Shown here: in pieces, positions 1-24,921 of the stretch | Numbering within the stretch: position 1 is the first letter of the stretch | Layout: every line of letters starts with the position of its first letter | Source of the DNA: Candidatus Woesearchaeota archaeon | GTDB taxonomy: Archaea; Nanobdellota; Nanobdellia; Pacearchaeales; GW2011-AR1 | Assembly: GCA_964639055.1 (NCBI GenBank) | Contig: CAZXBY010000001.1 | Span: 1-24,921, forward strand | Direction of reading: 5' to 3' | DNA length: 24,921 nucleotides | The notes under the pieces: generated by a model | Databases searched by the model: none | What the model saw: the letters and a program-made list of their open reading frames with translations, nothing else | What the model was told of the DNA's origin: nothing | Made by a program: the position numbers and the translations under genes

Positions 1-1
1 C

Positions 2-1042
2 ATTAGATTAAAATATCGTTTTTTAGACCTAAGACGAGAGCAAATGCAGAAAAATTTTGCATTAAGGTCAAAAGCTGCTAATGTTATAAGAAATTATTTA
101 GTAAGCCAAGAATTTACTGAAATAGATACACCACTACTCGTTAAATCTACTCCTGAAGGAGCACGAGACTATATAGTTCCAAGTAGAGTTAATCCAGGAG
201 ATTTTTATGCTCTTCCACAAAGTCCGCAATTATATAAACAAATATTAATGGTTTCAGGATTTGACAGATATTTTCAATTAGCTAAATGCTTAAGAGATGA
301 AGATTTACGTGCAGATAGACAACCAGAACATACTCAAATAGATATGGAGATGAGTTTCGTAGAAAGTAAAGACATTATGGAAACAGTAGAAAAGATGATA
401 AAACATTTATTCAAGGAGTGTTTAGATGTTGAACTCTCAGACTTTCAAATATTAACACATGAAGAATCTTTTGAAAAATATGGAACAGATAAACCAGATT
501 TAAGAAAAAATAAAGAAGATCCAAAAGAATTCGCATTTTGCTGGGTAGTAGATTTTCCGTTGTTTTCGCATGATGAAGAAACAAAAACATGGGCACCAGA
601 GCATCATATATTTTCTTCACCAAAAAAAGAACATATAGAGTTTTTAGAAACAAACCCTGAAAAAGTAAAAGGTGATCTGTTTGATTTAGTATTAAATGGT
701 ACTGAAATGGCTTCAGGAAGTATTCGTATAAGTAATCCACAATTACAAGAAAGAGTAATGAAAGTAATCGGAATGACACAAGAAGAAGCACGAACAAAAT
801 TCGGCTTTTTACTTAACGCTTATGACTATGGTGGACCAGTTCATGGTGGAATAGGAATAGGCTTTGACAGGTTAGTCGCCTTAATGTTAGGAACAAATGA
901 TATAAGAGAAGTAATCGCTTTTCCAAAAAACAAAGCCGCTCAATGCCCAATGGACGATTCGCCAAGTCCAATCACAAAAGAGCAATTAAAAGAAGCTAAT
1001 ATTAAGTTAGACCTTCCAAAAGAAAAAATTAAAACAAAATAA
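2..1042 (+). CDS. aspS: Aspartyl-tRNA synthetase, bacterial-type catalytic domain lacking the GAD insertion; 5' partial
   Basis: The frame is open from base 2 (IRLKYRFLDLRR, a canonical AspRS motif) upstream of ATG 44. Also present: motif 1 region (EIDTPLLVKSTPEGARDY), motif 2 (RDEDLRADRQPEHTQIDMEMSF) and motif 3 (HGGIGIGFDRL). Confidence 0.97.
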   Translation: MRLKYRFLDLRREQMQKNFALRSKAANVIRNYLVSQEFTEIDTPLLVKSTPEGARDYIVPSRVNPGDFYALPQSPQLYKQILMVSGFDRYFQLAKCLRDEDLRADRQPEHTQIDMEMSFVESKDIMETVEKMIKHLFKECLDVELSDFQILTHEESFEKYGTDKPDLRKNKEDPKEFAFCWVVDFPLFSHDEETKTWAPEHHIFSSPKKEHIEFLETNPEKVKGDLFDLVLNGTEMASGSIRISNPQLQERVMKVIGMTQEEARTKFGFLLNAYDYGGPVHGGIGIGFDRLVALMLGTNDIREVIAFPKNKAAQCPMDDSPSPITKEQLKEANIKLDLPKEKIKTK

Positions 1043-1060
1043 TTTCTATTAAACCATATA

Positions 1061-1072
1061 AAAGTTTTAATA
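1061..1072 (+). promoter_or_regulatory. BRE/TATA-like box for leaderless transcript of ORF 1095
   Basis: AAAGTTTTAATA ends 22 nt before ATG 1095, the same spacing seen for most transcription-unit-leading genes in this window. Confidence 0.55.
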
Positions 1073-1094
1073 TACTTATTATTCATAAAAATCT

Positions 1095-1271
1095 ATGGAA
1101 GATGAAGGTAAAGAAAGACGAAGACAATGCGATAATGATTGTGTACACTATAGAATTGATACAAGAAATGGCGATTATTGTGAGATGGGTAACCCAAGCG
1201 CATTTGTGAATTTACGAAAAGTATGTATTGATTATACGCCAAAAACAATAGCTGAAAAAGTTTTAGAATAA
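1095..1271 (+). CDS. 58-aa Cys-rich small protein (below the ORF-track cutoff)
   Basis: MEDEGKERRRQCDNDCVHYRIDTRNGDYCEMGNPSAFVNLRKVCIDYTPKTIAEKVLE*. It fills the aspS-gatC gap, has its own TATA box at the standard spacing and shows a CxxxCxH...C...C pattern. Confidence 0.7.
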   Translation: MEDEGKERRRQCDNDCVHYRIDTRNGDYCEMGNPSAFVNLRKVCIDYTPKTIAEKVLE

Positions 1272-1315
1272 TTTCTTCCCCAAAATCTTATAAAATATCA
1301 ATTCCTTTTCTTTTT

Positions 1316-1588
1316 ATGGCAAATGATTTTACATGGCACGAAGTAACAGAAACTGAGAAAAAAGAAATCCAAAAAGATGCTAAAAAACTCTTAAATGAAT
1401 TTTCAACGAAATTGTCATCAATAGAGGGTATTGAAGAGCACTTTGTCTCATCTGTCTCAAAAAATGGTCAAAGAGAAGAAGGTGAGCCATGGAAAACAGA
1501 ACCCGATTTTAGAGATTTAATGTTTTTGAATGCTCCGTTTGTAGAAGACGAATTCATAACAGCAGAAAAAGGGAGCTGGAGAAAATGA
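1316..1588 (+). CDS. gatC: Probable Asp-tRNA(Asn)/Glu-tRNA(Gln) amidotransferase subunit C (divergent)
   Basis: Size is 90 aa; helical N-terminus (KKLLNEFSTKLSSI), then REEGE...FRDLMFLNAP..EDEFITAEK resembling the GatC C-terminus. It lies between aspS and gatA, and a TATA box (1282-1294) is 21 nt upstream. Confidence 0.75.
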   Translation: MANDFTWHEVTETEKKEIQKDAKKLLNEFSTKLSSIEGIEEHFVSSVSKNGQREEGEPWKTEPDFRDLMFLNAPFVEDEFITAEKGSWRK

Positions 1589-2196
1589 TTGACGAACAAG
1601 AATTAAAACTAAAAGAATTAGATAGGCAATTGGCAAACATACTTGAAGAAAGATTAAAATTGGTTAGGCAAATGGACGACTATGGCTTAATGAATGAAGA
1701 AAAATTTAAAACTAAGCTTGAAGGAAAAGCTACAACCTTAATATTGAACAGTATTTTCAAAGAATTTGAAAAGAAAATTGCAAAACTAAATATCAAATCT
1801 ATTGTGGCAGCAGGACCGGTCATTATTGAAGATGGGAAACTTCTAGTTAATAAAGATTTGAAAGACGATTTTTATAAAATACCAGGTGGAACTATCGAGC
1901 CTGACACTGAGGACCTAGAAGAAGCGTGTTATCGAGAAGCAAGAGAAGAGAACAATGCAAAAATAGAAATCATTAAACCTTTACACCCCATGATAGTATG
2001 GAAAAATCCACAAACTAATGAAAAAATGGGAATTCTTTTAATACATTATCTTGCAAAATTAAAAAACCCTGACGAAATAAAAGCAATTAGTCCAGTTCAA
2101 GAGGTTAGATGGCTGGATATTGAAGAAATAAAGCAAAATAAACATAAAGTTGCTCCAAACATTAAATTCCTGATTGAAAAAGGGGACATTAAATAA
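1585..2196 (+). CDS. Degenerate chorismate-mutase (AroQ)-like helical domain fused to a NUDIX hydrolase
   Basis: The N-terminus KELDRQLANILEERLKL matches the AroQ first helix. The C-terminal Nudix box is PGGTIEPDTEDLEEACYREAREE. ATGA overlap with gatC. Confidence 0.75.
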   Translation: MIDEQELKLKELDRQLANILEERLKLVRQMDDYGLMNEEKFKTKLEGKATTLILNSIFKEFEKKIAKLNIKSIVAAGPVIIEDGKLLVNKDLKDDFYKIPGGTIEPDTEDLEEACYREAREENNAKIEIIKPLHPMIVWKNPQTNEKMGILLIHYLAKLKNPDEIKAISPVQEVRWLDIEEIKQNKHKVAPNIKFLIEKGDIK

Positions 2197-2198
2197 AA

Positions 2199-2453
2199 AT
2201 GGAACTGCTTAATTTAAGAGAACAAATCTCAGAAATAGACAGAAAAGTTCTAGAGCAATTGGAAGAACGAATGCGTATCTCTAAAGACATATCAAAAGTT
2301 AAAAAAGAAACTAATCTTCCTATAGAAGATAAAAAAAGAGAGGAAGAATTAATATTAAACAGACAATCGTATACTTCTATAAACAAAGAATTTGTTGAAG
2401 ATTTATTCAAATTAATAATTAAAGAATCAAAGAGAATCCAAAATGACAATTAA
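2199..2453 (+). CDS. Chorismate mutase, AroQ (type II) monofunctional
   Basis: R7, R24, K35, D44, R47, E48, S77 and Q81 correspond to E. coli CM catalytic residues R11, R28, K39, D48, R51, E52, S84 and Q88, with identical spacing across the first six. Confidence 0.88.
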   Translation: MELLNLREQISEIDRKVLEQLEERMRISKDISKVKKETNLPIEDKKREEELILNRQSYTSINKEFVEDLFKLIIKESKRIQNDN

Positions 2454-3774
2454 ATCAAAAGTAAAACAAATCAAATCAGGAAAACAGACAGCTTTGAATA
2501 ATCTCTTAGCCTTTTCAAAAAAAATAGCAACTCCAGGAACAAAAGACCTAAACATTTTTCTTAATTTAAATGAGAATGCGATAGAACAAGCAAAAAATAT
2601 TGATCAAAGAATAAAAAAAGGTGAAGAAGTTGGAAAATTAGCCGGAATTTGTTTTGCATTAAAATCAAATATTTCATACAAGGGAATTGAAACAAATTGT
2701 GCCTCAAAAGTCTTAGAAGGTTATGTCTCAGCATATAATGCAACTGTTGTAAACAAATTATTAACTGAAGACGCAATATTTTTAGGGATGACAAATATGG
2801 ACGAATTTGCTTGTGGCGCATCAGGAGAAACATCGGCCTTTGGACCAACAAAGAATCCAACCAACCCAGAATTAATCACCGGTGGTTCTTCATCCGGACC
2901 AGCAGCAGCGGTAGCAGCAGATCTCTGTGACTTTTCGCTAGGTTCAGATACAGGAGGCTCGATTAGAAATCCTGCATCACATTGTGGTGTAACCGGATTA
3001 AAACCATCATATGGCAAGGTTTCAAGATATGGTTTAATCGATATGTGTATGAGTTTTGATTGCATCGGGCCCTTAGCAAGAACAGTAGAAGATTGTAAAT
3101 TAGTACTAAGCGTAATAGAAGGTCAAGATCATTTTGATACAACAACAACGGAAGAAAAATATACTTCAAAATCCAAAGGCACAATAGGCCTAGTAAATGT
3201 TGAAAGCTTTGCAACTCCAGAAATTAAATCTAAAATAGAAACAAAAGTAAAAGAAGTTTCCAAAAAGAATAATTGGAAAATAAAAAAAATTACTCTTCCC
3301 TTAGATATTGCCCTAGAAACATATTATATTTTAGTATACACAGAATTTTTTTCAGGCACACGAAAGTTTGATGGTAGAAGATATGGAAAACTAATTGACC
3401 AAGCAGGCGGCCCCGAAGTACAACGAAGAATAATTGGAGGAAGCGAAATAACAAAAGCTGAGTTCGAAGGAAGGTATTATAGAGAAGCATTAAAAGCAAG
3501 GAATTTTATGAAAAAAGAATTTGAAAAAATATTTTCAAAATGTGATGCGATAATCTTGCCAACAGTTCCGAAATTAGCTCACAAAATAGGAGAAAAAATA
3601 ACACCAAAAGAAATGTATTCTTATGATGTATTCACAGTTCTAGCAAATATAGCGCAAATTCCAGCAATCTCAATTCCGATAGGAGAAATAGAGAGTAAAC
3701 AAGTGGGAATTCAATTAATGGCGCCAAGATTCAATGATGAGTTGCTCTTTAAATTAGGAAAAGATTTTGAATAA
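2443..3774 (+). CDS. gatA: Glutamyl/aspartyl-tRNA amidotransferase subunit A (amidase signature family)
   Basis: Amidase triad: ALKSNI (Lys), GGSSSG (cis-Ser) and GSDTGGSIRNPASHCG (Ser). Also TNMDEFA, GLKPSYGKVSRYGL and EVQRRIIGG. Confidence 0.95.
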   Translation: MTIKSKVKQIKSGKQTALNNLLAFSKKIATPGTKDLNIFLNLNENAIEQAKNIDQRIKKGEEVGKLAGICFALKSNISYKGIETNCASKVLEGYVSAYNATVVNKLLTEDAIFLGMTNMDEFACGASGETSAFGPTKNPTNPELITGGSSSGPAAAVAADLCDFSLGSDTGGSIRNPASHCGVTGLKPSYGKVSRYGLIDMCMSFDCIGPLARTVEDCKLVLSVIEGQDHFDTTTTEEKYTSKSKGTIGLVNVESFATPEIKSKIETKVKEVSKKNNWKIKKITLPLDIALETYYILVYTEFFSGTRKFDGRRYGKLIDQAGGPEVQRRIIGGSEITKAEFEGRYYREALKARNFMKKEFEKIFSKCDAIILPTVPKLAHKIGEKITPKEMYSYDVFTVLANIAQIPAISIPIGEIESKQVGIQLMAPRFNDELLFKLGKDFE

Positions 3775-3830
3775 TTTTATTTTTCTTAGTATCCCATAAC
3801 CCTTAAAACCTCTAATACTTTCACTTACAT

Positions 3831-4829
3831 ATGCCATCAGTAACAAAAGAACAAGCAAAAGAATTTTTAAACAAAATCTCGTCTAAAGATAATGTCTTAA
3901 TAATCCATCATGATGACCTAGATGGTTTTTCTTCAGGAGTATTGTTTCGAGAATTTGTAGAAAATAAAGGTGCAGAAGTAAAAAATGTCATTTTTACGAT
4001 AGGCTCTTCCCAAGAAAATGTGATAAAACAAACAAAAAAGTCCAATAAAATATTAATAGCAGATTTAGGGCCCGGAACTATTCCTAAAATATTAGAAGCA
4101 ATTAAACACAAACAAGTTTTTTATACAGATCATCATCAAATAGAAAAACCGATTCCAAAAGAAATTCTAGAATTAAGAACAATAAAAGAAGGATATGTCC
4201 CCTCATCACGAACAGTGTATGAACTTTGTGCTGGAAAAGAATGGCTGGCAATTGCAGGAACTTTATCCGATGCAGGTCATTTACATGATGCAAATAAAGA
4301 ATTTATTAAAAACTTTCTTGAAAAAAATAAAATAACACAAAAAAAATACCTAGAACAAGTGGTATTTACAATAAACAAAATGTTAGTTTACTTTAATCAA
4401 AGACCGAAAAAGGCTCTATATAAATTGTTAAAACTAAAACAATACACAGACGCAAAAGCTCTTAAAAAATTTGCAAGACCAATAGAAAAAGAAATTCAAA
4501 AATATATAAAGGGATATAAGGATAATCATGAGCAAATAGGAAAAATAAAATTTTATTATTTCGACCCAAAATATCCGATAAAGTCTACAGTTACTTCCCA
4601 GCTCGGTTTTATGAACAAGAACGACCAATTCATTTTCGCAACCCCAGACAAAGACATGATTCGTCTAAGCGCACGAAGCCAAAACAAAAATGCCAATATG
4701 ATAACTGCTCTAAAAACAGGCATTAAGGGGTTAGAAAACGCAACATGCGGTGGCCACATACCAGCTGCAGGTGGACAAATAGATAAAAAAGACTTGAAAC
4801 AATTTAGAGAAAATCTAAAAAATTACTAG
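3831..4829 (+). CDS. DHH/DHHA1 family phosphoesterase (RecJ/NrnA-like)
   Basis: Motifs HHDDLDG, IADLG, TDHHQ, GTLSD and the DHHA1 GGHIPAAG. A TATA-like CCCTTAAAA lies 22 nt upstream. Confidence 0.92.
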   Translation: MPSVTKEQAKEFLNKISSKDNVLIIHHDDLDGFSSGVLFREFVENKGAEVKNVIFTIGSSQENVIKQTKKSNKILIADLGPGTIPKILEAIKHKQVFYTDHHQIEKPIPKEILELRTIKEGYVPSSRTVYELCAGKEWLAIAGTLSDAGHLHDANKEFIKNFLEKNKITQKKYLEQVVFTINKMLVYFNQRPKKALYKLLKLKQYTDAKALKKFARPIEKEIQKYIKGYKDNHEQIGKIKFYYFDPKYPIKSTVTSQLGFMNKNDQFIFATPDKDMIRLSARSQNKNANMITALKTGIKGLENATCGGHIPAAGGQIDKKDLKQFRENLKNY

Positions 4830-4884
4830 GACATATATATTCTACCCTTTATATTTTTAAAAAAACATCTTACTTTTTCAATCA

Positions 4885-6129
4885 ATGAGAGGTTCATATT
4901 CTACTCCTAATAATATGCCCCTCAAATATACTATTCCTGAGCATACGTTAAAATTTATATATCGATCAGGAAGAAATTCTCCAAGAAATTTCCCACTTGT
5001 TGTTGATGATCGTGTAAAAGAAGGTCTCCTTGTCCAGTCTCTTCTTGGTAACATACGGGCGGGCCACTTAACCAATACTCCCGCTCTCCCCGAAACAACA
5101 TTCGAAGAAGTTTGCGATTTATTAAGCAAAAGTTCTTACAGGATAAAACAAAAAAGAGAAAATCAAGTTTACGGGTTTAGGCAATGTTTTCACAAACTGC
5201 TTGAAGGCGACACTAACTGCCTAGTAAACGAAAACGGCTTTCCAATTTACGGTGTTAACTTTCTTAAAAGGTATCAAATAACTAACATAGAAGCGGCTCT
5301 TAAAGGCGCGGTTCTCTTGGGCCTCCATGATTCATCCGAATGGCGACAGCTAACAATGGAGCATTTCGGCACCGTTTTAAACGGCAATGTAGACATAAAT
5401 ATTGGGCATGGCCACGAATTCTTAATCTCTCGTAAACAATTGTACAAAAACGGAGGTTCAATTAGTAATCTTGAAAATGAAGCACACAAAGCCTGGGAAA
5501 TAGACAGGTATAGAGATCTCGGAGTAATAGTAAACGAACCAAATGAGGAAGCTACAGTCCAATATATAAGATCTAGTAAAGGTTTTGGAACATGCGACGA
5601 CGCTTCTCTATTAACTATAGGAAAAATCTACGGTCCAGACGCTTTCGTGATGGGCTTTTTAATGGATGCAACAGACACTTATGAAAAACATATAATTAAT
5701 CCAGTCGAAGGTGGCATAGACGAACAATACGCTAGGGAGATTCAGAGCAAATGGAAAGAAAAACATGGTAAAGATCTATTAACACCAGAAGAAATAATGA
5801 GAGTAATCTACCTTGGCGCAAAAAGTAACTCTTTTTTTCTCCCATTCTCAAGTTCACACAGAAGATTAGTCGAACGACCACAAAGAAAGAAAAAGCGTCC
5901 TTCCAGAAATGAACCTAAAAAACTAAGAAATTTCTTAATAAAAGAAGCACAAAATGGTCCAGAGCTATCCTCCCAGTCAACGGTTGAGAATCATATAAGG
6001 TTTTTAAAACAAGGATTCAGATTTCCCTGTAATCTCGGTTTCGATAGATTTCCTAGCATCAAATTCTATGAAGTAATGGAAAAGCGCTGGGAAATGTACG
6101 AAAAACGTTTCCAGACTCATTGTTTCTAG
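4885..6129 (+). CDS. Hypothetical protein, 414 aa, unknown function
   Basis: Long ORF with TATA-like ATATTTTTAAAA (4851-4862) 22 nt before the ATG. No family recognised. Confidence 0.85.
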   Translation: MRGSYSTPNNMPLKYTIPEHTLKFIYRSGRNSPRNFPLVVDDRVKEGLLVQSLLGNIRAGHLTNTPALPETTFEEVCDLLSKSSYRIKQKRENQVYGFRQCFHKLLEGDTNCLVNENGFPIYGVNFLKRYQITNIEAALKGAVLLGLHDSSEWRQLTMEHFGTVLNGNVDINIGHGHEFLISRKQLYKNGGSISNLENEAHKAWEIDRYRDLGVIVNEPNEEATVQYIRSSKGFGTCDDASLLTIGKIYGPDAFVMGFLMDATDTYEKHIINPVEGGIDEQYAREIQSKWKEKHGKDLLTPEEIMRVIYLGAKSNSFFLPFSSSHRRLVERPQRKKKRPSRNEPKKLRNFLIKEAQNGPELSSQSTVENHIRFLKQGFRFPCNLGFDRFPSIKFYEVMEKRWEMYEKRFQTHCF

Positions 6130-6250
6130 TAGGATATAAAGCGAATGTTTCAATTGCAAGTTAAACAGGCCTCATGTTTTCTCCTATATAAAAATACATA
6201 TATATTTTTAAACAAAAACACCCCTCTATTTACATATTTTAATAATTTGA

Positions 6251-6258
6251 AAGGAGGT
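6251..6258 (+). promoter_or_regulatory. Shine-Dalgarno site of ftsZ
   Basis: AAGGAGGT 11 nt before ATG 6270, with a TATA-like box at about 6202-6213 implying a short leader. Confidence 0.7.
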
Positions 6259-6269
6259 AAAAAAGAGAA

Positions 6270-7349
6270 ATGCCATTAGATTTTACAAAAGAAGCAATCG
6301 AAACCGCTGAAGCAAATAGTATTAACTTTAACGAACTTCGTGCTGGTAAAGCTAACATAAAAGTATTCGGATGTGGTGGCTGTGGTTGTAACATGGCAAC
6401 ATGGTTATTCAACAAAGGTATCAACGGTGCAATAGTTTACGGACTAAATACAGACGCATTACACCTTTCAATCACCAAAACCGATGAAAAAATTTTAATA
6501 GGTAAAGAACTCACTCGTGGACTAGGTTGCGGAGGCTATCCTAAACGAGGTCGAGAAGCTGCAAAAGAATCTCTTACTGACCTGAAAAAAGCTGTTTCCA
6601 ATTCAGATATGGTTTTTGTTCTGGCTGGTATGGGAGGAGGAACTGGAACAGGTGCAATCCCTGTCGTAGCTCAACTCGCCAAAGATGCAGGAGCAGTCGT
6701 AATCGCCGTAGTCACAATGCCTTTCGAAGCTGAAAAAGCACGAATAGATAAAGCAGAGTTCGGCCTACAAGAGTTACGAGAATCGGTTGACACTGTGATT
6801 GTACTAGACAATAATCGTTTAGTAGACATAGCAGGTCAACTACCTATGGAACAAGCTTTCGCTGTCGCGAATGAATTAGTCTCAACAATGATTAAAGGAA
6901 TTGTAGAAACAATCACTTTACCATCATTAATTAATCTAGATTATGCCGATGTATCCTCAATAATGAAAAACGGAGATGTCGCTGTAATTGGAATAGGTGA
7001 AGACAATTCAAATGCTAAAGTTGATGCAGCCGTTCAACAAGCTCTAACACATCCATTATTAGATGTAGACTATAGAGGAGCCACAGGTGCATTAATTCAT
7101 GTAACCGCTGGACCCGATTTAAAATTAGAAGAGTTTGATAACATTGGTCGACTCGTAACCGAGAATTTATCACCAGAAGCGCAGGTAATAATCGGAGCTC
7201 GAGTAAATAAAGAATTTCAAGGACGAGTAAGAGTCATAACAATTATGACAGGAGTTAAATCTCCATATATTCTTGGAAAAAATCAACCAACGTTTAATGA
7301 AGAGCGACATGTTAGTATAAACGACCTAGGCCTAGACGATTTAGCCTAA
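6270..7349 (+). CDS. ftsZ: Cell division GTPase FtsZ (archaeal)
   Basis: GCGGCG T1 loop, NTD, TRGLGCGG, tubulin signature GMGGGTGTG and T7 loop NLDYADV. Confidence 0.97.
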   Translation: MPLDFTKEAIETAEANSINFNELRAGKANIKVFGCGGCGCNMATWLFNKGINGAIVYGLNTDALHLSITKTDEKILIGKELTRGLGCGGYPKRGREAAKESLTDLKKAVSNSDMVFVLAGMGGGTGTGAIPVVAQLAKDAGAVVIAVVTMPFEAEKARIDKAEFGLQELRESVDTVIVLDNNRLVDIAGQLPMEQAFAVANELVSTMIKGIVETITLPSLINLDYADVSSIMKNGDVAVIGIGEDNSNAKVDAAVQQALTHPLLDVDYRGATGALIHVTAGPDLKLEEFDNIGRLVTENLSPEAQVIIGARVNKEFQGRVRVITIMTGVKSPYILGKNQPTFNEERHVSINDLGLDDLA

Positions 7350-7355
7350 TTTTAT

Positions 7356-7386
7356 ACCCATTACTTTTTGGGTTTCTTTTTTTTTT
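7356..7386 (+). terminator. Hairpin plus T-run between convergent genes
   Basis: ACCCA-ttactttt-TGGGT followed by TTC and T10, starting 7 nt after the ftsZ stop. Confidence 0.55.
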
Positions 7387-7612
7387 ATTTTTTAATATAT
7401 TTTTCTTCACTATGGGAAGCAAGGAATCGATGTAATTCAGGAATATTACCTATGTCAAGTTCAACCACCTCACCCAACACACCTCTAGGATCATAAACAA
7501 CTTTCACTCTTCTAAAATTAATGGGCTTCCAATTAACATATCTTAATGGAAAAGCTGTAATATGTGGATGTCTTGGGAAAAACTCTATTCCCGGGAAACC
7601 AAAAACTTTCAT
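7385..7612 (-). CDS. Hypothetical protein, about 75 aa (MKVFGFPG...)
   Basis: The ORF track gives 7630, but ATG 7612 lies 2 nt after the stop of the upstream frameshifted ORF, which is an operon-like arrangement. Confidence 0.55.
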   Translation of the reverse strand: MKVFGFPGIEFFPRHPHITAFPLRYVNWKPINFRRVKVVYDPRGVLGEVVELDIGNIPELHRFLASHSEEKYIKK

Positions 7613-7614
7613 GA

Positions 7615-7825
7615 TTAAATCTCTTGGCATGTCATTATTGCTATTAACTCCTTCAGTCCATCCTCCAGCATCAACAGCTTCCTTGATCCACGAAAATCTA
7701 TACCCCCCCTATCTTCTTCAAGACCCTGCTCAACCCATTCCCTATGACAAAATATTTCGTCAAAGCCTTCATAGTGTTTGTATTCGTCAAGACTAACACT
7801 TCTAAAAATTGCGTCCCTTTATCAT
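7615..7825 (-). pseudogene. Small gene with a +1 frameshift in codons 2-4 (69 aa if one base is removed)
   Basis: ATG 7825 is 21 nt from a TATA box (7847-7860, AAAAGTTTTTTAAG on the minus strand). The frame closes after MIKGRNF, but removing one base from ATAAAGGG gives MI(K/R)DAIFRSVSLDEYKHYEGFDEIFCHREWVEQGLEEDRGGIDFRGSRKLLMLEDGLKELIAIMTCQEI*. Confidence 0.55.
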
Positions 7826-7867
7826 CCAAACGATATAAAAAACTCACTTAAAAAACTTTTTATTTAA

Positions 7868-8440
7868 CTAAGAGCTATCAGCACTAATTCGAGTTCTAGG
7901 TTCCATCAACTGATTTCCCCACTTATGAAAATAAACAAGGTTATCTAAATCAGCCTTTAAGGCTCTCTTAGTGGAAGAATGTGCTCCCTCAATTCCAATT
8001 GGGAAAAATGCTTCAATAACCATTTCTTCTGGAATTTTTAAAAGACTCTTAACCATATCTTCATAAAAATAACCAACCCAAGTAGTAGCAAGACCCTCTC
8101 CAGTCAATGCAAGTAAAAAATTCTCGATTGCTGCACCAGATTGTTGCGCTGTGAATCTTTCTCCTATCTCCCCATATAACTGAGTTAAAACAGAAGGATC
8201 ACTAACACAAACAACAACATAACTAACATCCTTGACATACGCTTGTTGCGAAGCCTCCGCCAATTGACTAATAACATCCTTATCACTAACAACAATAAAT
8301 TTTAAATTGTACTGATTTCCTGCTGCCGGAATAAACCGTGCCGCATCAATAGCCCGAAGAATTTTTCTCCAATCAGGTTTTTTGTCAAGACGAAATTTTT
8401 TAATACTTCTCCTCTTTTTAATCAACTCACTAAACTTCAT
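7868..8440 (-). CDS. Nitroreductase family flavoprotein
   Basis: RRSIKKF FMN-binding start, AARFIPAAGNQY, AAIENFLLALTGEGLATTWVG and FPIG. Confidence 0.93.
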   Translation of the reverse strand: MKFSELIKKRRSIKKFRLDKKPDWRKILRAIDAARFIPAAGNQYNLKFIVVSDKDVISQLAEASQQAYVKDVSYVVVCVSDPSVLTQLYGEIGERFTAQQSGAAIENFLLALTGEGLATTWVGYFYEDMVKSLLKIPEEMVIEAFFPIGIEGAHSSTKRALKADLDNLVYFHKWGNQLMEPRTRISADSS

Positions 8441-8645
8441 ATCAAGTTAAAAGAAAAGAACTATAAAAAGGTTATTAATTTTTCATAGACCATAAAAATT
8501 TATATTTTTTATAGTTCTTTTTTTCTTTGTATTTTTATTTTATTATTAAGTTGTTATTTGCATCCCCTTACTTATTAGGGGGAGTCAAGTAATTACTGAG
8601 CAGTTTAGAGAGCACCTTAGAAAAATAATAGAAATAAACATAAAA

Positions 8646-9254
8646 TTAAACTTTTATTCCCCTTAATATTTCATCCTCTTTTTTTCTACTTCTCCCGTAC
8701 TCCTTCCCAAACCGAACTAACGTCGAATTAATCTTCTTCCAATACCTCTTAGGAAACAATTTTTCTAGATCCTCTTCAACCTTATTAGGCGTTTTTCCAT
8801 TACTCCATTTCATCTTATGAGAAATTCTGTAAACGTGTGTATCTACCCCTATTGCCTGCTTTTTACCAATTTCTGTCAAAAAAACATTAGCAGTCTTCCT
8901 TCCAACTCCCGGCAACTTCACAAGATCCTCTAAATTATTAGGCAACCCTTTCTTTGCGATAATTTTGCACGTTCCTTTAATATTTTTTGACTTAGTTTTA
9001 AAATAATTAATACTTTTCATAACTTCCTTGATTTCTGAGAGTTTCGCTTCTCCCATCTTTTTAGGTGTTCTAAACTTACGAAATAATTTTGTCGCAACAT
9101 TAATAGTTACTTCATCCCTCGTCTGTGCCGACATAATAGTCGCTATTAATATTTTCCAAGGCCTATTCCACCCTTCAGCAGCCAATCTTATGTTTGTCCT
9201 ATCACTATATTTCTTAATAGCCCTAAATTCCTTCACCGCTCTCTTAGAATCCAT
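8646..9254 (-). CDS. nth: Endonuclease III (HhH-GPD DNA glycosylase/AP lyase) without the Fe-S cluster motif
   Basis: LIATIMSAQTRD, HhH LPGVGRKTAN (catalytic Lys) and GVDTHVYRIS (catalytic Asp). No C-terminal four-Cys motif. Confidence 0.93.
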   Translation of the reverse strand: MDSKRAVKEFRAIKKYSDRTNIRLAAEGWNRPWKILIATIMSAQTRDEVTINVATKLFRKFRTPKKMGEAKLSEIKEVMKSINYFKTKSKNIKGTCKIIAKKGLPNNLEDLVKLPGVGRKTANVFLTEIGKKQAIGVDTHVYRISHKMKWSNGKTPNKVEEDLEKLFPKRYWKKINSTLVRFGKEYGRSRKKEDEILRGIKV

Positions 9255-9288
9255 AAATTAAAAAGCGTGAAAGTAATATAAAAAACTA

Positions 9289-9843
9289 ATGGAAAATCGA
9301 TTCGCCCTAGAAAAACAAAACGCACTTAAAAAAGAAGACAAATCCCACGAACAAAAATGGGACAAAAAGATAATATCCTTATGTAATAAAATAAATTCAT
9401 TAGAGAACTACTTTACAACTTCATCCTGTGCAGGAAGAATAACTCTTCTTAAAAATACAGATAAAAAAATCCCAAATGCTTTTTTGTTTAAAACTCATGA
9501 TATAATAACAGAAGAAAAAGTAAAGAATATATTACAAGAGAAATTAAATGAAGAAATAATTTATTTTAGACAAGAACCTTGCGCACTCCACGTCGCCTGC
9601 AAAACAATAGACGACGCAATCCAACTACTAAAGTTAGCCAAACAATCCGGCTGGAAACGTTCAGGAATATTTTCGACTAACAAAGAAAAGTTTATTTGCG
9701 AACTTTGCTCAACCGAATGGATTGTAACACCAATAATAAAAAATCAAAGTACTGAAGAGTTTTTACAAACACTAATAGGAGAGGCAAATAAAAAATTAAT
9801 TAGAACTTGGGGAAAAATAGAAAGATTAGAAAATCTTTTTTAA
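9289..9843 (+). CDS. taw3: tRNA wybutosine/wyosine pathway methyltransferase Tyw3/Taw3
   Basis: WDKKIISLCNKIN, YFTTSSCAGRI, EPCALHV, SGWKRSGI and a C-terminal NKKL..TWGKIERL. Confidence 0.92.
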   Translation: MENRFALEKQNALKKEDKSHEQKWDKKIISLCNKINSLENYFTTSSCAGRITLLKNTDKKIPNAFLFKTHDIITEEKVKNILQEKLNEEIIYFRQEPCALHVACKTIDDAIQLLKLAKQSGWKRSGIFSTNKEKFICELCSTEWIVTPIIKNQSTEEFLQTLIGEANKKLIRTWGKIERLENLF

Positions 9844-9848
9844 CTAAT

Positions 9849-10283
9849 TTAAACTTCCCTATTTATACCTAAAGTTTCCAAAAACAGAATTGTTGCGTCT
9901 GAAAGATAGGGCTTTTTAACAATTTCCTCAATAGATAAAAATATTTGTTCTGAATGTTTATGTGGCTCATTGTTTTTTACTTCTCCAATATATTCTAAAA
10001 CTTCGTAAATATGATTCAAAACAGTTACTTTATTCCCATCTCTGATATATTTGAGTTCTGTAAAATTTAATTCTTTATGATTTAAAATATTGATATTGCA
10101 CTCTTCAAAAACTTCTTCCTTTAGACCATCAATTACAGTCTGGTTTTTTTTTACTTTACCAACTGGAATTGTCCAAAATCCATACTTTACATGATTTTGC
10201 ATTAATATATCTCCCTTATTATTTTTTATAACAGCAGAAACTCCATGATGATTGACCAAATCCTCAGAATTATATTTTATCAT
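9849..10283 (-). CDS. NUDIX-fold protein with a degenerate Nudix box
   Basis: HGVSAVIKNNKGDILMQ, WTIPVGKVKKNQTVIDGLKEEVFEECNI and NNEPHKH. Confidence 0.85.
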   Translation of the reverse strand: MIKYNSEDLVNHHGVSAVIKNNKGDILMQNHVKYGFWTIPVGKVKKNQTVIDGLKEEVFEECNINILNHKELNFTELKYIRDGNKVTVLNHIYEVLEYIGEVKNNEPHKHSEQIFLSIEEIVKKPYLSDATILFLETLGINREV

Positions 10284-10316
10284 AATATTAACATAAAAAA
10301 ACTAGATTAATAAATT

Positions 10317-11930
10317 TTATCCCTTCACAAACTCATTAAATAATTCAATAACAATGTCTTTAGACTTGGGTAAGAAATTAATTGATCCTGCATTCTTATG
10401 TCCTCCACCCTCAACAAAAGCATTTGGGACTCTTTTATTTAAAAATGCGATGAAATCATGAACAGAAAAATCTGCCTCATTAGTTGCTCTAAAAGTCATA
10501 GCGGTATTCATAATACCAACAGAAACTAACTTTTTCTTTCCCTGATTTTTTTGATAATCATGAACTAAACCAACAGACCGACCGGGCTTTGGGAAAAATC
10601 CAAATCCAGGAAAAGTTTCCTCAATAAAAATTTTCTGAATAGTAACTCCATTCATTTCTTCTAAAACAGCATGTTCTTTTCCTATAGCAAGACCTTTGGC
10701 ATCTAATTCCTGAATATATGGAGCCATTAATTCAACAAGCTTCTTCTGTTTGTCTCTAGGTTCACCAAACAAAACTTCAATATATTCTCTAACTTCCATA
10801 AATCTAACCTTAGCGGATGTAAATTCAACAACAAGTGACAAATCATTAAGTAATGCCTTGGAATATCCTTCTTTCTTTGCTAATTCTAAATAATCATCCA
10901 TAGTTTTAGGATTTTCTAAATCAATCCTATCTGCAAATCCAGCCAAAGCCGGAATTTGTGCAACATTTTTTACATCATTATTAATAAAACGTGCAATTTC
11001 AGCACATAACATACCCGCAGAAAAACTTGAACCAGATTCACCAACTAAAAATGGATTAATATGGACTAAGACCTTGTCACTAATAACATCCTTCTCAAAC
11101 TTATGATGATCAATAACAATAATATCTGCTCCGTGTACTTTTGCCTGCATAATTCCCATCAAATCTTCTTCGGTAGAACCATTGTCAGCAATAATAATAA
11201 GAGGCATTTTATTTGAAAATTTAGCAACATTTCGAAGTGAATTAGCCGTATCTTTAATTGAATCAGTTAATTCATAATAAGGTGCAGCACATGGTGCACG
11301 CGTAAAATATTCCCACGCTGCCTTAGGATTCTTATGTTCATTCTCGATTAAAGGCAAAATCGCTCTCTCCAAGGCAAACCCAGAACAATATCCATCTGTA
11401 TCATTATGATGTCTAACAATAATTGGTCTACTCTGCAAAACTGCTAACCTAATTTCGGTTGCTGCACTAATAAAAGACGGTTTTAATTTATCTAAAATAC
11501 CACTCATAATCATGCAATCTTTGTCTTCAACTTTTGCTCTTCGTCTAAGTCTACTTGTAATTGTCTTCTCAAGTTTTTCACGACCTTCACCTTCTTTTTT
11601 AAAAAATTTCTGAATGTCACCCTCAATTTCACCATTAAACTCTTCGATAGAAATAACCGCTTTAACATAGTCTCCTTCCTCTATTCCAGGATATGCTCTC
11701 TCTCCAGCTGAAATAAATGCCTTCAAAGGCATAATACCAGATCCATCACTAACAACAAAAATAGTTGGCCCACCAGTTTGCATAACTCTGTCAATCAAAC
11801 CCTGCACGATAATTGATTTTCTTAAAAAACTCTTAGAAATGTCCCCAATCAAAATTTCATCTAAATCAGACTTTCCCTTAAAGTTACCTTTATCTTCAAA
11901 CTTTTTTTTACCTTCAAATTTTTTCTTCAT
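10317..11930 (-). CDS. Archaeal RecJ-like DHH phosphoesterase with N-terminal OB-fold
   Basis: OB-like segment QTGGPTIFVVSDGSG...AYPGIEEGDYV; DHH motifs HHNDTDG, IADNGS, VIDHH and GFADR; DHHA1 GGGHKNAG. Confidence 0.92.
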   Translation of the reverse strand: MKKKFEGKKKFEDKGNFKGKSDLDEILIGDISKSFLRKSIIVQGLIDRVMQTGGPTIFVVSDGSGIMPLKAFISAGERAYPGIEEGDYVKAVISIEEFNGEIEGDIQKFFKKEGEGREKLEKTITSRLRRRAKVEDKDCMIMSGILDKLKPSFISAATEIRLAVLQSRPIIVRHHNDTDGYCSGFALERAILPLIENEHKNPKAAWEYFTRAPCAAPYYELTDSIKDTANSLRNVAKFSNKMPLIIIADNGSTEEDLMGIMQAKVHGADIIVIDHHKFEKDVISDKVLVHINPFLVGESGSSFSAGMLCAEIARFINNDVKNVAQIPALAGFADRIDLENPKTMDDYLELAKKEGYSKALLNDLSLVVEFTSAKVRFMEVREYIEVLFGEPRDKQKKLVELMAPYIQELDAKGLAIGKEHAVLEEMNGVTIQKIFIEETFPGFGFFPKPGRSVGLVHDYQKNQGKKKLVSVGIMNTAMTFRATNEADFSVHDFIAFLNKRVPNAFVEGGGHKNAGSINFLPKSKDIVIELFNEFVKG

Positions 11931-12038
11931 ATTAATAGTACAGAATGAATAATGTAATTAACCTTCTTATTCTTTTCCTTTATCTTATTAATTAATTAAT
12001 TAAAAAGAGTTTAAAAGATTATCTGTTCTGTTGAAATT

Positions 12039-12164
12039 CTGATTTGGGATTTAATAAGATTAAACATTCTAGTTATAGGACGAGCAATAACAGACCAAAA
12101 AACATTGGAAGAAAGAATTATGGCAGCGTACGAAGTTTTACAAGATATGGCTGAGCATCTTTAA
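12039..12164 (+). CDS. Candidate 41-aa ORF starting at CTG (near-cognate or mutated start)
   Basis: TTTAAAA (12010-12016) is 22 nt before CTG 12039. The frame reads (M)IWDLIRLNILVIGRAITDQKTLEERIMAAYEVLQDMAEHL*, followed by a T-rich run. Confidence 0.35.
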   Translation: MIWDLIRLNILVIGRAITDQKTLEERIMAAYEVLQDMAEHL

Positions 12165-12230
12165 TTTATTCTATTTAAAATTAATTCTTTTTTATTAACA
12201 GGAGAAATGATAAAAATAAATTGAAATAAT

Positions 12231-12698
12231 CTACTTTTTGCCTACTCGCATAACATCATTAAGTGCTAAATCACCTGCTTCAATTATATTCTCTGTATAA
12301 GCGTTGATTTTCATTCGTTTTATTGTAATTCCAGATAGAGCTGTTATGTTCCATATTCTTTCTTGCAGGATTGCTATTATTTTTGTGAATTTTTGACCTA
12401 ATACTCTTTCTGTTACCTCTTTTAGATTTGTTACATCCATTTTTAAATTTAGGTCTTTTATCTCTTCTGCTTTTTCAATTTTGTCTTCATGAATTTTATA
12501 TGATACAAATGGATATTCAAATGAAGCTATCTTGTTTTCTGTAGGAATAAAAAAGTCTAATTGCAATTTGTCGCCTTCTTTTTCATTGCTTGAGAAGATG
12601 AAAAATCCTGCGGAGAAATATGAATTTGGATATTTTTTTTTGAATTCTCTGTATGTATTCTTTTCTTTTAATTCTTGAATTAATTCTTGTAATTTCAT
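12231..12698 (-). CDS. Hypothetical protein, 155 aa
   Basis: Native codon style, TATA-like box about 21 nt upstream, alpha/beta pattern (YFSAGFF, LQLDFFIP, IWNIT). No family recognised with confidence. Confidence 0.85.
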   Translation of the reverse strand: MKLQELIQELKEKNTYREFKKKYPNSYFSAGFFIFSSNEKEGDKLQLDFFIPTENKIASFEYPFVSYKIHEDKIEKAEEIKDLNLKMDVTNLKEVTERVLGQKFTKIIAILQERIWNITALSGITIKRMKINAYTENIIEAGDLALNDVMRVGKK

Positions 12699-12738
12699 GA
12701 AAGTTAATAAGAATATATGTTTTTAAGATTGTTTATTT

Positions 12739-13062
12739 TTATATCTTAAAATCTTTTGAGAAATCAAATTCACTATCATTCGGTGTTATCTGTTTTATAC
12801 TAGTTAATCTCCAAATAATTATCATTTCCATTAGCGAAATTACTACTAGAATATAACTTGCATTGAAAAATTTTGTTTTGTAGTCGTTATATTTTGTTAG
12901 TTTATCTTGATTAATTGCCGGGCCTATCCCACTTGTTGTATAATCCTGTTGTATTTGCTCTTCATAGTTATATTCAATATTGAATACTTGAATTAAAAAA
13001 ACTATTCCTATAATTAAAGTCATTATTGCTTGGAATGCTAGAATAAATTTTTCCCACCTCAT
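12739..13062 (-). CDS. Hypothetical membrane protein with two transmembrane helices
   Basis: Hydrophobic FILAFQAIMTLIIGIVFLIQVF and FFNASYILVVISLMEMIIIW flank a polar loop. TATA box 21 nt upstream. Confidence 0.82.
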   Translation of the reverse strand: MRWEKFILAFQAIMTLIIGIVFLIQVFNIEYNYEEQIQQDYTTSGIGPAINQDKLTKYNDYKTKFFNASYILVVISLMEMIIIWRLTSIKQITPNDSEFDFSKDFKI

Positions 13063-13093
13063 GCTATGTAAAGATTAAGGAGGTTTATAAGAA

Positions 13094-14812
13094 TTATCTT
13101 TTTTTTGATATGACTTCTTTCTTCATTTTAGAAATAAATTCGTCAACTGTCATCGTTTCGATTTCTTTTGATTCACGAGCTCGAACTGCAATTTTTCCTT
13201 CAGTTTTTTCTTTTTCTCCGACAGTAACTAAATAATTAAATCTTTGAATTTGTGCTTCTCTTGCCTTTTTTCCCATTGATATATTTTTTTCATCTAGTTC
13301 AACCATGAAGCCTTCGTCGAATAATCTTTGATTGATTTCTTTGGCATACTCTTTTACGTCATCATTTAGTGTCATTACCTTAATTTGATTTGGAGATAAC
13401 CAGAGAGGGAAATTCCCATTGAGGTGCTCAGTTAAAATTCCTATAAATCTTTCAAGACTACCATAGACTACCCTGTGTAGCATAATAGGTGTTTGCTCTT
13501 TTGAATTTTTGTCTAAATATTTTAGGTCAAATCTTGGGGGAAGAGCAAAGTCTAATTGTAGTGTTGAGCATTGCCACTCTCTTCCTAATGAATCTTCTAT
13601 CATAACATCAAGGCTTGGGCCATAAAATTTCGCCTCGCCAGGCATCTTAGCAAATTTAACGCCTAAAGTCTCAAGACCTTTTGTTAAAGAGTCTTCTGCT
13701 TTTTTCCATGTTTTGTCATCACCTAGATATTTTTCTGCCTTCTCTTTACTTCTAGTACTTAATGTGAATTTATATTTATCAAAGCCAAATTGTTTTAGCA
13801 TTTTTATGAATAAATTTAATACTCCTACTATTTCTGAGTGAAGTTGTTCTTGTGTACAAAAAATATGTGCGTCATCTTGGGTAAATTGAATTACTCTAAA
13901 TAATCCAGCTAAAGTTCCAGATAGTTCGACCCTATGAACGACTCCCAACTCTCCAACTCTTAAGGGCAAATCTTTATATGATTTTGGAGATGTTTTGTAT
14001 ACTAACATCCCTCCTGGACAATTCATTGGTTTTACTAAAAAATCCCGACCTTCATATGTTGTTCTAAAGTTATTGTCTTTGTAAAGTCTCCAATGACCTG
14101 ATATCTCCCATAGCTTTTTGTCCATTATTTGAGGTGTTGATATTTCTTCATATTTTTCTGTTTTGTGTATTTCTCGCCAATTTTCCATTAATTTATTTTT
14201 AATGTGAAGTCCCTTTGTATGCCAGAATACCATTCCTGGAGCGACATTGTTGAAACTCCAGAGGTTCATTTTGTTTCCTATAATTCTGTGATCGTTTTCT
14301 TTTAGTTTTGATGTGTCTAATTTAGCTTTTGAAACTTGCCTTAATAATTGCGATTGTTCTTCGTCTGTTAACTCGGCTTCAACCTCTTCATTTCCTTCTA
14401 TTGTTATTTCTCTTGCTAATTCTGATAATGGATGTCCTTTTACTTTTAGTTCGAATGTTTTATAATAACCAAATGGTGCTTGGATTACATTGAAGCCTGT
14501 TAGGTCTTTTGCTGTTTTATTTAATATCTCTATTGCTAGTCCTGGGTTTCCGAGATTCCTTGAAAGATGAGCATAAGGATACAAAACTATATTTTCTGTT
14601 TTTACTTGACTTGCTATATCTTTTATGTTTTTTATTAATTTTTCTACTGACTCTTCTTTATTATCTCCTTTCTCTACTGCTATCATTACGACTAAGCATT
14701 CTTTTGCCTCACCTTCTAGTTTTTGGTTAGGTATTATTTCATCTATATTTTTTAGAGCTTTCTTTAGAGCTTTAAATTTTATAAAATCGCAATGCAAATT
14801 TAATGTTTTCAT
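13094..14812 (-). CDS. thrS: Threonyl-tRNA synthetase: archaeal editing domain plus bacterial-type catalytic and anticodon domains
   Basis: N-terminal LYPYAHLS, APFGYYKTF and KGHPLSE (archaeal editing domain). Core DHRIIG, PGMVFWH, KPMNCPG, FTQDDAH, WQCSTLQLDF and MLHRVVYGSLERF. Confidence 0.97.
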   Translation of the reverse strand: MKTLNLHCDFIKFKALKKALKNIDEIIPNQKLEGEAKECLVVMIAVEKGDNKEESVEKLIKNIKDIASQVKTENIVLYPYAHLSRNLGNPGLAIEILNKTAKDLTGFNVIQAPFGYYKTFELKVKGHPLSELAREITIEGNEEVEAELTDEEQSQLLRQVSKAKLDTSKLKENDHRIIGNKMNLWSFNNVAPGMVFWHTKGLHIKNKLMENWREIHKTEKYEEISTPQIMDKKLWEISGHWRLYKDNNFRTTYEGRDFLVKPMNCPGGMLVYKTSPKSYKDLPLRVGELGVVHRVELSGTLAGLFRVIQFTQDDAHIFCTQEQLHSEIVGVLNLFIKMLKQFGFDKYKFTLSTRSKEKAEKYLGDDKTWKKAEDSLTKGLETLGVKFAKMPGEAKFYGPSLDVMIEDSLGREWQCSTLQLDFALPPRFDLKYLDKNSKEQTPIMLHRVVYGSLERFIGILTEHLNGNFPLWLSPNQIKVMTLNDDVKEYAKEINQRLFDEGFMVELDEKNISMGKKAREAQIQRFNYLVTVGEKEKTEGKIAVRARESKEIETMTVDEFISKMKKEVISKKR

Positions 14813-14834
14813 GGAATAAAAAAGAATAAGAGAA

Positions 14835-14842
14835 TTTATAAA
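14835..14842. promoter_or_regulatory. Palindromic TATA box shared by divergent thrS and KaiC-like genes
   Basis: TTTATAAA is 22 nt from the thrS ATG (14812) and 21 nt from the KaiC-like ATG (14864), within a 51-bp intergenic gap. Confidence 0.6.
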
Positions 14843-14863
14843 CTTTTATGGATTATATTTACT

Positions 14864-15604
14864 ATGGTTGGTGAGGTGATTGAAAGAAGTCAGAGTGGGA
14901 TTGTTGGATATGATAGTATTACTTCAGGTGGTTTTGTTAAGAACTCTTGTAATGTTATTATTGGTGGGCCGGGAAGTGGAAAAAGCACATTTTTATTAGA
15001 ATATTTATACAATGGAGCAACAAAATTTAATGAAAATGGTTTATATTGTTCGTTTGAACCTGATATTCTTGATACACTGAATGATGCATTTGCTCATGGT
15101 TGGGATTTTTTTAAGTTGGCTGAAGAGGGTAGGATTAAATTTATTAAATTTTCTCCTGATACTTCTATTGATGAATTAAAGAATGAATTGACTAAATTAA
15201 TTTCTCAGAATGGGATAAAGAGAGTTTGTTTTGATCCTGTTAGTGTTTTGGCTTTAAATATTGGTGATAAGGGAAAAATTAGAGAAAGAGTGTTTGATTT
15301 AGTTGCTTTAATGAAGAGATTGAGGGTTACAACTATTTTGGCTGATGAGAGTGTGGAATCTGATTCTATGGGCGGTTTTATTGATGGAGAATGGAGCAAA
15401 ACAGATATTATTAGATTTTTATCTGATTCTGTTACTATTATGTACACTTCTGGTTTAGCTGGGAATTCTGACAGAGCTATTAAGATTGAGAAGATGAGGA
15501 GAACTAATCATGAGAGAAGCATTCTTGGTTTGAAGATTACTGAGAATGGCATTGAAGTTTTGTCAAAGGCACAGCCGGTTAGCAATCCTGCACTAAGAAT
15601 GTAA
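14864..15604 (+). CDS. Single-domain KaiC-like (RecA superfamily) ATPase
   Basis: SGIVGYDSITSGG, Walker A GGPGSGKST, Walker B VCFDPVS, and IKIEKMRRTNH followed by KITENGIEV. Confidence 0.92.
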   Translation: MVGEVIERSQSGIVGYDSITSGGFVKNSCNVIIGGPGSGKSTFLLEYLYNGATKFNENGLYCSFEPDILDTLNDAFAHGWDFFKLAEEGRIKFIKFSPDTSIDELKNELTKLISQNGIKRVCFDPVSVLALNIGDKGKIRERVFDLVALMKRLRVTTILADESVESDSMGGFIDGEWSKTDIIRFLSDSVTIMYTSGLAGNSDRAIKIEKMRRTNHERSILGLKITENGIEVLSKAQPVSNPALRM

Positions 15605-15663
15605 GAATATATATTGTTTTGATAATACATTTATTTTTAAAAGATTTTACATTGGATTTCTTT

Positions 15664-16038
15664 ATGATAGAAAAAAGAACTGATATTGGGAGACGAGAAG
15701 GCATAGAATATTTCGAGGCAAGATTTTTTATTCCGACTGGGCCATGTCATCTGAGAGATAGTGGTAATGACGGAAGGGCTCCGTTGACTGAGATTGATTT
15801 TGAAACTATGCACAGGGCTCATAAGCTTTTACTTCAAATTTCCGGAAGTTTTGTTGATTCATACAGAAGTTATGGAGCAGTTAACCATCATTTTCTTCTT
15901 TCAGGAGCTGTCATTGATATTGAGCGAGATAATTCTGGGAATATAAACACAACTTGCCCATACTACCTTGGAATTCTTCATGAAGAAAAGATGGATGTAG
16001 CATATGTTGCTAATAAACTTAAACTTCCATGTGAATGA
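15664..16038 (+). CDS. Hypothetical protein, about 124 aa
   Basis: ATG 15664 is 21 nt after TTTTTAAAA (15634-15642) and is preferred over the TTG 15619 start in the track. Confidence 0.75.
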   Translation: MIEKRTDIGRREGIEYFEARFFIPTGPCHLRDSGNDGRAPLTEIDFETMHRAHKLLLQISGSFVDSYRSYGAVNHHFLLSGAVIDIERDNSGNINTTCPYYLGILHEEKMDVAYVANKLKLPCE

Positions 16039-16043
16039 AGCTA

Positions 16044-17363
16044 CTAGCAAACTTGGTCTTTGTAGGTCCCCATTGTGATATGTGCTTTAAATGCTCGAAG
16101 CTGATGTTCCGTGAATCCTGAGAATGTTTCAACTATCTCCCTTACTGGTATTCCGTCGGCTAAAAGTTCTATTGCATCTTCTTTCGTTACCTTATCTAAT
16201 TTTTTCTTTCTTGCTCCTGGCTTGTATGAAGAGCCCAGAAATTCTCTTTTAGGGTTCCTAAAAAAAGCGGCTTGTTGGCCGAAGGCTTCTTCCACAAAGT
16301 CTTCCCTTTTTTTTAAAAGTTTGGCACACTTTTTGTGGGAATGTCCAGCTAGGGTTAAAATTTTGCCTGGCCCTTGGAATGTGTAAAAGTCGTCCCTTAT
16401 TCTTGTCCTCGAATCTTCTACTTGCCAACAGTCCATGAGCATTGGAGAGCCCTTATTACTTATGTAGGAGTAGGCGGTATGATCCTTTAAGTAATAAGAT
16501 TTCATTACAAACATCCAAAGATGATACATGAAATCTGGACTGAGATTTTTTCTTTTTGCTGAGTCAATCATCTCGCCCCATGTTTTACCTCGATAAAAAG
16601 CAGACCTTGCCAACTTTTCATAAAAATCTCTTCCTTCCATTTTAAGGCCTTCCTCGCCTTGAGCTTGAGCCAAATCATTGATATATCCCCTAAACCCAGC
16701 AGCATTTTTTGATAAAGGTTCTAACTTGAAAGGGTCTAGTGCTCCTTCACCCCAGGTCAAAGAGGAAAAAATTCCACTTTGAATTCCGTAAGATCTTGCA
16801 TTCTTAATTTTTACATCTTGAGCTTCCATTTTATCAAGAGTCCCAGCTGGATCTTTTGCGAAGTCGTCGTATCCAAGACCTGAAGCTCTTAACTGTTCTA
16901 CGAATAAAAGGTCCTGTGAAGCGAACTTGCCTTCTCTTGCCCCGTAATAGTTTGTAATGAGTGTACCACGTTTCCCTAAAAGTTTTCTTCCGGCTATTAA
17001 ATCAATAGCATATCTTTGCCTTCCACCGAAGTTGGAAGTGTAATCTAGGCTTATTATATCGAAAGTTCTATTCGTTTGTTGCAAGAAACTTATATCATCA
17101 GTGCATACAGCTTCTATTCCAAGGCCGGCGTCTTGTAATCTGTGTGCCTTTTTTTTATCATATTCCAATCCAGTAATGTTCTCCCTAGGTATGTTAAGAG
17201 GGTCATAAACCTCTTTAACTTCCAAGGCTTCTTGTCCCTGGGCCTCTGCCCCAGGAAAGCAAAGAACACTTAATTTTGATGGCCTTGCATAGTTTCTACC
17301 AATAAATTCTCTTATTCTGTCCCTAGAAACGCTTTTCGCGGGATCAATGTATGTTGTTTCCAT
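16044..17363 (-). CDS. Putative class I SAM-dependent methyltransferase-like protein with C-terminal HTH-like domain
   Basis: Rossmann-like motifs LSVLCFPGAE, ITGLEYD and FDIISLDY. C-terminal KEDAIELLADGIPVREIVETFSGFTEHQLRAFKAHITMGTY follows a basic linker. TATA box 21 nt upstream. Confidence 0.6.
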   Translation of the reverse strand: METTYIDPAKSVSRDRIREFIGRNYARPSKLSVLCFPGAEAQGQEALEVKEVYDPLNIPRENITGLEYDKKKAHRLQDAGLGIEAVCTDDISFLQQTNRTFDIISLDYTSNFGGRQRYAIDLIAGRKLLGKRGTLITNYYGAREGKFASQDLLFVEQLRASGLGYDDFAKDPAGTLDKMEAQDVKIKNARSYGIQSGIFSSLTWGEGALDPFKLEPLSKNAAGFRGYINDLAQAQGEEGLKMEGRDFYEKLARSAFYRGKTWGEMIDSAKRKNLSPDFMYHLWMFVMKSYYLKDHTAYSYISNKGSPMLMDCWQVEDSRTRIRDDFYTFQGPGKILTLAGHSHKKCAKLLKKREDFVEEAFGQQAAFFRNPKREFLGSSYKPGARKKKLDKVTKEDAIELLADGIPVREIVETFSGFTEHQLRAFKAHITMGTYKDQVC

Positions 17364-17424
17364 AGAAAGTCTTCTGATTAACTATATTTAAAATTAACTA
17401 CTCTAAAGTCATTACATATAAAAA

Positions 17425-18543
17425 TTACTGTTTGTAAATAAACTTTTCTACTAAAGCTGGTGCTTTTTCTCTTCGTTTCTGGTGTTGTTCTAAGATATTA
17501 TTTATTTTTTCTATTATTATCTTTTTTACTTCGCCACTTAATAATTCACCTTTTCTGTATTTATTATGAATTTCTGTTAGTATCTTATCATCTTCTTCAA
17601 AATAGATTAACCATTGACACGCTATATCTACTTCTACGTTTCCACCTTTTTTTCTGTGTTCTTCTATTGTTTCTTTTCCGCCAGAAAAAGCGTGTTTGTT
17701 TATTTTTCTTTTTACTTCATTTTTTGTGTCGGTCATTATTATCGTTTTGTCTGCTGATGAACTACTACCTTTAGCGTCCATTCCGGTTAGGGCTGGAAGC
17801 ATTTTGCTGTGCATTATTGATGGCTTATAGTATCCTAACTTTTCTATTACATCTCTTGAAATTCTAAAGTGAGGGTCTTGATCAACTCCAAGGGGGATTA
17901 GACATCTTTGTTTTTCGCCTGTTAAAACGGATGGTAAGAATGCTGGAACTGTCTGCATTGAGGTGTAAAAAATGCTTCCTATATTGTTTGAATCGGTAAA
18001 CCCAAAGGATGATTTTATGGTTGAAAATGTTATCTTTTTTGCTACTTTTACGGCTTCAGGATACATTATTCCTGCATGTTTTGTGTCTATTAAAAAATTT
18101 GTTTTGTCTGGATTAAAACCAAAAGCTATTACATCTAATATATTTTCATCTGTCCATTTTTGGATTTCATCCCATGTCTTGTTTTTGTAGAGAAATTTTT
18201 CGTCATCTGTAAATTGAAACCAGACTTCGCAATTAAATTTATCTTGTAGCCATTTCACGAATGACCAAATTATGTAATGACCAATATGGATTGGGCCTGA
18301 AGGACCACATCCGGTGTAAATATATACTTTTTTTCCATTTTCAAAGTCATCTAAGAATTTTTCAAGATCTCTGTGAGCAAAGAATACGCCTCGCCTTAAA
18401 AAAGGATGAACTTCTCCAGTTATTTTCTCTATTCGCTTTATGAGATCTTGGTTTATTGGGTTTAGTCCAAATTCTGTAATTAAACGATTATAATCTACTG
18501 TTCCTGAAACCTCATATGGATTTACTATTTGCTTGTCTGACAT
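17425..18543 (-). CDS. trpS: Tryptophanyl-tRNA synthetase, archaeal/eukaryotic type
   Basis: VDYNRLITEFG, YTGCGPSGPIHIGH (HIGH), TDDEKFL, GVDQDPHFR and HAFSGGKETIEEHRKKGG. The KMSKS position reads KGSSS. Confidence 0.97.
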   Translation of the reverse strand: MSDKQIVNPYEVSGTVDYNRLITEFGLNPINQDLIKRIEKITGEVHPFLRRGVFFAHRDLEKFLDDFENGKKVYIYTGCGPSGPIHIGHYIIWSFVKWLQDKFNCEVWFQFTDDEKFLYKNKTWDEIQKWTDENILDVIAFGFNPDKTNFLIDTKHAGIMYPEAVKVAKKITFSTIKSSFGFTDSNNIGSIFYTSMQTVPAFLPSVLTGEKQRCLIPLGVDQDPHFRISRDVIEKLGYYKPSIMHSKMLPALTGMDAKGSSSSADKTIIMTDTKNEVKRKINKHAFSGGKETIEEHRKKGGNVEVDIACQWLIYFEEDDKILTEIHNKYRKGELLSGEVKKIIIEKINNILEQHQKRREKAPALVEKFIYKQ

Positions 18544-18659
18544 GATTGATTTAAGTTATTATAATTTATAAAAGTGTTTGTTGTCTCTCTTTGTTTGTCT
18601 GTCACTTAATAGTAATAACCTATAGGAAGTTTTATAAAGGCAAAAACCAGGTATTTCAT

Positions 18660-19085
18660 ATGGAAATAAGCGAAATACCTGGAAATACCTATCAAGGCGG
18701 GTTTTCTAATGAAGATTCTTTGAATACCTTGGGCAAGGTAAAAATAGACTCCTTAAAAGAGAATATCAATGAAATAGAGGATCAACTTAGTGAAAGACAG
18801 GATATTAGTTCTGAGTTTGAAAAAGAGGGAGAAAAGATGAAAAGAGACATTAATAATTTTTTATCTGAAAATTCACCTAAGGGTGAAGATGATTCTGAAT
18901 TTGCACGAGAAAGAGCAGAATTAAGGCGAAAAAAGATTGAGATTAGCGAAATGCAGTTGAATGAGAAGGTTAATTGCTGGAAAGATGTTGTTCTTTTAAA
19001 AAAGGATTTAAGAGAAAAGCAAAAAGAACTTTTTGAGAGAGAGAACAGAATGGAGACAATTAATCAAATTTTAGGAGATAAATAA
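18660..19085 (+). CDS. Coiled-coil protein, about 141 aa; first gene of the ATPase operon
   Basis: ATG 18660 is 21 nt after GAAGTTTTATAAA (18626-18638). Long heptad-like E/K-rich helices surround EKVNCWKDVVLLKKDLRE. Confidence 0.85.
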   Translation: MEISEIPGNTYQGGFSNEDSLNTLGKVKIDSLKENINEIEDQLSERQDISSEFEKEGEKMKRDINNFLSENSPKGEDDSEFARERAELRRKKIEISEMQLNEKVNCWKDVVLLKKDLREKQKELFERENRMETINQILGDK

Positions 19086-19086
19086 T

Positions 19087-19413
19087 ATGGCTACCAGATA
19101 CCATTTTGGAGACATAAATACGCTTGATTCTTCTCAGGTTAGGAGTGCGGTTGAAAGAGCGGAAAGGGACATAACTGATGTTTTAGACGTTTTTTTAAAC
19201 GATGGTGTTTCTTTGGGAGCTAAGCCTTCTGTAAGGATTGAAGATTTAAATGGATACTATGCTGATGTTAGGGATAGACTTGAAGAATTAGGAGAGGCTT
19301 ATTTTGAAAAACAAGGAGAACATCCTCCTAAATATGAAGGAGCTATTAGAAAAGTTGATATTATTTTGGGACATTTACAAGATTTAGAATCTCGTCAGGA
19401 AGGTTCAAGATGA
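19087..19413 (+). CDS. Hypothetical acidic helical protein, 108 aa
   Basis: Starts 1 nt after the upstream stop, has GGAG upstream, and has an ATGA overlap with the ATPase. Confidence 0.8.
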   Translation: MATRYHFGDINTLDSSQVRSAVERAERDITDVLDVFLNDGVSLGAKPSVRIEDLNGYYADVRDRLEELGEAYFEKQGEHPPKYEGAIRKVDIILGHLQDLESRQEGSR

Positions 19414-21671
19414 TAAGTCAGAGAGCGTTAACAGCTGAAGATATTTGCCAAAAGCTTAAACCTATTTATGGGAATAAGATTGACAAAATTTATTTTAATT
19501 ATGCTACTAGCGAAAGCAGGGAAGCAAAAGAAGAACTTCTGTCAATGATGAACGCACTTTATCAGAAGCATTTTAATGAACTTTTAGGACAGAAGATGCT
19601 TTTGTCTCCACCCAATGGAAAGGACGTTCAAGGAGACTATAAAATTGGCGAAGTTATGTATGGAAAAAATAATGTTTGCTCATTTTCCTTGAGAGAAAAG
19701 GATTTTCCTAGGCATGTTTGTATTAGTGGAATGAGTGGTAGTGGGAAGACTACACTTGCATTTAATGTTCTTGAATCTTTAACTGCAAAAGATAAACCAT
19801 TTTTGGTTTTTGATTGGAAGAAATCTTTTAGGCCTCTTTTAGCTAAGGATGAAAAAATTGCGTGTTTTACTATTGGCGACAATAAATTGGCTAATAACTT
19901 TAAGTTGAATTTAAATCAACCGCCTAAAGGAATTGCTCCGAAAGAATGGATTACAATTATTTGTGATTTGATTGCTGAGAGTTTTTTTGTTTCTTATGGT
20001 GTTCATAAGATTCTTCTTGAGACTTTGGATGAATCATTTAAGGAGTGGGGAATTTATAGTGGAAGCAACAATTATCCTACTTGGAATCACATCAAATGGA
20101 GACTTGAAGAGAAATTAGAAAAATCTAAAAGTAGAGCACAGGGTTGGATTGAATCAGCGTTAAGGGTTGCAACAGTTTTGACATTTGGAGATTTTGGTGA
20201 GGTTATGAATTATAAGGGCGGAAAAAGTGTTTCTGTTGAGGATATCATGAAGGGCAGGGTTATCTTTGAAATGAATTCACTTGGTAGTATTGAGAAAAAA
20301 TTCTTTTGTGAGTTTATTTTAATGTATATTTACAAGTTAAAAAAGGCTGGAGCAAACGGCATTGAGAATAGTTTTGATTATGCTATTTTAGTTGATGAAG
20401 CCCATAATATTTTTTTAAAGGATAAGACTAATTTTACTCAGGAATCTGTTACTGATATGATTTATAGGGAGATGAGAGAGTATGGTATTAGTTTAATTTG
20501 TTTAGATCAACATATTTCAAAACTTTCTGATACTGTTAAGGGAAACAGTGCTTGTCATATTGCTTTTCAGCAACAATTACCTGACGATATCGACGCTATT
20601 AGTCGTTTGATGCATTTATATGACCAGAAGGAATTATTTTCAAGTTTAAAGGTTGGTAGTGCTGTTGTTAAACTGAGTGAGAGGTATACTAAGCCGTTTT
20701 CTATTCAAGCTCCTTGGACTGACATTAGAAAGTTAAAAGTTAGCGAGAGTGATATTAAGGGAAGAGTTCAAAGATTTTTAATGGGGAATGAATTTGTTAA
20801 CAATACTGATAAACAATTTAATGAAGAATTAAAGGCTGGAAAAAGCTTTGACTTGAATAAATTATTTTCTAAGATTCATTTGCCGAAGTTAAATTTAAGA
20901 GCTACTCAGAGTGAAGTTGTTAGTAATCCCTCTAACATTAGTTATCTTAATGATAATCCTGAAAAAGACCCCACAAAACCTTTAATCAATCTTAAGGGTA
21001 ATCTTGTTTATGATGCTGAGAAAGAACCTGAAAGTTCTCTTTCTGAAGAGGAAACTGTTTACGCTACTATTAAGAAGAAAATTGATAATGGAGAAGAGTT
21101 GAATGATATTGAAAAGAAATTAGAGTTTATCTATAATCCTGTAGCTGTTAATAAGGCGGTTAACAGGGTTTTTGAGGAACAATTGTCTAAGAAGATGACT
21201 ATTCGGGTTAAAGAAGCTTCTATACCTCAGAATGAGTTCTTTGAGAGTGAAAATAATGAGGGGAAAGGTAAAGAGGAAAAAACTATTATTGAAGAAGTTC
21301 CTATGTCAATAGATGGTAAAAGTGATTTTTTGGTTCCTAAGATGCCTTTAATGCTATCTGAATCAGGTATACCAATAGAAAAATGTAATATGCCTCTTAA
21401 ACATAGGGGAAACAAGGGCGAACAAAAGCTTTATAAAACGTCATTATCTAGTAGTAAACACAGAGGTTTAAGCGATGAGGAGAGTAAATTCATTACTTTT
21501 CTTGAATCAAATCCAGACCATGGATTAACAACGGTTAATCTGTATAAGGCAGTTGGTTTTTCTCCAAGAAAGGGGAATAAAATCAAGAACCTTTTAGTAG
21601 GAAAAGAGTTATTAAAGGTTCAAGAGATTAAGTACAACAAGGGCTGGAAAAAGATTATTAGATTAAACTAA
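19410..21671 (+). CDS. HerA/VirB4/TraG-like (FtsK-HerA superfamily) P-loop ATPase with C-terminal winged-helix-like domain
   Basis: FPRHVCISGMSGSGKTT (Walker A), ILVDEAHN (Walker B), EMREYGISLICLDQH, and VKGNSACHIAF. The C-terminal about 65 aa read LSDEESKFITFLESNPDHGLTTVNLYKAVGFSPRKGNKIKNLLVGKELLKVQEIKYNKGWKKIIRLN. Confidence 0.9.
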   Translation: MISQRALTAEDICQKLKPIYGNKIDKIYFNYATSESREAKEELLSMMNALYQKHFNELLGQKMLLSPPNGKDVQGDYKIGEVMYGKNNVCSFSLREKDFPRHVCISGMSGSGKTTLAFNVLESLTAKDKPFLVFDWKKSFRPLLAKDEKIACFTIGDNKLANNFKLNLNQPPKGIAPKEWITIICDLIAESFFVSYGVHKILLETLDESFKEWGIYSGSNNYPTWNHIKWRLEEKLEKSKSRAQGWIESALRVATVLTFGDFGEVMNYKGGKSVSVEDIMKGRVIFEMNSLGSIEKKFFCEFILMYIYKLKKAGANGIENSFDYAILVDEAHNIFLKDKTNFTQESVTDMIYREMREYGISLICLDQHISKLSDTVKGNSACHIAFQQQLPDDIDAISRLMHLYDQKELFSSLKVGSAVVKLSERYTKPFSIQAPWTDIRKLKVSESDIKGRVQRFLMGNEFVNNTDKQFNEELKAGKSFDLNKLFSKIHLPKLNLRATQSEVVSNPSNISYLNDNPEKDPTKPLINLKGNLVYDAEKEPESSLSEEETVYATIKKKIDNGEELNDIEKKLEFIYNPVAVNKAVNRVFEEQLSKKMTIRVKEASIPQNEFFESENNEGKGKEEKTIIEEVPMSIDGKSDFLVPKMPLMLSESGIPIEKCNMPLKHRGNKGEQKLYKTSLSSSKHRGLSDEESKFITFLESNPDHGLTTVNLYKAVGFSPRKGNKIKNLLVGKELLKVQEIKYNKGWKKIIRLN

Positions 21672-21897
21672 TTTTCAAGCCCCGAAGCTTTTGATTTATT
21701 CTTCCAAAATTAAGTAAGGAAGAAAAATAAAAGAGTTTCAAAAAAAGGGTTAAGATAAAATATTGAAGAAGACAAAAGAAACTTAGAAAACAAATCATAA
21801 TTGCTTTAAACAAAAAAGCAAAGGCTTGAGTTAAAAAAACTTTAAGTCTAAATCACAAAATCATATTCAAATATTATTACACAAATCACAAACCACA

Positions 21898-22042
21898 AAC
21901 GACTACACTTCACTTAAGAAATTTTTCTTAAGTATTTACTAACGACTACATAAGAGACTACAAAAAATATAACAAAATATACAACAAAATATATAACAAA
22001 AACCCAAGAAATCCAAAAAAGACTTTCTTGATAACGACTACA
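21898..22042 (+). repeat. Direct repeats AACGACTACA x3 (plus variants)
   Basis: Exact copies at 21898-21907, 21941-21950 and 22033-22042. Variants GAGACTACA at 21954-21962 and AAACTACA at 22111-22118. All are in the same orientation. Confidence 0.85.
21912..21933. repeat. Perfect inverted repeat ACTTAAGAAA-TT-TTTCTTAAGT
   Basis: 10-bp arms with a 2-nt spacer, lying between the first two AACGACTACA copies. Confidence 0.85.
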
Positions 22043-22121
22043 CCGATACGGATGTGAAAAAAACAACAAATCAACAAATCAAATTCTGAGAACTTAACAG
22101 AAAGAATACTAAACTACAAGT

Positions 22122-22191
22122 GAAATACCTTGAAATACCCAATTATGCACAGCGGAATACCCTTTCTATCGACGGAAATACCCGAAATACC
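22122..22191 (+). repeat. Iteron-like direct repeats GAAATACC x4 (+1 variant)
   Basis: Exact copies at 22122, 22132, 22175 and 22184 (two tandem pairs), with GGAATACC at 22154. Confidence 0.85.
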
Positions 22192-22319
22192 ATGAGATAT
22201 ATACTTTTTATGAAAGGATGCCATAATAAAAAAAGAAACCTAAAAAGAATGGAAGAGAAATATTAAGAAAAAACCAATCTTCTTGGAGCTTTAGGCTTTG
22301 AGTGATTAATGATACACTA

Positions 22320-22340
22320 TCTCAAACGAAATGTTTGAGA
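22320..22340. promoter_or_regulatory. Operator-like inverted repeat TCTCAAAC-gaaat-GTTTGAGA
   Basis: Perfect 8-bp arms with a 5-nt spacer, about 90 nt upstream of the first island gene. Confidence 0.4.
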
Positions 22341-22429
22341 AAAAGAGCTTTCAAGTTTTCTTGATCAAATGGATGGTCTAGCTTGAAGCTTAAGCAATTC
22401 TTTTCCACAAAAGGTGAAGGAGAAAAACT

Positions 22430-22954
22430 ATGTCATTTTTGACTGAATCCCTAAATAGGCCTCTTGATGGAACTAATAAGAGTAAGGTTTCAACTTGGAT
22501 TCCGATACTCTTGGTGTTTCTCCTCTCTCTCAACCTTTTTGTTGCCGTGTATAACTTGTTGGAAAATTCCCGTAAGGATGAGGAGAACATTCAGTTCGTT
22601 GTGAACTTTCTGATGGAGAGGGAAAGTGGATGTCGTGTGGAGGTCGGTGAACTTCTTGCTAAAAAAAGGAAACTGAGCAATGAGTTCTCTAAACGACGAA
22701 TCGACAAGGAAGAGCTCTCCTTGGAGGATATTGAGTCACTTAATCTTGAGCTACAGCAGTTCAATACAAGGATGGACGAGATTCAAGAAAGGATGTCTGT
22801 CTGCGAGATTATTATTGCTCGAGATTGGATTGACATTGCACGAATGGTTGACGAAAATGATGGGATTAATTTTCCACTTCCAGCCATTGAAATCATGAAA
22901 GCTTGGCACATACGTCAAAAAGGAGGTGACAACCGAAAAAAGACTGAGACGTAA
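22430..22954 (+). CDS. Membrane-anchored coiled-coil protein
   Basis: AAGGAG 7 nt upstream; single TM (WIPILLVFLLSLNLFVAVYNLL); helical hairpin with two Cys (GCRVE, MSVCE). Confidence 0.8.
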   Translation: MSFLTESLNRPLDGTNKSKVSTWIPILLVFLLSLNLFVAVYNLLENSRKDEENIQFVVNFLMERESGCRVEVGELLAKKRKLSNEFSKRRIDKEELSLEDIESLNLELQQFNTRMDEIQERMSVCEIIIARDWIDIARMVDENDGINFPLPAIEIMKAWHIRQKGGDNRKKTET

Positions 22955-23178
22955 GTTGGGAAGAACTTCCCTTTCATAGTACTGTGGTTAATTCTGCTGA
23001 TCTTATTAAAATAGAGAAGGAGGTAATCCTTGGAGCTAGATGAATGTTGAATTTCCAGTCCATCAATCCCCCCCATCCTAGCTTTGAATAGTCTGGAAAT
23101 TCGTTTTTCTCCCCGTTATGGACAATTTGAACAGAAAGGAGTCTTTTTTTATGAAACTGGAAAAGAGAAGAGGCAAAG

Positions 23179-23664
23179 ATGAATTCTTATATTTCGTTTG
23201 GCGTTTTGTTCGTTGCTGCTGTTTTTGCTCATTGTGCAAATGACGAACAAATGGTCGCATGGGCCGAGGTTCTTGATGTTTTGTCGGCTCTGGTTGTTGT
23301 TTATTACGTCGCTTTTTTGAAAATGAAGCCGAAGACACGATGGCATGGATTCTGGTTAGCGATGTTGACAATCTCAGTAATTACGCCATTCACAATTGTT
23401 TGTGTCTCTGATTTGAGTGGAGCTTGGGGACACAGAGTTAGTCAGGCATTTAGTCCTGATGAAGCTATTGTTGATGTGAGTGATGCGGGGTTGCAATTGC
23501 TTGGTGACGCTAAAGATACTTTCAAGATTCTTTTTAGAGCAGTTGTCATGACTGATCCACAGATTCTTGCAAGTTCAAAAAACCAGGTTCATTGGTGGAT
23601 TGCTTATGTTTTTGCTTTTATAGCGATTTGCTTTCTCATTCACAAAGGTGGCAAAAACCTATAA
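23179..23664 (+). CDS. Multi-pass membrane protein (3-4 hydrophobic segments)
   Basis: Hydrophobic stretches FGVLFVAAVFA, VLSALVVVYYVAFL, FWLAMLTISVITPFTIVCV and WWIAYVFAFIAICFLI. GAGG 5 nt upstream. Confidence 0.8.
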   Translation: MNSYISFGVLFVAAVFAHCANDEQMVAWAEVLDVLSALVVVYYVAFLKMKPKTRWHGFWLAMLTISVITPFTIVCVSDLSGAWGHRVSQAFSPDEAIVDVSDAGLQLLGDAKDTFKILFRAVVMTDPQILASSKNQVHWWIAYVFAFIAICFLIHKGGKNL

Positions 23665-23715
23665 AAAAACCTAAACCAATCTATCATTCCTTTTCACTAT
23701 TGGGAGGTCAATTAA

Positions 23716-24060
23716 ATGACAACTTTTTCAAAGAACACTATTCAGGACATTCTCCTAACGAGAGATGAAGAACAAATATGTAGAGCTTTTAAGGAAATCA
23801 AGTCATCATTTGCCTTTCTTATTGGGCAAGGGATGGGTGTAATTGAACGGATTCCCGAGATAAATTTGGCTTCCATTGGCTTCTATGACATTAGAGAAAG
23901 ATGGAGTTCTCTTGATCAAAGATGTTTAAAGAAAATGAAGGCCAAAGAAAATATACGTGGAGAGCTTCTCTCTGGTGAAGACGTCCCTTGTTTGGACTGG
24001 CTTATTCGACTACGTGGTCATTTGAACACGATTCAGAGGCTGCTTATTGGTATGAATTAG
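23716..24060 (+). CDS. Hypothetical helical protein, 114 aa
   Basis: GGGAGGT 7 nt before the ATG. No family recognised. Confidence 0.75.
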   Translation: MTTFSKNTIQDILLTRDEEQICRAFKEIKSSFAFLIGQGMGVIERIPEINLASIGFYDIRERWSSLDQRCLKKMKAKENIRGELLSGEDVPCLDWLIRLRGHLNTIQRLLIGMN

Positions 24061-24139
24061 CTGGAAGAAAGAACAAGTTCCTCTGGAATCAAAGGATCAA
24101 CTCGTTGTTTGTTTATTCAACTGTAACAAGGAGAAAGAC

Positions 24140-24232
24140 ATGAAGTCGTCAGGATTGACAAGGATGCAATGGATATTGTTGCTTTTGGATTTTGCTCTTG
24201 GGAGTATTGTAGCGAGCAGCCTAATCCCATAG
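24140..24232 (+). CDS. 30-aa hydrophobic peptide (below the ORF-track cutoff)
   Basis: AAGGAG 6 nt before the ATG. Sequence MKSSGLTRMQWILLLLDFALGSIVASSLIP*. Confidence 0.6.
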   Translation: MKSSGLTRMQWILLLLDFALGSIVASSLIP

Positions 24233-24337
24233 CAAAAAAATACAGGGGCAGAAAACATTTTACATCTGAGGTTCTTATTTTTTCAAGTGTATGTTTGCTC
24301 GAGAGAACTTTAGATATTCATAAGAGAAAGGAGAAAC

Positions 24338-24790
24338 GTGAACATAACTAAAAGGTTTGTCGAATTGTTGGGTGGTGAAGTAGAATGCCATAAAGAGACT
24401 ATAACGTCTATTCGTCTTTATGGTACAAAAACGATTGACTTAGACTTGGAGATTCTTCGTAGTCTTGGTAGGCTCGAAGAACTGGTTGAACTTGACCTTG
24501 CCAACACTGGCATCACAGACAGTGGTCTTGTTCGTCTTCGAAAGATCGAGAGTCTAAGGGGATTGACACTCAACAATACAGGTGTAACAGATGACGGTCT
24601 TGTGCATCTTCAGAGACTTGGCAACCTTGATCATCTTGATCTTGAGAATTTGTCAGTGACTAATTCTGGGCTTGTGCATCTTTATGCTTTCCAGAATCTC
24701 AGATTCCTAAATCTTTCTGGCACGAATGTGACAGAAGAAGGAATTCTTCGGCTGAAAAAAGCATTGCCGAAATGTGATGTTGATTATTAG
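24338..24790 (+). CDS. Leucine-rich repeat protein (four 24-aa RI/AMN1-like repeats)
   Basis: Repeats of the form LxxLxxLxLxxTx(I/V)TDxGLxxL with 24-residue period and an LKKALPKC cap. GTG start with AAGGAG 4 nt upstream. Confidence 0.9.
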   Translation: MNITKRFVELLGGEVECHKETITSIRLYGTKTIDLDLEILRSLGRLEELVELDLANTGITDSGLVRLRKIESLRGLTLNNTGVTDDGLVHLQRLGNLDHLDLENLSVTNSGLVHLYAFQNLRFLNLSGTNVTEEGILRLKKALPKCDVDY

Positions 24791-24800
24791 CCGGGAGTGG

Positions 24801-24921
24801 TAGCACTGAGAAAAAGTAGTTGCTAAGAGTTCGTTTCGTGCGGACCAAGACTGCAAAGAAGTAGTATTCTTTGGCATCTGGGTTGAGACCTCTATTATTG
24901 TAAAAGTACAAGGTAGGGGTC
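24801..24921 (+). ncRNA. Candidate structured RNA element (three successive hairpins)
   Basis: Hairpins at 24801-24825, 24843-24884 and 24887-24921. The last is a 15-bp stem with three G-U pairs on the + strand. No family recognised. Confidence 0.3.

Follow-up and report, generated by a model that had tools for sequence, protein, structure and literature searches.

The 24,921-nt stretch of DNA analysed here (hereafter the window; contig CAZXBY010000001.1 of assembly GCA_964639055.1, assigned to a Candidatus Woesearchaeota archaeon) begins with the Asn-tRNA transamidation cluster (aspS-gatC-gatA) of a DPANN archaeon of Pacearchaeota type, where a pair of accessory genes, translationally chained to their neighbours, separates gatC from gatA (Table 1). 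The gatC gene, a 203-aa fusion protein, an 84-aa CM_2 protein and gatA follow one another as consecutive chained genes (ORF coordinates as in an earlier note on this DNA), and at their junctions the sequence shows a 4-nt ATGA overlap between gatC and the fusion, a 2-nt gap between the fusion and the 84-aa gene, and an 11-nt overlap between the latter and gatA, exactly the coupling that the note had described. The fusion and the 84-aa gene lie in different reading frames, which leaves no natural read-through product of the two. The four genes look co-transcribed, and TTATAAAATA is likely the promoter of a leaderless four-gene transcript. The missing 5' part of aspS lies on contig C61, to the end of which residues 10-127 of a relative's AspRS were mapped by tblastn. 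GatA scored 459.7 bits on TIGR00132, just below the cut-off of 481.1 and far above all other amidase models, and gatB is not part of the gatC-gatA operon, as the note had also maintained: a candidate was located on another contig of the assembly, C2. The DHH/DHHA1 gene downstream, which reached 72 bits on NCBIfam RecJ_archaeal, far under the cut-off, is a conserved neighbour found in 22 of 80 loci; here it apparently has a TATA-like box of its own after a T-rich stretch. Rfam and tRNA scans found no RNA genes in the window.

Table 1. Features at the start of the window (positions are those of the window; the whole fusion ORF spans 1585-2196, 203 aa).
Feature	Position	Strand	Basis
aspS, 3' part, bacterial-type AspRS	2..1042	+	Pfam tRNA-synt_2 384 bits; NCBIfam aspS_bact 505 bits
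TATA-like box TTATAAAATA	1288..1297	+	~24 nt before gatC ATG; read from sequence
gatC, archaeal GatC-related, 90 aa	1316..1588	+	TIGR01827 54.1 bits vs cut-off 52.1
Fusion residues 1-72, AroQ-derived two-helix domain, predicted catalytically dead	1585..1800	+	hhalign, residue mapping, AlphaFold model, pN/pS
Fusion residues 73-203, predicted Nudix hydrolase domain	1801..2196	+	Pfam NUDIX 43.4 bits; fold match
Monofunctional AroQ chorismate mutase (predicted), 84 aa	2199..2453	+	Pfam CM_2 70.4 bits; PDB 1ybz E 3.6e-10
gatA, amidase-signature glutaminase subunit	2443..3774	+	Pfam Amidase 397.5 bits
DHH/DHHA1 phosphoesterase, RecJ-like	3831..4829	+	Pfam DHH 30.1 bits, DHHA1 24.8 bits

The stand-alone chorismate mutase (CM) looks catalytically intact. 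Its CM_2 match (PF01817) far exceeds the Pfam cut-off of 27 bits, and the protein falls below the cut-off on every NCBIfam equivalog model (best TIGR01791, 52.7 versus 66.95 bits). When set against EcCM (in a self-consistent numbering), the active-site residues of which are R11', R28, K39, D48, R51, E52, S84 and Q88, residues R7, R24, K35, D44, R47, E48, S77 and Q81 proved identical to all eight, in agreement with the earlier note, and the same eight are kept in most copies from the gatC-gatA slot of other genomes, across genera that are only ~40% identical. The PDB matches included 1ybz (Pyrococcus furiosus), 1ecm (EcCM, a direct match) and 5mpv. With the first two, both monofunctional AroQ enzymes, the 84-aa protein shares the length class, the CM_2 match and the eight active-site residues; unlike them, it is encoded inside a gatC-gatA operon, in a genome without a detected chorismate synthase or prephenate-to-Phe/Tyr enzyme, and it is the sole CM_2 protein of the assembly (a single genome match). 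In the third, the AroQ-delta mutase/DAHP synthase hetero-complex of Mycobacterium and Corynebacterium, a small AroQ partners non-covalently with another enzyme. A DAHP synthase is encoded here too, but it is of type I-alpha (AroFGH) and unlinked, unlike in the 5mpv system, and we know of no such complex for the type I-alpha class.

The Nudix domain of the fusion (PF00293 at residues 75-188, 43.4 bits against a cut-off of 21.1) was modelled with a pLDDT of 84-97 by 10-residue block. Its best match, both in fold (target TM 0.80, E 1.5e-9) and in sequence (E 1.7e-5), is the Aquifex aeolicus Ap4A hydrolase 3i7u, and the Thermus Ndx1 Ap6A hydrolase (1vc8) and Bdellovibrio RppH (3ees) are likewise among the nearest relatives. 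The REx2EE core common to these enzymes is intact and conserved (R117 E118, E121 E122), as is the additional E109, whereas overall identity is only 24-29% and the Nudix box (GX5EX7REUXEEXGU) departs from theirs in that its first G is shifted by one inserted residue and its last G is replaced by N124. On sequence and model, the domain is a predicted pyrophosphohydrolase of the ApnA/NTP/RppH-like structural class. None of these three hydrolases carries an N-terminal helical domain of the kind found in the fusion.

That N-terminal domain gave no PF01817 match at E ≤ 1 in Pfam, but an hhalign comparison of 30 such domains with 6 intact mutases returned a probability of 97.3% (E 2.5e-11 over 70 columns), with a 15-residue gap covering the helix 1-2 loop and helix 2 of the decayed domain. 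The profile of the decayed domains also matched the PDB chorismate mutase 6al9 (E 0.0018), with several mutases among its PDB matches, and drew 5gmu and 5j6f as well. Helical low-complexity composition attracts spurious matches to this profile, designed PPR proteins for example. In the mapping against EcCM only one of the eight catalytic residues is kept, R23 as the R28 equivalent, and the R11-equivalent position varies across the decayed family among K, R, E, Q, S, D, G, V and N. A fused orthologue, P0107, scores 51.5 bits on CM_2 at the equivalent position and has 6 of the 8 residues. The CM tree unites the decayed domains in one clade (SH-aLRT 97), joined by the fused domain of P0107 (86), and sets the canonical mutases, including the 84-aa copy of the window, apart from it (84). 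As judged from profile, residue and tree comparisons, the fusion N-terminus is evidently an AroQ mutase descendant that has lost helix 2 and seven of the eight catalytic residues, and the predicted 84-aa mutase is a canonical AroQ enzyme of another lineage, not its recent duplicate. The earlier note had called the N-terminus a dead AroQ domain with only the R28 equivalent left and had staked this on an AroQ profile match; both statements hold, and the match exists.

Loss of the active site has not released the domain from constraint. Against six relatives pN is 0.19-0.31, with pS at least 0.74 and saturated, and the 30 sequences share an FKEFE motif and the hydrophobic pattern of the helices, so that, by these measures, the domain is maintained by purifying selection; its AlphaFold model has helices at residues 2-32 and 41-67 (pLDDT 51-75). 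We propose that an upstream AroQ gene of the type seen at loci L086 and L122 was fused to the Nudix gene, with P0107 representing an intermediate, and then decayed to a helical hairpin that would act as a dimerisation or structural module of the Nudix enzyme, the dimer forming through the old AroQ helix 1/helix 3 packing. This role as a scaffold is inferred from the analogy to AroQ together with the conserved helix pattern. The free AroQ gene, the fused form that retains 6 of the 8 residues and the two-helix remnant under selection would then be successive stages in the making of a pseudoenzyme; a tree of 82 Nudix domains is too poorly resolved to tell a single from multiple origins of the fusion. 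The CM-DAHP synthase AroA(G) of Bacillus, Geobacillus and Listeria (5gmu, 5j6f) likewise has an N-terminal AroQ domain on an unrelated catalytic domain, where bulk catalysis is no longer its main value. The AroQ domains of AroA(G), however, have intact active-site residues and remain able to bind chorismate or prephenate. The decayed domain lacks helix 2 and seven of the eight residues, and the enzyme to which it is fused, a Nudix hydrolase, does not belong to the shikimate pathway. A literature search found no published description of a CM-Nudix fusion.

The arrangement is not unique to this contig, a possibility that the earlier note had left standing against its reading. In 39 of 80 related loci the gene immediately upstream of the Nudix gene is a gatC homologue, and the order gatC-Nudix-(0-2 genes)-gatA occurs in 36 of the 80 Pacearchaeota-type species loci. 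The mutase occupies the gatC-gatA slot in several genera, with or without the Nudix gene (without it at L096, L098, L108 and L109), and the exact arrangement, in which an intact mutase comes after a decayed fusion, recurs at L117 and L121; with L122, where the two are also adjacent, the identity of the fusion goes down to 58%. Other occupants comprise an S51 peptidase, a GNAT protein, a 5'-nucleotidase (UMPH-1), an MNT/HEPN-like pair and an uncharacterised family. The gatC-gatA gap is thus a variable accessory-gene slot in the order, a recurrent landing place whose usual occupant is the Nudix gene and sometimes the mutase. The arrangement turned up nowhere in literature searches on CM-Nudix or CM-GatCAB, or on CM in DPANN or Nudix in Pacearchaeota.

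CM_2 proteins occur in 23 of the 201 genomes of the order (11%) and the Nudix gene in 20%. That the two genes travel as a pair was considered and rejected, their presence being unassociated (7 of the 201 genomes have both, p = 0.27). Small ORFs beside unfused Nudix genes, such as a 70-aa ORF at L006, were also considered as cryptic AroQ domains, and none matched the HMMs of the intact mutases or dead domains. A word-index homologue search with the 84-aa mutase returned only itself, and its relatives were reached through gene neighbourhoods and genome scans; a metagenome scan with a 3-sequence CM alignment gave 22 loci, most of them bacterial fusions of the P- or T-protein type, and no new gatC-CM-gatA case.

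No DHQ synthase, EPSP synthase, chorismate synthase, PDT or PDH was found in the assembly, which is 79% complete, every gene absence being provisional, and PDT and PDH were equally absent from 5 of 6 other genomes tested, G008 alone having PDH. An AroFGH-type DAHP synthase on contig C3 is the lone pathway member, a presence that the reading favoured below does not account for. The earlier note's statement that DPANN archaea generally lack aromatic amino acid biosynthesis is accordingly borne out here for these five enzymes but not for DAHP synthase. The gene content supports the view that the organism could neither make chorismate nor use prephenate for Phe/Tyr with any gene found, and a 'chorismate mutase' annotation in such genomes is no evidence of aromatic amino acid biosynthesis.

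A candidate consumer of prephenate is nevertheless encoded in the genome (G000). A 394-aa Peptidase_U32 protein (contig C53, 4277-5461; PF01136, 241.8 bits) has as its best NCBIfam model TrhP, the prephenate-dependent tRNA U34 hydroxylase, with 208 bits, far under the equivalog cut-off of 534, and contains ECFCHGAMCVAVSGRCFTS, which we take to be a near-match to the U32 family signature. Like TrhP and RlhA it has a Cys-rich motif and a C-terminal barrel; unlike them it is archaeal and not at the TrhP equivalog level, a hydroxylase role being predicted by family. TrhP, RlhA and UbiU/UbiV are prephenate-dependent, and in E. coli a chorismate mutase domain alone restores U32 function (PMC6599085, PMC5727448, PMC10990095). 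At L131, a locus found in the metagenome scan and belonging to a more distant organism, a U32 gene 43% identical to the one found here overlaps the start of a CM gene 40% identical to ours, and a small ferredoxin-like ORF follows the two; within the order, no U32 gene adjoining CM was seen in the ~50 CM loci read. U32 homologues with 63-74% identity are abundant among proteins labelled Pacearchaeota or Nanoarchaeota, and since CM_2 is confined to the 23 genomes mentioned above, most relatives seem to run their U32 enzyme without a mutase of their own.

We favour a role of the mutase in RNA modification. As an ordinary homodimer it would convert host-derived chorismate to prephenate, which the TrhP/RlhA-like Fe-S hydroxylase of the U32 family encoded in the genome would use as co-substrate, presumably on tRNA or rRNA; Phe/Tyr synthesis would not be the purpose, the enzymes for it being missing, and the chorismate would have to be imported, as the assembly contains no source of it. 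Its place in a translation-related operon would stem from ancestral synteny and from co-expression with the translation machinery, not from physical partnership with GatCA. On gene content, an enzyme that hydroxylates RNA, and not amino acid synthesis, is the probable destination of the prephenate from the intact mutase; the composite of this role, the scaffold function of the decayed domain and synteny without GatCA partnership seems to us about as apt to be right as wrong. The role unrelated to chorismate that the earlier note had entertained for the AroQ fold becomes unnecessary, given a TrhP-like U32 protein in the genome whose characterised relatives depend on prephenate. Orphan mutases of genome-reduced symbionts may, on this proposal, persist for the U32 co-substrate and not for an amino-acid precursor; if so, prephenate-dependent RNA hydroxylation would extend to DPANN archaea, and chorismate or prephenate would be a metabolite that these cells must draw from their hosts.

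Alternatively, the mutase might be what remains of a Phe/Tyr pathway in decay, or might serve salvage from host chorismate towards Phe/Tyr, with no link to RNA hydroxylation and an operon position that is inherited synteny. Traces of such a pathway do occur in the order: MetRS-CM-PDH-PDT clusters (L092, L104) and a CM-PDH fusion (L090) in other families, and a chorismate synthase in G013. The patchy distribution of CM_2, a stop codon in the copy of G049 and the lone DAHP synthase would all fit piecemeal loss. Retention of the eight catalytic residues across such divergent genera, however, is not expected of a functionless gene, PDT and PDH are missing here and from most of the genomes tested, and the U32 protein provides a candidate consumer of prephenate, which together make this alternative unlikely in our estimation.

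The adjacency of a dead and an intact AroQ also suggests that the two associate. AroQ enzymes are intertwined dimers, and the dead domain could heterodimerise with the 84-aa mutase, so that the mutase would be tethered to the Nudix enzyme or regulated on it; such a mixed dimer would have no more than one active site. Besides the dimeric nature of AroQ and the 2-nt spacing of the genes, this is favoured by the recurrence of the pairing at L117, L121 and L122, by a helix-1 hydrophobic pattern common to the dead domain and intact mutases, by the coincidence, within the genus, of the two fusion genomes with the two CM genomes, and by the enrichment of intact CM beside decayed fusions (4 of 11 loci, versus 2 of 77 unfused Nudix loci; p = 0.002), which fits a functional pairing. 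Such enrichment is to be expected in any case, though, given that AroQ genes were next to the Nudix gene before the fusion took place. Moreover, no CM adjoins the decayed fusion at 7 of the 11 loci, and two of the genomes concerned (G002 and G003, both incomplete MAGs) have no CM_2 anywhere, so a fusion-mutase heterodimer does not appear to be obligatory. The dead domain has also lost helix 2, and its family does not conserve the R11 equivalent, the residue that an active site takes from the partner chain, so that a mixed dimer would cripple rather than support the enzyme. We consider heterodimerisation quite improbable. Its more elaborate version, a docking module that captures an active-mutase subunit and couples prephenate production physically or allosterically to the Nudix enzyme, the pair being co-expressed with GatCA as a hitherto undescribed translation-linked DPANN module, would make the pseudoenzyme domain a controller of its own active paralogue, and we hold it to be decidedly improbable.

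The position of both genes between gatC and gatA in many genera, and not merely beside them, together with the tightly overlapping junctions, could further indicate accessory subunits of an archaeal GatCA(B) transamidosome. The mutase, however, stays beside the DHH gene where gatC and gatA are absent (L095, L101, L110), which argues against GatCA dependence, and the Nudix gene persists likewise in the same neighbourhood at L073, L083 and L118. Both genes are accessory, present independently of one another in 11% and 20% of genomes, and the same slot receives the unrelated peptidase, GNAT, nucleotidase and MNT/HEPN-like genes; membership in a transamidosome is very unlikely. Finally, that the first 72 residues of the fusion form just a generic coiled coil, or are a remnant that is not translated, to which the lack of a Pfam CM_2 match, the low pLDDT and spurious matches from helical composition would lend themselves, is hardly credible against the hhalign alignment over the full domain, the mutases among the PDB matches, the intermediate form in P0107, a fusion ATG that overlaps the gatC stop, the lack of any other start close to the Nudix domain, and an open frame with pN far below pS.

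The window genes tabulated below, taken from its ORF listing, all lie on the forward strand. The tight coupling reported in the earlier note for gatC, the 203-aa fusion (an AroQ-derived domain, residues 1-72, joined to a Nudix domain), the 84-aa chorismate mutase and gatA was borne out when the junctions were checked on the sequence: gatC and the fusion overlap by ATGA, 2 nt separate the fusion from the mutase, and the mutase overlaps gatA by 11 nt. Profile scans supported the assignment of all four genes (scores in the table). A TTATAAAATA box is located ~24 nt upstream of the gatC ATG, and the gatA-DHH intergenic region contains a T-rich stretch and a second A/T box; given these boxes, the four genes look like a single leaderless transcript. 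In the space between aspS and gatC, the closest relatives carry a divergently oriented HIT gene where the window has the 58-aa ORF. GatB_N had a single match in the assembly (G000); the match of the gatB gene (contig C2, ~569-2391) to the GatB of a relative is broken into three pieces and leaves ~400 nt uncovered (1345 to 1757), which may reflect an insertion, a frameshift or sequence divergence. A GatD gene lies near this GatB-like gene in the related locus L002.

Features of the window, of other contigs of the assembly (C) and of other loci (L)
Feature	Location	Strand	Remarks
aspS	window, 2-1042	+	5' end cut off by contig end
58-aa Cys/His-rich ORF between aspS and gatC	window, 1095-1271	+	sub-threshold Pfam match only, E 0.053
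gatC	window, 1316-1588	+	TIGR01827 54.1 bits, cut-off 52.1
203-aa fusion ORF	window, 1585-2196	+	NUDIX profile match, residues 75-188
84-aa ORF (mutase)	window, 2199-2453	+	Pfam CM_2 70.4 bits
gatA	window, 2443-3774	+	Amidase 397.5 bits; TIGR00132 459.7 bits, just under cut-off of 481.1
DHH/DHHA1 gene	window, 3831-4829	+	
ftsZ	window, 6270-7349	+	
394-aa Peptidase_U32 protein	C53, 4277-5461 (outside the window)	-	241.8 bits
AroFGH-type DAHP synthase (I-alpha, bacterial-like)	C3, 12307-13347	-	TIGR00034 381 bits
U32 (414 aa), chorismate mutase (86 aa) and ferredoxin-like ORF (75 aa) in a row	L131, 2770-4460		metagenome contig
Uncharacterised slot family	L051, 4672-5133; L046, 6402-6875; L121, 2324-2797; L110, 3757-4185; L032, 3742-4122	(-) for L110	7 more loci

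Alignment with the E. coli mutase domain (EcCM) upheld the description of the stand-alone protein as keeping the AroQ catalytic residues, with all eight identical (R7, R24, K35, D44, R47, E48, S77 and Q81). Its best relative of solved structure is Pyrococcus furiosus 1ybz (E 3.6e-10), and it is the sole CM_2 protein in the assembly. The fused copy, as had been claimed, has kept only the R28 equivalent of the EcCM catalytic residues, and a profile scan of fusion residues 1-72 yielded no Pfam match at E<=1. Four lines of sequence evidence argue that this N-terminus is a descendant of AroQ. It is 32% identical to the neighbouring mutase over 69 residues (BLASTP). A profile of 30 such dead domains, with no recognisable mutase included, matched chorismate mutase 6al9 in the PDB (E 0.0018) and, more weakly, 1ybz, 5gmu, 1ecm and 5j6f, all ranking behind spurious repeat-protein matches. 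Comparison by hhalign with intact mutases from this archaeal group (n=6) confirmed an AroQ profile match over the whole domain (97.3% probability, E 2.5e-11), with a 15-residue gap in the dead domain where helix 2 and the loop joining it to helix 1 are missing. Finally, in the fusion orthologue P0107 (56% identical overall), the same position scores 51.5 bits on CM_2 and 6 of the 8 catalytic residues are retained. In the AlphaFold model, the fusion has two long helices at residues 2-32 and 41-67 (pLDDT 51-75), and the Nudix domain that comes after them is predicted with confidence. Compared with six relatives, the dead domain accumulated 0.19-0.31 non-synonymous differences per site (0.09-0.16 in the Nudix domain) and synonymous sites were saturated, indicating that the remnant is translated and under selection. 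The structural reading of one dead and one live AroQ proved right.

The two copies are not recent duplicates, because a tree built from 34 AroQ sequences, although weak, places them separately: the P0107 domain joins (86) the clade of dead domains (SH-aLRT 97), and the intact mutase of the window falls among canonical mutases (84). Free AroQ genes located 5' of the Nudix gene in two related loci, L086 and L122, have the helix-3 motif 'LFDE..KK' / 'FKEFE' common to the fused forms and are devoid of S84 and Q88; these genes look like the progenitor type of the fused domain.

The arrangement proved not to be confined to the window contig. In the neighbourhood survey, a decayed fusion directly followed by an intact mutase was found in L117 (fusion 74% and mutase 42% identical to those of the window) and L121 (fusion 58% identical), and in L122 the mutase lies just 5' of the fusion. 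No mutase adjoins the decayed fusion in L002/L009, L010, L011, L116, L118, L119 and L120. Overall, a mutase was adjacent to 4 of 11 decayed fusions versus 2 of 77 unfused Nudix genes (p=0.002, before any correction for shared ancestry). In the closest relative, G001, the mutase is 86 kb away, and none was found in genomes G002 and G003. A heterodimer of the dead domain with the intact mutase, as proposed in the earlier note, would be facultative at most.

Among the best 80 loci, gatC is located 5' of the Nudix gene in 39, gatA is located 3' of it in 36 (23 directly and 13 after one or two extra genes) and DHH follows in 22. The extra genes in this gatC-gatA slot include one for an S51 peptidase, seen in the closest relatives, as well as genes for GNAT acetyltransferases, a methyltransferase, a UMPH-1 5'-nucleotidase, a nucleotidyltransferase/HEPN-like pair and a recurrent uncharacterised family. 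The mutase itself occupies the slot without a Nudix gene in L096, L098, L108 and L109, adjoins DHH where gatCA is missing (L095, L101 and L110) and has the Nudix gene as its neighbour in L051 and L086. Of 201 genomes sampled across the order, 41 encode the Nudix gene, 23 CM_2 and 7 both, with no association between the two (p=0.27). The uncharacterised family (95-157 aa, with motifs including TGT.N.GF.HRY and FFG.K..F.IRT) recurs directly before gatA or DHH; it has no Pfam match and is not present in the G000 genome. In the Nudix-gatA gap of L061 (4029-5017), a putative nucleotidyltransferase with an HTH and a HEPN-like protein are, by eye, of the toxin-antitoxin type, suggesting that the slot also admits mobile-type cargo.

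The general lack of aromatic amino acid biosynthesis invoked earlier held in part for the G000 assembly (794 kb, 122 contigs, 79% complete): chorismate synthase, prephenate dehydratase (PDT) and EPSP synthase were not found, but a lone, unlinked AroFGH-type DAHP synthase is present, flanked by mutS and an MFS transporter. A DHQ synthase that would use its product was not detected in the assembly. For prephenate dehydrogenase (PDH), nothing rose above noise, and tblastn of the assembly with same-order queries gave no match for DHQ synthase, chorismate synthase, PDH or PDT. EPSP synthase is also absent from seven congeners, including one whose genome is 100% complete. Since MetRS-CM-PDH-PDT clusters or a CM-PDH fusion persist in other families of the order, the mutase (CM) of the window has plausibly outlasted a pathway that was otherwise lost. 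In L092 and L104, from two other families, the mutase lies within a MetRS-CM-PDH(-PDT) cluster; in G200, from the family of the window (locus L093), just MetRS-CM and a tRNA-binding-domain ORF are left. The MetRS clusters represent a second aminoacyl-tRNA-synthetase neighbourhood for the mutase gene.

A signature search of the genome recovered a candidate prephenate user, a U32 protein (Cys-rich motif, C-terminal barrel) for which the best NCBIfam models are the prephenate-dependent tRNA U34 hydroxylase TrhP and then UbiU, both below cut-off. Every characterised U32 enzyme requires prephenate, and in E. coli a mutase domain by itself restores U32 enzyme function (PMC6599085, PMC5727448, PMC10990095). 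Metagenome contig L131 carries a U32 gene that runs into the start of a mutase gene, and a small ferredoxin-like ORF comes next; this trio looks like a compact prephenate-hydroxylase cassette. To our knowledge, no archaeal RNA hydroxylase of the TrhP/U32 kind has been demonstrated. Homologues of the U32 protein (63-74% identity) are abundant among Pacearchaeota/Nanoarchaeota proteins and far commoner than the mutase, which counts against a strict U32-mutase coupling.

The observation made in the earlier note was confirmed as a whole. Sequence comparisons suggest that the gatC-gatA slot is an old accessory-gene site, and that an upstream AroQ gene was fused to the Nudix gene and then decayed to a helical scaffold, probably serving dimerisation; the canonical mutase would be retained for prephenate supply to the U32 hydroxylase, with chorismate being scavenged. 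For the account in its entirety, including its functional points, we consider the chances evenly balanced.

In sequence and fold, the Nudix domain is closest to the Aquifex Ap4A hydrolase, Deinococcus DR1025, the Thermus Ap6A hydrolase and Bdellovibrio RppH. Given its conserved REx2EE core, the domain probably has pyrophosphohydrolase activity, on (di)nucleoside polyphosphates, NTPs or RNA 5' ends. Nudix loci often adjoin genes for other nucleotide phosphoesterases (HIT, DHH, metallophosphoesterase and 5'-nucleotidases); a tie to Ap4A made by AspRS is speculative. Database relatives of the fusion number 705; the N-terminal domain is present in ~45 clusters, and the remainder are mostly 135-aa Nudix-only proteins (~78% identity). 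Relatives are encoded by 224 species-level genomes, all labelled Pacearchaeota, Woesearchaeota or Nanoarchaeota. Across the order, the identity of Nudix matches is at odds with taxonomy: identity to the window domain is 63-65% for the same-genus genomes G138 and G147 and 78-80% for G200, G191 and G110 from other genera, a hint that lineages have exchanged the gene or cassette. In L023 (6001-6270), L019 and L063, a Nudix-like fragment of 89-91 aa directly precedes the full Nudix gene and may represent a partial tandem duplication.

Follow-up and report, generated by a model that had tools for sequence, protein, structure and literature searches.

The window, i.e., the whole stretch of 24,921 nt analysed here, belongs to contig CAZXBY010000001.1 of a Candidatus Woesearchaeota archaeon and carries one copy of a module with two conserved genes (A and C) and a conserved noncoding element (E). 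We compared it with 85 related loci from about 80 Nanoarchaeia species, using subsets of 66, 75, and 82 loci. At the gene level, A, ORF B, and C are tightly packed on the + strand, with 1 nt between A and B and an ATGA overlap between B and C, and no TM segment was predicted in any of them. The operon promoter (18600-18639, + strand) presents a conserved box upstream (GTCACTTAATAGTAATAAC), a BRE-like element (AGGAAG) and, at 18631-18638, the TATA box TTTATAAA; the consensus of 66 homologous loci is AATAGAAAGATTTATAAAG. The TATA box lies 29 nt upstream of the gene A ATG, and 58 of the 66 homologous promoters keep the identical distance. Thus, the A-C transcript is leaderless.

Gene A (18660-19085, + strand) encodes a soluble coiled-coil protein of 141 aa, without TM segments, and is the conserved partner of the ATPase: a homologue with 38-72% identity lies upstream of the ATPase and adjoins it in 80/85 loci. 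Databases hold 104 homologues, but the protein has no Pfam domain and a profile search for PDB relatives retrieved none. ORF B (19087-19413, + strand) is a 108-aa orphan between both genes. A tblastn search of the 85 loci gave no match, and among 5.8 billion (5.8e9) proteins it only retrieved itself. Its GC content is 0.367 vs. 0.32-0.33 for A and C, and the A-C gap of other loci is either 0 bp or occupied by unrelated small ORFs. Judging by these comparisons, ORF B is a lineage-specific insertion and lies outside the conserved module. The initial annotation proposed a three-gene system transcribed from one TATA box. Its gene layout, its TATA box, and the synteny of the coiled-coil gene with the ATPase hold; the third gene is not supported, since ORF B has no homologue in the other loci.

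Gene C (19410-21671, + strand) encodes a soluble ATPase of 753 aa from the HerA/VirB4 clade, as indicated by Pfam (DUF87 at 2.8e-8), Foldseek, its homologues, and the AlphaFold model. The structural matches were HerA 4d2i (2.4e-14), DndH-C 7es4, and VirB4 4ag5, with TM-scores of 0.72-0.75. More than 754 homologues share 45-71% identity, nearly all from Nanoarchaeota, Pacearchaeota, or Woesearchaeota. The protein has an N-terminal helical domain (aa 1-60), an ATPase core (aa 70-490, pLDDT above 90), a three-helix domain (aa 546-603), and a winged helix (aa 689-753). Disordered linkers separate the core from the three-helix domain (495-543) and the latter from the winged helix (604-672). The motifs and the long linker were located as the initial annotation described them, and an alignment of 75 homologues added the conservation of the motifs. 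In the Walker A (GMSGSGKT, aa 107-114, 19728-19751, + strand), G107, M108, S109, G110, G112, K113, and T114 are invariant and S111 is kept in at least 90%. The Walker B (VDEAHN, aa 328-333, 20391-20408, + strand), the REMREYG 3' of it (aa 353-359, 20466-20486, + strand), and the DQH that follows on the same strand (aa 366-368) are invariant.

The C-terminal winged helix-turn-helix domain (21474-21668, + strand) was suspected from the letters alone and is now predicted with high confidence, with a pLDDT of 94-98 and an H-H-H-E-E topology. It superposes on MarR/MepR, TFE-alpha, PadR, and DnaD-N with an rmsd of 1.8-2.6 A over 67-68 residues; S718, R720, K721, G722, and K726, located in or beside helix 3, are invariant. 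No match to FtsK-gamma was found for this domain, and by its modelled fold the winged helix is of a generic type. In agreement with the initial annotation, Pfam, NCBIfam, and PADLOC detected no nuclease, Sir2, relaxase, or NurA in the neighbouring genes.

Downstream of the ATPase stop codon, an AT-rich spacer of 189 nt (21672-21860, + strand, GC 0.25), missing in most relatives, leads to element E (21861-22215, + strand). Element E starts with a TCATATTCA box (21861-21869) followed by an AC-rich tract, AACGACTAC boxes at 21898, 21941, and 22033, hairpins, a phased motif array, and a T5 run at 22205-22209. In most relatives, the TCATATTCA box abuts or overlaps the ATPase stop (offset -39 to +30); the offset is 90-250 in the window and in L001, L004, L005, L008, L015, and L042. 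Homologues of the element were retrieved in nearly all loci, with a length of about 250-450 nt.

Of the same-orientation repeats that had been noticed 3' of the ATPase, GAAATACC and ACGACTAC are both present. ACGACTAC occurs three times, at 21899, 21942, and 22034, against 0.14 copies expected in the window. The palindrome reported next to them is also real: it is hairpin Pa of element E (ACTTAAGAA/TTCTTAAGT, 21912-21933, + strand), predicted to fold directly after the first AACGACTAC box. An alignment of 18 Pacearchaeota-type elements (R1) has a hairpin at the position of Pa, with differing stems and compensatory changes in 9/9 pairs; the window's element stands outside that alignment, so the equivalence rests on position. 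Two further hairpins, CAAGAAAUCC...CUUUCUUG and CACCGAUACGGAUGUG (22005-22055, + strand), appear in both the MFE and centroid structures and flank the third AACGACTAC box.

The folding z-score of element E is -3.27 in the window and the median across the family is -3.68 vs. +0.14 for a coding control, with better folding on the coding strand than on the complement (p = 9e-5). In the alignment of the element, 85% of the cells are paired vs. 26-57% in slid controls, 18 of the 25 pairs present compensatory changes, and the covariation score of 0.378 (0.168 in shuffles) was reached by 0/500 shuffles. Rfam gave no match at E-values of up to 1. Both the ACGACTAC copies and the palindrome are parts of an element with covarying hairpins, which is suggestive of structure in a transcript or a single strand. 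Element E is also a structured sequence on the coding strand, probably in the form of a transcript. This structured layer was not anticipated by the initial annotation.

The second signal of element E is an 8-mer motif. GAAATACC has seven exact copies in the window (0.69 expected; seven were reached by 0/100 shuffles). The phased motif array (22122-22191, + strand) holds GAAATACC at 22122, 22132, 22175, and 22184 and GGAATACC at 22154; they all have the sense orientation, with spacings of 10, 22, 21, and 9 bp, i.e., about 1, 2, 2, and 1 helical turns. After the ATPase stop, 62 of 75 homologous loci contain at least one G[AG]AATACC and 49 contain two or more, so the downstream array recurs, as the reading in the initial annotation requires; the other 13 loci lack the exact motif there and have weaker variants only. 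The motif and the winged helix are both nearly invariant across homologues, which leaves a comparison of their covariation without power.

A second cluster lies at the start of gene A (18650-18689). It consists of an antisense copy, GGTATTTC, between the TATA box and the ATG (18650-18657) and two sense copies of GAAATACC at 18672-18679 and 18682-18689, 10 bp apart and in two different reading frames. The initial annotation overlooked these copies. Allowing at most one mismatch, 59/66 homologues carry the sense motif within the first 90 nt of gene A vs. 3.5% of control windows, and the copies occupy all three frames (63/26/21). Thus, the constraint acts on the nucleotides, not on the peptide. 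The first 100 nt of gene A have no folding signal (z = -0.26), which argues that these copies are recognition sites and not helix strands.

To evaluate the dispersal of the motif, we surveyed 927 kb of flanking sequence. The 72 kb downstream of the ATPase (within 1 kb after each stop) hold 127 sense and 19 antisense copies vs. 2.0 and 0.7 expected, and the start of gene A holds 28 and 8 vs. 0.6 and 0.3. In the remaining 839 kb the motif is at chance (20 sense and 11 antisense vs. 18.5 and 13.5). GAAATACC is thus a class-wide cis-element, and G(A/G)AATACC is limited to both operon ends (the initial 90 nt of A, and element E), with nearly all copies in the same orientation as the genes.

Family-wide, consecutive copies follow a period of 10.5-10.6 bp (R = 0.77-0.80; Rayleigh p about 4e-21 at R = 0.80). 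The phasing persists when tandem copies are excluded (p about 1e-15), its observed value was reached by 0/5000 jittered sets, and the same period is seen separately in two groups of loci. Since the spacings are multiples of 10.5-10.6 bp, the copies lie on one face of double-stranded DNA. This phasing is a new observation, and it directly supports that the motif is recognised in double-stranded form.

A, C, and E are conserved together, and the module, a leaderless A-C operon for a soluble coiled-coil protein and a soluble ATPase plus the noncoding element, is retained across the whole class Nanoarchaeia, in the lineages Pacearchaeota, Woesearchaeota, and Nanoarchaeota. No consistently adjacent DNA-processing partner (nuclease, recombinase, or membrane channel) was found in the surveyed loci, and we found no description of an A-C-E module in the literature. 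Altogether, the A-C pair with its phased motif looks like an undescribed site-specific DNA machine.

The explanation that we prefer, although tentatively and at somewhat less than even odds, is that the tethered winged helices of a hexameric C bind the phased sites flanking its own operon, for autoregulation and site-specific loading. C would form a hexameric ring, as its structural relatives do, and its six winged helices would occupy the phased sites, which lie on the same side of the helix. The 5' sites overlap the start of both transcription and translation, so binding there may repress the A-C operon. Binding may also assemble or load the motor at element E, which would serve as a fixed position on the chromosome. 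Starting at E, the motor would work directionally on DNA, with A as a coiled-coil adaptor or regulator; candidate processes are segregation, resolution, and the control or transfer of the variable downstream region. The winged helix is the sole DNA-binding fold detected in the module and hence its only candidate reader of the motif, but another reader, such as a regulator encoded elsewhere, could take this role. Besides, the strong indications of single-strand structure in element E count against a plain array of double-stranded sites, which does not need such structure, and an RNA-level signal would also fit the sense-strand bias of the motif.

Those last two points lead to the strongest alternative, which we consider possible but less probable: element E would mainly be a structured RNA, as 3' UTR of A-C, intercistronic leader, or small RNA. 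G(A/G)AAUACC would then be an RNA signal, either a protein-binding site or a partner for pairing with GGUAUUUC-like segments; the element would control how the leaderless A-C mRNA is translated or how stable it is, as well as the expression of the membrane-protein genes that follow, and the function of the ATPase would be unconnected to the repeats. The covarying hairpins and the coding-strand preference of the folding favour it. Moreover, sense copies of the motif outnumber antisense ones by about 7:1, antisense copies are frequently paired to a sense copy at a distance of 8-10 nt, and the sense copies at the start of A lie within its transcribed 5' end. In most loci, E is not preceded by a promoter of its own and is followed by a Shine-Dalgarno and an ATG, which makes joint transcription with the operon probable. 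However, an RNA does not account for spacings in multiples of 10.5 bp across unrelated architectures, nor does the 5' end of the A mRNA show a folding signal. Helix mismatches are equally of G-U type (33) and A-C type (34), which is not an RNA signature; seven loci, including the window, have the antisense copy between the TATA box and the start site, outside the leaderless transcript; and no Rfam family matches.

Returning to DNA-level recognition, an unlikely variant is a chromosomal partition or centromere-like locus, with the phased repeats as the centromere, C as both centromere binder and motor NTPase, A as adaptor, and the operon autoregulated via the same sites, like plasmid par loci. 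The par-like layout (an NTPase operon whose promoter and immediate 3' side carry iterated, helically phased sites), the presence of one conserved locus, fixed and syntenic on the chromosome, in all surveyed species, and its housekeeping-level conservation are in line with it. Nevertheless, C is not an NTPase of the ParA, ParM, or TubZ type, filament-forming or nucleoid-adaptor features were not found, and no Orc1/Cdc6 gene lies within 6 kb of any locus, so no link to a replication origin emerges. It would be a special case of our preferred explanation, rather than an independent model.

Slightly less likely still, element E could be a recombination or integration hotspot, like tRNA-like att or dif-type sites, with A-C bordering a plasticity zone or assisting a recombinase, as FtsK does XerCD. 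The synteny upstream of the module is conserved, and downstream of E no gene family is conserved in 82 loci and the region is hypervariable; in the window, the downstream genes have a GC of 0.39-0.41 vs. 0.33 overall. In L001, a 90-nt insertion is flanked by a 31-nt duplicate of the ATPase 3' end, L014 is similar, and in L036 a 2.9-kb insertion splits C and E. In 26 loci, a pair of tyrosine-recombinase genes is located 1.5-4.3 kb 5' of A, and in L012 the inverted recombinase block abuts the ATPase stop and replaces E. However, this recombinase synteny is found in one order only, with a ribosomal-protein operon between the recombinase and A, neither repeated att-like sites between the window's downstream genes nor dif-like inverted 11-mers in E were found, and neither the phased array nor the motif copies at the promoter of A are explained by a hotspot.

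Finally, a HerA-effector defence against viruses (Sir2-HerA, DUF4297-HerA, MADS, or Dnd-like) or a viral or plasmid ATPase for packaging or transfer is very improbable: weak PADLOC matches (mad8 at 1.2e-12, HerA models down to 3.4e-12), the resemblance to defence HerA proteins and DndH-C, a weak PHROG terminase match, and a weak NCBIfam CedD match are set against the absence of an adjacent effector (nuclease, Sir2, or DUF4297), its occurrence at syntenic core positions in every sampled species, at 45-71% identity, unlike defence islands, no relatives in 2.9 million viral contigs, and no TM domain or membrane partner of the CedB, CedD, or VirB4 kind (PMC11868833).

When compared to known systems, the module shares with FtsK/KOPS a ring ATPase of the FtsK-HerA superfamily, a winged helix on a flexible C-terminal tether, an oriented 8-bp motif and, in one order, nearby tyrosine-recombinase genes. 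In bacterial chromosome dimer resolution, the FtsK gamma winged helix reads KOPS. However, C belongs to the HerA/VirB4 clade, without a Pfam FtsK_SpoIIIE match or an N-terminal membrane anchor, and its generic winged helix is not detectably FtsK-gamma. The motif is helically phased and stays at its own locus, with no chromosomal dispersal or skew in the 927 kb of flanks. Overall, the interpretation in the initial annotation is partly supported: of the three refutations that it named, the recurring downstream arrays and the synteny of the coiled-coil gene with the ATPase count against two in full, and the predicted winged-helix fold counts against the third in part.

Archaeal HerA-NurA end resection provides the closest solved fold (4d2i) and the DUF87 central domain. 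The C locus lacks NurA, Mre11, and Rad50, and the N-terminus of C is helical, with no HAS-barrel detected; HerA-NurA has no counterpart of the three-helix and winged-helix domains, the coiled-coil partner, or the cis-element. With VirB4 of type IV secretion and CedB/CedD of crenarchaeal Ced DNA import, C shares the ATPase fold (TM-score 0.74-0.75 to 4ag5), and its NCBIfam match to CedD reaches 58 bits vs. a cut-off of 600. C differs in having neither a TM segment nor a VirB4-type N-terminal match, and CedA, VirB6, and pilin genes are absent nearby; DNA damage induces CedD, which is a TM protein (PMC11868833).

Partition loci and iterons (ParR-parC of R1, RepA iterons) and OmpR/PhoB share the whole-turn short direct repeats at the promoter of an NTPase operon, beside the operon, or both, and autoregulation is likely here too. 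Winged helices binding tandem repeats head-to-tail are an established mode, as in OmpR/PhoB. Unlike partition loci, which combine ParA, ParM, or TubZ with a separate binder, C is a HerA-clade ring ATPase fused to a predicted DNA-binding domain; the module is chromosomal and class-wide, and its array lies inside a structured element with covarying hairpins.

The origin-binding hexameric helicases SV40 large T antigen, papillomavirus E1, and AAV Rep, which form on short repeats beside hairpins, are SF3 enzymes, whereas C is FtsK-HerA, and the module has no nuclease/HUH domain, viral context, or evidence of origin function. They share with it the concept of a ring NTPase that carries its own sequence-specific DNA-binding domain, together with short repeated sites beside inverted repeats and a conserved box.

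At the gene level, the conserved unit of this locus is a pair of genes and not three. The coiled-coil gene A (18660-19085), ORF B (19087-19413), and C, the gene of a HerA/VirB4-clade ATPase (19410-21671), lie head-to-tail on the + strand, in a low-GC window (0.34) of a DPANN-type archaeal chromosome, whose other genes include those for aminoacyl-tRNA synthetase, GatA, FtsZ, a KaiC-like ATPase, and DHH/RecJ-like proteins. The TTTATAAA TATA box (18631-18638) is 29 nt upstream of the A ATG, so the A mRNA should be leaderless. We compared the operon with 85 homologous loci from related Nanoarchaeia (designated L001 and so on), 80 of them taken from species-representative genomes and 5 from metagenomes. 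In 80 of the 85, the ATPase has an A homologue upstream, and the other five loci are truncated contigs. The A gene adjoins C directly in about 40% of loci; in the others, a gap of 0.2-3 kb holds small ORFs of many unrelated families. No counterpart of ORF B, whose GC content is slightly above that of A and C, turned up in the 85 loci or among 5.8 billion proteins. Since B is an orphan and the A-C pairing is kept across loci, the conserved unit is A plus C. Thus, we rejected the three-gene DNA-translocation system proposed in the initial annotation. The synteny that it expected in other genomes holds for the pair, and its description of ORF packing, motifs, linkers, and repeats was accurate in position.

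No transmembrane segment is predicted in A, B, or C (maximum 19-residue Kyte-Doolittle score of 1.48 for C). A is a soluble protein of an uncharacterised family, which has neither a Pfam domain nor a solved relative. For the ATPase, the databases contain more than 754 homologues; the best 120 of them share 46-71% identity and come almost all from Nanoarchaeota, Pacearchaeota, or Woesearchaeota bins. The A-C module was found at syntenic core positions in about 80 species. A few records carrying it (L006, L019, L084, and P0084) are labelled 'Patescibacteria group bacterium', 'Desulfobulbaceae bacterium', 'bacterium', or 'Methanococcoides sp. SA1', and are probably mis-binned or mislabelled DPANN contigs.

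In its predicted structure, C joins a HerA-clade motor fold to a C-terminal winged-helix fold. Walker A, Walker B, REMREYG, and DQH are all invariant across homologues. The Pfam scan retrieved DUF87, the HerA central domain (PF01935, E = 2.8e-8, 34.6 bits against a cut-off of 23.2), and otherwise generic P-loop families, and the best structural matches of the core are HerA 4d2i (2.4e-14, Foldseek), DndH-C, and the VirB4 C-terminal domain. Beyond a confident ATPase core, the model shows a small domain of three helices, two disordered linkers, and, at the C-terminus, a helix-helix-helix-strand-strand domain. Modelled alone, this last domain superposes on the winged helices of MarR/MepR, TFE-alpha, PadR, and DnaD-N at about 2-2.6 A over 67-68 residues, in line with the wHTH-like domain suggested earlier, as far as a predicted fold can tell. 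Its invariant residues (S718, R720, K721, G722, and K726) lie in and beside helix 3, and it is the sole DNA-binding fold found in the A-C module. Both the winged helix and the motif described below are nearly invariant, which leaves a comparison of their covariation without power.

The 8-mer GAAATACC, with the family form G[AG]AATACC, is oriented and confined to both ends of the operon. The window contains seven copies against 0.69 expected. Three of them, overlooked in the initial annotation, are not downstream but at the start of A: one antisense between the TATA box and the A ATG (18650), and two sense at the very start of the gene (18672 and 18682). Counted over non-redundant loci, exact copies reach 127 sense and 19 antisense in the 72 kb after ATPase stops (2.0 and 0.7 in shuffles) and 28 sense and 8 antisense in the 18 kb around A starts (0.6 and 0.3 expected), whereas the other 839 kb contain about what chance predicts (20 and 11; 18.5 and 13.5 expected). 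The downstream arrays recur, as anticipated, in most genomes: among the 75 loci with enough downstream sequence, 62 present at least one G[AG]AATACC after the ATPase stop and 49 at least two; the remaining loci hold weaker variants such as GGAAAACC.

At the other end, 59 of 66 A genes carry a sense copy within their first 90 nt, compared with 3.5% of control windows. These copies are read in all three frames, giving EIP, GNT, and WNTS peptides, so the constraint is on the nucleotides and not on the protein. A 48-aa GTG-initiated ORF (22120-22266) overlaps the downstream array; it has no homologue in any locus and its motif copies fall in different frames, and from this sequence evidence it is almost certainly not a gene. 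With frames differing both there and in gene A, we rejected GAAATACC as a coding repeat. A 5′ hairpin formed in the A mRNA by motif and anti-motif was also rejected (no folding signal, z = -0.26).

Further observations concern the same motif and promoter. About ten loci (L029, L033, L041, L044, L051, L062, L063, L065, and L083) have one or two sense GAAATACC copies in the region coding for the ATPase linker (around aa 480-520), as a tandem pair 9 bp apart in L044 and L083. The promoter of gene A (AATAGAAAGATTTATAAAG) is unusually conserved, and a second conserved box, GTNACT...TAGTA, some 10-30 nt upstream of the TATA box (18600-18620 in the window, and the equivalent place in about 66 loci), is possibly a further regulator site. 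A metagenome-wide scan for tandem GAAATACC retrieved mostly chance matches in unrelated DNA (3 of 120 with the ATPase), and because chance matches dominate, it says nothing on a regulon.

Downstream of the ATPase, the motif copies are also helically phased. The distances between successive sense copies cluster at 10-11, 21-23, 31-33, 41-43, 50-55, 63-65, 71-75, 83-84, 93-97, 106-107, and 133-136 bp, and the copies in the window are spaced by 10, 22, 21, and 9 bp. When periods of 7-14 bp were scanned, the peak lay at 10.5-10.6 bp (R 0.80, Rayleigh p ~4e-21), and excluding tandem copies gave R 0.77 and p ~1e-15, both p-values being inflated because related genomes share ancestry. With a jitter of as much as 5 bp, the observed value was reached in none of 5000 sets, and two groups of loci with different upstream synteny, taken separately, gave 10.6 bp (R = 0.79) and 10.4 bp (R = 0.76). 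Shared descent hardly accounts for eleven distinct multiples of one period. When proteins bind one face of double-stranded DNA, phasing at the B-DNA repeat is their signature; this is our strongest argument that GAAATACC is read as DNA.

The downstream copies are part of a conserved noncoding element, E (21861-22215, + strand), which is co-conserved with A and C and whose features follow the stop codon in an order common to nearly all loci. First comes a TCATATTCA box that usually abuts or overlaps the stop codon (27 copies are exact, 26 carry one mismatch). An AC-rich tract follows, and after it a hairpin preceded by a (C/T)GAC(T/A)AC box; the motif copies come next, with further hairpins between them, and often a terminal GAAATACC-N8-10-GGTATTTC pair. 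The Shine-Dalgarno and ATG of the next gene come after the element. In the window, a 189-nt spacer parts E from the stop codon and the box-plus-hairpin unit is triplicated. The repeats and the palindrome pointed out in the initial annotation do exist, and ACGACTAC (three copies against 0.14 expected) together with the palindrome at 21912-21933 are copies of this conserved unit.

Whole-element alignment with MAFFT and RNAalifold misaligned the variable stems, and we used instead a sub-region covariance model, which captures the Pacearchaeota-type architecture only. It matched the + strand downstream of the ATPase and nowhere else, in 18 loci (E < 0.01). In its alignment, 85% of cells pair, against 26-57% with slid partners, and compensatory changes occur in 18 of 25 pairs, including all nine of the first hairpin. 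The covariation score of 0.378 (0.168 for shuffles) was reached by none of 500 shuffles, with the caveat that this alignment had been fitted to the model. Alignment-free folding of 240-nt elements gave a median z of -3.68 for the coding strand, -2.71 for the complement, and +0.14 for a coding control, with z = -3.27 for the window's own element. Searches of Rfam 15 (18400-24921, E up to 1) and for tRNA or tmRNA found no match; E is a candidate new structured RNA or DNA motif absent from Rfam.

One possible explanation, which we think somewhat unlikely, is that E and the motif work at the RNA level. The coding strand folding better than its complement (p = 9e-5) speaks for it. However, G-U-type and A-C-type mismatches are equally frequent (33 and 34), neither favouring RNA nor picking the structured strand, the 5′ end of the A mRNA is unstructured, and the copies are phased at the B-DNA repeat. 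E is then an element of two layers: interpretable phased double-strand sites and a conserved single-strand structure.

E is probably transcribed together with A-C, because most loci have no recognisable promoter before the TCATATTCA box. A promoter for E inside the 3′ end of the ATPase gene was not supported: with a position weight matrix built from 66 A promoters, no site before the box exceeded background, the exceptions being L077 and, by eye, the displaced element of L036. In L036 (7905-10923), a 2.9-kb inserted block that includes a pyruvate-phosphate dikinase gene parts C from E, and the displaced E has its own canonical BRE/TATA (AGAAAATCTTATAAA); in L077, a canonical promoter lies 36 nt before the box. 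Thus, E can be an independent transcription unit. Other loci carry duplicated gene ends. L001 (~7160-7215) has a 31-nt copy of the last ATPase codons just before the TCATATTCA box (30/31 identical, z = 12) flanking a 90-nt insertion, and L014 (~3661-3727) a comparable 23-nt duplicate; both look like traces that an insertion left where gene and element meet. In the window, an apparent duplicate of this kind lacks significance (z = -0.1).

The reading we prefer, tentatively and at a little under an even chance, is that C binds its own sites, both to regulate the operon and to place the motor. C would form a hexamer, as its structural relatives do, and its tethered winged helices would bind the phased copies. 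The operon would be shut off by binding at +12 to +75 of the leaderless A gene and, in seven loci, between TATA box and start site. Binding to E would give the motor a fixed address at which it assembles or is parked, and from which it could act directionally, with A as an adaptor or regulator.

A centromere in the strict sense appears unlikely. Plasmid partition systems share with this module iterated, phased cis sites beside and overlapping the operon promoter, but they combine a ParA, ParM, or TubZ NTPase with a separate centromere-binding protein, whereas here the NTPase is of the HerA clade and ParA models match C at Walker-A level only (E = 0.003-0.02). We also rejected a replication origin, as neither Orc1/Cdc6 nor any other replication gene recurs within 6 kb of the loci; the GC skew of the window tracks gene orientation.

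E is, besides, a sharp border between core and variable genome, since synteny is kept upstream and none is found downstream. Gene-family clustering of 82 loci retrieved conserved neighbours upstream only: L18e/L13/S9 or L10e/L35Ae ribosomal proteins, a UPF0020-type methyltransferase, GatD/GatE, and a HAD hydrolase, to which the window's closest relatives add ThrRS, the KaiC-like ATPase, and TrpRS. Downstream of E no family is conserved, the largest having six members. The genes there are almost all co-oriented on the + strand, and the first usually encodes a small membrane protein, a lipoprotein, or a secreted protein. In the window (22216-24921) they have a GC content of 0.39-0.41, compared with 0.33 overall, and include two transmembrane proteins and an LRR protein (24338-24790). 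Such a border may help explain surface-protein diversification in these symbionts. That E is a hotspot of recombination or integration is nevertheless quite improbable, as we found no att-like repeats between the downstream genes.

Upstream, two orphan ORFs (15619-17363; 139 aa on the + strand and 439 aa on the - strand) lie between the KaiC-like gene and TrpRS. They are insertions relative to the closest relatives, L001-L003, and have no homologue in the 85 loci; the longer one has a GC content of 0.40 and a weak resolvase-type HTH_7 match at its C-terminus. For a 414-aa ORF that separates FtsZ from the DHH-family gene (4885-6129), Pfam gave no match up to E = 0.001. Twenty-six loci of Woesearchaeota type (e.g., L010, L011, L027, L033, L041, L044, L051, L053, and L058-L077) carry a tyrosine-recombinase gene pair 1.5-4.3 kb upstream of A, beyond the L18e-L13-S9 operon (about 277 aa and 111-184 aa; fused in L060). 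The block of recombinase and HAD genes lies in inverted orientation in L012, where it begins at the ATPase stop, the usual place of E.

A defence or mobile-element ATPase is very improbable: HerA defence systems (Sir2-HerA, DUF4297-HerA, MADS, and Dnd) have an adjacent effector and occur in patchy islands, while this module is syntenic core in its roughly 80 species, no Sir2, nuclease, or methylation module was found near it, and 2.9 million viral contigs (IMG/VR) hold no relatives, for which reason a viral origin was rejected too.

Few uncultivated archaea are as abundant as Pacearchaeota and Woesearchaeota, whose genomes are tiny; to our knowledge, the chromosome biology of both is essentially unknown. 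The two-gene module very likely does something central, because every sampled species keeps it, at 45-71% identity and along with its own cis-element. A bolder reading, which we regard as doubtful, is an unrecognised essential DNA machine of Nanoarchaeia: a hexameric HerA-clade motor with six tethered winged helices on a phased iteron array, at one chromosomal address and with a dedicated coiled-coil partner. Such a machine could serve as a centromere, loader, or translocation system of a new type, or even as an initiator-like system marking the border of the variable region, with the E hairpins acting as its co-factor in the form of structured RNA or of a single strand. The module can be tested in a way that is seldom available, since its 8-bp site and its predicted winged helix are defined and its phasing can be broken by design. 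Should the winged helix prove to read the array, a HerA-clade motor would be addressed to one DNA locus, a case for which we found no description in the literature searched, and the FtsK-KOPS principle would reach into archaea in another form.

Compared with known systems, C shares the central DUF87 domain with the HerA of HerA-NurA but scores 26.5 bits against a cut-off of 800 for the NCBIfam HerA equivalog. No NurA or Mre11/Rad50 gene, whose absence next to C the initial annotation had already noted, was found in the window or among the gene families that recur over 82 loci. Among named NCBIfam models, CedD comes nearest (58.1 bits against a cut-off of 600); it is a transmembrane protein that belongs to the DNA-import system of Sulfolobales (PMC11868833). 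VirB4, CedB, and CedD have a transmembrane segment or channel and pilin partners, whereas C and A are soluble and the module has no conserved membrane partner, its downstream genes being non-homologous between species. FtsK/SpoIIIE has an N-terminal membrane anchor, unlike C, whose N-terminus is modelled as soluble helices, and the Pfam scan of C gave no FtsK_SpoIIIE (PF01580) match. The winged helix has no FtsK_gamma Pfam match either, its nearest structures being MarR, TFE, and PadR. FtsK gamma reads oriented motifs dispersed over the chromosome; GAAATACC is oriented too and, over the 927 kb of flanks covered, confined to the locus. Our literature searches found nothing on this protein family, its motif, or a winged-helix HerA of DPANN archaea. 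The proposed model would act like FtsK-KOPS or like an autoregulated partition locus, with the module a member of neither family. What appears to be new here is the combination of an FtsK-HerA superfamily motor with a putative site-specific DNA-binding domain, its own cis-sites, and a candidate structured element.

What the first reader, a model, noticed from the sequence alone, without database searches (positions are those of the whole stretch)
22270..24921. Switch from leaderless archaeal genes to an SD-led membrane/LRR island
Seen: nearly all transcription-unit-leading genes before 21.7 kb have a TATA box 20-24 nt before the ATG. All five island genes instead have AAGGAG, GGAGGT or GAGG 4-7 nt upstream, and G+C is higher. 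The cargo is a TM coiled coil, a multi-pass membrane protein, a helical protein, a 30-aa peptide and an LRR protein. Inference: horizontally acquired bacterial- or virus-like DNA inserted beside the ATPase repeat array, possibly its cargo and relevant to cell-surface or host interaction. A misassembly is the main alternative.
Basis: partly seen in the sequence, partly recalled or inferred. Interest (0 to 1): 0.6.

Follow-up and report, generated by a model that had tools for sequence, protein, structure and literature searches.

The report
ATPase-linked array of foreign genes
The end of this tiny archaeon's contig is a real, horizontally acquired array of small membrane-protein and bacterial-type genes, and a comparable variable array follows the same conserved motor-ATPase operon in nearly every relative inspected, so it looks like a dedicated slot for foreign genes.

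Summary
Genome-wide, the TATA hexamer starts 28-30 nt before the ATG in half of unit-leading genes (leaderless design). None of 10 island ORFs has that. Four of the five window genes carry a strong Shine-Dalgarno (SD) motif. G+C, GC3 and tetranucleotide usage fall in the most deviant ~1% of the genome.

It is not a misassembly. An independent 11.9-kb assembly from another sample spans ThrRS, the ATPase and the island, and contig depth is even across the junction.

The island runs past the window. A bridging contig joins C1 over a 940-nt gap to contig C11. That gives about 13 co-oriented genes (~6.5 kb) between the HerA-like ATPase operon and ppsA, including a tandem CsrA-CsrA fusion.

The LRR gene was found in none of 300 other genomes of the order. 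Its relatives are Planctomycetota proteins. The 174-aa and 161-aa proteins are complete orphans.

Of 19 ATPase-bearing family members inspected (five genera), 17 show a variable, mostly orphan, membrane-protein-rich array after the operon, and it is G+C-richer than the flanks in most. One site is nearly empty and one contig ends too soon. Four genus members without the ATPase have no array upstream of ppsA.

No integrase, attC, tRNA or viral mark was found.

The scan noted this architecture earlier on other DNA (e1-1469791, e1-2844652).

Verdict: a real flexible island at an ATPase-linked hot spot; the capture mechanism is unknown.

The parts
18660..21671 (+). Conserved platform: coiled-coil protein (18660-19085), small protein (19087-19413) and HerA/FtsK-type ATPase (19410-21671). 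Composition is native.
   Evidence: Pfam DUF87, E 2.8e-8. Nearest solved structure is HerA 8xau, E 1.9e-6. Found in 15 of 24 genus members and in 14 of 199 sampled genomes from other genera of the family. Tetranucleotide distance is at the genome median.
21672..22429 (+). 758-nt non-coding leader between the ATPase stop and the first island gene. It holds the ACGACTAC and GAAATACC repeats and weak promoter-like sites at about 22003 and 22229.
   Evidence: No ORF with coding signal. Motif positions. Promoter PWM hits. Independent contigs start inside it but also span it.
22430..22954 (+). Island gene 1: 174 aa, one N-terminal TM segment, SD AAGGAG, GC3 0.45. Absolute orphan.
   Evidence: An exhaustive HMMER search of 1.84 billion representatives finds only itself.
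23179..23664 (+). Island gene 2: 161 aa, about 3 TM segments, weak SD (GAGG) and a near-TATA (TTTATG) at -31. Orphan.
   Evidence: Only itself was found among 5.8 billion clusters.
23716..24060 (+). Island gene 3: 114 aa, soluble, SD GGAGGT. A promoter-like site at 23649 would give a leader of about 27 nt.
   Evidence: No Pfam, PHROG or NCBIfam family. The Atlas model is of low confidence.
24140..24232 (+). 30-aa hydrophobic ORF with SD AAGGAG. It lies in the same frame as the LRR gene, with two stop codons between them.
   Evidence: No similarity to the N-terminal anchors of LRR homologues. Coding status is unproven.
24338..24790 (+). Island gene 5: 150-aa LRR protein of the Planctomycetota type, with four repeats and an LPxC cap. 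GTG start, SD AAGGAG. It lacks the N-terminal membrane anchor of its homologues.
   Evidence: Pfam LRR_4. 117 homologues, best 43-47% identity. tblastn matches 12 Planctomycetota loci, E down to 5e-24. Found in 0 of 300 other genomes of the order.
24791..24921 (+). Start of a 466-nt GGA-rich spacer that runs past the contig end. The island continues over a 940-nt gap into contig C11:1-3080 with eight more genes, among them a tandem CsrA, and ends before ppsA at C11:3361.
   Evidence: The bridging contig L058 overlaps window 24893-24921 and C11:1-3757 at 99.95% identity. Overlaps of 276 and 119 nt with L005, L002 and L006 are 100% identical. Gene list. CsrA.

Best explanation
Window 22270-24921 is the first third of a chromosomal array of about 6.5 kb and 13 genes. 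The genes are small, co-oriented and compositionally foreign. The array fills the gap between a conserved coiled-coil plus HerA/FtsK-type ATPase operon and the core gene ppsA.

Shown:
- The array is real DNA of this archaeon.
- It continues onto contig C11.
- Its genes lack the host's -28 TATA and mostly carry strong SD motifs.
- Its content is almost entirely species-specific and rich in membrane proteins.
- It includes bacterial-type genes: a Planctomycetota-type LRR and a tandem CsrA here; outer-membrane beta-barrel, PEP-CTERM and Lcl_C domains in relatives.
- A comparable variable array follows the ATPase operon in 17 of 19 carriers inspected (five genera). It was not found upstream of ppsA in four genus members in which the ATPase was not found.

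Inferred:
- The site is a high-turnover landing pad for horizontally acquired genes. These come partly from bacteria and partly from a gene pool shared between such arrays.
- Because incoming genes lack host-type promoters, they are probably transcribed from the leader or by read-through, as leadered or polycistronic mRNAs. SD-dependent initiation is then the only way to translate them. The host ribosome can do this, since a minority of native genes, mostly operon-internal, also use GGAGG-type SDs.
- How genes enter, and whether the ATPase acts in capture, in DNA handling or on the encoded proteins, is unknown.
For: Continuity:
- L008 (another sample, 11.9 kb) spans ThrRS through the LRR gene at 100% identity.
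- Logan contig depth is 4.8-6.6 (run X1) and mostly 5.4-6.7 where covered (run X2) on both sides of the junction.
- L058 bridges C1 to C11. ppsA sits at C11:3361, preceded by SD-led ORFs of G+C 0.39-0.46.

Expression signals:
- The TATA peak at -30..-28 is seen in 50% of leading genes and in 0 of 10 island ORFs.
- Promoter-PWM hits number 7 against about 38 expected at the genome-wide rate, part of which reflects the higher G+C.
- 9 of 13 array genes have a 5-mer SD or better.
- Pooled over 14 genomes of the genus, array ORFs have SD in 61/180 and TATA in 18/180. Flanking ORFs have 6/82 and 37/82 (Fisher p = 1.5e-6 and 5e-10).

Foreign composition:
-. The two island halves resemble each other (tetranucleotide r = 0.90).
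- Other deviant windows of the genome are large surface proteins with native GC3.

Foreign genes:
- LRR. Tandem CsrA, 145 bits against a cut-off of 73, with two matched stretches.
- CsrA is patchy in the order: 16 of 301 genomes over the cut-off.
- Cargo in relatives: OMP_b-brl twice, PEP-CTERM, Lcl_C plus fn3, and 2-Hacid_dh.

Hot spot:
- ATPase-to-ppsA spacing ranges from 0.77 to 15.9 kb in 12 genus members, with almost no shared genes. G042 shows the same layout.
- Arrays also follow the operon in G087, G091, G362 and G134, which belong to other genera and have other downstream neighbours. There 61 of 69 genes are singletons and 55 of 69 have a TM segment.
- A 95-aa family is shared by the arrays of G000, G134 and G362.
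- No array was seen upstream of ppsA in G010, G017, G073 and G006, where the ATPase was not found.
Against: - No recombinase, tRNA, direct-repeat boundary or attC-like site was found at the array, so no insertion mechanism is shown.
- There are no RNA data, so co-transcription is not shown. Spacers are long (51-466 nt), unlike native SD-using operons, whose genes overlap by 1-4 nt.
- The best LRR identity is only 43-47% and no donor is identified. Most cargo is orphan, so its origin cannot be assigned.
- SD use is not universal in arrays. In G091 the array genes carry a TATA-like ATATTAAC at about -27 and no SD. G018 and G022 arrays are not G+C-richer than their flanks.
- Co-occurrence of ATPase and array may reflect shared ancestry, because the relatives are not independent.
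- Gene calls were made with a crude ORF caller.
Confidence: 0.72

Rival explanations
1. The ATPase operon and the array together are an old integrated mobile element: a provirus, a plasmid or a conjative-type element. The HerA/FtsK-type ATPase would be its packaging or transfer motor, and the array its accessory genes.
For: - The ATPase is patchy in the family: 14 of 199 sampled genomes from other genera carry it. Identity is 46-64% both within and between genera.
- The unit sits in different chromosomal contexts in other genera.
- Weak Zot and Pox_A32 Pfam hits on the ATPase.
- The small, co-oriented orphan genes look virus-like.
Against: - The ATPase operon has native composition in every genome, while the array does not.
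- No integrase, att repeats, tRNA, capsid or replication gene was found. PHROGs match only CsrA.
- No relative was found in 2.9 million viral contigs.
- The position upstream of ppsA is kept in 13 genus members, including G000 and G042, while the content is not.
Confidence: 0.1
2. The array is a native, fast-evolving operon of surface and membrane proteins, with no horizontal transfer. Its raised G+C and its SDs would reflect expression needs, and its orphan status would reflect rapid divergence under host-interaction selection.
For: - About half or more of array proteins have TM segments, against 26-30% genome-wide.
- Some arrays hold paralogue expansions: family F2 five times in G024, and F6 in G009.
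- Upstream leaders are uniform within a genome.
- Native SD use exists in the host.
Against: - GC3, a synonymous measure, is raised in all 10 island ORFs. Native surface proteins keep native GC3.
- The LRR gene has 116 homologues elsewhere, with Planctomycetota among them, and none in 300 genomes of the order.
- Hallmarks of the Gram-negative envelope (OMP beta-barrel, PEP-CTERM) have no obvious role in an archaeon.
- A gene family is shared between the arrays of different genera.
Confidence: 0.1
3. The array is an integron-type cassette array, that is a cluster of attC sites without an integrase (CALIN), like those reported in DPANN archaea.
For: - It shares the logic of an integron: short co-oriented ORFs, mostly orphan, without their own promoters, expressed from one end, with repeats between genes that are uniform within a genome, and with bacterial-type cargo.
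- Archaeal integrons, mostly CALINs, are described in Nanoarchaeota (PMC9668308).
Against: - A scan for the R''...R' cores plus a hairpin found 0 candidates in 95.6 kb of arrays, against 2-9 in shuffled sequence.
- Tyrosine recombinase hits lie only on contigs C8, C67 and C4.
- The uniform repeats are 25-45-nt leaders just before the ATG, not 60-140-nt imperfect palindromes after each ORF.
Confidence: 0.04
4. The contig is an assembly chimera that joins an archaeal contig to bacterial or viral DNA.
For: - The island lies at a contig end.
- Several assemblies break near 21.8-21.9 kb and 24.9-25.0 kb.
- The genome is a 122-contig MAG.
Against: - An independent assembly spans the junction.
- Depth is even across it.
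- Bridging to C11 restores the ATPase-to-ppsA synteny seen in relatives, on contigs of up to 416 kb.
- The breaks are explained by internal repeats: the two CsrA domains are 75% alike, and there is a 104-nt repeat at 87.5%.
Confidence: 0.02

Closest known systems
Integron cassette arrays, including the archaeal integrons and CALINs of Ghaly et al. 2022 (PMC9668308)
   Same: A fixed platform followed by a variable, co-oriented array of short and mostly orphan genes that lack their own promoters. Sequences between the genes are uniform within a genome. Cargo crosses domains. Such arrays are reported in DPANN archaea.
   Different: No IntI and no attC-like sites were found. The adjacent conserved genes are a coiled-coil protein and a HerA/FtsK-type ATPase, not a tyrosine recombinase. 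The repeated sequences are 5' leaders.
Flexible genomic islands and hypervariable regions at fixed sites between core genes in streamlined genomes, for example SAR11 HVR2 and the Prochlorococcus islands (from my own knowledge)
   Same: The chromosomal position is conserved, the content is strain- or species-specific, the composition is atypical, and cell-surface functions are enriched.
   Different: Here the island travels with one particular ATPase operon across genera and chromosomal contexts. It also differs from the core genome in its mode of translation initiation.
The variable region downstream of essC in type VIIb secretion loci of Firmicutes (from my own knowledge)
   Same: An ATPase of the FtsK/HerA superfamily has a variable C-terminal part (residues ~480-680 align poorly between relatives). 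It is followed by a hypervariable run of small helical and polytopic membrane proteins.
   Different: No WXG100, LXG or other T7SS component was detected by Pfam. The ATPase ends in a winged helix and is flanked by phased DNA repeats, according to earlier notes, which points to DNA. The secretion idea is untested.
The dual initiation modes of archaea: leaderless first genes and SD-led distal genes of operons (established knowledge)
   Same: The host uses both modes. TATA sits at -28 for leading genes, and GGAGG-type SDs peak at -15..-10 for a minority of genes, mostly internal ones.
   Different: The island genes are separated by 51-466 nt rather than being translationally coupled, and they are compositionally foreign.

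Membership tests
Horizontally acquired flexible genomic island | Composition differs from the host genome | tested here: met
   G+C is in the top 0.8% of windows. Tetranucleotide distance is in the top 0.7-1.1%. GC3 is 0.34-0.47 against 0.254.
Horizontally acquired flexible genomic island | Variable content at a conserved position, with empty or near-empty sites in relatives | tested here: met
   ATPase-to-ppsA spacing is 0.77-15.9 kb. G003 has only 768 nt. Almost no genes are shared.
Horizontally acquired flexible genomic island | Cargo has its nearest relatives outside the lineage | tested here: met
   LRR: 0 of 300 other genomes of the order, with Planctomycetota relatives. For orphans such as the 174-aa and 161-aa proteins this cannot be assessed.
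Horizontally acquired flexible genomic island | Mobility genes or att sites at the borders | tested here: not met
   No integrase lies next to the array. No tRNA was found in 12 of 14 arrays. The conserved end element occurs only at the 3' border.
Integron / CALIN | attC sites (R''-L''...L'-R' imperfect palindromes) after each cassette | tested here: not met
   A crude core-plus-hairpin scan gave 0 hits in 95.6 kb, against 2-9 in shuffles. The curated attC covariance model was not available.
Integron / CALIN | IntI tyrosine recombinase next to the array | tested here: not met
   PF00589 hits lie only on C8, C67 and C4. No such gene was seen in the relatives' loci.
Integron / CALIN | Co-oriented short ORFs without their own promoters | tested here: met
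   All 13 genes are on the + strand. None of 10 ORFs has the -28 TATA, and the region is depleted in promoter-PWM hits.
Provirus or integrated plasmid | Viral hallmark or replication genes, or relatives in viral collections | tested here: not met
   PHROGs match only CsrA-like regulators. No relative was found in IMG/VR for the 161-aa protein or the ATPase.
Archaeal SD-led operon-internal genes | SD complementary to the 16S 3' end at about -8 to -15 | tested here: met
   The motifs were read directly. The 3' end of this genome's own 16S is not assembled. Native genes with GGAGGTGAT-type motifs imply a canonical anti-SD.
Archaeal SD-led operon-internal genes | One polycistronic transcript across the genes | not testable with these tools
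   No RNA run holds the stretch.
CsrA/RsmA family (the gene just beyond the window) | Passes the curated family thresholds | tested here: met
   PF02599 78 bits against 27. NF002469 145 bits against 73, with two domains at residues 1-56 and 74-131. PDB CsrA chains match with E down to 3e-13.
Type VII-like secretion locus with a variable effector region | WXG100/LXG substrates or other T7SS core components | tested here: not met
   No such Pfam family was found in the island or in 25 of the larger cargo proteins from relatives.

The most novel reading that the evidence does not exclude
The coiled-coil plus HerA/FtsK-type ATPase operon and its leader form a previously undescribed gene-capture or gene-display platform of DPANN archaea. 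It would be a functional analogue of an integron that works without a tyrosine recombinase and without attC sites. Foreign genes, largely bacterial membrane and surface genes, would be taken up next to the motor, given a genome-specific 5' leader and expressed through SD-dependent translation. A captured tandem CsrA might then act on those GGA-containing leaders.
Probability: 0.25. Interest if true: 0.85.

Novelty: new variant of a known kind. Interest (0 to 1): 0.6.

Why it matters
DPANN archaea have tiny genomes and depend on other cells. How they gain and renew surface and host-interaction genes is an open question.

This work points to one physically defined slot, tied to a conserved DNA-motor-like ATPase operon. 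At this slot, foreign genes, including hallmark bacterial envelope genes, accumulate and turn over across at least five genera.

The slot is also a natural experiment in gene expression. In a genome built for leaderless mRNAs, the imported genes rely on Shine-Dalgarno initiation.

If the ATPase takes part in capture, this would be a new route of cross-domain gene transfer. If it does not, the site is still a well-delimited archaeal integration hot spot that can be followed in metagenomic time series.

Tried and rejected
- Loose ends of Logan contigs at 20858, 21828 and 24855 looked like alternative junctions. The 30-mer found one JGI contig of an unrelated organism that shares only about 18 nt, so they are chance overlaps.
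- No RNA holder was listed for the stretch, so expression could not be examined.
- Rfam found nothing in the window or in C11.
- Sigma-70 promoter-like and intrinsic-terminator-like sites are at chance level in both island halves. No residual bacterial transcription signals are detectable.
- The attC-like scan was negative.
- ARAGORN found no tRNA at the array borders. The only hits were a doubtful tRNA-SeC in G005 and a tRNA-Val inside the G009 array.
- I tested whether the 30-aa ORF is the relic membrane anchor of a once full-length LRR gene. It is in frame, with two stops between, but has no detectable similarity to the N-termini of homologues. This remains unsupported.
- ESM Atlas look-ups for the 114-aa and 161-aa proteins gave only low-confidence models and sub-threshold hits.
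- The profile query for genome contigs failed, so a single homologue (P0025) was used instead.
- The 3' end of the 16S rRNA is not assembled in this genome, so the anti-SD could not be read directly.
- Two calls were wasted on wrong references.
Full report
**What the window is.** The window is the whole of contig C1 of a 794-kb, 122-contig genome bin. The bin is 78.8% complete with 0.65% contamination. It is archaeal. It carries a ThrRS with the archaea-specific editing domain, TYW3, a KaiC-type ATPase and a class I Trp/Tyr tRNA synthetase, and a partial archaeal SSU rRNA lies on another contig. Public runs that hold the sequence are salt-lake metagenomes.

The five + strand ORFs after 22.4 kb are preceded by AAGGAG, GAGG, GGAGGT, AAGGAG and AAGGAG, 4-8 nt from the start codon.
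- With a crude ORF caller over the whole genome, only 9% of genes (8% of unit-leading genes) have a 5-mer of AGGAGGTGA at -18..-3. Random 16-mers give 3.4%.
- The host's normal design is leaderless. The TATA hexamer start forms a very sharp peak at -30..-28 from the ATG. It occurs in 50% of 460 leading genes and in 13 of 23 pre-island ORFs of the window.
- None of 10 ORFs in the island (window part plus its continuation) has this TATA.
- A promoter PWM trained on the leaderless genes finds 7 sites in the 7.6-kb interval, where the genome-wide rate predicts about 38. The best is the ppsA promoter at the far end.
- Native SD use exists: motif starts peak at -15..-10. It is scattered and mostly in genes that overlap their upstream neighbour by 1-4 nt.
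- Gene 23179 is the weak case, with only GAGG and a near-TATA (TTTATG) at -31.

**Composition is foreign.**
- Island G+C is 0.398 against 0.323 for the genome, in the top 0.8% of 2.5-kb windows.
- Tetranucleotide distance to the genome mean is in the most deviant 0.7%.
- GC3 of every island ORF is at least 0.34, which only 8.7% of other genes reach (Mann-Whitney p = 2.4e-7).
- The other compositionally odd windows of the genome are large surface proteins whose GC3 is native. The island is therefore the genome's clearest multi-gene deviation at synonymous sites. Only C13:5130-11301 shows a milder cluster of this kind.

**It is not a chimera.**
- Exact-protein look-ups recovered contigs from several other samples, all 100% identical to the window.
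- One of them, L008 (11.9 kb, sample ERZ27315904), runs from ThrRS through the ATPase and the 758-nt leader to the LRR gene.
- Logan contig depth is the same on both sides of the junction: 4.8-6.6 in X1, and mostly 5.4-6.7 where X2 covers the stretch.

**The island continues past the window.**
- In relatives, the gene after the variable stretch is a PEP synthase, ppsA (Pfam PPDK_N plus PEP-utilizers_C).
- In this genome ppsA lies at C11:3361. The 3.1 kb before it hold SD-led small ORFs of G+C 0.39-0.46.
- Contig L058 from another sample begins with the last 29 nt of the window. It overlaps L005, L002 and L006 by 276 and 119 nt at 100% identity, and then matches C11:1-3757 at 99.95%.
- The gap between C1 and C11 is therefore 940 nt. 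The ATPase-to-ppsA interval is 7,550 nt, and the array holds about 13 + strand genes, of which 9 have a 5-mer SD or better.
- The two island halves share composition (tetranucleotide r = 0.90).
- The assemblies break here because of internal repeats: a 104-nt repeat at 87.5% identity, and two CsrA domains that are 75% alike.

**Cargo.**
- The 150-aa LRR protein passes Pfam LRR_4. It has 117 homologues in the 5.8-billion-cluster collection, the best at 43-47% identity.
- It was found in none of 300 other genomes of its order.
- A search of GTDB genomes with a homologue that is 47% identical to it returned 15 loci, all Planctomycetota. The window's own protein matches 12 of these by tblastn, with E down to 5e-24.
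- The window's copy lacks the N-terminal membrane anchor that its homologues have.
- The 174-aa and 161-aa proteins matched only themselves, in an exhaustive HMMER search of 1.84 billion representatives and in the word-indexed collection.
- Just beyond the window lies a 133-aa tandem CsrA-CsrA fusion (NCBIfam 145 bits against a cut-off of 73, two domains). CsrA is a bacterial regulator that binds GGA motifs in SD regions. It is patchy in this archaeal order, with 16 of 301 genomes over the cut-off.
- Only CsrA is shared with a same-genus array, that of G263.

**The site is a hot spot tied to the ATPase operon.**
- The ATPase occurs in 15 of 24 sampled genus members.
- In 12 genus members with long contigs, the ATPase stop and ppsA are 0.77, 1.5, 3.5, 3.6, 4.3, 4.5, 4.6, 7.55, 10.4, 11.0, 12.6 and 15.9 kb apart. 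G042 shows the same layout.
- The interval is filled with co-oriented small ORFs that are almost all singletons.
- Pooled over 14 genomes, array ORFs carry an SD in 61/180 and the TATA in 18/180. Flanking ORFs carry them in 6/82 and 37/82 (Fisher p = 1.5e-6 and 5e-10).
- G+C exceeds that of the flanks in 11 of 14 genomes.
- G003 has an almost empty site of 768 nt.
- Cargo with a Pfam family includes two outer-membrane beta-barrels, a PEP-CTERM sorting signal, Lcl_C plus fn3, and a 2-hydroxyacid dehydrogenase. The first three are marks of the bacterial cell envelope.
- A conserved element closes the array in 11 of 14 genus members. It is a T-run followed by CCTATATACT..AATATAC..ATATATA, on the + strand only. 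G042 has one copy as well.

**The array follows the ATPase operon, not ppsA.**
- In four genus members in which the ATPase was not found (G010, G017, G073, G006; 87-92% complete), the DNA upstream of ppsA holds ordinary native genes on both strands and no end element.
- The ATPase was also found in 14 of 199 sampled genomes from other genera of the family.
- In all four of those inspected (G087, G091, G362, G134), the coiled-coil plus ATPase operon is again followed by a 5-14-kb array of co-oriented, G+C-richer small genes, with different downstream neighbours.
- In these four arrays 61 of 69 genes are singletons and 55 of 69 have a predicted TM segment. The G000 genome baseline is 26-30%.
- Within each genome, non-homologous array genes share a uniform 25-45-nt leader. 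In G087 it reads ATATTAAC..AAATTTAGGAGGACAAAA. G091 has an SD-less version. In G362 it reads ..GGAGG.(A/G)TGTC. G009 has a small hairpin plus GAAAGGAA.
- A 95-aa family is shared by the arrays of G000, G134 and G362. This suggests a gene pool that circulates between arrays.

**What it is not.** No tyrosine recombinase lies next to the array. No attC-like site was found, no tRNA or flanking direct repeats, no viral hallmark and no relative in viral contigs. Rfam found nothing, and bacterial promoter- and terminator-like sites are at chance level. The nearest solved relative of the ATPase is HerA.

**Reading.**
- The region is part of a real, horizontally fed, fast-turnover gene array at a hot spot physically linked to a conserved HerA/FtsK-type ATPase operon.
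- The switch in start signals follows from that. Imported genes lack the host's -28 TATA promoters. They are most likely transcribed from the leader or by read-through, so they need an SD, which the host ribosome can use.
- This expression model is inferred, not shown.
- Whether the ATPase helps capture DNA, segregates or protects the locus, or handles the encoded membrane proteins is open.

**Relation to earlier notes.** Earlier notes of this scan on other genomes describe the same pairing of a conserved ATPase module with a species-specific patch of orphan membrane-protein genes (e1-1469791, e1-2844652). I reached this independently here and extended it with:
- the bridging to ppsA;
- the SD and TATA statistics;
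- the bacterial-type cargo;
- the lack of an array in genomes where the ATPase was not found;
- the arrays in other genera.

Noticed in passing
L058:835-1236 (equals the C1-C11 gap plus C11:1-267), about 0.8-1.2 kb past the window end: A 133-aa protein made of two CsrA domains in one chain, in effect a single-chain 'dimer', preceded by GGAGGTG. CsrA is a bacterial regulator that binds GGA motifs in SD regions. Here it sits in an archaeal island whose genes are SD-led.
   Followed up: partly
window 24791-24921, continuing to L058:~437: The 466-nt spacer between the LRR gene and the 95-aa gene has the densest cluster of A.GGA motifs in the interval: 7 A.GGA and 10 GGA in 200 nt, with no TCC. It lies upstream of the CsrA gene and folds into many hairpins. 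It could be a CsrB/RsmZ-like decoy RNA or a CsrA-controlled leader. The statistics are weak.
   Followed up: partly
G000 contig C11:~3170-3240, and the 3' end of the arrays in G005, G007, G011, G013, G018, G022, G024, G001, G003, G263 and G042: A conserved element marks the downstream end of the array and is sometimes duplicated around a small minus-strand gene. It is a T-run followed by CCTATATACT..AATATAC.ATATT..ACATATATA, always on the + strand, 100-200 nt before ppsA. Its function is unknown: terminator plus promoter, binding site or small RNA.
   Followed up: partly
L116 (G087), L115 (G091), L118 (G362), L040 (G009): Non-homologous array genes share a genome-specific 25-45-nt leader. In G087 and G091 it includes ATATTAAC at about -27 to -30, the position of the host TATA. 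In G087 a GGAGG follows it, which would allow both leaderless and SD-led expression.
   Followed up: partly
L058:365-652; G134 array ORF at L119:8930; G362 array ORF at L118:15176: A 95-aa protein family with no Pfam match is shared by the arrays of three different genera. It is one of very few links between arrays.
   Followed up: no
L078, L079, L082 (genus g19): In a sister genus CsrA sits inside a conserved operon of native composition, among genes of about 225-280 aa. CsrA therefore seems domesticated in part of this archaeal family.
   Followed up: no
window 24140-24790: The 30-aa hydrophobic ORF and the LRR gene are in the same reading frame, separated by two stop codons (TAG and TAA). 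LRR homologues carry an N-terminal membrane anchor that the window's copy lacks.
   Followed up: partly
window 6270-7349: This is the only pre-island gene of the window with a strong SD (AAAGGAGGT) and no TATA. Its G+C is 0.39 but its GC3 is native (0.23).
   Followed up: no
G000 contig C13:5130-11301: A second multi-gene cluster with raised GC3 (0.365-0.384) and overlapping SD-led genes. It may be another acquired block.
   Followed up: no
G000 contig C11:3361-6405: ppsA of this genome encodes 1,014 aa, against open frames of 762-919 aa in relatives. The Pfam domains end at residue 746, so it has an unexplained C-terminal extension of about 270 aa.
   Followed up: no
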